From Candidatus Nanohaloarchaea archaeon (GTDB taxonomy: Archaea; Nanohalarchaeota; Nanosalinia; Nanosalinales; Nanosalinaceae), in NCBI GenBank assembly GCA_013343275.1, contig CP046106.1:736001-800000 (forward strand): 64,000 nt of DNA, read 5' to 3'. Positions 1 through 64,000 of this stretch are shown here, in pieces (the stretch's first letter is position 1; every line of letters begins with the position of its first letter). Both the position numbers and the translations under genes were made by a program. The notes under the pieces were generated by a model. It was not told the DNA's origin and did no database searches. It was given only the letters and a program-made list of their open reading frames with translations.

Positions 1-823
1 CCGATCTCTCGCACAGCTCCCCTGCAACACGCAGAAGATCAAGAGCTCTACGGGCATCGCCGTGCTCCTGGGCTGCGAGAGCCGAACACTTCGAGATAAC
101 CCCTCCTTCCAGCTTGTCCTCAACAAAGGCCTTGTCAGTTCTCTCCTTCAAGATCTCTCTAAGCTCGAGAGCGTTGTAAGGAGGGAAGATAATCTCCTCC
201 TCTGACAGGGAAGACTTGACTCTTGAATCCATGTACTCTGTGAAGTTAAGATCGTTGGATATACCGAGGATGGAAACCTTTGTCTCCTCTAGATCATCGT
301 TGATACGTGTAAGATTGTAGAGGAACTCATCTCCCACTTTCTTGACGAGAGCATCGATCTCGTCCAGCGCAATAACTACTACACCCTTCTGATCTTTCAG
401 AGCGTTAAAGAATCTATTATAAATTTCATCTGTCGGAAGGCCTGTACTAGGTACATCCTCTCCGAGCTGGCGAGCCAGTTTTGCGAGAAGTCGGTACTCT
501 GTATCAGCTACCTTCTTCATCTTGCAGTTAATATACAGTACGTTGAGATCGATCTCCTGCTCATCAGCCACATCTTTCAGCTCTTCCGTAACATGTTTTA
601 CAATCAAAGTCTTTCCAGTACCTACAGATCCATAAAGAAATACGTTGCTAGGATCGTTTCCTTTCAGCGCAGGCGCCAGGATAGAAGCTAGATCGTTGAT
701 CTGCTCATCACGGTGCAGAATATTGTCTGGCTTCCAGCCAGTTGTAAGAGCATCTTTGTTTTTGAATACAGAATCCTTGTCGAGATAGTTCGAGAACATT
801 GACTTCAGATTGCTCTGACTCAT
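1..823 (-). CDS. cdc6: Orc1/Cdc6 replication initiator (runs off window start)
   Basis: Manual translation from ATG 823: MSQSNLKSMFSNYLDKDSVFKNKDALTTGWKPDNILHRDEQINDLASILAPALKGNDPSNVFLYGSVGTGKT (Walker A), Walker B ALDEID; not in ORF track. Confidence 0.96.
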   Translation of the reverse strand, partial: MSQSNLKSMFSNYLDKDSVFKNKDALTTGWKPDNILHRDEQINDLASILAPALKGNDPSNVFLYGSVGTGKTLIVKHVTEELKDVADEQEIDLNVLYINCKMKKVADTEYRLLAKLARQLGEDVPSTGLPTDEIYNRFFNALKDQKGVVVIALDEIDALVKKVGDEFLYNLTRINDDLEETKVSILGISNDLNFTEYMDSRVKSSLSEEEIIFPPYNALELREILKERTDKAFVEDKLEGGVISKCSALAAQEHGDARRALDLLRVAGELCERS

Positions 824-869
824 CTATCTCGCCCCCCAGAAAACAGTATTTAATCTCATTTGATCTTCG

Positions 870-1325
870 AACCCCGTATGTTTCTACGTGAAATTAAGGT
901 TTATAATCCTTCTCCAATCGAAGCAAAGGTGGTACCCCCACCCACCCCCTGATTTCGTGTGGAGTTTTCTAATAACTACCTATACAAAGATATAACACTG
1001 TTATATTATTATGTCGGTGTTATAATTTTATTCTGCCGTTATATCCGAGTCTCGCTCTCTCGATACAGATTCCACTCGAAATAGAGGGGTGTGTGTCGTT
1101 TCTAGCTCAGATACTTCAGCTCCAATCTAGAAATTTCGGGCTCCGGATGAAGCCCAGGTCTCCTGATGAAATCAACCTTACTACTTTTCCCGGAAAATCT
1201 TCTGGCCTCAAAACAGAATCAAACACGATTGAATTCGAACTGAATCGAACAAAACTCTTAGAATCTTTCTTTTACGCCAGATTGGCCAGAAAATCCTTCC
1301 ACACCCCCTGATTTCATGTGGAGAT
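870..1325. other. Replication origin (oriC) with ORB elements and AT-rich DUE
   Basis: ORB-like TCCAC.CGAAAT.AGGGGT at 944-964 (-), 1070-1090 (+), 1303-1323 (-), weaker copy 871-893 (-); AT-rich tract 965-1035; directly upstream of cdc6. Confidence 0.9.
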
Positions 1326-1440
1326 TATTTGAACAAGCCAGCTTTTAAATAAAACAGGAGTTCCTTTACTGCTCCAGAATAGTAAAATCAGAGCCTGCAG
1401 AGTTATTTCTTAAGTATTGGTTCTGAAACTTCAGATAGAA

Positions 1441-1602
1441 ATGAGCGAACATGGATCCAGCAGCAATCACCATGGACCAGGAAATCTCGAGAAAACACTG
1501 GCCAACATCTTCGCCGCAACCATTATCTCCGTGGCCCGGCTTGCGAAGTCATTCATGATGTCCGTTTTCAACTTTCTGCTCAGATTTCTACACTGGCTCT
1601 AG
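1441..1602 (+). CDS. Possible small protein with amphipathic/hydrophobic C-terminal helix
   Basis: ATG 1441 about 30 nt after an AT-rich TATA-like box; no family recognised. Confidence 0.3.
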   Translation: MSEHGSSSNHHGPGNLEKTLANIFAATIISVARLAKSFMMSVFNFLLRFLHWL

Positions 1603-1663
1603 CCAGGGATTTGAACTAAATAAATGCAGCTCCAATTAACAGCCTGTGAGGTAGCAGAGAAAA

Positions 1664-2407
1664 ATGGTTGATAGAGAAGAAACAGCATTCGTGTATACGC
1701 TCAGCAGCAGGAAAGGAATGGTTCAGCAGGCACTAAGATCTATAGCTACACTCAAACAGCATGTAGATGTCGAGAAAATCAACATCTTCTACACACCACC
1801 CTACGACGAAGAAGACGAAAAGGCCTTGAAGGAGACCGGGGCTAATGTGGTAAAGAAGGAGAATCAGACAGAGGCTTTCAATGTTTCAAGAAGTCTTCCT
1901 GAAAGCCACTACGGCGAAAAAATCAATCTCTGCTCACTGGAAGAGAAAAATGTTGTCTTCCTAGATTGTGATACTATTGTAGGAAATAATATATGGGAAG
2001 TACTGGAGGGAGACTTCGAGTTCAAGGCAAGGCCTGCTCACAGATTCAACGACGATAAGGACTGGAAGAAGATGTTTGATGAGAGAGACAGGCCTTATCT
2101 CGACTGGATGCCGAATGCAGGATTCTTGGTGTTCAAAGAAGGAGCTCACAGGAAGATACAGGACGACTGGGCCAACCTGGTTTCGCAGGACCTCGAGTTC
2201 CAGATGGGTAAAGTCGATCACCACGAACAGTACGCACTGGCTCTCACAATCTCAGACCTGAAAATACATGAAATGAAGAAAAAAGAACATGTGTTTGAAT
2301 GGAAGGACGAGAAAGTAGCTGATGCATACATTTATCATGTAGCGCACTCAGCCGGAAGTTCAATAATGAACGTAGTCAAAAACTATCTAGGCAGGCTTAA
2401 ACCATGA
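1664..2407 (+). CDS. GT-A fold glycosyltransferase (GT8-like)
   Basis: VFLDCD DxD motif, PNAGFLVF, HEQYAL. Confidence 0.75.
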   Translation: MVDREETAFVYTLSSRKGMVQQALRSIATLKQHVDVEKINIFYTPPYDEEDEKALKETGANVVKKENQTEAFNVSRSLPESHYGEKINLCSLEEKNVVFLDCDTIVGNNIWEVLEGDFEFKARPAHRFNDDKDWKKMFDERDRPYLDWMPNAGFLVFKEGAHRKIQDDWANLVSQDLEFQMGKVDHHEQYALALTISDLKIHEMKKKEHVFEWKDEKVADAYIYHVAHSAGSSIMNVVKNYLGRLKP

Positions 2408-3228
2408 CTAAGATAATACTAGGATCTCGGCACTCTGGTCACGCTACAGCGACACCAGCAATCAAGGCCCGACTTGAAGAACAGATCGATGAAAAAATAG
2501 AGTACGTTGTAGTAACTGATCCTGAAGATGAATACGACTACAGCTTCGCCGAGAAAGTTTACAGGGTTCCAAGCTTCAGGCCTACAGGAGGAAAAGTTTA
2601 CAGGCCTTACAGTATGCTGAAAAATTTCTACAGGAGCTGGGAGATACTTAAAAAAGAAGATCCGGAGAAAGTTGTGGCCTACGGTGCGAACACCAGTTTT
2701 CCTATAGGAGTAATTGCAGGCCTGAAAGGTATAGAGGTTATAGCTGTAGAGGCTGAAAACAGGACTAATCAACCTTCTATGACTCCGAAGATGCTGTCAA
2801 GACTGTCGAATACACGTGTCTGGGTTTCCCATAACCAGATAATGGATAAATATCCTACTGAAAAGGTAGAAAACAAGCAGATTATACAGTACCGCAGTTT
2901 CGAGAATCATGAATCCGAGGATAAGGACAACAAACTACTGGTAATACCTTCGAGCAACGACCCTGAGCTACAGGAGAAATACTGGAAAGACATTTCTCAC
3001 AGCGAGTTCTTGGACCTGATGGGCCGGACTGAGATAGTGGTGACTAGGGCCGGAATGACTTCTTACGAGGCTGCTAATCTCGCGGAGAAGGTAGTGGTAA
3101 TTCCGTATGATCACAGTCATCAGGAGAACTTTGCTCACTGGCTGGCCTCGGAGTACAGGAATGTGGAAGTGGTGAAGGATAAAAGCTTCAAAGAAGTAAT
3201 CAACGAGTACGAGGCCGACGACAAATGA
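2404..3228 (+). CDS. GT-B glycosyltransferase, Alg14/MurG-like
   Basis: GSRHSGHA, ILKKEDPEKVVAYGA, IVVTRAG, VVVIPY. Confidence 0.75.
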   Translation: MTKIILGSRHSGHATATPAIKARLEEQIDEKIEYVVVTDPEDEYDYSFAEKVYRVPSFRPTGGKVYRPYSMLKNFYRSWEILKKEDPEKVVAYGANTSFPIGVIAGLKGIEVIAVEAENRTNQPSMTPKMLSRLSNTRVWVSHNQIMDKYPTEKVENKQIIQYRSFENHESEDKDNKLLVIPSSNDPELQEKYWKDISHSEFLDLMGRTEIVVTRAGMTSYEAANLAEKVVVIPYDHSHQENFAHWLASEYRNVEVVKDKSFKEVINEYEADDK

Positions 3229-4058
3229 CCGAAATGCAGGACGTAAACGGAAGCAACTGGAACTACCTCATCGTGCTCGACGCATGCAGATATGACATGT
3301 TCAAAGATAACTACGAAGATTTTCTATCAGGAGAGCTCTCCAAGAAGAAATCACGTGGAGCAGCAACACCTGAATGGCTGTGGAACACATTCACCTCACG
3401 ATACAACTACAACTACGTCTCCGCAAATCCATACATCAACAGCTACGGCCTCACACTGAAAGAGATGGTAGGAGGCTGCGAACAGGACTGGGACGCAAGA
3501 AACAAGTTCCAGAACATCGTCGACGTATGGGACACCAACTGGGACGACAAACTGAACACGGTAAGACCTGAAGAAATGACAGATACAGCACTTGAAAACC
3601 TAGAATACAGCAAAACAATAATACACTATATCCAGCCACATCGCCCCTACATCTCAGGCAACGACACAGAACACAGCTGGGCCCCGAAAGCAGAGATAGA
3701 AGGCCAGGAAAAATCAGCGAAGAGAAAGTTCTTCGACAAAACCCGGCCACTATGGAGCCCGATATTCCGGAAAATGCCGTACACAATCCAGTCCAAGATC
3801 AAATCCGTATTTGGAATGGGTAACGACTTCGAAAAACTAGTCAGAGAAAAAGGTGAAGAACAGGTAATCGAATACTACCGTCAAGACCTGCGAATGGCCC
3901 TGGAAGAAGTAGCAAGGCTTGTAGAAGAACTCGACGGCAAAGTAGTAGTGACTGCCGACCACGGAGAACTCCTGGGAGAAGGAGGCTGGGGCCACTACAT
4001 CGGAGGGGAGGAAGACGAACTAAGGCATGTCCCATGGCTGGAGATAGAGGAAAAATAG
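3225..4058 (+). CDS. Alkaline-phosphatase/sulfatase superfamily protein
   Basis: LIVLDACRYD, HYIQPHRPY, TADHGELLGE, HVPW. Confidence 0.85.
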   Translation: MTEMQDVNGSNWNYLIVLDACRYDMFKDNYEDFLSGELSKKKSRGAATPEWLWNTFTSRYNYNYVSANPYINSYGLTLKEMVGGCEQDWDARNKFQNIVDVWDTNWDDKLNTVRPEEMTDTALENLEYSKTIIHYIQPHRPYISGNDTEHSWAPKAEIEGQEKSAKRKFFDKTRPLWSPIFRKMPYTIQSKIKSVFGMGNDFEKLVREKGEEQVIEYYRQDLRMALEEVARLVEELDGKVVVTADHGELLGEGGWGHYIGGEEDELRHVPWLEIEEK

Positions 4059-4198
4059 CGATCTATAGAATTATACTAGGAATAAAAAGTATTACTTCTT
4101 CTCATTCACTAGGTCTAACTAATCGAGAAAGAGAGTATAACAAAGGTTTATCTATAAATGTAAAGATTTAATTCAAGTTATTACCAAAGGAGAATAGA

Positions 4199-5215
4199 AT
4201 GAGAAAAGCAATACTTACGCAGAAAAAGTTCTTGAACAATGGCTTACAGAAATTTGAAAGTCAGATAGCTCCTTATCTACTAGAAAACGGGTTTGAACCT
4301 ATATACCACAACCACAACGATTTTGATTCATTGGATTACCCTTTCAGTCAAACAGTAGAAATCTGGAAAGCCTCAAGAAAACTGAAGAAAGAAGCAGAAA
4401 AATATGACCAAATTTTCCTACCAGCACAAAACCGCCTAACAGTTAACCCTGAAGATCTAGATGCTCAAATAGTGCCGTACATCCATGATATATACCCTTA
4501 TACAGCTCATTTATATAGAGAGAATCAAAGTACGTTTAAGTACATTGTAAGAATGGTTCAATCAGCTATTGGACAAGAATATATGGATAATTTAGTGAAA
4601 TTGGATAAGGTTATTGTGTCTTCTTATAGAACTAAAAAGGATTTAGAAAATCGTACTAGCTTTACAGGAAACATAGAGGTTGTTCATCAAGGAGTTGATG
4701 GCGGCCTTGATGAGAAACCTTCGATAGATGATAGAGATATAGATCTTCTATATGTAGGAACCTTAAGGACAAGGAAGAATCCTGAAATTATTAGAAAAGT
4801 GTTTGAGAAAGCTCACAACAAAGGCTATAATGTAGTTTCAGTCAACTATGAAGAATTAGATTTACCTGGTGAACATTATACAGATATTTCTGAGGAGAAA
4901 CTACGAGATCTTTACAGTAAAACAAGATACTATCTGCATCCAGCGTTTATTGAAGGATTTGGTAGGGGAGCAGTAGAAGCTCAGAGGCACGGAGCAGTCC
5001 CTCTAGGCCTAGATCAACCTTTAAACCATGAAATACTTGGTGAAGAAGGAGAAACATGGATTCAAATAGAAAACACAGAAGATGTAATGAATATCATTGA
5101 CGATGAAATCTCTCAAGGTACTGTAGAACAGGCCTGGGAGAACAGCAAAAGATTCACTTGGGATAAAACTCGTAAACAAATAAAACAGGCTTTAGACAAA
5201 TGGAATCAAGAGTAG
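4199..5215 (+). CDS. Glycosyltransferase family 4
   Basis: LYVGTLRTRKN, EGFGRGAVEA, FTWDKT. Confidence 0.88.
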   Translation: MRKAILTQKKFLNNGLQKFESQIAPYLLENGFEPIYHNHNDFDSLDYPFSQTVEIWKASRKLKKEAEKYDQIFLPAQNRLTVNPEDLDAQIVPYIHDIYPYTAHLYRENQSTFKYIVRMVQSAIGQEYMDNLVKLDKVIVSSYRTKKDLENRTSFTGNIEVVHQGVDGGLDEKPSIDDRDIDLLYVGTLRTRKNPEIIRKVFEKAHNKGYNVVSVNYEELDLPGEHYTDISEEKLRDLYSKTRYYLHPAFIEGFGRGAVEAQRHGAVPLGLDQPLNHEILGEEGETWIQIENTEDVMNIIDDEISQGTVEQAWENSKRFTWDKTRKQIKQALDKWNQE

Positions 5216-5229
5216 CGAGGCTATAAAAT

Positions 5230-5751
5230 ATGAGAACTAAATACGACATTGGTTGCGGAAACGAAAAACCTGGAAAAGACTGGATAGGAGTAAACTATCC
5301 CGAAACAGAAGACGCTGATATAGTACATGACTTGGAAAAAGGCCTTCCTTTTGACCACGAATTATTTGAGGAGGATCGTGCTACAGTAATCAGGCTGCAT
5401 CATGTAATCGAGCATATTGAAAATCAAGACAAATTGTTGGAAGATATTGCAAAGTTAGCCGATGAAGATGCTGAAATAAGAATCACCGTACCCCACTATC
5501 TACATGTTAATTCCAAGGATTCGGACCATAAGAGAGATTACTCTATAATCAGTTTTGACACTTACTGCGTTGATCATGATCATCCAACTACAAAACCTCA
5601 ACTATTCAAAATGAAAGACAAAGAAGTCCATTGGGTAGAACTTAGGAAGAGCATGCGTCTGCTGAAGAAAGTTATGGGAGATGATTTTGTTAGAAATCAC
5701 TTTGCAAATACTGTAGAAGAGCTAAAGTTTGTATTAGGGGTGGCGGAATGA
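5230..5751 (+). CDS. SAM-dependent methyltransferase-like protein (type 11)
   Basis: DIGCG, ADIVHDLEKGLPF, HVIEHI, ITVPH. Confidence 0.75.
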   Translation: MRTKYDIGCGNEKPGKDWIGVNYPETEDADIVHDLEKGLPFDHELFEEDRATVIRLHHVIEHIENQDKLLEDIAKLADEDAEIRITVPHYLHVNSKDSDHKRDYSIISFDTYCVDHDHPTTKPQLFKMKDKEVHWVELRKSMRLLKKVMGDDFVRNHFANTVEELKFVLGVAE

Positions 5752-6641
5752 GCCCTAGATTGGATAAAGTAGTTTACTATTTGAGGAAGTCTTTTAGGGA
5801 TCCAGAACTGATCGTTCCATTTATTAAGCAACAAATAGTAAGTAGATATCTGGATTTGAAGTGTAAAATACATAAGGAGAATCTTGACAGCCAACTTGAT
5901 TTAATCAATAATATTCGTGAAGAAGATGAATTCTTATTGATAGTATTAGATGCTTGCAGATATGATGTTCTAAATGATGTTGTGGAGGATTATTTCCCCC
6001 AAAGCAAGGCCAAACCTGTTTATAACAAAGCGAGAAACACTTTTGAATGGGGTAAAAATGTTTGGGGGAACGGGCTTTACACTTGTAAGTATATTTCGGG
6101 TGCAGTCCCCATCAACTCTAAGGAATTGGACTTTGAAGCTGATGGTTTCGAATCGCTATATGATGGTTATGTCCCTGCTGAACATCTTCTTAATTTGAGA
6201 GATGCCTGGGCCGAAGCATGGGATGAAGACCTTGGTATAGCACCTCCAGAACCTATAACAGAAATAGCTTTAGAGGAAGGCGAAGACAGGATGGTTGTTC
6301 ATTACTTCCAACCACATGCACCATATATTGGCGAAGAGCAGGAATTGGGCTATACTGAAGGTAAAGATGCATTGCCGAATAAAGGCAAGCCTGCCGATAA
6401 AATGATATGGGACAAGGTTAAAAGCGGCGAGATAAGTGATGAAAAATTGAGAGAGCTTTATAGGTTAAATCTTTACAGGGTTTTGAAATCAGTAGAAGAG
6501 TTAGTGGAAAAGGTAAACCATGATAATATAGTTATTACTGCAGATCATGGTGAGGCTCTGGGGGAATGTGGTATTTATGAACATCCAGAAAACCTAAATC
6601 ATCCTAAAGTAAGGGTTGTGCCTTGGGTTGAGGTGAATTAG
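5748..6641 (+). CDS. Alkaline-phosphatase/sulfatase superfamily protein (paralog of 3225-4058)
   Basis: LIVLDACRYD, HYFQPHAPY, TADHGEALGE, VPW. Confidence 0.85.
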   Translation: MSPRLDKVVYYLRKSFRDPELIVPFIKQQIVSRYLDLKCKIHKENLDSQLDLINNIREEDEFLLIVLDACRYDVLNDVVEDYFPQSKAKPVYNKARNTFEWGKNVWGNGLYTCKYISGAVPINSKELDFEADGFESLYDGYVPAEHLLNLRDAWAEAWDEDLGIAPPEPITEIALEEGEDRMVVHYFQPHAPYIGEEQELGYTEGKDALPNKGKPADKMIWDKVKSGEISDEKLRELYRLNLYRVLKSVEELVEKVNHDNIVITADHGEALGECGIYEHPENLNHPKVRVVPWVEVN

Positions 6642-6646
6642 AAATA

Positions 6647-7642
6647 GTGAGTTCTGATAATTATAGGTTTGCGGGTTTCGAGACTAATGCGGAGAAGGGT
6701 TCTATTCCTTATGTAACTAGGGAGTTTTACAAGTCCGAATTTATTGAGGAGATAGAACTTAATGATTATAAAATGCCTTTAGGAGAGACTTTGAAAGTGT
6801 TTCATAGGCTTCCTAAGAAGGCTAACAGTTTAACTGATTTTGATGCAGTTATTTTTCCTTCTCTTCAGTATGCTGCTGCTGCGCCTTATGAAGACATATT
6901 TTCGGTTTTCTATATTCATGACTTGTATGGGTTTACAAAGGAAAAGAATATTCTTTCTACTTTAGTTCATGGCAAAGCACTTCAGAACATCTCTAATTTT
7001 GACTTGGTCATAGCTAACTCTAATCATACTAGGAATAATCTTGAAAGCATTTTACATGATGAGGTTGATATTGAGGTAGTTGAGCCGGGTATAGATAGTT
7101 TTTATCTAGAGAATTGTTCTGTTCAGAGAGACGAGGAGATGTTGCTTTATGTTGGTTCCTTTCAGGATAGAAAGAACACTGATTTCTTGTTAGATGTTCT
7201 GGATAAACTCCCTAGTAGTTATGAATTAATCTGTGCAGGCAGATATTATTCGGAATGTAAGAAAAATGATTTTCTAAATTATGCGGAGGACAAAGGAGTT
7301 AATGATAGAGTTAGTATAATAGGTGAATGCAGTAAGGAGAAGCTTAGAGAGCTTTACTCATCTGCTGGGTTTTACTTTCATCCTGCAAAGAAAGGAGGAT
7401 GGGAGATAACTCCGCTTGAAGCTTCTGCATGCGGTGCTAGAGTAATAGTTAACTCTAGTATCCCTTCAGTAGAAGCCTTAGATAGAAATCATATAGTATT
7501 CGACCAGTTTGACTCTTCTGGATTGGCTGAAAAAATAGAAGATCGGCCTGATTATGGGTTCGATAACGATGCTAGGACTTGGCATGATGCGAGAGAAGAT
7601 CTAAGTTCAAAAATTGAGAAGAAATTGAAAAAGAAACCCTAG
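6647..7642 (+). CDS. Glycosyltransferase family 4
   Basis: VIANSNHT, LYVGSFQDRKN, TPLEASACG. Confidence 0.88.
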   Translation: MSSDNYRFAGFETNAEKGSIPYVTREFYKSEFIEEIELNDYKMPLGETLKVFHRLPKKANSLTDFDAVIFPSLQYAAAAPYEDIFSVFYIHDLYGFTKEKNILSTLVHGKALQNISNFDLVIANSNHTRNNLESILHDEVDIEVVEPGIDSFYLENCSVQRDEEMLLYVGSFQDRKNTDFLLDVLDKLPSSYELICAGRYYSECKKNDFLNYAEDKGVNDRVSIIGECSKEKLRELYSSAGFYFHPAKKGGWEITPLEASACGARVIVNSSIPSVEALDRNHIVFDQFDSSGLAEKIEDRPDYGFDNDARTWHDAREDLSSKIEKKLKKKP

Positions 7643-7700
7643 TATTGAGTTTTAATCTGAGTATAATTATAGAATATTTTTACGACTTTATATGGCGTCT

Positions 7701-9248
7701 TTATTCTAATATTCTAATCAGCCTCATGACTTTAGATTTTGATCCGAGTATTTCGCCAATTCTAAGGAGTACTTCTTTCTCTTCTTTTCCTAGTCCCATA
7801 ATCTTTAGATATAGAACTATGTAAACGGCCCCATAGACCAGAGTACTTGGTATTAGGAACCAGTAAGGAGTATTTGTGAAAAGAATATCGTCGAGACTAA
7901 TTATCAGTATCAGGGGCAGAAGAGCGGTAGTTATTATTTTAGATATTTTCTGGTGAGGTATGCTGATTATGTTTTCTTTTCTCCATACTTCTGCGAACAT
8001 GAGAAGATTTCCGAGAATTATTGAAGAAGCTGTGGCGGTGGCTGCGCCTACTATTCCGTAGATAGGTATAAGTATAACATTCAGTATCAGATTGAGGGCT
8101 AGTGCGGCAATGTTGTTATAGAGAAGGTATCTGGTATAACCTTCTGCTTGGAGGTAGCTGCCGACCCGACCTACCAGTGCGTCGAAGAGGTAACCTGTTG
8201 CGAGTATAGATAGCGCCAATGAGGCTCGTGTGTATGTATCCCCCCAGAGAACCTCCAGTACCTGTTGAGAGAAAAGTAGTAAAATTAGGAATGTAGGGAA
8301 GACCAGTGAGAAAACCCATCTTGTAGCAGTCTGTAGCGAGCTTTCGATACTCTGTTCGTCCCTCTCTTTCAGTTCTGAGAAAGAGCTGAGAGCTAGGCTT
8401 CCGATTGCTTTGTGAGGCAAAAGGATTAGCATTGCGGTAGGTAATGCTGCATTGTACAGGCCTACTTGTAGGTCTGTCATGTAGTAACCAAGGAACGCTG
8501 TATCGGCCCATCCCATCATTGTTCCGATTAGGCCTGATAGGAGTAGTGGTGAGGAAAAGCGTAGCAGTTTCTTTCTGTGGTATTCTGGCGTTATATCTGA
8601 TGTTATTACCGGCCCGACTTTCTTCTCGAGGAAGTAGTATCCTAGTACCATTGCGACTAGACTTCCGGCTAGCCATCCCCAGGCCGCGCTTACTACGTTG
8701 AATCCAAATAGTAGAAGGCCTATGGTTACTCCTAGCTGGATTACGTTTTGCAGGATTCTGATTGTCCCAGTCTTATAGATTATCTTGTTGAACCCGATTG
8801 TGGTATCGAAGAATGTACGGGTCAGCGATCCTGTTATGATAGTGAAAGAGATTATCTTGATCAGCGGAATGATCGCAGTATTCTGGAAAAAAGTCGTCGC
8901 TATATATTCAGCTCCGAAAAACGTTATGGCCCAGAGAAGTACTGAGACAGGCAGTGTCAGGTGAATGGCGCTGAGAACCAGACCTTTGATACTGGCAAAG
9001 TCGTCTTTAGTTCTGAACTCAGGGATGAACTTCTGGAGGCCTTGACCCATGGCCAGATAAGCAATAGTCGAGGCGATACCGGTCACCATCAACGCCAGAG
9101 AAAGCTGTCCGTAGGCCTCTGGCCCAACGAAACGAGCGATCGAAATCCGGTAGAAGTATGTCAAGGCCTTCGATACCATCATGCCAACCGCAGTTACTCC
9201 TGCTCCTTTAGCCAGTGCGTTCAAGGCTTTTTGATCGGCATCTGTCAT
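7701..9248 (-). CDS. Polysaccharide/oligosaccharide flippase (MOP/Wzx, AglR-like)
   Basis: Many TM helices, ARFVGPEAYGQ, VGLYNAA, LIPIYGIVGAATAT. Confidence 0.9.
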   Translation of the reverse strand: MTDADQKALNALAKGAGVTAVGMMVSKALTYFYRISIARFVGPEAYGQLSLALMVTGIASTIAYLAMGQGLQKFIPEFRTKDDFASIKGLVLSAIHLTLPVSVLLWAITFFGAEYIATTFFQNTAIIPLIKIISFTIITGSLTRTFFDTTIGFNKIIYKTGTIRILQNVIQLGVTIGLLLFGFNVVSAAWGWLAGSLVAMVLGYYFLEKKVGPVITSDITPEYHRKKLLRFSSPLLLSGLIGTMMGWADTAFLGYYMTDLQVGLYNAALPTAMLILLPHKAIGSLALSSFSELKERDEQSIESSLQTATRWVFSLVFPTFLILLLFSQQVLEVLWGDTYTRASLALSILATGYLFDALVGRVGSYLQAEGYTRYLLYNNIAALALNLILNVILIPIYGIVGAATATASSIILGNLLMFAEVWRKENIISIPHQKISKIITTALLPLILIISLDDILFTNTPYWFLIPSTLVYGAVYIVLYLKIMGLGKEEKEVLLRIGEILGSKSKVMRLIRILE

Positions 9249-9314
9249 ATCAAAGTTTTTGGCAGTGTAAACTGTTTAAACTTCGTCCAGGACCGAGACC
9301 TTTAAGAAGCATTT

Positions 9315-9329
9315 TGCATAAGTTATGCA
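9315..9329. promoter_or_regulatory. Perfect inverted repeat TGCATAA-G-TTATGCA, probable operator of RHH regulator
   Basis: Lies between TATA-like TTTAAG (9301-9306) and ATG 9332. Confidence 0.55.
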
Positions 9330-9331
9330 TT

Positions 9332-9523
9332 ATGCCGAGGAAAACTATTTCCTTGCCTGAGGATCTGGCGGATTTTGTTGATGAGAATCACATTAATCTG
9401 TCCAGGTTTGTTCAGGACAAGTTGAGAGAGCTTTCTGAGTCCGAGAACAGCGATGAAGATCTATCCGATGATGAAGCGAAAGAGATCGCTCAGAAGCTTG
9501 AGGATCTAGGTTATCTAAACTAG
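9332..9523 (+). CDS. Small ribbon-helix-helix (CopG-like) regulator with C-terminal KLxDLGY tail
   Basis: MPRKTISLPEDLADFVDENHINLSRFVQDKL = RHH pattern; start refined to ATG 9332. Confidence 0.75.
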   Translation: MPRKTISLPEDLADFVDENHINLSRFVQDKLRELSESENSDEDLSDDEAKEIAQKLEDLGYLN

Positions 9524-9535
9524 GTGAAACACATA

Positions 9536-10453
9536 ATGCCAGAAGCACCTGTTACACGAGACGAAATTGAGAACGCACCAATCAAAGCCAAAATCAAAGC
9601 AGGAGAAGAAGTCGTCAAAAGAGCGCTTGAAGAGTACGATCCTTCCAAGACCGTAATCGGTTTCACAGGAGGTAAAGACTCTACAGTCACTGCGTGGCTT
9701 GTCAAGAGGGTCTGTGAGGAACATGGATTCGAGAAACCGCGTTTCATGTTCGTGGATCACGGCCAGCACTTCGACGAGCTTGAAGGATACGTAGAAAGGC
9801 TTGCAGATGACTGGGGATTCGATGTCATGGTTGCAAGAAACGATGATCTGATCGACCAGGCCGATGAGCCAGGAGACTATGTTCCAGTCGCAGAGCTCAA
9901 CGAACGCAACCAGGAAGAGGCCAAGAGAATCGACGAAGACCTCGAAGAGGTCCAGTGGTTGATGGATACGGAGTCCGGAAACCATCTTCTCAAGACAGTA
10001 CCTATGAACGAACTCCTGGAAGAGGAAGGAATCGAGGCCGTGATCAACGGAGTCCGATGGGACGAACACGAATCCAGAGGCGATGAAGACTTTTACTCTC
10101 CGAGAGACACTCCGGAGCACATGAGAGTCCATCCAATCCTCCAGCTAACCGAGAGAGACATCTGGGATGCATCATGGTTCCACATGGTACCTGACATCAC
10201 AGGAATCGATATCAACTCCTACCCTGAGGACGAAGACGATCTACCGGAAGGCCTCTCCAAGGACGATGTACCTATCAGTCCAAAGTACTGGGCAGGATTC
10301 AGATCTCTTGGATCAGAAGTATCGACAGACAAGACAGAGGAGACTCCGGCCTGGCTCCAGGACGTAGAGAACACAAAAGAAAGAGCAGGAAGAGCACAGA
10401 ACAAGGATGAGAAAGAGATAATGAATAAGCTCAGAGACCTAGGCTATATGTGA
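9536..10453 (+). CDS. PAPS reductase-family / CysD-like adenylyltransferase
   Basis: PP-loop GFTGGKDS, GVRWDEH.SR, RVHPIL, FRSLG; GGTGA RBS at 9523; no C-terminal ECGLH. Confidence 0.85.
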   Translation: MPEAPVTRDEIENAPIKAKIKAGEEVVKRALEEYDPSKTVIGFTGGKDSTVTAWLVKRVCEEHGFEKPRFMFVDHGQHFDELEGYVERLADDWGFDVMVARNDDLIDQADEPGDYVPVAELNERNQEEAKRIDEDLEEVQWLMDTESGNHLLKTVPMNELLEEEGIEAVINGVRWDEHESRGDEDFYSPRDTPEHMRVHPILQLTERDIWDASWFHMVPDITGIDINSYPEDEDDLPEGLSKDDVPISPKYWAGFRSLGSEVSTDKTEETPAWLQDVENTKERAGRAQNKDEKEIMNKLRDLGYM

Positions 10454-10540
10454 GGCCTTCTCAAATCCTATAACGCTTTTTATTTTCTTCTCTATTTTCT
10501 CTATGGAAAGCCAATTAACTTTTGATCTCAAACTTTCTGT

Positions 10541-10852
10541 ATGGAATTTGACAAGTACCAGGAAGGAACCGGAAAGACTGCGGTGTATCCTGAGGATCAG
10601 AAGATAAGCTATCTAGCACTGGGTCTTAACGGTGAGGCTGGTGAGGTGGCTGAAAAAGTCAAGAAATCGATAAGAGATGATAAAGAGCTCGGAGAGGAGA
10701 CCAGGGATGAGCTTGGAGATGTGCTCTGGTATTTAACTCGGTTAGCTGACGAACTCGGGTACGATCTTTCAGATATTGCTAATAGAAATCTGGATAAGCT
10801 GCTGGACAGGAAGGAGCGTGATAAAATCCACGGCAGCGGTGACAACAGGTGA
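10541..10852 (+). CDS. MazG-like nucleoside triphosphate pyrophosphohydrolase
   Basis: LGLNGEAGEVAEKVKK, DELGDVLWY. Confidence 0.9.
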   Translation: MEFDKYQEGTGKTAVYPEDQKISYLALGLNGEAGEVAEKVKKSIRDDKELGEETRDELGDVLWYLTRLADELGYDLSDIANRNLDKLLDRKERDKIHGSGDNR

Positions 10853-11544
10853 AAGAGAATATGGATGCAGTATTTCTCGGAATAAACGATGCAGGAGAGG
10901 AAATCTACAGCTGGCTGAACCAGCGAGAAGACATTGATGTCAAGGCCCTGCTAACAGAGAAAGAACAGCTTGATCTAATCAAGGAGCTGGAACCGGAAAT
11001 CGTTATATCAGCGGGTTTCGAGCACAAGGTTCCCGAAGAGATAATTGAAGTACCGGAGAAAGGTATAGTCAACGTGCATCCATCATTCCTGCCACACAAC
11101 CGTGGATCCTATCCCTATATCTGGCCTATCATGGATAAAACGCCGGCAGGAGTCTCGATCCACTACATGACGGACGGCATAGATGAAGGACCGATAATAG
11201 ACCAGATGGAGGTACCTGTCAAACCTGATGACACCGCTAAAGATCTCTACGAGAGACTTAAGGCCGAATCAGTTCTCCTCTTCAAGGAGTCATGGCCTGA
11301 GATAAAGAAAGGTGTGAAAGGCAGGACACAGGACCTGGATGTAGGACAGGTCCACTACATGGATGAAATGGATGATATAGTAGAAATAGACAGAGATGAG
11401 AAAGTCCGGGCCGGAGAGCTGATCGACAGGCTGCGAGCGCTGACCTTCCCGCCACACAGGAACGCATTCTTCACGGAGAAGGGAGAGAAATACTTTATCG
11501 AAGTGGAGATAACACCGGAATCAGAGATGGATGAAAGGCCTTAA
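10849..11544 (+). CDS. Formyltransferase (probably nucleotide-sugar N-formyltransferase)
   Basis: NVHPSFLPHNRG, IHYMTDGIDEGPII, LRALTFPP; glycosylation context. Confidence 0.8.
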   Translation: MKENMDAVFLGINDAGEEIYSWLNQREDIDVKALLTEKEQLDLIKELEPEIVISAGFEHKVPEEIIEVPEKGIVNVHPSFLPHNRGSYPYIWPIMDKTPAGVSIHYMTDGIDEGPIIDQMEVPVKPDDTAKDLYERLKAESVLLFKESWPEIKKGVKGRTQDLDVGQVHYMDEMDDIVEIDRDEKVRAGELIDRLRALTFPPHRNAFFTEKGEKYFIEVEITPESEMDERP

Positions 11545-12443
11545 AGCCTTTCAATTACTTCCCGAGCAGTCCTGCGCACTGACTCGGCAGAGTTCCTCTC
11601 AGGCTCCCAGCCCTCTGACTTCAGCTTCTCGATGTCCAGACGCATCTCGGGTACATCTCCGGTCCAGCCCTTCTCGCCACCGGTGTACGAAAACTCCGGA
11701 GTCAGGCCCATCTCATCAGCTACAATATCAGCGATACCATCGACATCGATAGAATCCTCCGAACCGATGTTGAAAACAGATTTATCTGATTTCCAGGCCT
11801 CCAGAATTCCGCGCACAGTATCGTCGATGTAGATATAGGATTTTCTCTGCTTTCCGTTGCCGAGGATAGTTAGCTCCTCTGGGTTCTCATCTAGTTTGTG
11901 CACGAAGTCGTAGATAACTCCTTTAGGGTTCTTCCCGCCGATAATATTAGCCAGTCTAACTATTGTAGTATCTATACCGAATGTCTGCCCGTAGACCTGA
12001 ACCATGTGTTCGTCGCCAGCCTTTGTAGCACCGTACATAGAAATAGGATCAAGCCTGTGATCTTCAGGTGTAGGAATTTCGGCCTCCTCCCCGTAAACAA
12101 CGGAAGAAGATGCAAATACGATATCGCCTACGTCTGCATCGACGCATGCATCCAGCACGTTTTTAGTACCTACAAAGTTCTCGTTAAAATCTTTCTCACG
12201 ATCATCCGGGAAAGTGTTGACTTTAGGGTTCGCGGCGAAGTGGAAAACAGTATTGACATCTTCAAGGTACTCTGCAAGACCTTCTTCCTTGATATCGAAC
12301 TCCAGGATCTCTACTCCTTCAGGCACATTCTCTTCTCGGCCTGATGAGAAATTGTCGATCACCAGGATCTCGTGTTCGTCCTTTAATTCTTCCGCAAGGG
12401 TTGATCCGATGAAACCTGCTCCGCCGGTAATCCCAATCTTCAT
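11541..12443 (-). CDS. NAD-dependent nucleotide-sugar epimerase/dehydratase
   Basis: TGGAGFIGS, ASSSVVYG, YGATK. Confidence 0.92.
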   Translation of the reverse strand: MKIGITGGAGFIGSTLAEELKDEHEILVIDNFSSGREENVPEGVEILEFDIKEEGLAEYLEDVNTVFHFAANPKVNTFPDDREKDFNENFVGTKNVLDACVDADVGDIVFASSSVVYGEEAEIPTPEDHRLDPISMYGATKAGDEHMVQVYGQTFGIDTTIVRLANIIGGKNPKGVIYDFVHKLDENPEELTILGNGKQRKSYIYIDDTVRGILEAWKSDKSVFNIGSEDSIDVDGIADIVADEMGLTPEFSYTGGEKGWTGDVPEMRLDIEKLKSEGWEPERNSAESVRRTAREVIERL

Positions 12444-12494
12444 ATCTTGGAATTAGGCCTCATTCATTAAAATATCAACGCGGAATCTTTGTAC

Positions 12495-13241
12495 ATGGGC
12501 AAAAAGAGGATCTCCCTCACTCTCGACGAAGATCTTGTGGAAAAGATAGATGCAGAGGCGGAAAGCCTTGATATCAACCGCTCTCAGACTGTAGAAAAGA
12601 TTGCAGAGGAATATTTCAAAGGTAAAGGCCTTAATACAGCAGTAATTCTGTGTGGGGATCCTGAGAACAAGACCTTGAATCTCTACGAGGGCAAACCAGT
12701 TCTAGGCCATATACTTGAGAACTTGAGTGGGCAGGGCGTCTCCAGAGTTATCTTGCTCGCCGGCCAGAATCGCGATGAGATCAGAGAACAGTTCGGAGAC
12801 GGCTACGATAGCATGACTCTGGAATATATCGAAGATCAATCGGAAGGCACTGCTGCAGCTCTTTCAAAGGCCGAGAAAAAAGTTAACGAAACATTTGTCG
12901 CACTCAACGGCCATGTCGTGGCAGATGTTGATTTAGAGGATATGCTGAGGGTTCACAGAGAGGAAGATTCTTCGGCAACTATGGCGCTGACAACAGTCAG
13001 CTCTCCATCGAACTATGGTGTAGCCAGGCTGAAAGGCCGGAAAATTCTTGGTTTCGAGGAAAAGCCTGAGAGAGGTGAAGAGCCTTCACAGCTGATCAAC
13101 GCAGGTACCTACATTCTCGACGAAGATATATTCCAGCATCTCAACGCCGAATCACTAGAAAAGGCCTTCGAGAACCTTGCAGATGAAGGCCTCCTGTCGG
13201 GTTACATCTACGGTGGGAAGTGGAAGGATATCGATCGCTAG
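12495..13241 (+). CDS. RHH DNA-binding domain fused to degenerate sugar-phosphate nucleotidyltransferase
   Basis: KRISLTLDEDLVEKID...NRSQTVE (RHH), then GTAAAL, NYGV, FEEKP, INAGTY; lacks GGxGTRL. Confidence 0.8.
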   Translation: MGKKRISLTLDEDLVEKIDAEAESLDINRSQTVEKIAEEYFKGKGLNTAVILCGDPENKTLNLYEGKPVLGHILENLSGQGVSRVILLAGQNRDEIREQFGDGYDSMTLEYIEDQSEGTAAALSKAEKKVNETFVALNGHVVADVDLEDMLRVHREEDSSATMALTTVSSPSNYGVARLKGRKILGFEEKPERGEEPSQLINAGTYILDEDIFQHLNAESLEKAFENLADEGLLSGYIYGGKWKDIDR

Positions 13242-13307
13242 GCTTTTTAGCGGGCGTTTCCTGGTTGAACCGATCATTTATAAATCAGAATCGTAATACA
13301 TCGTAAT

Positions 13308-13988
13308 ATGGATGAGGAGTTCAGTGATTCTCTCGCTGTTCTGAGAGACGAGCCAGAAGGCACCAACATCGTCGAAGAGGCTCTGGAAGACGAGTATCAG
13401 GAAGGCCAGAGATTTGATCTGCCGGAAATGGACGACTGCGCACTATGCAGAATAGATAAAACACCTCACACTGCCGGAGAAAACATTTACTGGCGCGACA
13501 GCGACGACAACTACGTGGTCGAGGCTGCCAACAAGAAAGGCCATCCGGTTAGAAACATGATGGTCTACGGCGATCACGGATACTTCCCTACAGATGCCGA
13601 TATGGAGATGCAGGATGAGGATCCTTTCAGAAGGCTTTTCGAGATCAGCGCTTCTCAAGTATACCATTCGGAAGATATAGACGACGACCAGCTGATCCAG
13701 ACAGTCGGAATGAACTCGGTACCCGGACATGCTCATGTAATGGCCTCAAATCTGGATATTGAGGCAGATGAAACAACCGATCACGCACTTACTGGGAGCT
13801 ATATCAGGTGGGATCTGTCCGATGGTGATTACTCTTTCGAGAACCCGGACGAAGTTATGATAAGAGACAGTATCGGCCGCGAAGTACTTGACAGGATGTA
13901 CAGGAACTCTCTAGGGCTTTCACCTGAAGAAGATTATGGCCAGGCCTCGGCAAGAGTTTCCGAGGAGCCGGCCTTTGGAATGGATTAA
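13308..13988 (+). CDS. Acidic hypothetical protein with HIT-like motifs
   Basis: CALC, MMVYGDHG, SVPGHAHVMA; own TATA box TTTATAAAT ~13277. Confidence 0.55.
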   Translation: MDEEFSDSLAVLRDEPEGTNIVEEALEDEYQEGQRFDLPEMDDCALCRIDKTPHTAGENIYWRDSDDNYVVEAANKKGHPVRNMMVYGDHGYFPTDADMEMQDEDPFRRLFEISASQVYHSEDIDDDQLIQTVGMNSVPGHAHVMASNLDIEADETTDHALTGSYIRWDLSDGDYSFENPDEVMIRDSIGREVLDRMYRNSLGLSPEEDYGQASARVSEEPAFGMD

Positions 13989-14014
13989 AAGAACTTAGAG
14001 GAGGAAACTTTACT

Positions 14015-14974
14015 ATGAGCGAAAACAGTACTATGGAAAAAGCATTGATTACAGGAGGAGCTGGATTTATCGGCTCCAATATTGCAGAGAAACTGGTGGA
14101 GGAAGGAGTTGAAGTAGTCGTACTTGACTCTCTCTACCTTGGAGAAGAATCAAACTTGGAAGAGGTCAGAGATGAAATAGAGTTCGTGGAGGGATCTGTA
14201 CTTGATACTGATACGGTAGAGGAGGCCATCGAAGGCTGTGATACTGTATTCCATCAGGCCGCAAGAAGCTCAAGTCCGATGCACAAGGATGATGCTGCAG
14301 AAGGCGCAAGAGTAAATATCGAAGGATTCATCAATACGATCGAGGCCGCAAAGGAAGAGGAGAACATGGAGAAAGTCGTCTACGCATCCACATCCTCAAT
14401 GTACGGCAGCGTAGAACCTCCACACAAAGAAGATCAGGGAGAATACCCGACCAACCTCTACACAGCCTCCAAGATGAGCAGAGAGCTTTACGCAAAGGTG
14501 TACTCTCAGCAGACCGATATGCATTTCACAGGTCTCAGATATTTCTCGGTTTACGGCCCGCATGAGAAAGGAAAAGGAAAGTACGCCAACGTTGTCACCC
14601 AGTTCCTATGGAAGATGATGGACGGTGAGCAACCTGTCATATGGGGCGATGGAACCCAGAGCAGAGACTTCACTTTCGTCGAAGACATTGCAAGGGCCAA
14701 CTACCTGGCCGCAGAGAGGAAGGACGAGACTAACGGCGAGTACTACAACATTGGTACAGGCCGCGACATCGATTTCAACTCTCTGGTTGAGAAACTGAAT
14801 GAGGCCCTGGGGAAGGATATCGAACCGGAGCACATCGAACATCCGAGGGATAACCCTGTAATGACCACAAAGGCCGATTACTCCCGTGCAAAAAGAGATC
14901 TGGGTTACGAGCCTCAGTACAGTTTTGAGGAAGGCCTTGAGAAGACTGTGGAGTACTACAGGAATCACCTATAA
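14015..14974 (+). CDS. NAD-dependent nucleotide-sugar 4-epimerase
   Basis: TGGAGFIGS, YTASK, LRYFSVYGP, GDGTQSRDFTFV. Confidence 0.92.
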   Translation: MSENSTMEKALITGGAGFIGSNIAEKLVEEGVEVVVLDSLYLGEESNLEEVRDEIEFVEGSVLDTDTVEEAIEGCDTVFHQAARSSSPMHKDDAAEGARVNIEGFINTIEAAKEEENMEKVVYASTSSMYGSVEPPHKEDQGEYPTNLYTASKMSRELYAKVYSQQTDMHFTGLRYFSVYGPHEKGKGKYANVVTQFLWKMMDGEQPVIWGDGTQSRDFTFVEDIARANYLAAERKDETNGEYYNIGTGRDIDFNSLVEKLNEALGKDIEPEHIEHPRDNPVMTTKADYSRAKRDLGYEPQYSFEEGLEKTVEYYRNHL

Positions 14975-14999
14975 GAGATTTAATTTTTCTTTTTCTTCC

Positions 15000-15383
15000 A
15001 TGGGAAGAATTGAGAAGCCCTGGGGATACGAGGAACACGTACTTAGCACACAGGTAGATGTAGGTGACAAGGTAGGTATGCTTGGCATCAGGAGACTTGT
15101 GATCGATGCCGATGAAATGACTTCTTACTCCTACCACGAAGAGCAGTCAGATATCATCTACCTGGAGGAAGGAAACGCCCAGATCAGGAAAGAAGGCGGA
15201 ATCCAGGAGCTTGAGAAAGGAAACGCAATAGTAATACGATCCAACGAGAAACACCAGATCCAGAACATCGACACACAGGTAGCTAAGATACTGGAGATCT
15301 CATTCCCTTACAAGCCTGAAGACCTTCACAGGGTAGAAGACCCTTACGCAGAAGCAAGGGACGATGACGAGCAGGAAGAATAA
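15000..15383 (+). CDS. Cupin, mannose-6-phosphate isomerase type II-like
   Basis: RIEKPWGYEE, HQIQN, EIS, RVEDPY; start refined to ATG 15000. Confidence 0.8.
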   Translation: MGRIEKPWGYEEHVLSTQVDVGDKVGMLGIRRLVIDADEMTSYSYHEEQSDIIYLEEGNAQIRKEGGIQELEKGNAIVIRSNEKHQIQNIDTQVAKILEISFPYKPEDLHRVEDPYAEARDDDEQEE

Positions 15384-15391
15384 ACTATCCT

Positions 15392-16501
15392 TTACAGAGC
15401 TCCTGCAACTCCGAACAGGTATAGCCCTGCCAGAACAATAACTGCCTCCAGACCCATCAACGCCAATGTAATCTGGCGCTCGTCAAGACCTCTACGCATC
15501 AAAGGATGAGTCAGGGAGTAGTTCTTATCGTACTTAGGCCTCAGCTCTCCATCAACTAGATCTCCCCATGAGGCCGCGTTGAAGCCACTTCTCAGCTTCA
15601 GAATGAACTCGATCAGCCAAGGTGCAAATATGAATACTCCGAACTTCTCCATGTTCCCTATTACGATAGCTGAGAACAGTGCCGCACCGGCAAGATAGGT
15701 CATTGAATCCCCTGGAAGAATCGAGGCGGGATAGAAGTTGTAGTACAGGAAGGCCGCCAGAGAAACTGCGAGACTGAAGGAGATGATCATGGCCTCGTTA
15801 CTTCCTATCATGTAACCCATGGTTCCCAGTCCTGCAGCTGCAATCATAGCCATGCCTGCTGAGAGGCCGTTGGTTCCCGCAAGCATATTCACCACGTTCG
15901 AAACGAACAGAAGGCCTAGAGGAAGAAGCACCAATGGATAGATAATTCCCCAGTTGATCTCTCCGATCACAGGGAAATGCATTGTCCAGGAGCCGGCCTT
16001 TACCGCCATCAGAGGAAATACTGCGGGAAGCACGAAAAGCATCTTCGGCAGCTGGGAAAGGCCTTTCCGATGCACCTCTGCTCCTTTGGCAATATCGTCT
16101 ACCAGCGGGATATCGAACTCTACTGAACTCTCTTTCTCTCCCTCACCTTCCAGCTCTATATCGATCTCGTACTCCTCCTTCACGTATTCATCAATCCTGA
16201 TGTGGATATCGTCGATAAACCCGATCAATGCGATTATGGAGACCGAGCTCAGTGCGGCGAGAAGTAGAGATACGTCTGCTGGCGGAGCGGATGAGAAAGA
16301 TATTAGACCAAGGTAGAGCGTCATCGATACCAGGAATCCGAAGAAAACCACTACGCCGCCTGAGGTCGGCAGCCGTGGCTTATCTTCTTTCTGCTGGTCC
16401 ACTCCGTAGATTCCGGAGCTGAAAAGGTATTTTCTGGCGAAAGGAACTCCTAGGAATGTAACCAGGAATCCCGCAACCAGAGATACAGCCAGGTACATCA
16501 T
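15392..16501 (-). CDS. UDP-GlcNAc:dolichyl-phosphate GlcNAc-1-P transferase (GPT/AglH, MraY family)
   Basis: PTSGG, IGFIDD, NVVNMLAGTNGL, YPASILPGDS. Confidence 0.9.
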   Translation of the reverse strand: MMYLAVSLVAGFLVTFLGVPFARKYLFSSGIYGVDQQKEDKPRLPTSGGVVVFFGFLVSMTLYLGLISFSSAPPADVSLLLAALSSVSIIALIGFIDDIHIRIDEYVKEEYEIDIELEGEGEKESSVEFDIPLVDDIAKGAEVHRKGLSQLPKMLFVLPAVFPLMAVKAGSWTMHFPVIGEINWGIIYPLVLLPLGLLFVSNVVNMLAGTNGLSAGMAMIAAAGLGTMGYMIGSNEAMIISFSLAVSLAAFLYYNFYPASILPGDSMTYLAGAALFSAIVIGNMEKFGVFIFAPWLIEFILKLRSGFNAASWGDLVDGELRPKYDKNYSLTHPLMRRGLDERQITLALMGLEAVIVLAGLYLFGVAGAL

Positions 16502-19164
16502 TCTCGATCAACTTTCCACATTCTCACGTAACCGTTTGATCCACCAGGAACAGGCTCCGCATACTCTACTCCATGACCGTTCATAAGGTAGAGCCTTACA
16601 AGCACAGTATCCGAAATCTTCCGCGGAACCAGAACCATTCTGGAGGCCTGTGCCCGGATATTAGATCTCTGAGCTGTCAGGAACCCTCTCTCCATAGTGA
16701 AGAAAGGACTTTCAGCAATACAGACCTCGCCCATACCCTGCAGCTGGACAGGATTCGAAACGTTGTAGTTGACAATTCCCTGATCCTCTGTAAGCTTGCA
16801 GCCGATAGGCCTTTGACCTCCGGAAGTCCGGACTGTAGGAGTATCGGTGATATCTATTCCGGTTCTCGAGGAGAGATTTGTAGGCACATATACTGACAGG
16901 CCTCCTCTACTGAACCTTACCAGTGTCTGATTGCCCTGAGTGAATGTCGACTGCCTGATATCGCTCGTTGTGTACAGCTGCAGCATGGAGTTGAACTGTG
17001 AATTGTTCCTGTTGTGAATCTGACTTACTGCCGAGTACTTGCCGATCATACTGTGGTCAAGCACTATGTAATCTACAGACATCTTCTGCAGCAGATCTGT
17101 GTTCTCGTCAGGTGGAGTTGCAAGATAGTCGGCTAGTGGGTAGTTGACAGGCCCACCATCTGAGTAATATGCAAGGTTACCTCCATCTGCAACAGATGCT
17201 CTTCTGCCAATGGTCTGGAAATGGTATCCGTAGTCCCACCAGGAAAGAATCACTGATCCGTTCTCAGTGTTGTCTTCCATGTATTCAAGGTTCTGATCCC
17301 ACAGACTGTTGGGAGACCCGCCTATCTGGCTGGAAGCTACAAGCCCTGTTGCCACGTTCGGAATTGCTACTGCAAGCACTACAACTGTAATTGCTGCAAT
17401 TCGACCGGCCTCAGCTTTGCCCTCTAGCAGCATCTCAAGATCTGCATCTCTGAGCCAGGTAACTGCTCTGGCAACCGTAATGCCTGCTACCAGTGCTACA
17501 GGGAAGACTGCCAGAGTCATAAGCCGGGACTTTGAAATAGCGCTCAAGAAGTTTGTCAGCATCCATAGAAGCGGCAGCAGCTGATACCACTCAATATTCA
17601 CAGCTACCTTCTTCAGGTTCTCTGTATAGTAGACTATACCTATAGAGCCAAGTACAGCTAACGTTGCTGGCAGAGCAGCTCTTGCAGAGTTAAGCTGTCC
17701 TGTAACCATCATCAGCTGTGTGGCTGCTGTGAACCCGAGAACCATCATCTCTAGGCTGAAAAGCGACTCTTCATCTGTATAGAGCAGCAATGTCCAGTAA
17801 CTTCCAAGGATTACTAAGGTAAGAACGATTCCTGGAAGAACAAATCCTTCGAAGAAACTTATGAAGAAGATGCTCCAGGCAGAGTAAGTTGCTGCGAGCG
17901 CTGCGTAGTACTGTTTGCCACTCACTTCTTCCTCAATGTAACCGTATTTCTTCAGAAGCATTAGGCCTACCTTAGTTCCTAGAATGGCTGTTCCTATCAA
18001 CGCTAGCTGTAAAGCCCCGGTAAGATTGCCTAGCGCTGCTAGGAATCCAAGGCCGAAGTTCGAAAGTAAAGGTTGAGCATAACTTGCTCCCAGGCTTGAT
18101 ACAAGGCTGCTGAAGCTTGCGGCCTGGTTTTCTGCTACTGTTCGGAGGATAACGCTTGTTCCCCCTGCTCCTGCTGCTTTGGAAATCAATCCAAAGAACT
18201 TGTCGGCAAGGAACTGCGAGTAAAGCGGTGAGAGCAGCAGAGCTATTAGTCCGAATACCGACATTGTTGGAACGTAGTATGATAGCTGTCTGTCAGAGAG
18301 CCAGTTAAATTCTCCGAGCAGGTAGCGGCTCCAAAGGAATCCAAGCATCCCAAAGTTGACGACCGCTAGATCGCCAGTGATCCAGAAACGGCTGTAATTG
18401 AAAACAGAGGCAACGCCAACCCCAAGAACAACTGTAGGTGTGTAAACTGTTACGAGCCTTCTTATGTCTTCGTTCAGCAGCATTACGATACCTACCGTCA
18501 TAGGGTAAAGCATCCAGAGCATCTTGGCTCCTCCCCAGGTAATAGTAAATGCACCTAGAGAGAGTCCTGCCAGAGCTCCCGAAATATGGCTATTGCGTTT
18601 CCATGAACGTGTGAAAAAGTAGAGCGAGGCCATCATCAGGAAGGTTCCGATCGGTTCCTTCTCGAAGAAACCCGCGGAGGTTCTGTGCATAATCCCTGCG
18701 ACTGTCGCAAGGAAGAAAGCTGATGAAAGACCTGTAACTTTCCCGTACAGCTCTTTACCTAAAAAGTACATAACTACGACACTGAAAGCACCCATTAAAG
18801 CAGGGTAAAACTGAGCCCACTCTGTAAAGTTAGCGAAAATTGCTGAAGGGCCTAGATGGTACATTATTGCTGGGAATACGATATCTCCCTGATTGAGAAC
18901 ATAGTTGGGGGCATTGTATGGGAAGTAACGCATAAAATCAGTTAGAGGTATATTGCCGGAAAGAGCGAGGTGACGTGACTGTCGGAATATGAAGTAAGGG
19001 TCCAGGGCCTGAAGATACTGCATACCTTGCTCAGGAAGGTATCTAAGCCATAGGGCGAGACTGAATATAGCTGTTATGCCTATTCCGCCCCAGTACTTCT
19101 TAACGGTTTCCAGACTTGCTTTCTCCTTAATATTCTCCTCACTGAGCATTTCCTTATAAGACAT
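16498..19164 (-). CDS. aglB: Oligosaccharyltransferase AglB (STT3)
   Basis: ALDPYF, TVAEN, WWDYG, DHSMIGK. Confidence 0.95.
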   Translation of the reverse strand: MSYKEMLSEENIKEKASLETVKKYWGGIGITAIFSLALWLRYLPEQGMQYLQALDPYFIFRQSRHLALSGNIPLTDFMRYFPYNAPNYVLNQGDIVFPAIMYHLGPSAIFANFTEWAQFYPALMGAFSVVVMYFLGKELYGKVTGLSSAFFLATVAGIMHRTSAGFFEKEPIGTFLMMASLYFFTRSWKRNSHISGALAGLSLGAFTITWGGAKMLWMLYPMTVGIVMLLNEDIRRLVTVYTPTVVLGVGVASVFNYSRFWITGDLAVVNFGMLGFLWSRYLLGEFNWLSDRQLSYYVPTMSVFGLIALLLSPLYSQFLADKFFGLISKAAGAGGTSVILRTVAENQAASFSSLVSSLGASYAQPLLSNFGLGFLAALGNLTGALQLALIGTAILGTKVGLMLLKKYGYIEEEVSGKQYYAALAATYSAWSIFFISFFEGFVLPGIVLTLVILGSYWTLLLYTDEESLFSLEMMVLGFTAATQLMMVTGQLNSARAALPATLAVLGSIGIVYYTENLKKVAVNIEWYQLLPLLWMLTNFLSAISKSRLMTLAVFPVALVAGITVARAVTWLRDADLEMLLEGKAEAGRIAAITVVVLAVAIPNVATGLVASSQIGGSPNSLWDQNLEYMEDNTENGSVILSWWDYGYHFQTIGRRASVADGGNLAYYSDGGPVNYPLADYLATPPDENTDLLQKMSVDYIVLDHSMIGKYSAVSQIHNRNNSQFNSMLQLYTTSDIRQSTFTQGNQTLVRFSRGGLSVYVPTNLSSRTGIDITDTPTVRTSGGQRPIGCKLTEDQGIVNYNVSNPVQLQGMGEVCIAESPFFTMERGFLTAQRSNIRAQASRMVLVPRKISDTVLVRLYLMNGHGVEYAEPVPGGSNGYVRMWKVDRE

Positions 19165-19265
19165 GGCCCTGTTCTTGGATTAGGCATACATGTTTTTTAT
19201 TGCTTGCATGCGCTTCTCTACACCGCTGCCGCATGGTTTAAAAACGTTCTAAATGACTCTTTTTC

Positions 19266-20189
19266 GTGGACCTCGAAAAAAGATTCAATAATATATACGC
19301 AGATTTTGACAAGTACATCTGGATACCAATAGGCCTTGTTCTGGTCTCGCTGCTTATTCTCGGAGGAAACTATCTGGCTACAGGAGAGTTCGTAGGAAAA
19401 GGCCTGGATTTCACAGGAGGTACCGAGGTCACATATGCCGTAGAAGGAACGTTCAGTACGGGAGAGGTCGAAGAGGTATTCGCCAATCAGGGATATATGG
19501 GAGTAAATGCATTAAGACTGGAGTCTCAGGGATCAAACCAGTCTCAGCTTGTTGTACAGATCCCGCCGCCCAGCATTAATGGCTCGGAACAAGCAGAGCA
19601 AATTATGGAGAATGCAGGTTACAATGCAACTGCAAGAAGCTTTACCTCCATATCTACAGCAGTCTCAGGACAGTTCTTCCTGCAGGCCTCGCTCGCTTTC
19701 GCCCTGGCATTCATGATCATGAGTCTGGTAATATTCGCAGCATTCAAAGACGTAGTACCGTCAATGGCAGTAATATTTGCAGCTACAGGAGATATTATAG
19801 TTGCTCTGGCAGGAATGGCCTTGTTTAACATCCAGTTAACACTCGGCTCGTTCGCCGCATTACTGATGCTTATCGGTTACTCGGTCGACACAGATATCGT
19901 TCTGTCAACCCGCGCACTGAAGCGTGAGAGAGGAACACTGAGAAAGAGAATGTGGGAGTCGATGAAGACAGGAGTCACAATGAGCTCGGGCGGAATAGCA
20001 GGATTCACACTGCTCTTCATGGTATCCTATGCAATAGTCGGGCCTTCAGAACTCTCAAACATCGCCTCTGTAATGCTTATAGGCCTGCTGGCAGACATGC
20101 CGCTTACCTGGTTCGGAAACGCTATAATACTGAAAAAATACATTAAAGGAGACTTCAGCAGCCTGGAGGATATAATAAAATGGAAGTAA
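19266..20189 (+). CDS. secF: Protein translocase subunit SecF
   Basis: GLDFTGGT, LIGYSVDTDIV. Confidence 0.93.
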   Translation: MDLEKRFNNIYADFDKYIWIPIGLVLVSLLILGGNYLATGEFVGKGLDFTGGTEVTYAVEGTFSTGEVEEVFANQGYMGVNALRLESQGSNQSQLVVQIPPPSINGSEQAEQIMENAGYNATARSFTSISTAVSGQFFLQASLAFALAFMIMSLVIFAAFKDVVPSMAVIFAATGDIIVALAGMALFNIQLTLGSFAALLMLIGYSVDTDIVLSTRALKRERGTLRKRMWESMKTGVTMSSGGIAGFTLLFMVSYAIVGPSELSNIASVMLIGLLADMPLTWFGNAIILKKYIKGDFSSLEDIIKWK

Positions 20190-21847
20190 AGGAATTCATG
20201 AAGGAATGGAGAGTATGGGTACTACTGCTAGCGCTAGGTATCTCAACGCTGTGGATAGGCCCCTCATATGAGACAAGAAATGGAGAAGTAGTTCTAACGA
20301 CCCAGCTCGAGGATAGGACAGGAATACAGTTCTCTGGAGGAACACGGATGCTGCTTACACCGCAGACAAATGCCACAGGCCAGGAACTGCAGGATATCGC
20401 AACTGACGTCAAGGATGTTCTCGGGCTCCGTATAGCGACATCCAGTATAGCTGATGCACAGGTAAGAGTGGTGGATCTTGGAGATGGCAATTACAAGTTG
20501 CAGCTGCAGACAGCAAACACCAATCAGACCAAACTGAAAGAACTAATTAAACAGCAGGGGAGCTTCGAGGCCCGGATGCCGCTATATGTCCGAGATGCGG
20601 AAAATATAACTGTAAACTATCAGAACAGGACAGTTCTCCAGTTCGATAAGCAGGAACAGAATATCTCGGTAAGCAGGTTCTCTGATACTGGAGAAGTTAA
20701 GATAGCAGAGTACCAGCCAGGAACAACCTTTATAGCCGCCGATACTACGTTTATCTACAAGAACTCTACTGAAGCAGTCAGCAAACTCGAGATAGTGGCC
20801 TACACAGGAGAAGATATACTTGAAGTCAGCTGGAACGAGAGAAGGACAAGAGGTTCCGGAAACCAGTTCAGAACCAGCTTCCCGATCCAGTTGCAGCGTT
20901 CAGCAGCTATGGATACAGGCCTTATATTCAGCAACTACTTGCCTTCCATAACAGGCGATAATTCACAGCTAGTACTTGAAAATGGTAGCGCAGCAAGACT
21001 TAGACTCTATGTGGACAGCGAACTGAGGAATGCTCTAACAGTGGCTGCAGGCCTGGGGGAGGAGCCTTACAGTACGACATCCTCGATCTCTGCGGTGGGA
21101 AGCACTCCTTCGGAGGCCCGTGATAATGCTAAAGAGCTGCAGACAATACTTAAATCAGGTAAGCTGCCTGTTCCTCTGAAGATAGAGAGTGTTTCCCGTA
21201 TCTCTGCGGCCCTGGGTTCTCAGTTCATGCTGGCCTCTATTCTATCTATTATAGGATCTCTGGTTGCTGTAGGAGCACTGGTGTTTGTGAGGTACGATGA
21301 TATCCGTTATGCTCTGCCTATTGTTCTTACCGGTGCTTCGGAAGTCTACATTCTTCTGGGTTTCTGGAGCTGGTTTACACAGCTGGGAAGCATCAGTCTA
21401 TCAGCGATCGCAGGTATAATTGCTGCGGTAGGTACAGGAGTAGACGATCAGATAATTATAACAGACGAATCCGGTAAAGAGCAGGTCAGAAGCGTATCGG
21501 AGAGGATGAAGAGAGCTTTCTTCGTAATCTTCACGTCAGCCGCTTCAACGATCGGTGCCATGTTCCCAATCCTCAGCGCGGGTACTGCAAGCACACTGAT
21601 CGGTATTGCAGGAGCAGGCCTGATCGGATACGCTTTCTACTCCAGGAACACCAACTACAGCTACGTGGCGATCGGCAGCCTGGCACTGGCAATGTCTGTA
21701 GTCACTTCGGCAGTCGGGCCTTCAAGTGCAGCGCTTCAGACAATCCACGGGTTCGCAGCAACTACAATCCTTGGAATCCTGATCGGAATCACAGTTACAA
21801 GGCCTGCCTACTCGAAATACGTCGAGTACATTGAGAAGGATAAGTAG
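20180..21847 (+). CDS. secD: Protein translocase subunit SecD
   Basis: FSGGTR, LKSGKLPVPL, GTGVDDQIIITDE. Confidence 0.93.
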   Translation: MEVKEFMKEWRVWVLLLALGISTLWIGPSYETRNGEVVLTTQLEDRTGIQFSGGTRMLLTPQTNATGQELQDIATDVKDVLGLRIATSSIADAQVRVVDLGDGNYKLQLQTANTNQTKLKELIKQQGSFEARMPLYVRDAENITVNYQNRTVLQFDKQEQNISVSRFSDTGEVKIAEYQPGTTFIAADTTFIYKNSTEAVSKLEIVAYTGEDILEVSWNERRTRGSGNQFRTSFPIQLQRSAAMDTGLIFSNYLPSITGDNSQLVLENGSAARLRLYVDSELRNALTVAAGLGEEPYSTTSSISAVGSTPSEARDNAKELQTILKSGKLPVPLKIESVSRISAALGSQFMLASILSIIGSLVAVGALVFVRYDDIRYALPIVLTGASEVYILLGFWSWFTQLGSISLSAIAGIIAAVGTGVDDQIIITDESGKEQVRSVSERMKRAFFVIFTSAASTIGAMFPILSAGTASTLIGIAGAGLIGYAFYSRNTNYSYVAIGSLALAMSVVTSAVGPSSAALQTIHGFAATTILGILIGITVTRPAYSKYVEYIEKDK

Positions 21848-21885
21848 AAAAGGTAGTGAAAAAATGCGGAAAAAATAGGCCTGGT

Positions 21886-22194
21886 TTACTGTAGATCCAT
21901 TACTGCTCCGGCTACGTCTTCGTTCTCTTCCAGAGCGTTCTTGGCTTCTTCTTCTGAGGCCCCGGTCTTCTCCATAACTAGCTGTACGTCTTCCCCACTG
22001 ACGTCTTCTTCCTCGGAGTAGTCGCCCTGAAGCTGGAACATGTCCTGTCCCTGAACTGAGATCTTGGAGAGTTCAGGATTGTTGAATACCATTTTCTTGT
22101 CACCGATTTCTACTACTACGCGATCGGCATCGATCTCTTCCATATCCATGCCCATCTGCTTCATCATTTTCGACATATCTTGGCCGCCAAACAT
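21886..22194 (-). CDS. nac: Nascent polypeptide-associated complex protein
   Basis: MMKQMGMDMEEI, EDVQLVMEKTGASEEEAKNALEE (UBA). Confidence 0.93.
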   Translation of the reverse strand: MFGGQDMSKMMKQMGMDMEEIDADRVVVEIGDKKMVFNNPELSKISVQGQDMFQLQGDYSEEEDVSGEDVQLVMEKTGASEEEAKNALEENEDVAGAVMDLQ

Positions 22195-22227
22195 ACCCAA
22201 ACATTACACCCTGCTCTTTAAATCCGC

Positions 22228-23436
22228 TTGCCCGGTCAAAACAAAAATATCTCGATACAACTAATTCTGATAATTCTGGCCGGAGTAACAGCAGGAGTCT
22301 TCACAGGGATAATACCTGGGATACATCCAAACACTGTGGTTTTCACCTCTCTGCCCTACTACTTCGCAGTACAGCCAGAACTCATGAATTATCTGGTCTT
22401 CATTGTGGCGATATCTGTCTCCCACACCTTCCACGACTTCCTGCCCGCAATTTTCCTGCACGCACCGAACTCAACAACAGCACTCTCCACAATGCCGGGA
22501 GCAGAGGCAGTATCGAAAGGAGAGGGCCTGGAAGCATTCTACAGGACCGCGGCAGGAGGCCTGATAGCAGTTACAGGTATCCTGGTTCTACTGCCAGCTC
22601 TCTTCCTCCTGCTTAAACCGATATACTCTTTCATTGAACCTTTAATGCTGTACATCCTTGTGTTCTTCCTGATCTTCACCGTACTGAAATCAGATAGAAC
22701 TTTCCTGGCATTACAGATAGCAGCCCTCGCAGGGTTCCTGGGCCTTTACAGCTTTAACCTGCCCGTTAACCAGAACTACATCCTGATACCGGTATTTACA
22801 GGCCTTTTCGCAGTACCAGCAATGTCGTCAGCTCTTGGAAGAGAAGAAGGCCTTACAGATCAGAGTAGAGAAATTGAAGTGGATGTAAGTGCATCTTCTG
22901 GCATTATTGGAGCCGCTGCGGGCCTACTGGCTGGCGTAGTGCCTGGTATAGGCCCGGCGATCTCCACAAGCTTTCTAAGCCCTCTTTCCGAGGACAGCAG
23001 TTTTGTTGCCTCGCTTGGAGGTGTTAACTCCTCAGATATTGTCTCATCTCTAGTAGCTCTTTACCTGCTTAACGCTCCCAGAAGCGGTGCTTCGGTAGCT
23101 ATAAACCAGATTACATCTCTTTCAGCTCAGACAATGGTGGTTCTTGTAGGTGCAGCAGCTTTCTCAACTGCGGCATCCTTCTTTGTCTGCCTGAAGATGT
23201 CACGTTACTATGTGTCGTTCCTGGAGAAATTTAGCTACAGAAAAATTATCTACGCTGTAATGGTTCTGCTGTCAGGCCTTATCTTCTACTTTACCGGGTT
23301 TCTAGGGTTGCTCGTGCTATTCACTGCGTCTATGATAGGTTTCTGTGCGAAGGCTGTCGGCGAGAGAGCTGTTCTCATGTCGGTTCTGATGGTTCCTGCC
23401 GTTCTTTTCTTCTCCGGCACTGGAGTAGTTATGTAA
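22228..23436 (+). CDS. Tripartite tricarboxylate transporter permease (TctA family)
   Basis: GVFTGIIPGIHPNT, HTFHDFLPAIFL, PRSG; start uncertain. Confidence 0.8.
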   Translation: MPGQNKNISIQLILIILAGVTAGVFTGIIPGIHPNTVVFTSLPYYFAVQPELMNYLVFIVAISVSHTFHDFLPAIFLHAPNSTTALSTMPGAEAVSKGEGLEAFYRTAAGGLIAVTGILVLLPALFLLLKPIYSFIEPLMLYILVFFLIFTVLKSDRTFLALQIAALAGFLGLYSFNLPVNQNYILIPVFTGLFAVPAMSSALGREEGLTDQSREIEVDVSASSGIIGAAAGLLAGVVPGIGPAISTSFLSPLSEDSSFVASLGGVNSSDIVSSLVALYLLNAPRSGASVAINQITSLSAQTMVVLVGAAAFSTAASFFVCLKMSRYYVSFLEKFSYRKIIYAVMVLLSGLIFYFTGFLGLLVLFTASMIGFCAKAVGERAVLMSVLMVPAVLFFSGTGVVM

Positions 23437-23461
23437 AACTCTGTAACAGAGGTTAAACTGT

Positions 23462-24463
23462 ATGAACGAGCAGAAAAGCTTTCTGGTCTTCTTCATAGCA
23501 GCTATTGCAGCAGTTGCTGCACTGATGATAAAGCCTTTTCTGCCTTACGTGATGGGTGCCGCAATACTGGCCTTTATCTCAAGGCCTCTGCACAGAAAGC
23601 TTTCTGGTGGCATCGGTGAGGTTGCCAGCGCAGGATTCCTGGTATTTCTATCCATTTTTCTGGCCATAGTTCCGATGGTGCTGGCAGCTACAGTAGTTAT
23701 GGACGATGCACAGGACCTTGCAAACAGGGTAGGCGATCTTGAAACTATAGACCTGTCGAAGATAGATGCCAAAATCCACCAGCTTACAGGAGAGGATCTT
23801 AATATAGAGCAGAACGTCAGGGAGGCCGTCAAGAGATTTGCATCCCTTTCATTCGGAAATGTCTCACAGCTTTTCAACCTGATAGCTAACCTGGCGATAG
23901 GAATGTCGTTGATGCTTTTCCTGCAGTACTACTTCATCAAGGACGGCGACCATCTGATCGAATGGCTGAAGGAGATGACTCCTCTACCTGAAGACATACA
24001 GGACAGCCTGATAGAGAGAACAAATACAACTACATGGGCCGTAGTCAAAGGCCACGTACTCGTAGCTATTGCGCAGGGACTGGTAGCAGGAATAGGCCTC
24101 TACGCTACAGGAGTACCAAACCCTTACTTCTGGACCTTCGTCATGACATTACTGGCCTTCCTGCCTATAGTAGGATCATTCCTTATCTGGGGGCCTGCAG
24201 GGGTATACCTGATAATGATCGATCATATCACTGCCGGAATAGCCCTCCTTATCTACGGCGTGATAGTAGTCGGCCTCACAGACAACTTCCTGAGACCTAT
24301 AGTAGTGGATAAATCTGCAGAGCTACATCCCGCCGTCATAATAATCGGGGTTCTTGGAGGCCTGTACGTCTTCGGAGCGCCAGGCCTGTTTATTGGCCCT
24401 ATAGTCCTCGGTATTCTTCGATCAGCGCTTGTAGTCTTCAACAACCACTATTCGGAACTCTAG
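23462..24463 (+). CDS. AI-2E family transporter
   Basis: VAIAQG, LPIVGS, DNFLRP, GVLGGLYVFG.PGLFIGP. Confidence 0.9.
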   Translation: MNEQKSFLVFFIAAIAAVAALMIKPFLPYVMGAAILAFISRPLHRKLSGGIGEVASAGFLVFLSIFLAIVPMVLAATVVMDDAQDLANRVGDLETIDLSKIDAKIHQLTGEDLNIEQNVREAVKRFASLSFGNVSQLFNLIANLAIGMSLMLFLQYYFIKDGDHLIEWLKEMTPLPEDIQDSLIERTNTTTWAVVKGHVLVAIAQGLVAGIGLYATGVPNPYFWTFVMTLLAFLPIVGSFLIWGPAGVYLIMIDHITAGIALLIYGVIVVGLTDNFLRPIVVDKSAELHPAVIIIGVLGGLYVFGAPGLFIGPIVLGILRSALVVFNNHYSEL

Positions 24464-24510
24464 AGATGGCCCAAGGGTTAAAAGAGACCGGCGGGTAATT
24501 CGGGGTTACA

Positions 24511-25308
24511 GTGGAATCCAAGAAAGATACTGTAGTAACTGCTCTGGTAATTACTCTTGTTATATCTATCCCGGCGGCAGCACAGAGTATCGAGCTGGAT
24601 CAAGGCCAGAATAAATTCTTCAAATCTGATACACAGGGAAAGTTTGGATCCAGCTTCCAGCTAGATTTCTCCAGTGCCAGGAGATCTTCGTACCTCAAAA
24701 CACCTCAGTACTCGGTATCATCCACGACAACACCACAGAAAACAGTCAAAACGTATTCTACTGCAAAAGCAGATCTTACTATCTCTTATATTAACGCAAC
24801 AACTCGTATCGAAAAGATAACTACGCCTTATGGAACACTGGTTACAGGGGTCAGGAACGGCCGCCGATTTGAGAGGTTCACAGGGGTAAACAGAACCAGA
24901 GTAGAGAAGATAAAGTCCGAAGTCAAAGAGAAATACCATAAAAGCATATCGGAGCTGGAAAAAAGGGAGACAAAGGCCATAAGATCTGAACTACCTGACC
25001 TGAAGGTAGGGATCAAGGAAGGCGAAACAGAGTACGTAAACATTACAAACCAGGCCTCTGAACCTGTAGATCTATCAGGATGGAAGATGGTAAGTACTTC
25101 ATCAGATCTCTCCGATAACTTCACTGTGGGACAGGTGACGATACGACCAGGTCATACATACACTTTCTACGAGGGTGAAGGCCGGCGCGGTGAGTTGAAG
25201 ACAAATGCGGTTTACGATACAGGGTTGACAATCTACAGTGGCTCGGGGAGGCTGAAGGTGTATACTGACAGTGGCCTCACCTATGCAGATATACATTACT
25301 ACAGCTAA
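24511..25308 (+). CDS. Secreted lamin-tail-domain protein
   Basis: Signal peptide; EYVNITNQASEPVDLSGWKM LTD motif. Confidence 0.75.
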   Translation: MESKKDTVVTALVITLVISIPAAAQSIELDQGQNKFFKSDTQGKFGSSFQLDFSSARRSSYLKTPQYSVSSTTTPQKTVKTYSTAKADLTISYINATTRIEKITTPYGTLVTGVRNGRRFERFTGVNRTRVEKIKSEVKEKYHKSISELEKRETKAIRSELPDLKVGIKEGETEYVNITNQASEPVDLSGWKMVSTSSDLSDNFTVGQVTIRPGHTYTFYEGEGRRGELKTNAVYDTGLTIYSGSGRLKVYTDSGLTYADIHYYS

Positions 25309-25592
25309 TTCTCCTCAACCTTCTCCAGAGTTCCGTTTACCACGTACTCATCGCCTGTAAACAGGCGCTTGACCTTCTGCTCTTCATCCTCAACTGCAAT
25401 CATAATCTGACCAAAGACTGATTCCAGGCCCATCGACTCCGATCTCACGTTAATTACTATCCCCATCAATACGTTAAGGTAGAGTAGTACGTTAAGAGAG
25501 GCCTGATTGAAGCCCAGAAACTCTACTGTTGCATATGTCAGGCCTGCGAAAATAAGTCCGTAGATAGCGCCGTCGCGTAACTCCTCTCTCAC
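25305..25592 (-). CDS. Small membrane protein
   Basis: Two hydrophobic helices, compact packing. Confidence 0.6.
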   Translation of the reverse strand: MREELRDGAIYGLIFAGLTYATVEFLGFNQASLNVLLYLNVLMGIVINVRSESMGLESVFGQIMIAVEDEEQKVKRLFTGDEYVVNGTLEKVEEN

Positions 25593-25622
25593 AATACAAA
25601 AAGCTCTGCCCGACTTGTTAAA

Positions 25623-25991
25623 ATGTACAGTATGAAAGGAGTCTACCTGCTATTCCTGGAGCTTGAAGAAGACAGAGAAATAGAGATAGGCGCTCTAGGC
25701 CAGATAAACTTCTCCAAGGGAAAATACGTCTACGTGGGCTCCGCACAGAACTCTGTAGAGAAAAGGCTGCAGCGCCACTTCTCCACAGACAAGAAACTCC
25801 ACTGGCATATCGACTATCTACTCGAAGAATCGAGACCCTATGACTACTTCATACTACCTGAAAAGTCGGAATACGAACAGGTAATGGCCTCAATCATGGA
25901 AGAGATAGCTGAACCGGTGCCGGAGTTCGGGGCCTCTGACTCCAGCAAGAACTCTCATCTGTTCAGGTTACCGAAGAGCTTAACAGAATAA
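25623..25991 (+). CDS. GIY-YIG (DUF123) nuclease
   Basis: GVYLL, YVYVGSA, KKLHWHIDYLL, FGASD...SHLF. Confidence 0.88.
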   Translation: MYSMKGVYLLFLELEEDREIEIGALGQINFSKGKYVYVGSAQNSVEKRLQRHFSTDKKLHWHIDYLLEESRPYDYFILPEKSEYEQVMASIMEEIAEPVPEFGASDSSKNSHLFRLPKSLTE

Positions 25992-26008
25992 CAGCACAAT
26001 CATCAGTT

Positions 26009-26203
26009 ATGTCCGAGGTCTTCTACCAGTGTCCTGACTGCGGCTACAAGCAGCGTAGCAAGGCTCAGAAAAGAGTACAGTGCCATCAGTGCGGACGCAG
26101 CTACCTGAAGAGAGATGCCAAGAAGACTAAAGACAAGTCCGACGACTTTGATGAGGAGAAAGGTACAGGGTTCTTCAAGTACTCTAAAAGTGACTCGGAA
26201 TAA
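26009..26203 (+). CDS. Small zinc-ribbon protein
   Basis: CPDCG...CHQCG. Confidence 0.7.
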   Translation: MSEVFYQCPDCGYKQRSKAQKRVQCHQCGRSYLKRDAKKTKDKSDDFDEEKGTGFFKYSKSDSE

Positions 26204-26230
26204 AAACATTTTCTCACTATTAGAGTATCT

Positions 26231-27118
26231 ATGCAGAAATTCTCGATACCGGCGGAGGACTTCGACCTGGAGCAGACAATGACCTGCGGCCAGACATTCT
26301 GCTGGCATCGAATAGATGGAAAACTCTACGAAGACGGATCTGAAGATCAGAGTTCTTCAAAACCACATTTCTACACTTTCAGAAACGGCGAACCGGTAAT
26401 TGTAGAGGAGAAAGATGACGAAATAATAGTTGAAACAGAGCTACCGCGAGAGGAAGTGGAAAAGGCCCTCGGAGTGCACCACGATCTGGAGGAAGTTTTC
26501 TCAACATTTCCTGACAATGAGAAGCTTTCAGACGCGAAAGAAGAGCTGTGGGGCCTGAGAATTGTTCAGGACGAGTTCTTCCCGTGCCTTATCTCGTATC
26601 TTCTATCACCGCAGATGAGGATACCGCGTATCAAGAAGATGCACAACGAGATCGCCAGAAAATACGGCGAAGTAAGAGAGGTAGATGGAAAAGAACTCCT
26701 GAGATTCCCGACAAGAGAAGAACTTTCACAGGCCTCTGAAGAAGAGCTCAGAGAACTGGGAACAGGCTACAGGGCCAAGTACATTGTAGAAACTTTGAAG
26801 ATTCTGGAGGAAGAAAATTTCGACCCTGAAGAGGTAAGAGAGATGGAGTACGGAGAGGCCCGTGAAAAAATGAAGGATCTGTACGGTGTCGGCGATAAAG
26901 TAGCTGACTGCGTACTTCTCTTCTCACTAGGATTTTACGAGGCCTATCCAATTGATACATGGGCGGACAAAGCCCTGAAGAACCACTTTGAAGATCTTTA
27001 TTCCAATAACTACAACGAACTCTCCGAAAATATGAGGGAGCACTTCGGCAAGTATTCGGGTTACGCCCAGGAATATATCTTTCACGCTGCAAGACAAGGA
27101 CATATAGAGGTCGAATGA
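26231..27118 (+). CDS. ogg: 8-oxoguanine DNA glycosylase (OGG1-type HhH-GPD)
   Basis: TMTCGQTF, LGTGYRAKY, GVGDKVADCVLLFSL, PIDTW, GYAQEY. Confidence 0.9.
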   Translation: MQKFSIPAEDFDLEQTMTCGQTFCWHRIDGKLYEDGSEDQSSSKPHFYTFRNGEPVIVEEKDDEIIVETELPREEVEKALGVHHDLEEVFSTFPDNEKLSDAKEELWGLRIVQDEFFPCLISYLLSPQMRIPRIKKMHNEIARKYGEVREVDGKELLRFPTREELSQASEEELRELGTGYRAKYIVETLKILEEENFDPEEVREMEYGEAREKMKDLYGVGDKVADCVLLFSLGFYEAYPIDTWADKALKNHFEDLYSNNYNELSENMREHFGKYSGYAQEYIFHAARQGHIEVE

Positions 27119-27121
27119 AGA

Positions 27122-27439
27122 ATGTCTCTCCGCGAACAACAGAATAGAGTATCAGAATTTCTTGAGGAAAACGACATGCAGGCCCCGCCAGAGTTCAGAA
27201 TTATGGACTTCATCTCGGAGGCCGGAGAAATAGTAAAGGATGCAGTGAAGACTGCTGACTACGGAGAGGCCCGTGAAGACCTGAAGGTCAAAGAGGATGA
27301 GATCGGCGACGTACTTTTCTCAATTCTCGCCGTAGCTGACGCACTAGATATAGATGCCGAGAAGGCCTTCGAGTCTGCGATGGAGAAGTATGAGGAAAGA
27401 ATAGCTGAGAAAGGTGATGCAGGATCAGGATCACACTAG
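27122..27439 (+). CDS. MazG-like pyrophosphohydrolase
   Basis: SEAGEIVK, DEIGDVLFS. Confidence 0.85.
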   Translation: MSLREQQNRVSEFLEENDMQAPPEFRIMDFISEAGEIVKDAVKTADYGEAREDLKVKEDEIGDVLFSILAVADALDIDAEKAFESAMEKYEERIAEKGDAGSGSH

Positions 27440-27636
27440 TAAGAGACGATCTGGAAGAGGAGGTTGAAAGAGAGGTAGAGGTCGACAGAGACGTATCTGT
27501 ACAGCAGTTCCTGAAGAATGAGGGAATTTCTGTTGAAGAAGTTCTTGTGTCGAAGAACGGCACTATAATCTCCAGCAGACATGAACTTGAGGACGGCGAC
27601 AGGATTCGAGTCTTCGATGTAATTGCCGGTGGCTGA
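27424..27636 (+). CDS. Ubiquitin-like MoaD/ThiS (SAMP) protein; no ATG start in frame
   Basis: Manual translation (I)RITLVRDDLEEEVEREVEVDRDVSVQQFLKNEGISVEEVLVSKNGTIISSRHELEDGDRIRVFDVIAGG*; absent from ORF track. Confidence 0.8.
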   Translation: MRITLVRDDLEEEVEREVEVDRDVSVQQFLKNEGISVEEVLVSKNGTIISSRHELEDGDRIRVFDVIAGG

Positions 27637-27673
27637 TAAGTTTTTATTACTGGCCTAATAGAAATTTCTCTAT

Positions 27674-28000
27674 ATGGATTTCTTTGATTTGGAGGGGAAG
27701 GAGGACGAAGATATAATCTTCGACATATTCGATCTTAACTCGCTACAGAAACAGATATTCGACGAACTGAAAGACAAACAATTGACAGTACAGGAACTGG
27801 CCTCAGAAGTAGATAGAAATCGCTCTACAGTCCAGAGAGCGCTCCAGGACATGCTTAACAAAGATATAATTATGAGAGAGGGTAAAACTGACAAAACAGT
27901 TTACTACGTGTACACAACGCTACCTTTCGAGGAGCTGAAGCAGATTGCGAAACAGGCCCTCGACTCTTGGCACGACAAAGTAAAGTCGAAACTTCAGTAA
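27674..28000 (+). CDS. HTH transcriptional regulator (TrmB-like)
   Basis: LTVQELASEVDRNRSTVQRALQDM. Confidence 0.85.
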   Translation: MDFFDLEGKEDEDIIFDIFDLNSLQKQIFDELKDKQLTVQELASEVDRNRSTVQRALQDMLNKDIIMREGKTDKTVYYVYTTLPFEELKQIAKQALDSWHDKVKSKLQ

Positions 28001-28290
28001 ACCCAGAAAAGGTATCCCAGATAGGCCAGAGCAATTACCTGACTGACCTCAGATAAAACCGGCGATAGTTGAAGACCTAGCCCTGCGGAAATAACTCCTA
28101 GCAGGAGAAGGCCCAGGATAAATACGCGAGAGTTGTCCAGAAGGCTTTCCTGGAAACTTTCTAAATCAAGATTTTTTCTGTAGGCCAGGTAGAGAACTGT
28201 GGCGAGAATGTAGTATTTTACAATTACTGAGGCTGCCGTCCAGCTTGCCTTGATTATTTCGTGGCCTACTGCTACCAGAGCCTGGAGCAT
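27994..28290 (-). CDS. Small membrane protein
   Basis: Three hydrophobic segments; follows the PRC-barrel gene directly. Confidence 0.65.
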   Translation of the reverse strand: MLQALVAVGHEIIKASWTAASVIVKYYILATVLYLAYRKNLDLESFQESLLDNSRVFILGLLLLGVISAGLGLQLSPVLSEVSQVIALAYLGYLFWVY

Positions 28291-28291
28291 G

Positions 28292-28567
28292 CTATTCTTC
28301 GTTCTCTCCTACGTCGCTTGTCTGGAAGTCACTGATGATTATGATGTCGTCGATTGACTGCACCATGTTGTACGGGATTACGACGTTCTTGGAGCCGCCT
28401 ACTTTCTGTGCAAGGTACGAGCCTGGTTCTGCCGCGACTACAACAGCTCTAACGGCGAACTTGCCGAGATTAAGCTCTACATCTTTGACTTTTCCACAGT
28501 AAGAACCTTTTTTCGTGAAGACGTCCTTGCCCTCGACATCCGAAAAATCGATGATATTCTCTGACAT
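28292..28567 (-). CDS. PRC-barrel protein (CdpB-like cell-division candidate)
   Basis: GKDVFTKKGSYCGKVKDV, VVIPYNMVQSIDDIIII. Confidence 0.85.
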   Translation of the reverse strand: MSENIIDFSDVEGKDVFTKKGSYCGKVKDVELNLGKFAVRAVVVAAEPGSYLAQKVGGSKNVVIPYNMVQSIDDIIIISDFQTSDVGENEE

Positions 28568-28677
28568 TTTTTGTTACAACTCCTTATACCTCAAATAAAC
28601 AGTCTGAGACTTAAATAATTTGGTAAAGCCGTCGACCTGCAGGTTTTAAGTCTTAACCGTCAAATACAGAGATACGG

Positions 28678-29088
28678 ATGGGCTTTAGAAAAAAAGTAGT
28701 AAAGGGCTTCACAGACGCATACCTGAGAGCAGAAAGAAGACTTGTAGTCGATCTGCTCAGAAACGGCCGTCTTACCCGCGGAGAATGGCAGGAGATAGCG
28801 GACAGCCTCAACGAGATCGCCCAGAAATACAGCGAAGACCAGATAGATAACAGCAGATTCCTGCAGGACCGCAAACAGATCGAACGGCAGATAGTAGGAG
28901 AGAGAAGGGAGAAAAAACAGGGCCTGACAGGAGAAGAGGCCCGAACCCTGTACGAATCATACCGGCAAAGACATCAACCGGTGATGGAGCAGGCCTTCCA
29001 TAACTCCGGTAGAAACACTTTCTACTTCATCTACAAGCTGCCGGTAGTCAAAACACGCTACATGATCACAGGCCTCAGAATGCAGTAA
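28678..29088 (+). CDS. Hypothetical protein
   Basis: ORF with genome-typical codon usage and upstream TATA-like box. Confidence 0.6.
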   Translation: MGFRKKVVKGFTDAYLRAERRLVVDLLRNGRLTRGEWQEIADSLNEIAQKYSEDQIDNSRFLQDRKQIERQIVGERREKKQGLTGEEARTLYESYRQRHQPVMEQAFHNSGRNTFYFIYKLPVVKTRYMITGLRMQ

Positions 29089-29139
29089 AAACCAGGTTGA
29101 ATTTTAAAGACTGACGATCCCAAACTATACTACACTACT

Positions 29140-29226
29140 GTCGGGGTGGCAGAGTGGCTTAACGCGATGGCTTGCTAAGCCATTGGGCTTCTAAAGCCCG
29201 CCCGGGTTCGAATCCCGGCCCCGGCG
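29140..29226 (+). tRNA. tRNA-Ser(GCT)
   Basis: Acceptor GTCGGGG/CCCCGGC, anticodon arm ATGGC-TTGCTAA-GCCAT, long variable arm, GGTTCGAATCC. Confidence 0.93.
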
Positions 29227-29235
29227 CTCACAAAT

Positions 29236-29505
29236 TTATTCTGACTGAACCTTCTCTATTAATGCGTCCAGCACCAGTCTTTCTGCACGGAAATGCGAGG
29301 CTGCATAACCTGAGAACATAGAAGATGCACCTACAATAGTTAAAGTGTACTTCATGAGCTCTGGCGCGGCTAGGAAGTATGCTGAGCTGCACGTAACTGC
29401 TGTAAGTATTCCTCCGACTAGAAAGGCCTGTCTGTCCTTGCGGTAGAGAAGGAAGGCAGCTACTGCTACTGCGACATGAGGGATGTACTGCTCGATAAGA
29501 ACCAT
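29236..29505 (-). CDS. Small membrane protein
   Basis: Three hydrophobic segments. Confidence 0.6.
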   Translation of the reverse strand: MVLIEQYIPHVAVAVAAFLLYRKDRQAFLVGGILTAVTCSSAYFLAAPELMKYTLTIVGASSMFSGYAASHFRAERLVLDALIEKVQSE

Positions 29506-29632
29506 AACGTGGTTTTGGTCTCCGATTTTAATTTGTTTGCGGGAGGTTTTTCCTATGAGGATGTCTATTCTCGAGCATGATTTTCGCGAGATGAAAGATT
29601 AATTTAAGGCCGTCTGTAATTAAAATACAGAG

Positions 29633-30103
29633 ATGGGAGACTTCAGAGAACACGTGCTGTTTGGTTTTCTTGCTGCAGCATTAGTAAGCTACTTTTTGAA
29701 AGATATGCTTGTTCTTAACCCTATAGAAACAATGGTATCCTCAATAGCTATAGTAGTAGGTTCTGTACTACCAGATATAGATCACAAGAATGCTTATGTC
29801 CATAGAGCGGCTAAAGCTTTCTTCAGTATAGGCCTTGCTATTCTTGGAATAGTCTTTCTCCCTCTACCGCTGCACGTCAGGTTTGCAGTAGCTTCAGGGA
29901 TCTTTCTGTTGAGCTACGTCGGGTTCTCCTCTATAAGAATGAAGCACAGAGGATTTACTCACTCCTTCACATTTCTGCTGCTTGTCAGTTCAGGAGTGGT
30001 AGTTGGCGGCGTCTACAGCTTTGCATCTCCGCTTCCTGGCATTGCAATGGCTCTAGGTATTCTATCCCACCTGACGCTTGATCAGGAGTTCAAGATGACC
30101 TAG
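29633..30103 (+). CDS. Membrane metal-dependent hydrolase (YbcI/YdjM-like)
   Basis: GSVLPDIDH, HRGFTHS, SHLTLD. Confidence 0.85.
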   Translation: MGDFREHVLFGFLAAALVSYFLKDMLVLNPIETMVSSIAIVVGSVLPDIDHKNAYVHRAAKAFFSIGLAILGIVFLPLPLHVRFAVASGIFLLSYVGFSSIRMKHRGFTHSFTFLLLVSSGVVVGGVYSFASPLPGIAMALGILSHLTLDQEFKMT

Positions 30104-30558
30104 TCTTCCTTGACTTCTGCCACGTCGCCAAGAGTGGCTGATCTGTTATCGCCGGAGTCTGTTTCCTGATCCCAGGCCTCTGGAACTGTGTAAAGCTCGA
30201 TATTGAACTTTTTCTCCAGTTTCTGAGCCAGACTTTTCTCAGGCTTCAATTCCTGCTGCTCGATCTTCTTGAGCAATGACTCTTTCTCATTGAGGTCGTC
30301 GGCAAGCTCGCTGATCGAAAGCTGCTTGGATTCACGGGCCTTCTTCACTTCCTGACCGTAATCGTTGATCAGTACCTCCTCATTCCTCTTTCTTTGCCTC
30401 TTACTCTTCTTCTTTTTCTTCTGCTTTGATTTCTTGGAACTGGTCTTTACCTCCTCACCCATATCTGCGCATGAGTCACAGACCTGTAGAACCGCTCCTT
30501 CGATTTTAGTTTTGGTGGTTGAATCAGTTTCTTCTCCACAAAGTTGACATGTAGCCAT
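30100..30558 (-). CDS. mbf1: Archaeal multiprotein bridging factor aMBF1
   Basis: CQLCG...VCDSC Zn ribbon, HTH, TLGD C-terminus. Confidence 0.9.
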   Translation of the reverse strand: MATCQLCGEETDSTTKTKIEGAVLQVCDSCADMGEEVKTSSKKSKQKKKKKSKRQRKRNEEVLINDYGQEVKKARESKQLSISELADDLNEKESLLKKIEQQELKPEKSLAQKLEKKFNIELYTVPEAWDQETDSGDNRSATLGDVAEVKED

Positions 30559-30667
30559 TTCTCTCACTTGATGAAAATCCTGTTTTGGTTAGAATAGTTT
30601 TCAGTTTGAACTTTTTCTCTAACAGTTTAAGGACGTTGAAAGTTTAATAATTGCAGTGCTGACTTCA

Positions 30668-31204
30668 CTACTCCTGCAGCTGGTTCATAACAAGGCCGTA
30701 GATAATTGCAGAAATCGATATCGTCAGAAACCCGAGGCCCATGAAGAAGAAAATTTGCTCGGGATTACTGGAGGAGGCCTTCTCTGCCGCTTTCGGCGCC
30801 GACTCCATGCTGTGAGCCATTATTCCTGCGCTCCTGTCAGCGGCGTAGTTCTTCACTTCATGTTTCGGTGCTTCAATAAAGCTGGATCCTAGAAATCCAA
30901 GGCCTACTAGACCGGTGACTGTTGAGGAAACAATTGAGAACTTGACCTTCTTCTCTTTCTCATTAACTATTGTACGGGCCTTGTCTGTCGGATGGTAGAC
31001 CACTCTCTTCCTTCCGTCCTCCGAGTCCTTCTCAACCAGGCCTGAGCTCACCAGTGTTTCCAGGTGTGAGGAGATAGTGGATTTGCTTTTCCCTATGTCC
31101 TTACTGAGGTCTGTCGGTGTGTACTCTTTCTCCAGTACACGGCTTAGTATCTTTATGCGGGTTGGAGAGCTGAGGGCCTTCACGGTTTTGAAGTCTAACT
31201 CCAT
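30668..31204 (-). CDS. ArsR-family wHTH regulator with two C-terminal TM helices
   Basis: KALSSPTRIKIL, KSKSTISSHLETLVSSGLV; hydrophobic segments. Confidence 0.85.
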   Translation of the reverse strand: MELDFKTVKALSSPTRIKILSRVLEKEYTPTDLSKDIGKSKSTISSHLETLVSSGLVEKDSEDGRKRVVYHPTDKARTIVNEKEKKVKFSIVSSTVTGLVGLGFLGSSFIEAPKHEVKNYAADRSAGIMAHSMESAPKAAEKASSSNPEQIFFFMGLGFLTISISAIIYGLVMNQLQE

Positions 31205-31247
31205 GTTTGATCAGTAGAGCTGGTAATTTTTAATTTAACCATGTTTA

Positions 31248-31263
31248 TTCGGAATTTTTCGAA
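31248..31263. promoter_or_regulatory. Imperfect palindrome TTCG-N8-CGAA, possible operator
   Basis: In the divergent intergenic region between the ArsR-TM and histone genes. Confidence 0.35.
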
Positions 31264-31386
31264 CAAATCTTTCACTTCAACCTGATAACAAAAAATTGTT
31301 TTTCAGGCCTTGATAAGTTGCTTTTCCGGGTTTATTCCCCGTACCTATAAAAAAGAGGCAAGACAATACTTCTATGGTGATTTCAC

Positions 31387-31554
31387 GTGGTAGACGTACT
31401 AAAGAAGTCCGGAGTACGTGACGCTGCTGATGGCGTCAACGTAGGATCTGACTTCTACGACGCTCTAGATGAAGAAGTTAAAGACCTCATCGAGAGAGCT
31501 GTAGAAAGAGCAGACGCAAACGGACGTAAGACCGTCAAGGCAAGAGACGTATAA
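31387..31554 (+). CDS. Small single-fold archaeal histone (DUF1931-like)
   Basis: GTG start after GGTGA RBS (31376-80); MVDVLKKSGVRDAADGVNVGSDFYDALDEEVKDLIERAVERADANGRKTVKARDV*; below ORF-track cutoff. Confidence 0.9.
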   Translation: MVDVLKKSGVRDAADGVNVGSDFYDALDEEVKDLIERAVERADANGRKTVKARDV

Positions 31555-31607
31555 GTCTCTCACTCTTGACATACAACATTTACTCTCTTTTCTCTTTTTG
31601 ACTTATT

Positions 31608-31823
31608 CTAAAGCTCTTCTCCACGTCGCTCAGCTTCCTTCAACTCTTTCTCAACCTTATCCAGAGCTTCACGAAGCTGCTCAACAGTATCCAGATTCTC
31701 AACAGGTAGACGGCCTAAATCTCCGCCGTTAACCTCGATAACTGCTTTACCATCTTTCATCTTAACACTGTACTCGAGCACATCATAAGGCCCTTCTTCA
31801 AAATTATAGATAACTTCTGCCAT
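31608..31823 (-). CDS. Hypothetical protein
   Basis: MAEVIYNFEEGPYDV...; GGTGA RBS upstream; start refined. Confidence 0.65.
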   Translation of the reverse strand: MAEVIYNFEEGPYDVLEYSVKMKDGKAVIEVNGGDLGRLPVENLDTVEQLREALDKVEKELKEAERRGEEL

Positions 31824-31848
31824 GTACAAAAACAGGTGAAAGAAAGTT

Positions 31849-33159
31849 TTATGCTTTCTGCAAAATATCCAGCGCGACCTCAAGACCTCGCTCAGCAACA
31901 TCTTCCCTCTCGGCCTCGGAAATAACACGGATCTTGGGTGAAGAACCTGACGGCCTGATTAATACCTCTGCTCCTTCAATCCAGGCCTTTACTCCGTCAA
32001 CCATGGAAAGCACCTCATATTCATCTTCCACAGCTTCTGAGGTCAGAACCATCTTCTCGTTCTTGTCCTCAACCTGAATGCTGTCGCGTCTAACATGGTA
32101 TGTTGGAACTCTCTCCAGGCCTGAATCAATGTCTGATCCGGCCAGAATAAGGCCTGTCAGACTCCCGGAGTTGTACGGTACGAAGTCGAGGACAGAGTAG
32201 TGGCCGTTCGGCTCTCCGGCCAGAGAAGCATCGACTTCAAGGGCCTCGTCCATTACGAAAGGATCTCCAACACGAGTATAGTAAATTTCGTGGCCGTTGC
32301 TGCCTACAACATCTTCTACAGCCTGGGATGTATCTATAGAGGCTACTGTTGTTCCGGGAACTTTTTCCGCCATCAAGCAGAAGATTTCGCTCCCGGTGAT
32401 AAACTCGCCGTTGTATAACGTTACCCTATCCGCATCCATGTCTGTGGCAATGCCTAGATCTGCGTTCTCCTGTTTCACTCGATCTTCAAGTTCTTCAAGG
32501 TTCTCGGGCTTCGGATTTGGAGGATCCTGGTAGGGGTGTTTCTCTTTCTCCTCTGCAATATCTACTACTTCAGCTCCAAGCTCTTCCAGTGCCTCGGCCA
32601 GGAAATCTGTGGCTGCACCACCAAGAGAGTCTACAACTATCTTTTTATCGAAGTCTCCGTCGCTGTACTTTTCAGCAGTCTCAATGAGTTCTGTCCGGTA
32701 ATGATCTTTCATTGTTTCTGCTATGCTTTCTACAGTTCCTTCCCTGGCTGCAAAATCCTGGTTGCGGAATAAGTCTTTTACAGTATTCAAATCTTCATTT
32801 ACAAATCCGTTACCTTCTGGGTAGATCAGCTTGAAACCGTTAAAGTTCAAAGGCATGTGTGAAGAAGTTACCTGGACTGCAACAGCATCTCTCTTCATAC
32901 CTGAGAAAGCTGAGTAATCTGTAGGCCCGATGCCTGCGTCAAGAACTTTTACACCTGTAGATAGAAGGCCCTCGATCAATTTTTCCTTTAGAGGGCCTGA
33001 AGTTTCCTTGTTATCCCTGCAGACTACTACTTTGTCGCTAAAATTATTTTTTGCAAATGTTCCTATAGATTTTCCAAGTCTCTCCGCGAATTCTTCGTTC
33101 AGTTCTTCCGGGTATCGGCCGCGGATGTCGTATCTTTTGAAGACTTTCTCCGGCTTCAT
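31849..33159 (-). CDS. Phosphomannomutase/phosphoglucomutase
   Basis: FKRYDIRG, TSSHMP, DMDADR, GEPNGH, IRPSGS. Confidence 0.93.
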   Translation of the reverse strand: MKPEKVFKRYDIRGRYPEELNEEFAERLGKSIGTFAKNNFSDKVVVCRDNKETSGPLKEKLIEGLLSTGVKVLDAGIGPTDYSAFSGMKRDAVAVQVTSSHMPLNFNGFKLIYPEGNGFVNEDLNTVKDLFRNQDFAAREGTVESIAETMKDHYRTELIETAEKYSDGDFDKKIVVDSLGGAATDFLAEALEELGAEVVDIAEEKEKHPYQDPPNPKPENLEELEDRVKQENADLGIATDMDADRVTLYNGEFITGSEIFCLMAEKVPGTTVASIDTSQAVEDVVGSNGHEIYYTRVGDPFVMDEALEVDASLAGEPNGHYSVLDFVPYNSGSLTGLILAGSDIDSGLERVPTYHVRRDSIQVEDKNEKMVLTSEAVEDEYEVLSMVDGVKAWIEGAEVLIRPSGSSPKIRVISEAEREDVAERGLEVALDILQKA

Positions 33160-33161
33160 GT

Positions 33162-33641
33162 CTATCTATCCTCCAGAAATTCCAGTAAATCTTTTACTGA
33201 GTCGTCAGGCCTCTGAAAATGGAAACCTTCTACTCCTGCATCTTCAATTTCCTTTTCAAGGTCGTCTACAAGGAATTCAATGCCTTTCACGTCCTTGGAT
33301 TTTTCCTGCACAACTACGTGATCTTCAACAAATTTCAGCGCGCCTGAGCGCTCTACTTTCTCTTCCTGGAAGACCGGATCTCCTCTTGTAACTATGATAA
33401 ACTCGTGCTCAGACTCTTCCAGAAGTTTGATATCTTCGTATAGATACTCCGAGGCCTTGTCCAGGCTTTCCATTATTTTCTTCACAGAGATCCCGAGTTT
33501 CTCTGCGTGCTTCTCAGGGCTGTAAACTCCGTCAATCTTCGAGTATGTTTCCTGAAAGTTCTCTATCTCTGAGAAAAGCACTTCTTCCTTGAACTCGTCG
33601 GTTCTGAAAAGCACTCTGTCGAAATCAATACCTATTCTCAC
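33162..33641 (-). CDS. HAD-superfamily hydrolase
   Basis: IGIDFDRVLF, FLVDD. Confidence 0.75.
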   Translation of the reverse strand: MRIGIDFDRVLFRTDEFKEEVLFSEIENFQETYSKIDGVYSPEKHAEKLGISVKKIMESLDKASEYLYEDIKLLEESEHEFIIVTRGDPVFQEEKVERSGALKFVEDHVVVQEKSKDVKGIEFLVDDLEKEIEDAGVEGFHFQRPDDSVKDLLEFLEDR

Positions 33642-34837
33642 ACTACACCGCCATCTTTCCAGGTTCTACCACTTGGAACATTTTTACCGACTTTCTCGCC
33701 GCTGTCAACAGACGCGTCAAAACCAATCTTTCGGCCTGGCTTGATAGAGGTGTTAACCCCAATCTTGGCCTCCGATCCAATAATCGCACCCATCTTTCTC
33801 ATGCCTGTATCCATAAGCTCCCCCTTAACTGCCATTCTGACTGTAGCATCGTCGTTTCTCAGGTTAGCTGTCTTTGCGCCAGCCCCGATATTCACGTTTT
33901 TACCTATGTAGGAATCTCCTACATAACTGAAGTGGGGAACTGCCGAGCCTTCTCTGATTACAGTATTCTTAACCTCGGATTTTCCAACTTCAACGTTTTC
34001 ATGCAGGACTGTGCCCTCTCGTATGTATGCGTCGGGCCCTACTTCTGCACCTGATCTGATTATCGCCGGACCTTCAATTACGGAATGCTCTTTTACCTCG
34101 GCGCCTTCTTCTACTATAACATCCTCTTTAACGACCGCAGTTTCGTGAACTTCGCCATCGATACTCTGCTTTATATTTTCCAGTAGAGAACTGTTGGCCT
34201 CTACCATCTGCCATGGATAGCTGCATGGAAGCCATTCATCTGTTTCAAGGATTTTGACTTCTTCCTCTGCGATATACATGCTCAATGCGTCCGTTATCTC
34301 GTATTCTCCTCTCTGCGAGATCTCTACGTCCTCCAGGAGTTCGAAGAATCTCGGCTTTACAAGGTAGCAACCAATGTTTACGAGGTCGGATGGAGGTTCA
34401 TCCGGTTTTTCTACTATTGATTTAACCTCTCCATCCATTGTGTCCAGCACTCCGAAGTTTTCTGGATTGTCCGCTCTTGCAGCTGCAAAGGCTGTTTCAT
34501 GCTCCTTGATCTGTTTAATTGAGCTACCGTAGATATCGTCGCCGTTCATGATCAATGTTCTTTCATCGATAAGATCACGGGCCTGGAGAGCAGCGTGCGC
34601 GGTGCCCTGAGTCTCTTCCTGCTCTACAATTTTCACAGAAGTGTTTGAGAAGTATTCTTCGAACTGTTCGATTTCGTATCCAGCGACGACTATAATCTCG
34701 TCGACAAAATCCTGGATCAAATCGATATTGTGCTGAATGATCGGTTTGCCAGCTACAGGTAGAAGAGGTTTTGGCGTGTCCTCGGTTAGAGGCCTCATTC
34801 GAGTTCCTTCGCCGGCTGCAAGTATTACTGCCTTCAC
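33638..34837 (-). CDS. glmU: Bifunctional sugar-1-P nucleotidyltransferase/acetyltransferase GlmU
   Basis: LAAGEGTRMRPLT..PKPLL, RGEYEITD, hexapeptide repeats, HFSYVGDS; probable GTG start 34837. Confidence 0.9.
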   Translation of the reverse strand: MKAVILAAGEGTRMRPLTEDTPKPLLPVAGKPIIQHNIDLIQDFVDEIIVVAGYEIEQFEEYFSNTSVKIVEQEETQGTAHAALQARDLIDERTLIMNGDDIYGSSIKQIKEHETAFAAARADNPENFGVLDTMDGEVKSIVEKPDEPPSDLVNIGCYLVKPRFFELLEDVEISQRGEYEITDALSMYIAEEEVKILETDEWLPCSYPWQMVEANSSLLENIKQSIDGEVHETAVVKEDVIVEEGAEVKEHSVIEGPAIIRSGAEVGPDAYIREGTVLHENVEVGKSEVKNTVIREGSAVPHFSYVGDSYIGKNVNIGAGAKTANLRNDDATVRMAVKGELMDTGMRKMGAIIGSEAKIGVNTSIKPGRKIGFDASVDSGEKVGKNVPSGRTWKDGGVV

Positions 34838-34889
34838 GGTTGCACCTACCAATGTTAATGAGAGGAATGCTTAACTTTCTAATCAATCT

Positions 34890-35984
34890 TTACTTGCTGA
34901 TCTCGGATAGATCGGTCCTGGCATCAGGTACGAACTTCACGCCACGGATTGAGTTGTTCATGTCGACAAAGCTGCGTGCACCGATGAATGATTCTCTGAT
35001 GACTGAGCCTGACTTGAAGTCTCCTTCCTCGCCGATAATACAGCCTTCGATCATGACGAACGGGTCGACAATATTTTCCTCGAATAGTATGCTTCCGTCG
35101 ATCTCTGCGTTCCTGACCTGTGCGCTTTCTCCGACAGTGGAGTTCCTGATAACGGTGTTCGGGCCGACGACTGTGTTCTCTCCGATATAGCATTTTCCTT
35201 CGATAACTGTGCCTTCCTTCACTTCTGCCCCTGGCTCAACGACAGCATCACCTACTATTTCGGCTTCCTGGCTGACATCGGCATCCGGATTGATCTCTGT
35301 CTCACTGATCTCTTCTCGCTTAATTCTGTCGGCTTCCTGAAGCTTCCTAGGCCCGCCTATATCGAGCCAGTAGTTCTCGATCATCTCGAAATAGGCCTCA
35401 CCTTTTTCCGCGAACTCTGAGACTGCATCGGTCAGACTGCTGGATTCAAGGCCTTCAATAGTATCGAAGATCTCCGGATTCAGAATATAGATGCCTGAGT
35501 TCACGAGGCTGTTATCCGCCTCCTCCGGTTTCTCGGTGATGGAGTTCACCTGGTCGTGCCGGATGCTGAGCACTCCGAACTTCTCGGGCTTGTCCTCGTG
35601 AGCTGCCAGGATCGAGGCCTTGCCGCCGCTTTCGTCGTGTTTGTCTTTCAGGTTCTGTAGATCGGTCTCTGAGATCATTACGTCGCCGTTGACAACGAAG
35701 AAGTCTTCTTCAATAAAATTACAGGCCTTTACTGCGTCGGCTGTGCCTCCAAGTTCTTCCTGGTGTACAATATTGATGTTTGTGTATTCTTCGAATCTTT
35801 CCTCGAACTGTTCTTCGAGATGGTTGGTTACAAGGTAGATGTCGTCGACTCCGATCTCTTCCAGGCTTCTGATCAGGTGCTGGACAAGTGGCTTTCCTCT
35901 TACAGGCAGTAGAGCTGTTGGCTTGGTTTCGGAGAACGGGAACATTCCTTCCTTCTTTTTGGCGCAGGGTATTACAGCTTTCAT
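34890..35984 (-). CDS. GlmU/GMPP-like nucleotidyltransferase with degenerate NTP-binding loop
   Basis: AVIPCAKKKEGMFPFSETKPTALL replaces LAGGxGTRL..PK; EKP, NSGIY, left-handed beta-helix. Confidence 0.8.
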   Translation of the reverse strand: MKAVIPCAKKKEGMFPFSETKPTALLPVRGKPLVQHLIRSLEEIGVDDIYLVTNHLEEQFEERFEEYTNINIVHQEELGGTADAVKACNFIEEDFFVVNGDVMISETDLQNLKDKHDESGGKASILAAHEDKPEKFGVLSIRHDQVNSITEKPEEADNSLVNSGIYILNPEIFDTIEGLESSSLTDAVSEFAEKGEAYFEMIENYWLDIGGPRKLQEADRIKREEISETEINPDADVSQEAEIVGDAVVEPGAEVKEGTVIEGKCYIGENTVVGPNTVIRNSTVGESAQVRNAEIDGSILFEENIVDPFVMIEGCIIGEEGDFKSGSVIRESFIGARSFVDMNNSIRGVKFVPDARTDLSEISK

Positions 35985-35990
35985 AATTGA

Positions 35991-37244
35991 TCAACCGGCG
36001 ATAGTGCTACTTTTCTCTGCGTCAGGAATTTTTTTATCTTCAATTACTTTCTGCCGCATGATTTTCTGGGCCTTCTCCAGCTCGTCGAAGAACTTGCCCG
36101 AGTTATCTACGGTCTCCGTCCTTATGTCGAACAGGAGATCCATGAACTCCTCGGTCTCTCTTTCCGATACGCTGTCGTCTCGCTCTCCGGCCGCATTCAG
36201 CACACCTTTCTTCAGTACACGGTAGAGCTGGTCATGCATCAGATCGGGTACGTCAACTTTCTCACCGGAGTCGAGATTGTAAAGCTCGCCGTGAAGAAGG
36301 TCTCCAAGAAGATTAACCTCTCCCTCAACCACGAAGAAACGGCACTCCTCGTCGGAGAAGGCCTTTTCGCCTGCCTTGCTGTAGCTTTTATCAGATAGCT
36401 CCAGTCCGTGATCCTTCTCTATTTCCTTGCTGTCGGAGCTGAGGCCTATCCAGCTGGAATACATCTCTATATCAGTATCTCCTGCTGAAATGCTTGCTGA
36501 GGTCCTTGCAGTGGCAGCCTCCTCTATTTCCTGTGTCTTGCTACCTTTCAGGGTCATCATGCTGTCAGATCCTGCAGTTTTCGGCATGAAAAGTGATTCG
36601 GCATCTTCCAGCGATAGTTCTTCCTCGTTACCTGAGGCCTCGAGAAGATCCAGCAGGTATATCTCGTTGATCATCTTGTCAAGTATATCGCCGCCTTCCG
36701 TACCTGAGAACTTTGCAGGATCCAGAGATTTCTGAACTCCTGCCGTGCTCTCCCTGAAGGCCTTTAAATTATCTATTTTCTTTCCTTCTACCATTTCCAG
36801 TGCTTTCTGCACTACAGGGCTTTCTCTCTCGATGAAATCTACCTTCCACATCACGTCTTCCTGCTCGGCCAGTTTCTTCTCCTGCTTGTGCTGTTCCCGG
36901 GTCAGTGAAGGAGGTCTTTCAGCTATATGGAAGAAGTTCCTCCGCAGCGATTCATAGATATGTGTCGAGTGAGTGGCTGAGTTGCTGGCATCGTACACCA
37001 GAACCGGCGCATCATGTTTCTCCGCATGACTGTACATCTCGTCGGAGTCCTGGAATGTTTCAATATCTATATTGTTGGCCTCGGCAAACTTCTCCGCATC
37101 CTCCAGTCTCTCGAAATCTCTGTCGCATACGCCTGCAAGCTCCAGGTCGGCCTCCTGAAGATGGTTGTGCATATCTACAAACTTCTCGAAACCGTACCTT
37201 CCGAAGCTGCCGACACCTATCTGGTAAACTTTGACCTCTGTCAC
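35991..37244 (-). CDS. Divergent Gfo/Idh/MocA-like oxidoreductase
   Basis: IGVGSFG, GVCD, AERP, GGDILDKMINEI. Confidence 0.65.
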   Translation of the reverse strand: MTEVKVYQIGVGSFGRYGFEKFVDMHNHLQEADLELAGVCDRDFERLEDAEKFAEANNIDIETFQDSDEMYSHAEKHDAPVLVYDASNSATHSTHIYESLRRNFFHIAERPPSLTREQHKQEKKLAEQEDVMWKVDFIERESPVVQKALEMVEGKKIDNLKAFRESTAGVQKSLDPAKFSGTEGGDILDKMINEIYLLDLLEASGNEEELSLEDAESLFMPKTAGSDSMMTLKGSKTQEIEEAATARTSASISAGDTDIEMYSSWIGLSSDSKEIEKDHGLELSDKSYSKAGEKAFSDEECRFFVVEGEVNLLGDLLHGELYNLDSGEKVDVPDLMHDQLYRVLKKGVLNAAGERDDSVSERETEEFMDLLFDIRTETVDNSGKFFDELEKAQKIMRQKVIEDKKIPDAEKSSTIAG

Positions 37245-37324
37245 ACGTAAGAATTTGGTTTCAAGGGATTAAAACTTCTGCCAACCGATAAAAAACTTTG
37301 CAGTTTTATTATCTGTGAGTAACA

Positions 37325-37783
37325 ATGAGCGATGGTTCTGAAGGTTCGAAGGAGAAAACAGTGTCTGTCAGAGACACTCCTGAGAATGTGGACATCACGT
37401 ATGAACTTCTGGAGGATTCAGATATGTCGATGAGCGACTTCATCAGAACCTCAATGGAGCTCTACCGTGAGGACGAAGACTTCCGGCAGGGCATCAACAG
37501 CTACTGGAACAATGAAGTGGACTCTCTGACAGATTTCTACGACTCAGAGGAAGAAGCACTGGAGGATCTGGCCGGAGCCGTCCAGGAAGAGGCCGAATAC
37601 CTGGATCCGGAACATGTCGACTCGGCGCTCACAGGACTGATGGAGGGCCTCTACAGCAGGGATAGGGAACAGGTATCGGAGGCCGCTAAATATTTCGGAG
37701 CCATGGATCCTGATCTAGGGGTTACTGTGGCCTGGGGTGCAGGAAAATTTGCCGAAGATTACTGGGAAGACTCCTCGAAGTAG
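37325..37783 (+). CDS. Acidic hypothetical protein, possible N-terminal RHH
   Basis: KTVSVRD...MSMSDFIRTSME; very D/E rich. Confidence 0.6.
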   Translation: MSDGSEGSKEKTVSVRDTPENVDITYELLEDSDMSMSDFIRTSMELYREDEDFRQGINSYWNNEVDSLTDFYDSEEEALEDLAGAVQEEAEYLDPEHVDSALTGLMEGLYSRDREQVSEAAKYFGAMDPDLGVTVAWGAGKFAEDYWEDSSK

Positions 37784-37834
37784 GATACCCTATATAAAAT
37801 TTAAGTTCACGATTTTGTTCACGAGGTATTAATA

Positions 37835-38356
37835 ATGGGAGATAGGCCTGCACGAATTTACAGAGAGCACCCGGGTCAGCCGTATACTCGGCAGAGCCAG
37901 AAAAAGAAAGATAATTACATCAAAGGAGCTCCAGCTCCAAGAATAACACAGTTCGAGCAGGGAGCAAAGAAGAAGGAGTTCCCGAAGTCTCTTGAACTCA
38001 GAATCGAGGAAGAATGTCAGGTAAGAAGCGAGGCTCTGGAGGCAGGCCGTGTAGCAGCAAACTCTCACCTCAGCAAGGTTCTCGACCCTGAGGAAGGATA
38101 CTTCCTGAAGATTATACCTTATCCTCACCACGTTCTACGATACCACCCTCTTGCAGGAGTAGCACAGGCGGACCGTTACTACGAAGGTATGCGTAAGCCT
38201 TTCGGACGACCGATCGGCCGCTCCGCACTTGTAAACGAGGATCAGGCTATTATCCGTGTAGAAGTCGGAGAAGAAGACGTCGATGAGGCACGGAAGGCTC
38301 TCGAGCGTGCAGGCGACAAGATGCCTGTAACATGTAGAGTCAGGGTCGTAGAGTAG
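37835..38356 (+). CDS. rpl10e: 50S ribosomal protein uL16 (L10e)
   Basis: RPARIYR, ALEAGR, YPHHVLR, GMRKPFGRP.G. Confidence 0.96.
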   Translation: MGDRPARIYREHPGQPYTRQSQKKKDNYIKGAPAPRITQFEQGAKKKEFPKSLELRIEEECQVRSEALEAGRVAANSHLSKVLDPEEGYFLKIIPYPHHVLRYHPLAGVAQADRYYEGMRKPFGRPIGRSALVNEDQAIIRVEVGEEDVDEARKALERAGDKMPVTCRVRVVE

Positions 38357-38410
38357 AGAAACCCTCTTTTCCCCTTAACTATTAATCCGGCCTCTCCACA
38401 AATATTTTCT

Positions 38411-39991
38411 ATGGTTCAGTGGAAAGGCGAAATAAGTAAAGAGAAATCCGGCCGGAAAGCCGCACTTCTAGACCAGGTTTCCGGACTGAACGTACCTAAC
38501 TTCTTCACACTCACAAAGAAAGATGTAGAAACACTTGTAGGTGATGCACAGGATCCTGAACAGGTACTCAACACCAATCTATCCTCAGATATTATAGATG
38601 AGATAAGATCGGCGTACAAACAGATAGGGATGAGCTCAGAGGTCAGAGAGGCCTCTGGGAAGGCAAAAAGCCTGGTAGGAGGCCAGAGAGATACCGGTCG
38701 CGTTGCCATAAGAGTTTCAAACGATACACGCGGAATATACGACTACAAACTGAACGTAGGCCTTTCCAACATTGAGAACGCTTTGAAGAAAGTGATCTCA
38801 TCGTACTACAGGAAAAACGACAGTGGTTCTCCGGCTATAATAGTGCAGAAAATGGTGGAGCCAGGTCATACTGGCGCTGCAATAAATGGATATCTGGGCA
38901 ACTACACGCTGGTTGAATCAGTGGAAGGCCTGGGGATTTCTCTTGAAGAGGGTATTACGTCTCCAGAGACCTATCTTGTCGGCAACAATGAAGTGATCGA
39001 CGATAACGCGCCGGAATCGCAGATAAAAATTACCAGAAACCCGATGAACGGCCAGCACAGGAGGAAGAGGACGGGAGGTGACTCTACTTCCATACCGCAC
39101 TCCAAGATAACTGAGATGTGCGAGGAACTGGCTGACAACAACTACAGCATAAAGTTCGTGTACAAGAGAGGCACTTTCTACGTAGTGGATGTCTTCCAGA
39201 CGGAAAAGGACTACAACCCGTTCGAATCAAACAAGCCATCGCTCAACGCAGTCAGGGTCAGCCCTGGAAAGATAGAGGGCAGAGTAGGCAGAGATATCAG
39301 ATTCTCCGAGCAGACACATCCGCCCGAGTCCTACAGCAAGGCCCTTATCGCAAGGAAAGGAGGCTTTACCTCGACCGATGCACAGAAAGCGAGGAAGGAA
39401 GGAAAGCCGGCGATCTTCAACTACAGCGGCGAACTGGAAGAAGGCCAGAACCTGACAGTAGAGGAAGGTTCTGTAGAGATACAGCAGAGTAAGGGCCGCA
39501 GAAACAGTCGGGGCGGAAACCGCTCCCGCAGATCGACCTCGCGAGAAGAGAGGCCTAGAGAAGACAGTTCTTCACCTGCTTCACTGTCTGAAACAGTATC
39601 TGCTACAGAGGTCCTGCCGATCGATGGCAACGGCCGATCAGTCCATCTCTCACCTCCGTTCGGAGAAGGATACTCTGTAGGATACAGCGACAGGGAAGGT
39701 GCTGTCTCTTCCGAAGGATACCTCACAGAGTACTCCGAGGTGTTCGCATTCGATGGCAAAAAGGCAGTCCTCGATGCGCGGAAACTCTCTGACAGAGGCC
39801 TGGAAGAGGCTGTACGCTACCTGGACGCAGATCTGAAGATTCTTCTGGTCGAACAGCCAGATCAAGGCCTGGTAAGAGAAGCTGTACGGCAGAGATTTGA
39901 TGTAATTGCCTCGCAGATAGATCTGGATACGCTGGAGAAAGCAGTTCTGCGTGAGGAGAAGAAGTTCATCATGGATAATCTTGCTGATTAA
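38411..39991 (+). CDS. Degenerate PEP synthase/PPDK-like protein
   Basis: GRKAALL, LNVPNFF, VAIR, IIVQKMV, GLGISL..G, GGFTSTDAQKARKEGKPAI. Confidence 0.75.
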   Translation: MVQWKGEISKEKSGRKAALLDQVSGLNVPNFFTLTKKDVETLVGDAQDPEQVLNTNLSSDIIDEIRSAYKQIGMSSEVREASGKAKSLVGGQRDTGRVAIRVSNDTRGIYDYKLNVGLSNIENALKKVISSYYRKNDSGSPAIIVQKMVEPGHTGAAINGYLGNYTLVESVEGLGISLEEGITSPETYLVGNNEVIDDNAPESQIKITRNPMNGQHRRKRTGGDSTSIPHSKITEMCEELADNNYSIKFVYKRGTFYVVDVFQTEKDYNPFESNKPSLNAVRVSPGKIEGRVGRDIRFSEQTHPPESYSKALIARKGGFTSTDAQKARKEGKPAIFNYSGELEEGQNLTVEEGSVEIQQSKGRRNSRGGNRSRRSTSREERPREDSSSPASLSETVSATEVLPIDGNGRSVHLSPPFGEGYSVGYSDREGAVSSEGYLTEYSEVFAFDGKKAVLDARKLSDRGLEEAVRYLDADLKILLVEQPDQGLVREAVRQRFDVIASQIDLDTLEKAVLREEKKFIMDNLAD

Positions 39992-40017
39992 AAAGAATTC
40001 GCTCTCATTCAAACTAT

Positions 40018-41028
40018 ATGACAGAAGAAAAATCCGAGGCCGAACGCAACCAGTGGAACTACGAATCAATCGAAGAAATTCTCGAAGCAATTGAAGACAA
40101 GGATCACGAAAAGATTGGTCTACAGGGCCCTGACGGCATCAAGCCTCAGATAATTGAATACGCACAGAAGCTTGAGGAAAGAGGTTACGAAACAGTAATT
40201 ATCGGGGCCTCGACATTCGGAGCGTGCGGAATTGCCGATGAGAAAGCCGAGAGAATGGGTGCCGACGCACTGATCCACGTAGGCCACACACGTTTCCTGC
40301 ACCCTGAGAAGGCCGACATGGACGATATCAATGTTTACTACCTTCCTTACCGGGAGGATCGAGATCTCATGAGCGTTCTGAAGAACCACTACGACGAGAT
40401 AGATGAAGACGAAAAGATCGGTCTGGTAGGAGTCACACAGTACATGGACAGAGCGGAAGAAGCCCGAGAGTTCCTGGAAGAGAAGGGATATGAAGTTGTA
40501 GAAGGCAAGACAGGCCTGAGAACTACTGAGGTCGGCCAGGTGCTTGGATGCGATGCAGGAGCAGCCCACAATATTTCTCACAAGGTTGATGCGTTCGTAT
40601 TCTTGGGATCAGGCCATTTCCATCCTTCACAGGTTTCCGAGACGGGGAAGAAGGTCTATGTAGTCGATCCTTACGAAGAGCATATCTGGGTTGAACCAGC
40701 GAACTCTCTGGACGATGAGAAGAGGGCGGAGTACGCACGTGTAATGAAGCACAAGGACAAGAAGAAATGGGGTATCGTAACCTCCAGCAAGAAAGGCCAG
40801 AACTATCAGCAGGCAGTCCAGATCGCAAAAGAGAAGCTGGAGAAGCATGGAAAAGATGTCTACGTATTTGTAGAGGACAGGATCTTTGAATCCGACTACA
40901 AAGGCTTCGGAATCGACATCTACGTAAACTGTGCCTGTCCAAGAATGACAAAAGACTGGCAGGACCTCGCATTCGTATCAACACAGGCCCTCGATGTTCT
41001 TGACGAAGCGGAAATCAACCACGACTGA
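40018..41028 (+). CDS. dph2: Diphthamide biosynthesis enzyme Dph2
   Basis: LQGPDG, FGACG, HVGH, GQVLGCD, GHFH, KKGQ, ACPR. Confidence 0.95.
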   Translation: MTEEKSEAERNQWNYESIEEILEAIEDKDHEKIGLQGPDGIKPQIIEYAQKLEERGYETVIIGASTFGACGIADEKAERMGADALIHVGHTRFLHPEKADMDDINVYYLPYREDRDLMSVLKNHYDEIDEDEKIGLVGVTQYMDRAEEAREFLEEKGYEVVEGKTGLRTTEVGQVLGCDAGAAHNISHKVDAFVFLGSGHFHPSQVSETGKKVYVVDPYEEHIWVEPANSLDDEKRAEYARVMKHKDKKKWGIVTSSKKGQNYQQAVQIAKEKLEKHGKDVYVFVEDRIFESDYKGFGIDIYVNCACPRMTKDWQDLAFVSTQALDVLDEAEINHD

Positions 41029-41076
41029 GCTCTCCCGACAGAGATAAAAAGCTTATTTGTTATCTTTTAGTCATAA

Positions 41077-41741
41077 ATGTCTTTTCTCGGGGTTGGTTAC
41101 GGCGACAGGTTTAACGGCCAGCACAAGACTGTGTTCAGGAACAGAGATGAGCTGATATACACTGCCAATCCGGACGATCCGATGTCTGTCATCGGCGATG
41201 AGGAATGGTATGATGAGGCCGCGCTTCAGGTAGAGGTCTGGGAGCACAATATAGACAGCCTTCAGGACGCAGGCCTCCCTCTCACCTTCCATGATATGAG
41301 CCTGATATGATGTTCTACGAGGTAGATGACGACAGGATAGATGGCAAGCTCATGGCGCCCGCAGTAAGAGTGCAGGACTACCAGTGGGTTGAACCCTACG
41401 ACAAACAGACAAGTTTTGAGGAAATCAGCGACAGCGAGGAACAGCAGATCAGATGGATGCAGGAAACACTAGACGAACTGATAGAAGATGGAGAGATCGC
41501 AGTACAGGAAAGAGAACTGGCAGAAAACGACTACCGGGGCCCGGGCTGTCTGAGACAGTGGGGCAGAACCGAAGACAGAAAGGTGTATCTTCTGGAATTC
41601 GGAGAGTTCCACAACCAGCTAGAAGGCCCGTACACTGGAGAACAATTCCTCGAGGAACACGAGATAGAAAGAAAGAAGCACGGAGTCAGATCGCCAATAA
41701 TGCTGGGAGACATGCCCGGGTTCTCGTGGAAAAGAGACTAG
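41077..41741 (+). pseudogene. Kinase-like orphan split into 41077-41310 and 41307-41741 (possible 1-nt frameshift)
   Basis: N-half GQHKTVF; C-half QWGRTEDRKVYLLEFGEF; second frame open from 41295; one added base gives a 221-aa ORF. Confidence 0.5.
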
Positions 41742-41790
41742 GTCTTTCTACACCACAACCTTTTTATGTTGTCATGAGTAAGTAACAACT

Positions 41791-42540
41791 ATGAGTTCTG
41801 ATGTTTTCAAACCTGTAAACGAGATGCTCTCGGGGGAGAGGGAACTACGTGAATGGGCCGATGAGAACGGCCAGAGAGTAGGAGCCAACGCTGACGAAAT
41901 GTCTGTCGGCGAGATCGATGGTGAGAGATACTTTGTCAAACAGGACCTGCCTGAGGCCGAGAAAGCGGCACACCTTGCTGCAGCGCCACTGATGGAGCAA
42001 CTGGATAGAGCACCGGAGATACTTTACGATACTGAAACAGAAGAGGTAGCAATATCTGAGCTCGGTGAGAATGCCAGGCCTCCTAACTCTGCACTTTTAT
42101 CGGATGAACTTTACAGTCCTGTAGCATCTGTAGATGAAGAATCCTTCTATGAAGTCGCGGCCCAGAGATGGATGCTCGGCGACTCAAACGTATACGACAA
42201 CATGCTGGTTGAATCAGTAAGTCCACGAAGCCTGATGCCTGGAGAAGAAAGAGAAGTATACCTACATGACTTCGACCACGCCGGTAAACACAGCAGTAGA
42301 GGCCGTATAAGAGGATTTAGAGAGGCCTTCGAATATGTGGCAGAAAAACTCGATATAGATTACAGCCACCGCAGACTCAAGAAAGAGATAGGAGAGCTAG
42401 GAGATCAGCTGAATGCTGAGGCCTACGAGCAGAGAGTAGATGAGATGGAGGAAGGCCTGAGAGATGATCTCTACGGTAGAGTCCAGGAGCACAGCCAGAA
42501 AATCGCTGATAATATTCGACGTGCCGAAGAGGTGTTCTAG
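41791..42540 (+). CDS. HipA/PI3K-like kinase-fold protein (divergent)
   Basis: DGERYFVKQD, WMLGDSNVYDNML, VYLHDFDHAG. Confidence 0.6.
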   Translation: MSSDVFKPVNEMLSGERELREWADENGQRVGANADEMSVGEIDGERYFVKQDLPEAEKAAHLAAAPLMEQLDRAPEILYDTETEEVAISELGENARPPNSALLSDELYSPVASVDEESFYEVAAQRWMLGDSNVYDNMLVESVSPRSLMPGEEREVYLHDFDHAGKHSSRGRIRGFREAFEYVAEKLDIDYSHRRLKKEIGELGDQLNAEAYEQRVDEMEEGLRDDLYGRVQEHSQKIADNIRRAEEVF

Positions 42541-43484
42541 ATGGTAGGAACGCCTCAAAGCAAGAAGACACGATTCGGAAAAGTACCGGATTTCTACAAG
42601 GCCAGCAATGAACTGGATGAAGAGGAGGTCGGAGAACTGGTCGAGGATATCGCTGACTATGAAAACGGTGTTTATAGTGGTGCACAGGAAGTAGCACGAG
42701 CGTTCCACGAAGACGATGCGGAGAGATACAACCGTAATCAGATGCTCGTACGTGAAACAGCTAAACAGCAAGTCGATAAACACAGCCAGCCTGACTGGGC
42801 CTGGAGCCTGCTCTCCGTTTACTCTGAGGACATGGGCACCAAACTACTTGACGTCCCGAGCGACGGCTCGAGCAAAGGCCTTCTGGTAGATGAAGAATTT
42901 GAAACAGCATTTCTGTACCCTAAAAAGGCAGACGGGATATCTGCGTAGATCATGTTCGCAGATGGTATGACAACGGTGTAAATGCACAGGATATAGGTTA
43001 TGAACTGCCTGCAGAGGACCTGGTGAGGACAGCACTCGATATAGGAGAAGAAACCGGAGTTCCTGTCCTGGCAATGGATTACAACGCGGATATGGTTATC
43101 GACTCCAAAATAAGCGATTTCATCGAGGAGAATACTGGCCTAGAGCTACAGGACAGGGACAACTGGGTTAAGGACCAGCAACCTTCTAGAAGAGAGTACC
43201 TTGAATCTAAAGAGGTTGAAAACGTAGATGACTGGGTTACAGGCCTCGAATTCCTGATAGACAACGATTACCTGGAGAACTGGGGTGCTGTCGAGTACAG
43301 GAAAGGCAGAGACAATACCGCTATAGATCCTGAAACCGGAGAACGTATAATAGTGGATCTCGGCGAGTACAGGGTTAAAGATGATGAAGACAGCGATGAT
43401 TTCGATCCGGATCCAAATATGTCTTCAAGCTCAATGTCACAGGAACTAACACCTTCAAGGAGCGATTCTCCAGAAGGCTACTAG
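42541..43484 (+). pseudogene. Kinase-like orphan split by -1 frameshift at ~42922-42926 (ORFs 42541-42948 and 43023-43484)
   Basis: Downstream frame open from 42924 across the junction at CCTAAAAAGG; DGSSKG loop, EYRKGRDNTAID, IIVDLGEY; one added A gives 314 aa. Confidence 0.6.
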
Positions 43485-43485
43485 C

Positions 43486-44679
43486 TTACTCCCAGAAACT
43501 TTTCTCCAGCAAGGCCGCTCTATCCTCAAACTCTTCCTTGTCGTGGATAAGTTCCTTGATCTTCTCCTGGCCTTTCGTATAGCCTATCATAACGGCGCCA
43601 ACCAGGCGATCGCCATCGAAGAACAGTCTGCGGTACTCGTCCTCAGAGTACTTCTTCGAAAGGCCTTCACCACTCCAGTCGCCGATCGCAAGGAACTGGA
43701 CATTGAAATGGCCTACACCATAAGTATTCACGTAATCAAACTCTTCATTCTGGCCGAGCATATTCTTCCCTGCTGTTTTTCCCATGGCCTCGCTGTGATC
43801 CCAGGAACCTTTCACAGTCCGCTCCTCGAAGATCGGAGAATAATACTCGACCATGTTTCCTGCCGCATAGATATCATCGTCCGAAGTCTGAAGGTATTCA
43901 TCTGCCTTGATAAGGCCTCTATCAGTCTTCTCCACGTCTACAAGATCAGAGTTAGGAGTCTGACCGATCGCAACTGCCACGTTATCGCAATTGAAGGATT
44001 CTCCTGATTTAGTGACTGCGGCAGTAATTCTGCCGTCTTCAGCCTCTAGATCAGCTACTTCTGTATCTGTAACAATATTAATTCCAAGATCTTCCAACTT
44101 CTCGTGGATAATCTCCGCACCTTCCTGATCGAGGCCTCTGTGCCACCAGCATTCGTCCTTAATCAGGTAATGAGTATCTGCACCGTTCTCGGCAAAAGCA
44201 ACGGCCAGATCAATACCAAGCAAACCGCCACCTATCACAACGGCCTCTTCAGAGCCCTCAGCAGCATTCTTGATGCTCTCAGCGTCATGCATAGTCCACA
44301 TGTAATGCACGTTATCGTAGCCTTCATCAGCAGGAAGTTTCCGCGGTGAACCCCCGGTAGCAACCAAAAGCTTCTCATATGAAAACTCTTCGCCACCTTC
44401 CACCTTCACAACTTTCTCATCCCTGTCAACAGAGGAGGCCCGAGTCTCCAGATGCAGCTCTATATCCCGATCCTCGTACCAGTCCTCGTCATGCACCTGG
44501 GTGTACTGCTTCGGCAAAGTACCTTTCATGAAGTTCTTCAACATAATCCTGTTATACAGGGCCTCATCCTCATCAGTCAGAACTGTAATAGAGGCCTCTT
44601 CGTCTTCGTTTCTAATTGTTTCAGCGGCTGTAGCACCTGCGTTACCGTCTCCGATTATCAGGAATTTCGACTGTTTCAT
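43486..44679 (-). CDS. NAD(P)/FAD-dependent oxidoreductase (ferredoxin/rubredoxin reductase-like)
   Basis: IIGDGNAG, LLVATG, VIGGGLLG, DIYAAGN; start refined to MKQSKF. Confidence 0.9.
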   Translation of the reverse strand: MKQSKFLIIGDGNAGATAAETIRNEDEEASITVLTDEDEALYNRIMLKNFMKGTLPKQYTQVHDEDWYEDRDIELHLETRASSVDRDEKVVKVEGGEEFSYEKLLVATGGSPRKLPADEGYDNVHYMWTMHDAESIKNAAEGSEEAVVIGGGLLGIDLAVAFAENGADTHYLIKDECWWHRGLDQEGAEIIHEKLEDLGINIVTDTEVADLEAEDGRITAAVTKSGESFNCDNVAVAIGQTPNSDLVDVEKTDRGLIKADEYLQTSDDDIYAAGNMVEYYSPIFEERTVKGSWDHSEAMGKTAGKNMLGQNEEFDYVNTYGVGHFNVQFLAIGDWSGEGLSKKYSEDEYRRLFFDGDRLVGAVMIGYTKGQEKIKELIHDKEEFEDRAALLEKSFWE

Positions 44680-44731
44680 ACATGAAAAATCCTGCTTCAA
44701 ACTTTAAACCTGCTTCCAAAAATACTTCTCC

Positions 44732-45478
44732 ATGAACCTGCTGCTGCCGGCCACGATACTCCTTCTCGGAGGCCTGGTAAAAGGCCTCAACGGCTTCGGC
44801 TACGCAGTAGTATCCACAACACTCCTCACCACAGTAATGCCCGCACAGCAAGCCGTAGCAACTATGATAATACCATTGATACTGGCCAACATACAGCTGC
44901 TATCACAGGCAACAGTACAGGAGATAAAGGCCTGCATACAGAGATTCGCTCCCTACCTGATCACATCGATAGCAGGAGTACTGGCAGGAACACTGCTAAT
45001 AGACACGATACCGCAGAAACTGCTCGCAAAGACAATAGGCCTCCTGACACTCCTCTTCGTAGCCTCCAAGATAGATCCCATATCAGATCTTTTTCACACA
45101 GGCCTCGAATTCTGCGCGGAAAACCCCAAGATAGAGCCGCTGCTAGGCCTCTTATCTGGAACAGTATTTGGCACATCAAACATAGGCGTACCCTTCATCG
45201 CATACTTCCAGCAAATAGGCCTAGAAAAGAAAAAGTTCGCAACAATGATCGCACTCACAGTACTACTCACCTCAGCAATCAGAATACCTCTCTCCGCATA
45301 CCTAGGAATGTACTCAGGCCCACAGAACATAATAATCTCGGCCCTACTAGCAATACCAGGACTAGCAGGAGTATACACCGGAGAAAAACTCTCAGAGAAA
45401 CTACCGGACAGACACATCTACAGGGCCTCACTGCTGCTTATGACAGTCATAGGGTTCAAACTTCTCGGGACCTTTTAG
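44732..45478 (+). CDS. TauE/SafE family exporter
   Basis: GGLVKGLNGFGYA; multiple TM. Confidence 0.85.
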   Translation: MNLLLPATILLLGGLVKGLNGFGYAVVSTTLLTTVMPAQQAVATMIIPLILANIQLLSQATVQEIKACIQRFAPYLITSIAGVLAGTLLIDTIPQKLLAKTIGLLTLLFVASKIDPISDLFHTGLEFCAENPKIEPLLGLLSGTVFGTSNIGVPFIAYFQQIGLEKKKFATMIALTVLLTSAIRIPLSAYLGMYSGPQNIIISALLAIPGLAGVYTGEKLSEKLPDRHIYRASLLLMTVIGFKLLGTF

Positions 45479-45625
45479 TGTGGACTGCATCCGGCTGAAA
45501 ATCTCGCTACATAAGGTGTTAAAAAATTCACTGTCTACTTAGTTTCTACGTTCCTACCAACACATGTTGGTAAATCAAGGGTACGAAGATCGGTTTGATC
45601 TTCTGACCTCGGCAAGTACATATTT

Positions 45626-45700
45626 GCGGAGCTGGTGTAGTCTGGCCCATCATTTCACCCTGTCACGGTGAAGACGCGGGTTCAAATCCCGCGCTCCGCG
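45626..45700 (+). tRNA. tRNA-Asp(GTC)
   Basis: Acceptor GCGGAGC/GCTCCGC, anticodon arm TCACC-CTGTCAC-GGTGA, GGTTCAAATCC. Confidence 0.94.
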
Positions 45701-45721
45701 CTCTAACGTTTTCTAAAAGCT

Positions 45722-46006
45722 TTAAATATTATAAAATGCTTTTATACTCTTTTTTTTTGGCCTTGGTCTAATTTTGTTTGATGGATAGAAATTGCCATCG
45801 CCGGCGAATATTCTGCATAGCTCGCCTATTACTTCTTCATCTTTGGGGATCTGAAGGGAGTTTTCTTTCTGCTTCTGACCGGCCTCTTTCCTGAAGTGGT
45901 AGTAGACAGTCGACTTTGGAAGGTCTAGTCTTTCCTTTATAGAGTTGACAGAATCTCCTTGTACAGCAAGAGATTTTATCTCATTAATCTGGCTCTCTGA
46001 GGCCAT
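45722..46006 (-). pseudogene. Truncated HTH + LAGLIDADG endonuclease-like remnant
   Basis: LDLPKSTVYYH HTH, then ELCRIFAGDG (first LAGLIDADG helix); ORF ends shortly after. Confidence 0.6.
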
Positions 46007-46093
46007 TAAAACTGTTATTGTCTTCTACAGGTTTAATGTTGGCGACTGCACAGGACCACGCAAAGTAATTAAAACAAGCATGAATCAACCAAT

Positions 46094-48199
46094 ATGTATA
46101 TGATCGTAGGCGGTTACCAGATCAGCAATATTCTAATCGCGGCCCTTCTTGTATCTTCAGTAGCAGGACTAGGAGTATCGACAGATTCCTTCTCAGGTAT
46201 AACTGATTCAATGTCCAATATACTGCCCACAGGCTCTGTGGATTCTGGCAACCAGACAGATCAGAACAATACCAACAGCCAGGGAGATTCAGATCAAAAT
46301 ACGGGAGGCCAGGACTCTGATCAAAACAACCAAGGTTCGGGAGATGGTTCTTCTGGAGATAATACTGATACAGGCCAAAATACTGGATCAGATAATGATA
46401 CTGGAACCGGAACTCCTACTGACGGCAATAATACGCAGGATGTAGTTAACGAGACAGAACAAACTGTAAACGAGACAACAGGAAACCAGACAGATGGGAC
46501 TGTAACCAATGAGACAGAACAAACTACGGGGGATAATCAGACAACTACTGATGGAAACGAGACCAACACGGATACTTCTGATCATATTAGCTTCTTCGAG
46601 CCGTCAGAAGGCTACGAACTAAATACTTCATCTCTTCCTGCATCTTTCTCCTTGCTAGCTTCTATTAGCGCCTCCAATGCCAGTTACGAAGTTAGAATGG
46701 AGGGTTCCATCCGTTTATCAGGGCAATTAGATGGTGATAAAACGCTGGATAAAAGCTTGCAGGTAGACTCTGAAGGACAGCACACCTTAGATATAATTTT
46801 GTTCAAAGATGGAAGTCAGCTAGCGAAGGAATCTCGAACGTTTACCGTAAACCTTGATGGCAGCTCAACAACCACAACAGGGTTCTACATTCCTGGCAAT
46901 CTAACGGCTGAAGAATATTCTACTCTAACCTTATACGATGAAAACGGAAATACTGTAAGCGGCAAGACAATATATCTTGACGGCAGCAGCATAGGAGAAA
47001 CAGACCAATACGGCCAACTAGAGTTCCTAGTACCTAACAAGCAAGAAATAACACTATCTACAGATTCGAGACAGAAAACATATCAGGTACATAACTACAC
47101 TGATTCAAGTATTGATCTGTCTCTTAGTTTCGCTAAAAAAGTATATCAGGGCAGAACTAACACTCTTACAGTAACAAATAATGGAGCGGCTGTTGAGAGC
47201 GCAGAAGTATACGCTAATGGTGTTCCAAAAGGTTCTACGAACTCTAGTGGTCAAGTCAAGTTCACTATACCAGAAGAAAGCTCGATTACAATTAAAGTAA
47301 ATAAGAATGGATCTTCTGATGATGAGACATTTACAGCAGAAGTACCTCCTATAGATGTGACGTTCTTGAACCCTGATAAAGGAGAGAGTATAGAGGACTA
47401 CAAACTGGAGTTCGACTTCAATGTCGAGCTTACTGAGTCAGGAACTGTAACTTTATCTGTAGAAGGATCACAAGTTCTCCAAAAGAGCTTAGGCGCTGGT
47501 AAGACTAAAATAACAAAAAAGATGGAATTTGTAAATTCTGGGACAAGACAGTACACTGTAACAGTAGACACATCATCCGAAACAAGAACTCATTCGAGAG
47601 AATTCACTACAACGCAAGACATGCCGCCTATAGATATCAATATTACTTCTCCAAATTCAGGTGAATCTATCAGCAACTACAAAACGACTGTTGATTACAG
47701 TATAAGATCTCCAGAAAGCTTCGACTACAAAGTGACTGTAGATGGAAGAGAACTAGTTGATCTAGGTTATCCGGATGGCCAGCTTTCCAAGACAACGCAG
47801 GCTAACTGTCTAGATTCAGGATCACACACTTTGACTGTAGAGGCGACAGGAGATCAGAGAGGAACTACCTACTCCGAATCCGTACAGTTTGACACTACTG
47901 AATCACACCCAATAGCTGACATGGTTATAAGTGGTCCTTCAGAAGGAGAAACGGTCAGTTCGCCGTTCTCGGTTAACTACACTGTCTTCACTTGCACAAG
48001 CATGAGTTTCGAATCAAGAATAGAACAAAGCGGCAGCACAGTCAAGACAGTACAGGGAGGAGGACAAACCCTAGGCGCTTACTCCTACATCAGATCCCCG
48101 ACAACAGAGTACGACCTTAGCTCAGGAAGCTACAGTCTGGTGCTCGAAGCCAATGCTGGAAGCACACTGACAAAATCAAACTCATTCGAGGTGAATTAG
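46094..48199 (+). CDS. Membrane-anchored surface protein, type A1 (low-complexity linker + Ig-like repeats)
   Basis: N-terminal hydrophobic helix, D/N/Q/T/G linker, repeats V.GA.V..NG...G.T...G...F..P. Confidence 0.85.
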   Translation: MYMIVGGYQISNILIAALLVSSVAGLGVSTDSFSGITDSMSNILPTGSVDSGNQTDQNNTNSQGDSDQNTGGQDSDQNNQGSGDGSSGDNTDTGQNTGSDNDTGTGTPTDGNNTQDVVNETEQTVNETTGNQTDGTVTNETEQTTGDNQTTTDGNETNTDTSDHISFFEPSEGYELNTSSLPASFSLLASISASNASYEVRMEGSIRLSGQLDGDKTLDKSLQVDSEGQHTLDIILFKDGSQLAKESRTFTVNLDGSSTTTTGFYIPGNLTAEEYSTLTLYDENGNTVSGKTIYLDGSSIGETDQYGQLEFLVPNKQEITLSTDSRQKTYQVHNYTDSSIDLSLSFAKKVYQGRTNTLTVTNNGAAVESAEVYANGVPKGSTNSSGQVKFTIPEESSITIKVNKNGSSDDETFTAEVPPIDVTFLNPDKGESIEDYKLEFDFNVELTESGTVTLSVEGSQVLQKSLGAGKTKITKKMEFVNSGTRQYTVTVDTSSETRTHSREFTTTQDMPPIDINITSPNSGESISNYKTTVDYSIRSPESFDYKVTVDGRELVDLGYPDGQLSKTTQANCLDSGSHTLTVEATGDQRGTTYSESVQFDTTESHPIADMVISGPSEGETVSSPFSVNYTVFTCTSMSFESRIEQSGSTVKTVQGGGQTLGAYSYIRSPTTEYDLSSGSYSLVLEANAGSTLTKSNSFEVN

Positions 48200-48205
48200 T
48201 TTCCG

Positions 48206-51200
48206 ATGAGCAGTATCAGAAAGTTAAGTATTTTTCTTATTCTTCTGCTTGTTTCTTCATCTCTTGCTTCATCGGCTTTAATTGATAGGGATTCTTGGGA
48301 GTGTACTAATGAGGGCTGGAGCTTCTCTGAGAACACTGGAGACTCTGGAGACTGGGGCTGGAACTCTTGTTCCACTAACTATGTGACCTACGGTAGCTAC
48401 TCTGCTAGAATGGGGTCGATGGTAGGAAGCGGTAGTACTTATGGAGATAGCGTGGCTTCGGGGACATGGGGCCAGATATACAAGACTTTCGACCTCACAA
48501 ATGTTAACCAGATTACTTTCGATATCAGGACTCGATGGAACAGCAGAGCGACTGTAGATGTTATAGTAGGAGGTAACACTCTTTGGAGTAAAGGCGGATG
48601 CGGATATACTTGTACCTATACAGACCAAACTATAGATGTTTCAGGATATTCTGGCAATACACAAATTAAGATAAGACAAACTTCTACTACGTCCAACTAT
48701 GATTACTGGTATGCTGTGGATAACTGGAGAGTACAAGGTAATACTAACTCAGCCCCTTATGCTCCTTCCAGCCCTAACCCAAATAATGGTGCCTCGGATG
48801 TCTCCACTTCTCCCTCCATCTCCGCTTACTATAATGACCCGGATGGAGACTCAGGTACTCTTTACTACTATACTGGGGGAGGCAGTTTTATTGATTCGTG
48901 CGGAGTTTCAGACGGATCTCGCTGTAGTGTAACATATAGTGGAGCAAGTAGTTCTGGTACTACTTATGACTGGTATGCTGTAGCTGATGATGGTTCAGCC
49001 AGTACATCATCTAGCACTTGGAGCTTCACGACCAACTATGCGCCTAGCGCGCCATCGAACCCTTCTCCTAACAACGGGCAGGATACGGTTTCTACTAGCC
49101 CTACTCTTAGTGTAGATGTTAGTGATCCAGATGGAGATAGTATGGATGTAAGGTTCTATGACGGTAATGGGGACTTGATTGGTACTGATACAAGCGTAGG
49201 TAGCGGGTATACTGCATCTGTTACTTGGAGCGGTCTTAGTACGGGTACTACTTATGACTGGTATGCTGTGGCTGATGATGGTCCAGAAACTACTTCATCT
49301 AGTACTTGGAGTTTTACTACAGTCCATAAGCCAAATCAACCGTTTAATCCAGCGCCGTTTGATGGGGAGAATGATGTTTCAACGTCTCATAATCTTTATG
49401 TTGATGTTAGTCATCCTGATGGCCTGAGTATGGATGTAGATTTCTATATAGATGATGGTGGTGGTTTCACATATGTTGGAACAGATACAGGTGTTTCTGA
49501 CGGTGGTAGGGCTTCGATTAACCCTTCGTTAAGTACGGGAGGTGGTTATAATTGGTATGCTGTTGCGAAAGCTCAGGGTCATTCGCGCCAAAGCCCTACA
49601 TGGGGTTTCTCCACAAATGATATTCCTTCAGTAGATAGTGTCTCAAAGACAGATTCATCAAATAACCATGCTTTTAGCAGTGTTACAGCTATGGTCAGAG
49701 ACTCTGATGGACAGGGGGATATCTCTTCTGCAACTTTAACTGTTGATGATGCTGATGGTAATACACAGAGCTATTCAGGAACTATTGATACTTCTGCAGG
49801 AGGATCTAATGAGGCGCGAGTGAGCTTCGGATCTGTTAGCTACTCTGATAATGCTGGGTGGGGAGGAAATGAACAGGTACAGCTAGATGTACAGGTAACA
49901 GATACTCATAGTAGAACGGCAACAGGTTCATCCTTAGCTCGATTCCCTAACCATGCACCTACTATTTCATCTGGCTACAGTTATAGTGATGATGCCCAGA
50001 ACCATGCTTTTACTTTGAGTATTGATGCGCAGGATGTGGATGCAGGAGGTAGCGAAATCACAAGTTGCACTGTATCTCATAATGATGGTGACGGTAATTC
50101 GTACACGAGTAGTGGAAGTCTTGTACAGGCCGAAACTGCCACATGCAGCTTCACCATTTCAGCCAGTTCCTTCACAGGCTATACCAAAGGAGAAGTCATT
50201 AATCATCAGGTAACTTTCACTGATAGGCACGGCGCAACAGTAATCTCGTCTTCAGGACAGCATAGAATCCCTAACAGCGCTCCTACAGCTACTAATCTCC
50301 AGCCTTCTGGTAGTGAAGTGCAGTATGGCCCTACTTTGAATGCTACCTATAATGATGCTGATGGAGATGTAGGTAATCTGACGTTCTACAATACTAGCAG
50401 TGGCAATGTTATTGGCAAGGTTACAGGTCTCTCTCCGGGACAGCAGGGTAGTATGCAGTGGAGTAGTGCAGATACTCCTGGTACAACTTACAACTTCACT
50501 GTAAAAGCGTTCGATGGGGTAAATGCCACGAATACTACTGAGAACTTCACAACTATCTATGAACCGAAGGAGCCTTATGATCCGTGGCCGACGAACCAGT
50601 CGACGGTAGATACTACGACTAGAACGGATGATGAGATAGCTGCAAGTGTTAAGGTTGTACATCCTGATGGACGTGATATGCATGTTCAGTTTGTGAATGC
50701 GTCTAATGATCAGATTATGGAAATTGATTATGGTGTTGCATCAGGTACTAGGGCCAAGATCACCAACATCGGTAACAAGCTACGTGACAAGACAAACACT
50801 ACCTACAACTGGTATGCTGTATCAAAAGATACGGGAACTGGTGAAAAGACTCGTAGCAGCCTCTTCACGTTTGATACTGTCGAAGTCGGTGATGTTATGT
50901 TTGATGTGATGCAGGGCCGTAATGAGAACATGGATATTACCGGTAACTCTGACAATGGTTACCGGAAGATCAAGTTCGAGATCACTTCAACACAGATGGA
51001 TCCTATTCCAAAAGTTACAGTCAATGAGACCTCTACAGGTGATCTGATTAAGTCGTGGACGGATGTTGCTAACAACTCTGTCTTGACTGTTGACCTGGTG
51101 CAGGATGGGGGCCAGGAATGGAACCTGAATACTGACAGTCAGTATCAGTGGTTTGTTGAGGCTAGTGAGGGGCCTAACATCCTTGGTCAGAGCTTGAATT

Positions 51201-51487
51201 ATACGATATACACCTATAACGTAACTCTTGACTGGGATCGTGCGGAGAAGTACTACAATGTCTACCAATACGATATTTACCGCGCTCAGGACACTGGTGG
51301 CAATCTGGTATTCAACTACGGCAGTGGAGATTATGATGTGGTTGGTTCTCTTCCGGAGACCAGCTTCAATGACTCGGGTCCTGGATTGAGTACTGGTACT
51401 TTCTGCTGGAAGGTAGCAGCCTCCAATCCGACAGGTAGTAGCCCGGCAATACCTTCAGGAGAAGGCAACTGTAAGACACTCAACTAA
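48206..51487 (+). CDS. Secreted adhesin B1: jelly-roll/CBM-like tip, Ig/FN3-like stalk, conserved C-terminal FN3-like domain
   Basis: Signal peptide; repeats NxAPxAPxNP...YDWYAVADDG...WSFTT; C-terminus TFCWKVAASNPTGSSPAIPSGEGNCKTLN. Confidence 0.85.
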   Translation: MSSIRKLSIFLILLLVSSSLASSALIDRDSWECTNEGWSFSENTGDSGDWGWNSCSTNYVTYGSYSARMGSMVGSGSTYGDSVASGTWGQIYKTFDLTNVNQITFDIRTRWNSRATVDVIVGGNTLWSKGGCGYTCTYTDQTIDVSGYSGNTQIKIRQTSTTSNYDYWYAVDNWRVQGNTNSAPYAPSSPNPNNGASDVSTSPSISAYYNDPDGDSGTLYYYTGGGSFIDSCGVSDGSRCSVTYSGASSSGTTYDWYAVADDGSASTSSSTWSFTTNYAPSAPSNPSPNNGQDTVSTSPTLSVDVSDPDGDSMDVRFYDGNGDLIGTDTSVGSGYTASVTWSGLSTGTTYDWYAVADDGPETTSSSTWSFTTVHKPNQPFNPAPFDGENDVSTSHNLYVDVSHPDGLSMDVDFYIDDGGGFTYVGTDTGVSDGGRASINPSLSTGGGYNWYAVAKAQGHSRQSPTWGFSTNDIPSVDSVSKTDSSNNHAFSSVTAMVRDSDGQGDISSATLTVDDADGNTQSYSGTIDTSAGGSNEARVSFGSVSYSDNAGWGGNEQVQLDVQVTDTHSRTATGSSLARFPNHAPTISSGYSYSDDAQNHAFTLSIDAQDVDAGGSEITSCTVSHNDGDGNSYTSSGSLVQAETATCSFTISASSFTGYTKGEVINHQVTFTDRHGATVISSSGQHRIPNSAPTATNLQPSGSEVQYGPTLNATYNDADGDVGNLTFYNTSSGNVIGKVTGLSPGQQGSMQWSSADTPGTTYNFTVKAFDGVNATNTTENFTTIYEPKEPYDPWPTNQSTVDTTTRTDDEIAASVKVVHPDGRDMHVQFVNASNDQIMEIDYGVASGTRAKITNIGNKLRDKTNTTYNWYAVSKDTGTGEKTRSSLFTFDTVEVGDVMFDVMQGRNENMDITGNSDNGYRKIKFEITSTQMDPIPKVTVNETSTGDLIKSWTDVANNSVLTVDLVQDGGQEWNLNTDSQYQWFVEASEGPNILGQSLNYTIYTYNVTLDWDRAEKYYNVYQYDIYRAQDTGGNLVFNYGSGDYDVVGSLPETSFNDSGPGLSTGTFCWKVAASNPTGSSPAIPSGEGNCKTLN

Positions 51488-51586
51488 CTACGCAAACCTC
51501 TCTATTTCTTTGTCCTTATACATGCTGATACCTTGATATTTTGGCCCTAGAAGCCTTATAACTGGATAATTCTCATTCAAAGATAA

Positions 51587-54160
51587 ATGTCGAAAGGTTT
51601 AGTGCTCGGCGGATACCAGATCAGCAACGTACTGATAGCAATCCTTCTAGTGGCCTCAACAACAGGCGCAGGAGTAGCCACCGACTCCTTCTCAGGTATA
51701 ACTGATTCAATGTCCAACATTCTACCATCAAACTCTGTAAGCCCTGATAACAAGACAGATCGGAACAGTACTGGCAATCAAGGAGATACAGGAGGCCAGG
51801 ATTCTGATCAAAACGATCAAGGTTCGGAGGATGGTTCTGGTGATGGTTCCTCAGATAGCTCGGATTCTGATTCTGAAGGATTTCTGGACGATATACTAGG
51901 TGGCGATGAAAAGCAGAAAGATCAGAACTCTGACGGCCAAACTGACAATACAACTGAAAAAAATACAGATACTTCAGATAATGAAACTCAGACTCCTGAT
52001 ACAGGCAATACGACAAATACTACAACTGCGAGTATAGCTTCTATCTCGGACCCTCAACCTGCCCAGTACTTCCCTGCCTACGAGACATCCTCTGTACCTC
52101 TATACGTAGAGTTCTCCGGAGAAGACGCAAACTTTGAGATTTGGCTGGACGGCCAGTCCTATCTTACAGGACAGATCTCAGGTACTAAAACAGTAAATAG
52201 GACGCTAGACCTCTCTACAACAGGCAGTCATGAACTGAAGATAGAGGTCAGACAATCAGGAGAAGTAGTCGATTCTCTTACCAGAACATTCGAAATAGCA
52301 GACTCAGCAATACAGGAAACAGGCTTCGAGAAAACAACCACTGTAAGGACAGGAGCAGAAGCAACCTTCAGACTTCTCTACAATGGAGAACCGGTCTCTG
52401 GAGCAGCAGTATCGATGGGGGGAACACAGGTAGGCCAGACGAATCAGGACGGAGAGATAACAGTCCAGGTACCTTACCAGGACACAATTACATTATCGAC
52501 GGACTACCAGGAGATAGGATCTCAAACATTTAACGTAACGCAAGACATACCGGAACCGACAGTAACCCTTGTAAACCCGGTTGACTCGGAAACATTCGAT
52601 ACTCCAACCAGCCAGCAAAAAGACGTACAGTTCAACGCAACAGTCGATATAGCAGAAGACTCCGGTACAGCATCCCTGATGATCGATGGCTCCGAAGTCT
52701 ACTCGCAACAGCTTTCACAGGGAGAAAATACAATTACTACGACACAGAGCCTAGCAGGAGGAACTCACAACTGGAAGATAGAAGTCGACACGCCGGAATA
52801 CAATGTTTCATCCTCCAGTAGAAGCCTGACAGTCAACGAGGTACAGGTGCAGGACGGTATCTCCCTACAGAACACGCCGCCAACAGTTGGGAACGTCAAC
52901 TACGTAAGGCTCTACAACAACGGAGAACCGGTGACAAACCACGACATAACCATCAACGGCCAGACCTACACAACAAACTCTCAGGGAGAAGCACAGTTTA
53001 CAGTACCGAACGCACAGGAACTAACAATCTCTTCCAGTTCTCCCGATTACCAGAAAACATACACTATAGAAGGATACAACCCAGAGATCAGCATGAGCTT
53101 CTCCTTCTCCAAAACCCTGTACCAGGGCCGACAGAATACCTTGACAGTGACCAGCGACGGAAGCGCAGTTAGCGGTGCAACAATCTACGCCAACGGAAAG
53201 CAAAAAGGCCAGACGGACTCCTCTGGCCAGTTAACATTCACGATACCGGAAGAAGACTCTGTCACAATTAAAGCAGTGAAAGATAATTCCGAGAAAAACA
53301 AGACATACACCGCCCAGATTCCACCGATCGATATTACCTGGTTCGGCCCTGACGACGGTGCCAGTATCAATGATTACAAGACAACCTTCGACTTCTCACT
53401 CGGTCTTCAGAGTTCAGCTACCGCCACCCTGACAGTCGGAGGCCAGCAAAGGCTGCAGAAAAGCCTGAGCTCGGGGACTCACAGCATCACCAAAGAAATC
53501 AAGTTCGAAAACTCGGGAACAAGAGACTACACCCTAGAAGTACAGACAGACGGTAATAGAAGGACGAAGACCGGTAGCTTTACAACTGAGCAGGATATGC
53601 CGCCGATACAGATCAGCATCAGCAACCCATCCAGCGGAGAAACCATCAACGACTACAAAACTACGATTCAGTACGGATTTGACTCTCCAGAAGACTTTAA
53701 CTATACTCTTTCAGTAGATGGACGCCATTTAGATAGTTTAAGTCTTCTATCGGGACAGACCTCTAGGCAAGCGGTAGCTAACTGTTTAACTCAGGGGCAG
53801 CATACTTTAGAGATTGTAGCAAAGGGAGAAAAAACAGGGAAGACTACTAAGACCATACAGTTTACTTCGAGCGTAGCACAGCCTTTGGCTGATATACAAA
53901 TTGATTCGCCTAAGTCATCAGAAACCGTTCAGAATCCTGTCGGCTTTTATTATAAGATTACTGCGTGCCAGGATATAAGCTACGATGTCTCTACTGAAGG
54001 CCAAAATCTTGATTCCGGAAGTCTCAGCGCCTATTCTATAGCACTTTCTCCTCCAGGACTTGAAAAAGATTATTCCTCCTTAGGTAAGCATAATTGGACG
54101 ATTTCAGTAAGTAATGGTTCTCAAACTTTGAAGAAAGAAATAATGTTTAGTGTGGAATAA
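51587..54160 (+). CDS. Membrane-anchored surface protein, type A2 (paralog of 46094-48199)
   Basis: Shared N-terminus GGYQISN..TDSFSGITDSMSNILP and shared C-terminal modules (FTT.QDMPPI, ANCL). Confidence 0.85.
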   Translation: MSKGLVLGGYQISNVLIAILLVASTTGAGVATDSFSGITDSMSNILPSNSVSPDNKTDRNSTGNQGDTGGQDSDQNDQGSEDGSGDGSSDSSDSDSEGFLDDILGGDEKQKDQNSDGQTDNTTEKNTDTSDNETQTPDTGNTTNTTTASIASISDPQPAQYFPAYETSSVPLYVEFSGEDANFEIWLDGQSYLTGQISGTKTVNRTLDLSTTGSHELKIEVRQSGEVVDSLTRTFEIADSAIQETGFEKTTTVRTGAEATFRLLYNGEPVSGAAVSMGGTQVGQTNQDGEITVQVPYQDTITLSTDYQEIGSQTFNVTQDIPEPTVTLVNPVDSETFDTPTSQQKDVQFNATVDIAEDSGTASLMIDGSEVYSQQLSQGENTITTTQSLAGGTHNWKIEVDTPEYNVSSSSRSLTVNEVQVQDGISLQNTPPTVGNVNYVRLYNNGEPVTNHDITINGQTYTTNSQGEAQFTVPNAQELTISSSSPDYQKTYTIEGYNPEISMSFSFSKTLYQGRQNTLTVTSDGSAVSGATIYANGKQKGQTDSSGQLTFTIPEEDSVTIKAVKDNSEKNKTYTAQIPPIDITWFGPDDGASINDYKTTFDFSLGLQSSATATLTVGGQQRLQKSLSSGTHSITKEIKFENSGTRDYTLEVQTDGNRRTKTGSFTTEQDMPPIQISISNPSSGETINDYKTTIQYGFDSPEDFNYTLSVDGRHLDSLSLLSGQTSRQAVANCLTQGQHTLEIVAKGEKTGKTTKTIQFTSSVAQPLADIQIDSPKSSETVQNPVGFYYKITACQDISYDVSTEGQNLDSGSLSAYSIALSPPGLEKDYSSLGKHNWTISVSNGSQTLKKEIMFSVE

Positions 54161-57100
54161 TGAGAAAGTATCTTGCTTTGCTCGGTACTCTAGTATTTCT
54201 TCTGCTGAGTATTCCTGCCGCTACTGCTTCTACCGTCACCTGGTCTGATAGTAGCGACTGGAATAACGCTGTTTCAGATTTTGGTGTCGTTCATGAGTCT
54301 GTCACAAATACTGACCACAACGATGCAGGAAAGCTTCAGAAAGGGTATCCGATTCAGAATCCGGTCGTGAGTTATGGCCTCGTTGGATACTGGCCTCTAC
54401 AAGAGGATAGCGGCGATACGGCCTATGATTTTAGCGGATATAACGATGCATCGGCTAGTGCTCCGACTCAAGGCAGTAGCGGTATTTTAGGATCTTCAAG
54501 TTACTACTTTAATACTGAGAGTGCTGACGCATCTACGATAGACCTGGAGTACTATAGCTTTAACGCCTGGATTAATGATGAAGGAAGTACCTATTACGCA
54601 CGAGCGATGAGTAATGGGCGCGATGGTACTGATCCGAGCGCTACCTATGCAATGGGTTCAAGAAACGGATGGCCGACTGCTGTAATGAGGAAGAATGGTA
54701 ATACTTATACTATTGGCTCGGGTCTAAATCCATCAGATTGGACTATGGTGACTGTTACGTATGATGGCGACACGTTAAAAGTTTATACTGATGGTTCTTT
54801 AACCGGATCCAGTACAGCTCCCTCTGGCCCTATAGGCGATGTTACAGGCCCCTTCAACCTTGGATCGACTGAAAGGTATCCTGGAAATGAAGGTATAACA
54901 GGTTATTTACAAGAGGCAAGTTTGTACAACAGGGCACTTTCTGCCTCCGAGATCCAATCTCTATACGAAGTAGCGGCTACACCAGGAACACTCACCACAG
55001 GATGGAAAACATTCTCATCCAACAGAGACATGAACTCTTTACAATTAGAAAATGTGCAGGCCTCTTTGAATGGCGGTAGTATCACTGTTTATGTGGAGAC
55101 TCAGAATGGCGAGGTCAGCGATCCGATTAGTCTGGATGGTAGTGGTGGTCCTTATAGTGTGACGGGGTTGTCGACTGAGGAGGATCAGTTCCGTTTGGAT
55201 ATCAGGTTGGATAATAGTGATGTGACGAGTACGCCTACTTTGTCGGCGATTGATTTGACGGGTAATAAGGCTAATTCTCCTCCTGCTGCTCCTTCGAATG
55301 AGGATCCTGCTGACAATGCTGATCCTGTATCTTTGAGTCCTTCTTTGAGCGTATTTGTCGACGATCCGGATGGCGATAGTATGGATGTTACTTTCTATGT
55401 TGATACGAATAATGATGGGAGTTATGAGACTACGAAGACTAATACAGGTGTTGCGAGTGGCAGTACTACTTCTGTAAGTCTTTCTTCTCTGGCCACTAGC
55501 CAGACAGTTAACTGGTATGTGGTGGCTGATGACGGTAGAGCTACTACTCAGTCAAGTACTTGGAGTTTCACGACTGTAGGTGTTCCAAGTATTACTTCAG
55601 CGCCTTCTCCGAGTGATGGCGCGGTAGATGTTTCCACCTCTAAGAATCTGGCTATTGATGTTTCTCATCCTGATAATCTAGATATGACTGTTGAGTTCTC
55701 TATGGATGGTTCGTATGTAGGCAGTGATACTGTTGCAGGTAGCGGTACTGCTTCTTACAGTCCTTCCCTGGGTTACAGTGAGGATCATTCCTGGAGTGTC
55801 GATGTCTATACGCAGGGTTACTCCACTCAGACGAGCGGAGGCGCCTGGAACTTCCATACCGTGCATGATGTAAGCGCTTCTCTTTCCGGGCCTTCCAAAA
55901 GCCCTGCCAGTATTGATCCTACGTTGAGTGCGACAGTCAGCCACAGTGATTCTGCTGAGACTGTTACTGTGGATTTCGTTAACACAGATAATGGCAACAC
56001 TATTTGCAGTGTTTCCGGTATAGGGAATGCTGAGACTGCTACCTGTGATACTTCTGGAAGCAGTTTCGGTAGTAGCCCCGGTACGACTTATAACTGGGAG
56101 GTCCAGCTTTCGGGTGATGAGGGCTCTGAGTCGTGGACGAGCAGTCAGAGAAGCTTCACCACTATTTCAAATCCTAACGTGAACAGAGTTGAGCCTGGTT
56201 CGAACTCTGGTGTGTCTACAGACCAGAATCTGGTTGTTGATGTCAGTCATCCTGATGGGAAGAATATGAATGTCGAGTTCATGATCAGGAAAGCAGGGCA
56301 GACATCTTTCAGTACAGTAGATACCAAGACAGATGTTTCTGGCCAGGTTTCGGCCAATCCCTCTTTGAGTGACGGCACAAGTTACGAGTGGCGTGTTGAT
56401 GTAAGGACTGTGGGATACAGTACAGACACAATGAGTTCCATTTGGGGCTTTACCACTAACTATGTGCCTTCAGTCTCAGGCATTACCAAGTATGACGCGT
56501 CTGATGGCCACGCTTTCAGGAACGTTTCTGCTATAATCAGCGATCAGGACGGAGATGACACGATCGTTGATGCAAATCTTACAGTAGATAATGACGGTGG
56601 ACTGGAAACTTATGTTGAGTACGATGAAGTTAGTATTGACAGAAGTTATGGAGGAGACGATAATCAGGCCAACGTAACCTTTGGCAGAGTCAATGTTGGG
56701 GATAGTAACTGGGGCCTAACAGGTATAGATCTTCAGGTTGAAGGTATCGATCAGGAGGGTAACGTTGGGTCAAATACACTATCTAATGTCCAGTTCCCTA
56801 ACCATGCTCCGACAGTAGCCTCAGGTTACAGTTACAGCGATAGTCCGCAGGCCCACTCCTACACTTTGAGTATTGATGCCCAGGATGTGGATGATACTGA
56901 TGAAGAGATTGCTTCATGTACAGTCGACCATAACGACGGCGACGGAAACTCCTATACTGGCAAGGCCGGTAGCCTGGCTTCTGGTGAGACTGCTACCTGC
57001 AGCTTCACGATAGACAACAGTACCTCAGGTTACAGGTTCGGTGAGATGATCAACCACAGGGTAACTTTCAAGGATGCACACGGTAAGACTGTGACCTCAA

Positions 57101-58347
57101 CGTGGGCCTCGCACAGAATCCCTAACAGTCTGCCTTCAGCTACGAATTTGAGGCCTGCTAGTGATAATACTTCGTATGACGCGGATTTGAAGGCTACCTA
57201 CAATGATCCTGACGGAGATGTAGGGAACTTGACATTCTACAATACCACTAGCGGTGAAGAGTTGGGTGCTGTGGCTGACCTTGCGCCCGGAGAGCAGGGA
57301 ACTGTTGATTTGGTTGGAGAGTTAGCTCCTGGTACTACTTACAACTTCACTGTGGAGGCCTCGGATGGTGTTAATTCCACTAACAGTACTGAGAACTTCA
57401 CAACTATTTACAGGCCAGATGAGCCTTATGATCCGTTCCCTGAGAATGACACGGTTATAGATACTACTACCAGGAGCGGAGATGATATTGCAGCGAGTGT
57501 AAAGGTTGTACAGGATGATGGGCACACTATGAATGTACAGTTCATTAATGCAAGCGATGATAGCCCTCTAGGTACAGATTATGATGTGGAGTCGGGTACG
57601 CGTGCCAAGTTGACAAGTATTGGTAATACTTTGCGTGATGAGACGAATACTACGTATCGCTGGTATGCTGTAGCTACAGATCAGACGACTGGAGAATCAG
57701 TGAGAAGTGATACGTTCGTCTTCAGGACTCCCGAAGTAGGTGAGGTAAGGTTTGATGTGATGCAGGGGCGTAATGAGAACATGGATATTACTGGTAACTC
57801 TGATAATGGTTATCGGAAGATCAAGTTTGAGGTTACGTCCACGGAAATGGATCCAATCCCAACTGTGATCGTCAATGAGACCGGTACCGGGAATATGATC
57901 AAGTCGTGGAGCAATGTCGCCAACAACTCTGTCCTAACGATAGATTTAGTGCAGGATGGTTCTCAGGACTGGAATCTAGATACGGACGAAAAGTATGAAT
58001 GGACGGTGGAGGCTCGTGATGGCTCTAATATCTTAGGAAACCGTAGCTACGATATCTACACGTACAACGTGACTCTTGACTGGGACAGGGCTGAGAAATA
58101 CTACAATGTCTATCAGTATGATATTTACCGTGCTGAGCAGAGGTCTGGTGTGGATCTGACCTTTAACTATGGGAACGGAGATTACAATCTAGTCGGTTCT
58201 CTTCCAGAGACGAGTTTCAATGACTCGGGGCCGGGCATTGTTCCCGATCATACAGGTACTTTCTGTTGGAAGGTAGCTGCATCCAACCCTACGGGTAGCA
58301 GCCCGGCGATTCCTTCAGGAGAAGGCAACTGCAAAACACTGAACTAA
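54160..58347 (+). CDS. Secreted adhesin B2: LamG/ConA-like tip, Ig/FN3-like stalk, conserved C-terminal FN3-like domain
   Basis: GLVGYWPL, WTMVTVTYDG, LYNRALSASEI (LamG); C-terminal ~500 aa closely similar to B1. Confidence 0.88.
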   Translation: MRKYLALLGTLVFLLLSIPAATASTVTWSDSSDWNNAVSDFGVVHESVTNTDHNDAGKLQKGYPIQNPVVSYGLVGYWPLQEDSGDTAYDFSGYNDASASAPTQGSSGILGSSSYYFNTESADASTIDLEYYSFNAWINDEGSTYYARAMSNGRDGTDPSATYAMGSRNGWPTAVMRKNGNTYTIGSGLNPSDWTMVTVTYDGDTLKVYTDGSLTGSSTAPSGPIGDVTGPFNLGSTERYPGNEGITGYLQEASLYNRALSASEIQSLYEVAATPGTLTTGWKTFSSNRDMNSLQLENVQASLNGGSITVYVETQNGEVSDPISLDGSGGPYSVTGLSTEEDQFRLDIRLDNSDVTSTPTLSAIDLTGNKANSPPAAPSNEDPADNADPVSLSPSLSVFVDDPDGDSMDVTFYVDTNNDGSYETTKTNTGVASGSTTSVSLSSLATSQTVNWYVVADDGRATTQSSTWSFTTVGVPSITSAPSPSDGAVDVSTSKNLAIDVSHPDNLDMTVEFSMDGSYVGSDTVAGSGTASYSPSLGYSEDHSWSVDVYTQGYSTQTSGGAWNFHTVHDVSASLSGPSKSPASIDPTLSATVSHSDSAETVTVDFVNTDNGNTICSVSGIGNAETATCDTSGSSFGSSPGTTYNWEVQLSGDEGSESWTSSQRSFTTISNPNVNRVEPGSNSGVSTDQNLVVDVSHPDGKNMNVEFMIRKAGQTSFSTVDTKTDVSGQVSANPSLSDGTSYEWRVDVRTVGYSTDTMSSIWGFTTNYVPSVSGITKYDASDGHAFRNVSAIISDQDGDDTIVDANLTVDNDGGLETYVEYDEVSIDRSYGGDDNQANVTFGRVNVGDSNWGLTGIDLQVEGIDQEGNVGSNTLSNVQFPNHAPTVASGYSYSDSPQAHSYTLSIDAQDVDDTDEEIASCTVDHNDGDGNSYTGKAGSLASGETATCSFTIDNSTSGYRFGEMINHRVTFKDAHGKTVTSTWASHRIPNSLPSATNLRPASDNTSYDADLKATYNDPDGDVGNLTFYNTTSGEELGAVADLAPGEQGTVDLVGELAPGTTYNFTVEASDGVNSTNSTENFTTIYRPDEPYDPFPENDTVIDTTTRSGDDIAASVKVVQDDGHTMNVQFINASDDSPLGTDYDVESGTRAKLTSIGNTLRDETNTTYRWYAVATDQTTGESVRSDTFVFRTPEVGEVRFDVMQGRNENMDITGNSDNGYRKIKFEVTSTEMDPIPTVIVNETGTGNMIKSWSNVANNSVLTIDLVQDGSQDWNLDTDEKYEWTVEARDGSNILGNRSYDIYTYNVTLDWDRAEKYYNVYQYDIYRAEQRSGVDLTFNYGNGDYNLVGSLPETSFNDSGPGIVPDHTGTFCWKVAASNPTGSSPAIPSGEGNCKTLN

Positions 58348-58388
58348 TGGAAACTGTAAAAAACTAGAGTGAGATAAGTGTTGTTATA

Positions 58389-58952
58389 ATGGATTTGAGC
58401 GATATTAATCCGAGTTTCAAGCAGATTGCTGCAGCGATGGCAGTAGTTTTCTTGCTGATTACAGGCCTTAATACTATGCTTGCGCCTGATGGAGGTTATG
58501 CCGGCGATTTAGCCGATACTATTTCCAACAACGATAATTCTAACAACGGGGATGCACAGAACCAGTCTCAGGATCAGACAGATCCTTACTATGAGAAGGC
58601 CACTGATGATTCTACCAGTTCCGACAGCGGCAACAGTGATGGTTCCGGGTCTCTGAATGAGACTGAGAAGACGAAGATCGAGAACAACTTTGAAGGTTAT
58701 GTAAATGCCAGCAACCGTGATAACGGCATCTATCTTGATAGGAAGGCTGTTGCCGGAGAATGGAACAATATTCAGGTGATGTACAATGGTAATCCTGTTG
58801 AAGGTGCCGAAGTGCTGGTGAACGGCCAGAGTATAGGTGCTACTGGAGAATATGGTGGCGTCTACTTCAAGGTTCCACAGGCCGATCGTATAACTGTGAG
58901 GACGACTACTGAAAACCTTGGAACTGTTGAGAATACTTACAAGGTGTACTGA
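58389..58952 (+). CDS. Short membrane-anchored type A3 protein (one Ig-like module)
   Basis: TM helix, linker, NGNPVEGAEVLVNGQSIGATGEYGGVYFKVP, the same module as in A1/A2. Confidence 0.8.
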   Translation: MDLSDINPSFKQIAAAMAVVFLLITGLNTMLAPDGGYAGDLADTISNNDNSNNGDAQNQSQDQTDPYYEKATDDSTSSDSGNSDGSGSLNETEKTKIENNFEGYVNASNRDNGIYLDRKAVAGEWNNIQVMYNGNPVEGAEVLVNGQSIGATGEYGGVYFKVPQADRITVRTTTENLGTVENTYKVY

Positions 58953-58953
58953 T

Positions 58954-59442
58954 TTGAGTAAGTCTCTGGGCCAGTCGGCTATCGAGTACGTGACGACGTA
59001 CGGGTGGATGCTTGTGGCGGTTTCGGTTGCTGCAGGCACTACGTACAGTTTCGTGGATTTCAGCTGTGCCCGGCAGAGTACAGGCTTCTACTCGGAATCC
59101 ATGGCGATAGAGAATTTTGGAGTGACATCTAATGGCACATTAGTTATCTCTGTCAAGAACGATGATTACAACCAGCTGGAGATTACAGGCCTGAATATGT
59201 CCGCTCCTGAGGAGAAAAGATTCAGAAACACGTCTACGGTTATTGAACCAGGTAGTTCCAAGGCTGTAGGGCTACCAGGGTATACTCTTTCTGAACGCTG
59301 CTATGAATACGATGTAACTATGATATACAGCAGAGGGCCTTTGGATGAGCAGAAGCTTAGAGGCACTATAACTGCTCCTATTGCGCCAGGACCTATTCCT
59401 GTTCCTGATGCTCCGGCGAACCTGACTGTAGAGGTAGCTTGA
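58954..59442 (+). CDS. Class III signal-peptide (type IV pilin-like) protein
   Basis: SKSLG|QSAIEYVTTYGWMLVAV prepilin motif with +5 Glu; TTG start refined to 58954. Confidence 0.85.
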   Translation: MSKSLGQSAIEYVTTYGWMLVAVSVAAGTTYSFVDFSCARQSTGFYSESMAIENFGVTSNGTLVISVKNDDYNQLEITGLNMSAPEEKRFRNTSTVIEPGSSKAVGLPGYTLSERCYEYDVTMIYSRGPLDEQKLRGTITAPIAPGPIPVPDAPANLTVEVA

Positions 59443-59478
59443 AAACCTGTTATATTCTTTTCTCTTGTAATTCCTGAT

Positions 59479-60054
59479 ATGGAGAGCTACATAGACGAGT
59501 TCAAAAAGGAACGGAACAAAAACTCTGATCTTGTAGTATGCATCAACGGGCCTTCTGGCGCTGGCAAAGGAACTCTTGCGGCCCAGGTGGCTGAGATGCT
59601 TGATGTAGATCATTTCTCTGCTGGCGATGTCTTCCGTGGTATAGCTGCTGACAGAGGTATGGATGTAGTGGAGCTCTCCGAGAAAGCAGATAAGGAAACA
59701 GATCTGGAGGTCGACAGGCGTACACTGGAAAGAGCGCTTGACAGCGACTGTGTAGTTGACTCACGACTTTCCTCCTGGGTGCTTGGCAGCTACGCTGATG
59801 TAAAAATATATATTACAGCAGATATAGAGGAAAGAGCTGCCAGAGTAGCTGAAAGGGAGGAAATAACCCGGGAAGAGGCCCTTGAAAGAATTGAGAAAAG
59901 GGATTCCGACAACAGGGAGCGTTACCAGGATTACTACGGTATCGACGTCGAGAACAGAGAAATATACGACCTAGTTCTGGACAACACTGATTTAGGTATC
60001 GAGGAACAAAGAAAGGTTATAGAATGCTACCTCGAGCAGAGGCTTGAACTCTGA
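59479..60054 (+). CDS. cmk: Cytidylate kinase
   Basis: INGPSGAGKGT, SAGDVFR, VVDSRLS, RYQDYYGID. Confidence 0.92.
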   Translation: MESYIDEFKKERNKNSDLVVCINGPSGAGKGTLAAQVAEMLDVDHFSAGDVFRGIAADRGMDVVELSEKADKETDLEVDRRTLERALDSDCVVDSRLSSWVLGSYADVKIYITADIEERAARVAEREEITREEALERIEKRDSDNRERYQDYYGIDVENREIYDLVLDNTDLGIEEQRKVIECYLEQRLEL

Positions 60055-60066
60055 GGAGGGAAACAA

Positions 60067-60477
60067 ATGGGATACGAAATACTTGAACACACTGCCGACG
60101 AAAAATTCCAGGCCTCCGGAGACAGCCTGGAAGAAGCATTCTCCGAAGCAGTAAAGGCCTTCTCGGAGATAGTCGGCGGCATGAACGGTCAGACGACTTA
60201 CAGTATAGAAATAGAATCAGAAAGCCATGAGGCCCTGCTCTTCGACTTCATGGATAAACTAATCTTCTTGCAGGATGTCAACGATGTAGTCGTCTCTCAC
60301 GCCGAAGACCTTGAAATAGAGGAACTTGAAGAAGGTTACTGGTTGACAGCAGATATCTGGGCCGACAATATCGAAGGCTCAATGAGCGTTATGGATGTCA
60401 AGGCACCAACATACAGCGAGATGTACGTCAGGTTCGAAGACGGCAAGTGGAGACTGCAGGTAGTGCTCGATATATAA
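60067..60477 (+). CDS. Archease
   Basis: YEILEHTAD, VKAPTY, VVLDI; upstream of rtcB. Confidence 0.93.
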   Translation: MGYEILEHTADEKFQASGDSLEEAFSEAVKAFSEIVGGMNGQTTYSIEIESESHEALLFDFMDKLIFLQDVNDVVVSHAEDLEIEELEEGYWLTADIWADNIEGSMSVMDVKAPTYSEMYVRFEDGKWRLQVVLDI

Positions 60478-60509
60478 CTGTAAAAAGAGTTCACGGATAA
60501 TTCTCGAAT

Positions 60510-61931
60510 ATGGAACTCAACAAAATATCCGAAAATATCTACGAAATACCGCAGGAAGGCCAGATGAACAAACCGGCCAGAGTCTACGCCAACGAAGAAC
60601 TTCTCAACGAAATCAGACAGGACGACACACTGGAACAGATAAAGAACGTAGCAACCCTACCAGGCCTTGAAAAGTACTCAATCGTCATGCCTGACGGCCA
60701 CCAGGGCTACGGCTTCCCAATCGGCGGAGTCGCAGCAGTAAACAAAGAAAACGGCGTTATCAGCCCTGGAGGTATCGGCTACGATATAAATTGTGGCATC
60801 AGAGTGCTTAAAACAGACCTCAGCTATGAAGATATCAAGGGCCGGGAGCAACAGCTTGCAAATATACTTTACAGTAAGATTCCATGCGGCCTTGGAAGAG
60901 GAGGTTATATCGATACTGATAGAGAGGATCTTGAAGAAATACTTGAGAAAGGAGCTGAGTGGATGCTTGAAAACGGACACGCAAAGGAGTCCGATATCAG
61001 GAGATGTGAGGAGGAAGGAAGGCTTCCTGGTAATCCTGATAAGGTTCCGGAGGACGCAAAGAAGCGAGGCCTTAATCAGGTGGGGAGCCTCGGTAGCGGA
61101 AACCACTTCCTGGAGATACAGCGCGTCGGAGAGATCTACAACGAGCAGAAGGCGGAGGCCTATGGTCTGGAAGAGGATCAAGTGGTTATCATGATCCACT
61201 CAGGTTCTCGAGGCCTAGGCCATCAGACCTGCACCAATTATCTCAGGAAGTTTGAGAAAGAGTATCCGGAGATTGTAGAGGAAATACCGGATAAGGAGCT
61301 GATCTATGCGCCGATGCAGGATGAGCTGGCTCAGGACTACAAGGAGGCGATGTATGCTGCGGCAAACTATGCGTGGGCTAACCGCCAGGCCATAACTCAG
61401 GGAGTACGTGAATGCCTGGATACTATCTACGATGACGGTGTTGAGACGGAGCTTCTGTACGATGTCTGTCATAACATTGCTAAGGAGGAGACTCACGAGG
61501 TCGATGGCGAGGAAAAGGAGCTTCTGGTCCACAGAAAAGGAGCGACACGTGCTATGCCGGCTGGAAGGCCTGAAGTGCCGGAGGTCTACCGTGATGTAGG
61601 TCAGCCAGTACTTATTCCGGGCAGCATGGGTACTGCGAGCTACGTTCTTTCAGGCGGAGAAAAATCTCTGGAAATCAGCTTTGGATCAACAGCTCACGGT
61701 GCCGGAAGGCTTATGTCCCGGACCCAGGCCAAGCAGGATTACTGGGGAGAAGACGTTCAGGCCGAACTGAAGAGAGACCAAATATTCGTGAAAGCGGCCT
61801 CAGGATCAACCATCGCAGAAGAGGCTCCTGGAGTCTACAAGGATATCGATGAAGTAATCAAGGTCAGCGACGAGCTTGGAATCGGCAATAAGGTTGCGAA
61901 GATGAGGCCTGTTGTAAACATCAAAGGATAA
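60510..61931 (+). CDS. rtcB: RNA-splicing ligase RtcB
   Basis: MPDGHQGYGFPIGG, GYDINCG, GSGNHF, HSGSRGLGH, VHRKGAT, HGAGR. Confidence 0.97.
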   Translation: MELNKISENIYEIPQEGQMNKPARVYANEELLNEIRQDDTLEQIKNVATLPGLEKYSIVMPDGHQGYGFPIGGVAAVNKENGVISPGGIGYDINCGIRVLKTDLSYEDIKGREQQLANILYSKIPCGLGRGGYIDTDREDLEEILEKGAEWMLENGHAKESDIRRCEEEGRLPGNPDKVPEDAKKRGLNQVGSLGSGNHFLEIQRVGEIYNEQKAEAYGLEEDQVVIMIHSGSRGLGHQTCTNYLRKFEKEYPEIVEEIPDKELIYAPMQDELAQDYKEAMYAAANYAWANRQAITQGVRECLDTIYDDGVETELLYDVCHNIAKEETHEVDGEEKELLVHRKGATRAMPAGRPEVPEVYRDVGQPVLIPGSMGTASYVLSGGEKSLEISFGSTAHGAGRLMSRTQAKQDYWGEDVQAELKRDQIFVKAASGSTIAEEAPGVYKDIDEVIKVSDELGIGNKVAKMRPVVNIKG

Positions 61932-61955
61932 AAATTTCGGGGTGTTAACAGAGTT

Positions 61956-62309
61956 ATGGCCTTTGAAGACCTGGAGAGGAAGTTTGAGGAAACGGACAAG
62001 GATGTTGCCGAGATCGAGGAAGAGATAGAGGAGGAAATCGACGATCTATTTGAGGACTACTCTCGGGATGAAATACTGGAAATGGCGGAGCATCTGGACG
62101 ACGAGTTCCAGGAACATGTGAAGACTGTACTTGACATGTATATTATCAGGTACTACTCCGATCTTCTGCGTGAAGGAGAGAATCTGAACGCAGAGCTTGA
62201 AGAGGCTCTGGATGATCTTAAGAGCAAGTATGGCCGTAACGAGATACTTCTTCAGATTGAGGATATGAGTGAAGAGTTCCGGGAACGGGTTAGAGACTAC
62301 TTCGAATAG
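61956..62309 (+). CDS. Acidic hypothetical protein with internal repeat
   Basis: YSRDEILEMAEHLDDEF / YGRNEILLQIEDMSEEF. Confidence 0.65.
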   Translation: MAFEDLERKFEETDKDVAEIEEEIEEEIDDLFEDYSRDEILEMAEHLDDEFQEHVKTVLDMYIIRYYSDLLREGENLNAELEEALDDLKSKYGRNEILLQIEDMSEEFRERVRDYFE

Positions 62310-62363
62310 GCCTACCTTTCTCTTCAACCTTATTTATAAAGTTTGTCTTCTGTTTCAGTTATA

Positions 62364-62512
62364 CCTTCCGGAGATTTTCTTTGGAAGGACAAGCCTTCAC
62401 TTGTAGGGGAGGCCTCTGGTGCTGAAATATTTGCCATCTAGCTGTTGCTAGGTGCAACAATTAACCAATGCCTCTAGTAATATGAGAGGCCTATTGGAGT
62501 TGAAACCAAACA
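62364..62512 (+). promoter_or_regulatory. Structured 5' leader of the rpl3-rpl4 operon
   Basis: TATA TTTATAAA 62333-40; hairpins 62364-88, 62435-54, 62465-97. Confidence 0.5.
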
Positions 62513-63484
62513 ATGTCACAGAAGAATCGATCAAGAAGCGGATCTCTAGGATTCAAGCCTAAGGTCCGAGCAGAAAGAATCTACCCAGACATCGATAACT
62601 GGGAGGAAACAGACGAACTAAAACCGCTAGGCTTCGCAGGCTACAAAGTAGGAATGTCCAGAGTAATGATGATAGATGATACAGAAGGAGCAACACAGGG
62701 ACAGGAAGTAGCAGAAGCAGTAACAATACTAGAAGCACCGCCGCTCAGAGTATACGGAGCACGCTTCTACACACACGACGTTAACTCAGGTAAAGAAGTA
62801 TTTACAGAGGCCTGGACAGAATCTCCAGCACCAGAACTGCAGAGAGCAGTCGATGTACCGAAGGAAGGGAATATGGAGAACCTAGAGAAGGCCAAAGAGA
62901 ACGCAGATAAGATTACAGACATCCGACTGCTGGTCCACACACAGCCAAATCAGGCAGGACTCAGCAAGAAGACGGCAGAGAACTTCGAACTAGGAATCGG
63001 AGGCGACGTAGAAGATCAGCTCGAATACGCAGAAGAGATGATCGGAAAACAGATCGAATTCGATCAGGTATTCGAAGAAGGAGAATACTCAGATGTAGTA
63101 GCAGTAACCAAAGGAAAAGGAATGGAAGGCCCGGTCCAGAGATACGGAATCAAGAAACTCGGCCACAAGACTCAGAAGAAACGAAGAAAGGCCGGAAACG
63201 TAGGCCCATGGCACCCTGATACACTTTCATGGAAGGTACCACTGCCAGGCCAGCAAGGATACAACAACAGGACAGAACTCAACAAGAGAATCCTCGCACA
63301 GGGAGAAGATCCGGAAGACGTACAGAGAGACGGAGGATTCAAGAATTACGGAGAAGTTCAGTCCAACTACATTATAATCAAAGGCTCAGTACCAGGCCCA
63401 TCAGAGAGACTGATCAGGCTTCGAACAGCTATCAGAGAAGAAGGAAAACCAGGAACACCAGAAATTACTTACGTTGACCAATAG
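62513..63484 (+). CDS. rpl3: 50S ribosomal protein uL3
   Basis: RSGSLGFKP, FAGYKVGM, TKGKGMEGPV, GQQGYNNRTE, KGSVPGP. Confidence 0.97.
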   Translation: MSQKNRSRSGSLGFKPKVRAERIYPDIDNWEETDELKPLGFAGYKVGMSRVMMIDDTEGATQGQEVAEAVTILEAPPLRVYGARFYTHDVNSGKEVFTEAWTESPAPELQRAVDVPKEGNMENLEKAKENADKITDIRLLVHTQPNQAGLSKKTAENFELGIGGDVEDQLEYAEEMIGKQIEFDQVFEEGEYSDVVAVTKGKGMEGPVQRYGIKKLGHKTQKKRRKAGNVGPWHPDTLSWKVPLPGQQGYNNRTELNKRILAQGEDPEDVQRDGGFKNYGEVQSNYIIIKGSVPGPSERLIRLRTAIREEGKPGTPEITYVDQ

Positions 63485-63497
63485 AGGGTGAAGAAGA

Positions 63498-64000
63498 ATG
63501 ACAGATCTACCAATTCAGTTTACGGAAAGAGTGAGAGATGACCTCGTCAAGAGAGCAAATCTCTCAATCAAATCCAAGAAACGCCAGAGCTACGGAGCAG
63601 ATCCGGAAGCAGGTAACAAGCACGTTACCTACTGGAAGAAGAAGCAGAACGCTTACAGAGGCCAGAAAGGAAAAGGCATGTCCCGAGTACCACGTAAAAT
63701 TACAGTAAGAAGAGGCATGCAGATCTACGGAGAAGGAGCAGAAGCACCGAACACACGTGGCGGACGTAGAGCACACCCTCCAAAAGCAGAGAAAGACTTC
63801 GAAGAAGAAATCAACGACAAGGAAAGAAGAAAAGCAATCAGATCAGCAATCGCAGCAACAGCAGATCAAGACCTTGTCACAGAGAAACACGCATACGAAG
63901 GAGAAGTCCCTCTAGTAGAAACAGGTCTTGAAGACATAGAAAAAACACAGGACCTCAAAGAAAGACTAGAAGAACTAGGTCTTGAAGAAGAACTTTCCCG
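63498..64000 (+). CDS. rpl4: 50S ribosomal protein uL4 (runs off window end)
   Basis: Manual translation MTDLPIQFTERVRDDLVKRA...SRVPR...GGRRAHPPK...INDKERRKAIRSAIAATA; GGTGA RBS. Confidence 0.95.
   Translation, partial: MTDLPIQFTERVRDDLVKRANLSIKSKKRQSYGADPEAGNKHVTYWKKKQNAYRGQKGKGMSRVPRKITVRRGMQIYGEGAEAPNTRGGRRAHPPKAEKDFEEEINDKERRKAIRSAIAATADQDLVTEKHAYEGEVPLVETGLEDIEKTQDLKERLEELGLEEELS

Follow-up and report, generated by a model that had tools for sequence, protein, structure and literature searches.

How does a cell keep hold of a giant surface protein that has no anchor of its own? The question is raised by a locus of Candidatus Nanohaloarchaea archaeon, a tiny, salt-loving symbiotic archaeon, within a window of 64,000 nucleotides (the whole stretch of DNA analysed; contig CP046106.1, positions 736,001 to 800,000), to which coordinates refer unless the genome is named. 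The last domain of two giant proteins of this locus, B1 and B2, is FN3-like but begins at the second strand, and the type IV-like pilin that closes the locus ends in a short, proline-led strand of the kind with which an FN3 domain would normally begin. Here we set out the case that a split-FN3 plug and socket joins the two adhesins to the pilin, a reading that we consider rather likely; B1 and B2 would thus probably clip onto the pilin.

Anchorless adhesins and the pilin that closes their locus

All genes of the locus lie on the forward strand. Each adhesin is preceded by a smaller protein, treated here as context: A1 (46094..48199; 701 aa), with Ig-like repeats, an acidic low-complexity linker and the N-terminal MYMIVGGYQISNILIAALLV, stands 5' of B1, and its paralogue A2 (51587..54160; 857 aa) stands 5' of B2. 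B1 (48206..51487; 1093 aa) and B2 (54160..58347; 1395 aa) are both predicted to be secreted. The former opens with a Sec-type signal (MSSIRKLSIFLILLLVSSSLASSA), continues into Ig/FN3-like stalk repeats, is without a C-terminal anchor and matches no Pfam family at E up to 0.1; the latter, also with a Sec-type signal, carries at its N-terminal end a Laminin_G_3 (ConA-like lectin) domain (residues 125-266, PF13385, E 8.2e-18) and then stalk repeats. The two are 55% identical across 935 aa, and over their last 109 aa identity stands at 80.5%. Between B2 and the pilin lies a small membrane protein (58389..58952; 187 aa) with an N-terminal hydrophobic helix, an acidic linker, a small C-terminal beta-sandwich and weak Pfam matches only. 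Homologues occupy the equivalent position in L001, L116, L118 and L119, and the gene is missing where the pilin abuts the adhesin; retained in the closest lineages only, it is outside the core adhesin-pilin pair. Genes 3' of the locus, read by eye, encode a kinase-like protein, archease, RtcB and ribosomal proteins.

The pilin itself (58954..59442; 162 aa, likely start TTG at 58954) begins MSKSLG/QSAIEY, a class III signal (MSKSLG followed by QSAIEYVTTYGWMLVAV). A short polar or basic N-terminus, glycine at -1 and a hydrophobic helix are all present in MSKSLG followed by QSAIEYVTTYGWMLVAVSVAAG, which is of the clade type G/QSAIEYLxTYGWML, and residues G6, Q7, S8, I10, E11 and Y12 are invariant across 21 homologues. 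No Pfam family was matched at E up to 0.1. An AlphaFold2 model of the pilin alone (mean pLDDT 76.5) comprises a beta-sandwich at residues 41-145 (pLDDT about 85-92) and a free tail at 146-162 (63-66), in which the proline-rich spacer and terminal strand are coil, unpacked from the sandwich. The best Foldseek match of this model is an archaeal type IV pilus (8fk7_A, E 5.7e-5, with a TM-score of only 0.44/0.51), and the Sulfolobus Aap pilus (8q30) ranks eleventh. Two further ORFs share the N-terminal motif, so that the genome holds three class III pilin-like ORFs, one of which bears the tail. Candidate pilus machinery lies elsewhere in the genome: PF00437 (T2SSE) has four matches, one of them a T2SSE-type ATPase gene (genome positions 617520-618092) some 2.3 kb from another pilin ORF (620398). 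A search for a prepilin peptidase (PF01478, Peptidase_A24) at E up to 0.001 found none in this genome, which is 96.5% complete.

The missing strand and its putative donor

The terminal domains, proposed as strand acceptors, occupy 51215..51487 in B1 and 58063..58347 in B2, and the coding stretches 51215-51484 and 58063-58344 both translate from YNVTLDWD to GNCKTLN. Each begins at strand B, immediately past the last strand of the preceding domain; the residues leading up to it in B1 read YQWFVEASEGPNILGQSLNYTIYT and follow the F-G pattern of the earlier repeats (Y.W...A.DG....S.W.FTT). A pair of cysteines, one in strand F and one in strand G, is conserved, with the B1 stop codon 4 aa past the second; the B1 lineage carries the BC-loop insertion DRAEKYYNVYQYDIYRA. 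Kinship with FN3 follows from a PDB profile search, in which the domain matched titin (E 8.3e-7), FN3con 4u3h (E 4.6e-5; profile 7-76 against chain 26-93) and neuroglian (E 3.3e-4), the matches spanning strand B to the F-G loop. Hallmarks of the fold are present in strands B to G, with a tryptophan in B and Y/F-x-V-x-A-x-N-x-x-G in F, and distant FN3-repeat proteins were among the matches in a representative search. Pfam fn3 gave no match in B1 at E up to 0.1, and B2 yields a weak FN3_DSCAM stretch outside the terminal domain.

What sets these domains apart is their beginning. Among 43 distinct terminal copies, the 24 aa preceding strand B never contain a P-x(0-2)-P lead-in, and strand B starts 0-4 residues past the previous domain's last strand, whereas all five internal copies of the same domain family carry a proline-led A strand in cis (ILPAPTSLSVV, for example) that shares the motif of the pilin tails. 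As judged by these alignments, the absence of a cis A strand from the terminal domain is seen directly. The pilin ends at 59398..59442 in PVPDAPANLTVEVA and a stop codon, and it is this segment that we propose as the donor of strand A. It is retained in 17 of 21 aligned pilin homologues at identities down to about 31%, in which the chain ends 1-5 residues past the strand, and is present in many more metagenome pilins. Neither element is common. Within the 915,886 bases of the genome the terminal domain occurs just twice (the next tblastn match having E 0.059), and a search of G000 gave two matches (E 4.8e-26 and 3.1e-23); a C-terminal proline-led strand motif closes three of 3214 stop-to-stop frames of at least 80 aa, one being the pilin and the other two, we take it, non-coding. 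By these sequence counts, tail and terminal domain both exceed chance expectation. The preliminary description had placed the two domains and the pilin ending at these positions, called the domains FN3-like and held them to lack strand A; translation confirmed the first of these claims, the PDB matches from strand B onwards bore out the second, and the comparison of terminal with internal copies upheld the third.

From these elements a mechanism can be proposed. B1 and B2 would be exported by Sec with no anchor of their own, their terminal domains made without strand A, which would expose strand B along its free edge as well as part of the F/G face. The pilin, running from its sandwich through the proline-rich spacer into a final strand of the form P-x-P-D-A-P-x-N-L-x-V, would insert this strand antiparallel to strand B and complete the FN3 domain of the adhesin by inter-chain beta-strand complementation. 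In this way the N-terminal hydrophobic helix of the pilin would keep the adhesin tethered, either on a pilus, whose major pilin and machinery would be encoded elsewhere, or on the membrane.

Modelled docking, gene pairing and competing readings

It had been suggested at the outset that modelling should place the tail in the A-strand groove, and that tailed pilins and FN3 termini without strand A should co-occur; both expectations were borne out. The pilin and a C-terminal fragment of B1 that includes the upstream domain (fragment residue n being B1 residue 890+n) were modelled with ESMFold2, using our own alignments and three controls. The ipSAE was 0.78, 0.70 and 0.75 (median 0.75) against 0.00 for all three controls. 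In the tool's calibration 58 of the 80 solved complexes reached this mark, as did 2 of the 110 mismatched pairs, counts that are only a rough guide here given that the alignments were ours. Runs shared at least 82% of contacts, with pLDDT of at least 81 for the partner and 87-91 for the other chain. Pilin residues 155-160 (ANLTVE) are placed antiparallel to strand B of B1 (fragment 116-121, VTLDWD), and the lowest-error pairs (W120-L157, D119-T158, L118-V159, T117-E160 and V116-E160) follow the antiparallel register expected of FN3 strands A and B. In the same model L157 and V159 of the pilin lie against W178 and V180 of strand F, its PVPDAP lead-in rests on the F-G loop, and the fragment is contacted at 114-121, 123-129, 132, 178-193, 198-200 and 202. 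The geometry is that of a tail that may occupy the groove. Such a pass speaks for likeness rather than binding, because a model given an FN3 domain short of one strand, together with a strand bearing the A motif, may simply rebuild the intact FN3 domains it has learnt; a single-chain AlphaFold2 model of B1 891-1093 (mean pLDDT 47.9) was too poor to reveal the state of the groove.

Co-occurrence was assessed in 113 pilin clusters with context, drawn from related Nanohaloarchaea and metagenome contigs whose lineages are not independent; a pilin was counted as tailed if its last 16 aa held at least two prolines, and as paired if a terminal FN3 domain lay within 3 kb. Pairing was found for 23 of 32 tailed clusters against 5 of 81 untailed ones (leaving 9 with a tail alone and 76 with neither), an odds ratio of 38.8 (Fisher p 2.8e-12) that is to be read with the kinship of the lineages in mind. 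The association extends to divergent Nanohaloarchaea. Exceptions are partly apparent: three of the nine tail-alone clusters are truly paired, through another gene order (L002, L114) or a diverged FN3 missed by the model (L146), and three of the five FN3-alone clusters have one-proline tails, starting 6-15 nt past the adhesin. In 20 of the 23 pairs the genes abut or overlap, the mature pilin N-terminus falling within 33 nt of the adhesin's last codon. Counting from the adhesins instead, a script located a pilin no more than 1.4 kb downstream of 29 of the 42 distinct terminal-FN3 ORFs, and inspection added six whose locus contains one, while none of the 12 pilins in four genomes without the acceptor domain is tailed. 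Tail type covaries with FN3 type across subfamilies, and G041, G026 and L123 each hold two pairs with different tails in one genome. Both the conservation of the tail and the pairing of the genes are thus directly apparent at the level of sequence.

Pairing would also fit co-assembly through another surface. Adhesin and pilin might be co-expressed in one surface structure without the tail completing the FN3 domain, the tail serving instead as a pilin-pilin contact or flexible spacer and the domain being stable without strand A or borrowing the preceding strand. Adjacency does prove coupling and not the site of contact, and the complex model, as noted, may reflect memory of intact domains. Moreover, for six of the 42 distinct terminal-domain proteins (three in G006, one each in G062, G063 and G064) no class III pilin lies closer than about 10 kb, the sole pilin found in G006 being without a tail; the acceptor can therefore exist without this donor, or uses another, and the domain may need no donor at all. 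Nevertheless, we regard this alternative as unlikely: a tail-like strand present in cis in every internal copy and in no terminal copy is hard to explain unless the tail replaces it, tail and FN3 types change together, and the model placed the tail on strand B though the upstream domain's last strand was available.

The terminal, cysteine-stapled beta-sandwich might otherwise be a C-terminal sorting or secretion tag, recognised and possibly removed by machinery, with the neighbouring pilin incidental; its placement would resemble that of the C-terminal domains on cargo of the bacterial type IX secretion system. Its position at the extreme C-terminus (70 of 76 domain matches end within 25 aa of the stop), its occurrence on proteins with very different heads and the copies orphaned from any pilin would all suit such a tag. 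No conserved candidate machinery lies alongside, however, the tailed pilin being the one conserved neighbour, and the conserved tail and missing A strand would be left unexplained, so that we give this explanation little credence. That the resemblance is a coincidence and the tail a functionless leftover from an earlier fusion of the pilin to an FN3 domain is highly improbable, for although one homologue (P0026, 264 aa) has a longer C-terminal extension past the same region, decay would hold neither the length nor the motif of a tail kept so widely, and there is no FN3 remnant 3' of the pilin, as the next gene begins 37 bases past its stop.

Under the split-FN3 reading, the pilin would be incorporated in a filament or at its tip, the adhesins would bind host cells through their lectin-like heads, and paralogous pairs of tail and FN3 would be expected to show cognate specificity; a plug-and-play exchange of adhesins is at most conjectural. 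Taken further, and tentatively, Nanohaloarchaea may use orthogonal split-FN3 pairs, in each of which a dedicated adaptor pilin uses its C-terminal strand to complete the final domain of a giant, rapidly diversifying adhesin, or of two such adhesins. With the socket unchanged, host-recognition heads could be swapped or duplicated, as B1 and B2 would exemplify by sharing a pilin, and one cell could show several adhesin types on type IV-like filaments with no covalent anchoring. If true, archaeal type IV pili would be loaded with cargo in a manner not described before, and the same device would help to set the host range of DPANN symbionts.

Strand donation in other surface structures

In chaperone-usher pili and the type V pili of Bacteroidota, an Ig-like fold missing an edge strand is completed by a strand of another subunit; in type V pili it is the C-terminal strand of the next subunit that fills the place of a removed N-terminal strand. 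The polarity proposed here, with a C-terminal donor strand and non-covalent coupling of adhesin and pilus, is that of type V pili. The proposed system would depart from both in its parts. Its donor would be a type IV-like pilin that bears a class III signal peptide and, for assembly, an N-terminal helix; its acceptor, a true relative of FN3, would stand at the C-terminal end of a giant protein exported by Sec; and strand donation would link cargo to a pilin rather than polymerise a filament. A Pfam search of the locus genes and their neighbours revealed neither a chaperone or usher nor a processing protease.

Closer in function are PilC1 and PilC2 of Kingella kingae, where PilC/PilY adhesins are reported to be joined to type IV pili by beta-strand augmentation, a link first inferred from multimer modelling (PMC13711793). 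There too, the attachment of a large adhesin to a type IV pilus depends on a short, conserved tail at a C-terminus, which contributes a beta strand to the sheet of a partner, but the adhesin tail enters a minor-pilin complex, whereas here the pilin tail would enter the adhesin, and the acceptor is an incomplete FN3 domain rather than a pilin sheet.

Within archaea, inter-subunit strand donation is described for the surface filaments of Sulfolobus (threads; PMC9715654), for Pyrodictium cannulae (10.1101/2024.12.30.630787) and for a haloarchaeal Tat-dependent bundling pilus (PMC12337348), and on the strength of these accounts the earlier statement that such a system was undescribed in archaea is outdated for donor-strand complementation as such. 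As described there, these are homopolymers of non-type-IV subunits in which donation builds the filament and no FN3 domain is split, and none is presented in those accounts as pairing the tail of a type IV-like pilin with the FN3 domain of a separate adhesin. With the archaeal type IV pili of Pyrobaculum calidifontis (8fk7) and Sulfolobus (Aap, 8q30), the pilin of this locus shares a fold match and a class III-type N-terminus. The donor-strand principle is itself already known; what we read as new here is a split FN3 domain that would link an adhesin to a type IV-like pilin.

An adhesin-pilin block and a terminal domain starting at strand B

The window covers positions 736001-800000 of a genome assembled as one contig (915,886 bases), and its relatives in public collections all carry the label Nanohaloarchaea. 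Amid unrelated housekeeping genes, six genes on one strand form a block: A1 (46094-48199), encoding an Ig-like repeat protein; B1 (48206-51487), a giant secreted protein; A2 (51587-54160), a paralogue of A1; B2 (54160-58347), a second giant secreted protein; a small membrane protein (58389-58952); and a pilin with a class III signal (58954-59442). Pfam on the nine upstream neighbours finds an oxidoreductase, a TauE-type exporter and an HTH protein 5' of the block; 3' of it, genes for a kinase-like protein, archease, RtcB and ribosomal proteins L3 and L4 can be read by eye. RtcB itself is 473 aa long here (60510-61931) versus ~947 aa in two relatives, L002 (10928-13774) and L004 (428-3271), which suggests that the longer copies carry an insertion, perhaps an intein. 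Each B gene is preceded by an A gene, and the A proteins (46094-48199 and 51587-54160; in the related locus L001, 2388-3086) begin with an unusual sequence in common, M..(V/L)GGYQISN(I/V/F)LI. A hydrophobic stretch comes next, then an acidic low-complexity linker that leads into Ig-like repeats; the N-terminus may be a plain membrane anchor or a class III-like signal that has diverged.

B1 and B2 share 55% identity across 935 residues; each begins with a Sec-type signal peptide and lacks a hydrophobic C-terminus. A lectin-like Laminin_G_3 domain lies near the N-terminus of B2 (Pfam PF13385, E 8.2e-18). Both proteins end in the same domain of ~90 residues (YNVTLDWD...FCWKVAASNPTGSSPAIPSGEGNCKTLN), with 80.5% identity over the last 109 residues; the genome holds no third copy by tblastn, where the next match has an E value of 0.059. 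The domain matches no Pfam family, and a profile built from seven copies finds FN3 domains in the PDB (titin, E 8.3e-7; FN3con, E 4.6e-5; neuroglian, 3.3e-4), with alignments that span the B strand (residue 26 of the FN3con chain) to the F-G loop. When 1.84 billion representative proteins were scanned in full, only five close relatives came back, including the query, all bearing the domain at the extreme C-terminus of large proteins, with FN3-repeat proteins as more distant matches.

Since tblastn with the B1 terminal domain reached only one of 78 genome loci, a profile was needed, and its iteration over Nanohaloarchaea genome and metagenome loci gave 76 domain matches, 70 of which end no more than 25 residues from a stop codon and six of which are internal. 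The preliminary description placed the start of the terminal domain at strand B, and this holds across the collection: none of the 43 distinct terminal copies has a P-x(0-2)-P lead-in within the 24 residues before strand B, and the gap from the F-G hairpin of the preceding domain is just 0-4 residues. In two terminal copies the preceding strand reads as the last one of a PKD-like domain, although no family match accompanies this reading. By contrast, a canonical Pro-led A strand precedes all five distinct internal copies (for example ILPAPTSLSVV and ITPPNSPSSLST). At the level of sequence, this difference is the best evidence for a missing strand A in the terminal copies, and it means that the pilin tails described below bear the same strand motif as the internal copies. 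Judged by these alignments, the terminal domain is an FN3 relative without a cis A strand. The B1/B2 lineage also carries an insertion of ~20 residues after strand B (DRAEKYYNVYQYDIYRA; B1 51215-51330, B2 58063-58180) that is absent from other terminal FN3 domains.

The pilin tail and its modelled contact

For the pilin, the most likely start is TTG 58954, two bases past the stop of the small membrane protein gene, and its N-terminus then reads MSKSLG followed, across the putative cleavage site, by QSAIEYVTTYGWML..., a type common to two other pilin-like ORFs in the genome. It ends in ...APIAPGPIPVPDAPANLTVEVA, an FN3 A-strand motif as originally reported, and as the next gene begins 37 bases past the stop, nothing follows this terminal strand. 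Twenty homologues (E up to 0.01) were found among 110 candidates, and in 17 of the 21 aligned rows the tail P-x-P-x-[AP]-P-x-N/D/S-[LIF]-x-[VLA] is followed by one to five final residues, a motif that persists to ~31% identity. An N-glycosylation sequon (N-L-T) was considered as the cause of this conservation and rejected, as many tails have no N-x-S/T. On this alignment, the tail is a trait conserved within one type of pilin. An AF2 model from the 21-row alignment (mean pLDDT 76.5) folds residues 41-145 confidently into a beta-sandwich and leaves the tail as coil (pLDDT 63-66), unpacked against its own domain; its top structural match is the archaeal type IV pilus of Pyrobaculum calidifontis (8fk7_A, E 5.7e-5), with the Sulfolobus Aap pilin at rank 11. 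In a related locus (L111 10155-10841, G041:C5) a class III pilin (...KKAQAAIEYL) directly follows a 477-aa protein with a terminal FN3, and its C-terminus holds three tandem tail-like units (...APSPPNGSFLTTSQIQVDYSQ, QPQQPNGSFLTTKPLSVDYSQ and IPSSPSGANIAS), which may be several docking strands on one pilin.

The complex was predicted from B1 residues 891-1093 (20-row alignment) and pilin residues 36-162 (21-row alignment); this B1 fragment comprises the penultimate and terminal domains, so that the preceding strand could compete for the groove. Modelled alone by AF2 from a 6-row alignment, the same fragment reaches a mean pLDDT of only 47.9. With the pilin, ipSAE was 0.78, 0.70 and 0.75 (median 0.75) against 0.00 for the best of three controls. 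In the tool's calibration, 58 of the 80 solved complexes attained that mark, as did 2 of the 110 mismatched pairs; these counts are only rough here because our own alignments were used. Contact agreement among runs was at least 82%, and pLDDT was at least 81 for the partner and 87-91 for the other chain.

The lowest-error contacts set pilin A155-E160 antiparallel to fragment V116-D121, that is, B1 residues 1006-1011 (window 51221-51238), in strand B, and in this respect the complex prediction proposed at the outset came out as anticipated. In the model, pilin L157 and V159 sit against W178 and V180 of the F strand, the Pro-rich lead-in places V150 and A153 on the F-G loop (T186, S189), and the tail is touched both by G-strand residues 198-202 and by residues 123-129 and 132 of the insertion that follows strand B in the B1 lineage. 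The predicted geometry of the tail is that of strand A in an intact FN3; as the predictor knows intact FN3 domains, this shows that the pieces fit like one FN3, not that they bind, and the contact between tail and terminal domain is a modelled one.

Pairing of tailed pilins and terminal domains

Among the 78 genome loci with relatives of the pilin, the terminal domain occurs only where the pilin is tailed (L001, L002 with its overlapping L049, L004, L020, L022 and L041). Across the class, 17 of 70 genomes have a domain match, the strong matches lying mostly immediately upstream of a tailed pilin, and the adhesin-pilin pair recurs many times on metagenome contigs, where the pilin start usually overlaps the end of the adhesin gene. 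One pilin gene accompanies two adhesins in the window; in relatives the ratio is mostly 1:1, with overlapping genes. None of the 12 pilins from four nearly complete genomes that lack the domain is tailed.

Across all loci pooled, 164 pilin ORFs fell into 129 clusters at 90% identity, of which 113 had enough context to be scored by a crude rule fixed ahead of the count (at least two Pro in the last 16 residues). This rule wrongly accepts some ends (such as GPVP) and overlooks tails with a single Pro. A terminal FN3 lies within 3 kb of 23 tailed clusters and is absent from that range in 9; for untailed clusters the counts are 5 and 76. The odds ratio is 38.8, with a Fisher p of 2.8e-12 that overstates the association because the 113 clusters are kin. 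The discordant clusters divide as follows: among those with a tail only, L002 and L114 are pairs in a different gene order, L146 has a diverged, Cys-less terminal FN3 missed by the profile, and the rest are mostly mere GPVP-like ends; among the five with FN3 only, three (L148, L149 and L154) have one-Pro tails starting 6-15 nt past the adhesin and two are second pilins beside a tailed one.

Counted from the adhesin side, a script placed a class III pilin within 1.4 kb downstream of 29 of 42 distinct terminal-FN3 ORFs, and inspection found one in the locus for six more: divergently placed in L002/L049, missed by the search pattern in L111 and L122, upstream in L114, and shared with a neighbour for B1 of the window and the second adhesin of L136. 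A contig end cuts one of the 42. The remaining six have no class III pilin within ~10 kb (L105, L106 and L107 in G006; L108 in G062; L109 in G063; L110 in G064); the expected co-occurrence stands for tailed pilins (23 of 32 clusters within 3 kb of a terminal FN3, against 5 of 81 untailed) and fails for these six adhesins. The pilin profile and a degenerate DNA pattern, which divergent pilins may escape, found no tailed pilin in these four genomes and a single, untailed one in G006. On these searches, another strand donor, or none, must serve their proteins. One G006 protein has a second domain-profile match inside its chain. A further genome of the same genus (G053, 99% complete) matches neither the terminal-domain nor the pilin profile; the pilin null is odd for the clade and may be a problem of sensitivity.

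Several genomes (G041, G026, L123) hold two pairs with differing tail types, and FN3 subtype and tail type change together; this co-variation fits cognate pairs and is also expected from co-inheritance. In L123 (5867-5992) and L124 (3850-3975), a complete adhesin-pilin pair is followed downstream by a 42-aa open frame, which corresponds to the end of a terminal FN3 only and immediately precedes a second tailed pilin; either this adhesin is truncated or frameshifted, or repeats were collapsed in the assembly. From gene order and sequence, the pairing of acceptor and donor genes is conserved.

A candidate attachment mechanism and known systems

In the mechanism we propose, B1 and B2 would be exported by Sec without an anchor of their own, and the pilin would be cleaved between G and Q; once processed, it would join a filament with a major pilin, or its N-terminal helix would keep it in the membrane. 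Its free C-terminal strand would complete the last domain of the adhesin, with the single pilin gene serving both B1 and B2. Pfam finds no pilus machinery among the six locus proteins and nine upstream neighbours; the genome as a whole encodes three class III pilin-like proteins and gives four matches to T2SSE-type ATPases, one such ATPase gene lying ~2.3 kb from another pilin gene. The Peptidase_A24 prepilin peptidase family (PF01478) has no match in the genome at E up to 0.001, and the enzyme may be divergent. We regard strand complementation between pilin tail and adhesin FN3 as fairly probable; that the pilin enters a filament, that the adhesins sit at its tip and bind hosts, and that they can be exchanged is inferred.

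Nanohaloarchaea and other DPANN archaea rely on physical contact with a host cell. To our knowledge, little has been described of how their large surface proteins are retained at the cell or of the cargo of their type IV-like pili. One Nanohaloarchaeum paper (PMC11291902) presents type IV pili only as candidates and does not contain the words 'pilin', 'adhesin' or 'fibronectin'. If true, an FN3 split between pilin and adhesin would offer a concrete, testable mechanism of attachment, a rule for recognising pairs in metagenomes (a C-terminal FN3 starting at strand B, with a pilin ending in a Pro-led strand) and a natural strand-complementation pair of hypersaline origin, possibly useful for protein ligation or display.

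For chaperone-usher pili, the coupling of adhesins to pilus subunits by strand complementation is textbook knowledge, and in type V pili a C-terminal strand takes the place of a removed N-terminal one. In bacterial PilC/PilY adhesins, a C-terminal tail is reported to augment the sheet of a minor pilin and so to link adhesin to type IV pilus (PMC13711793); the arrangement proposed here would have the reverse polarity, the tail belonging to the pilin rather than the adhesin. The preliminary description knew of no archaeal precedent, a view now outdated for donor-strand complementation as such, which is reported for archaeal threads (PMC9715654), cannulae (10.1101/2024.12.30.630787) and a Tat-dependent bundling pilus (PMC12337348). 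Among open-access PMC papers and bioRxiv preprints, we found no description of a type IV-like pilin tail that completes the FN3 of a separate adhesin. The principle of strand complementation is known, and the proposed pairing of pilin tail with adhesin FN3 would be a variation on it.
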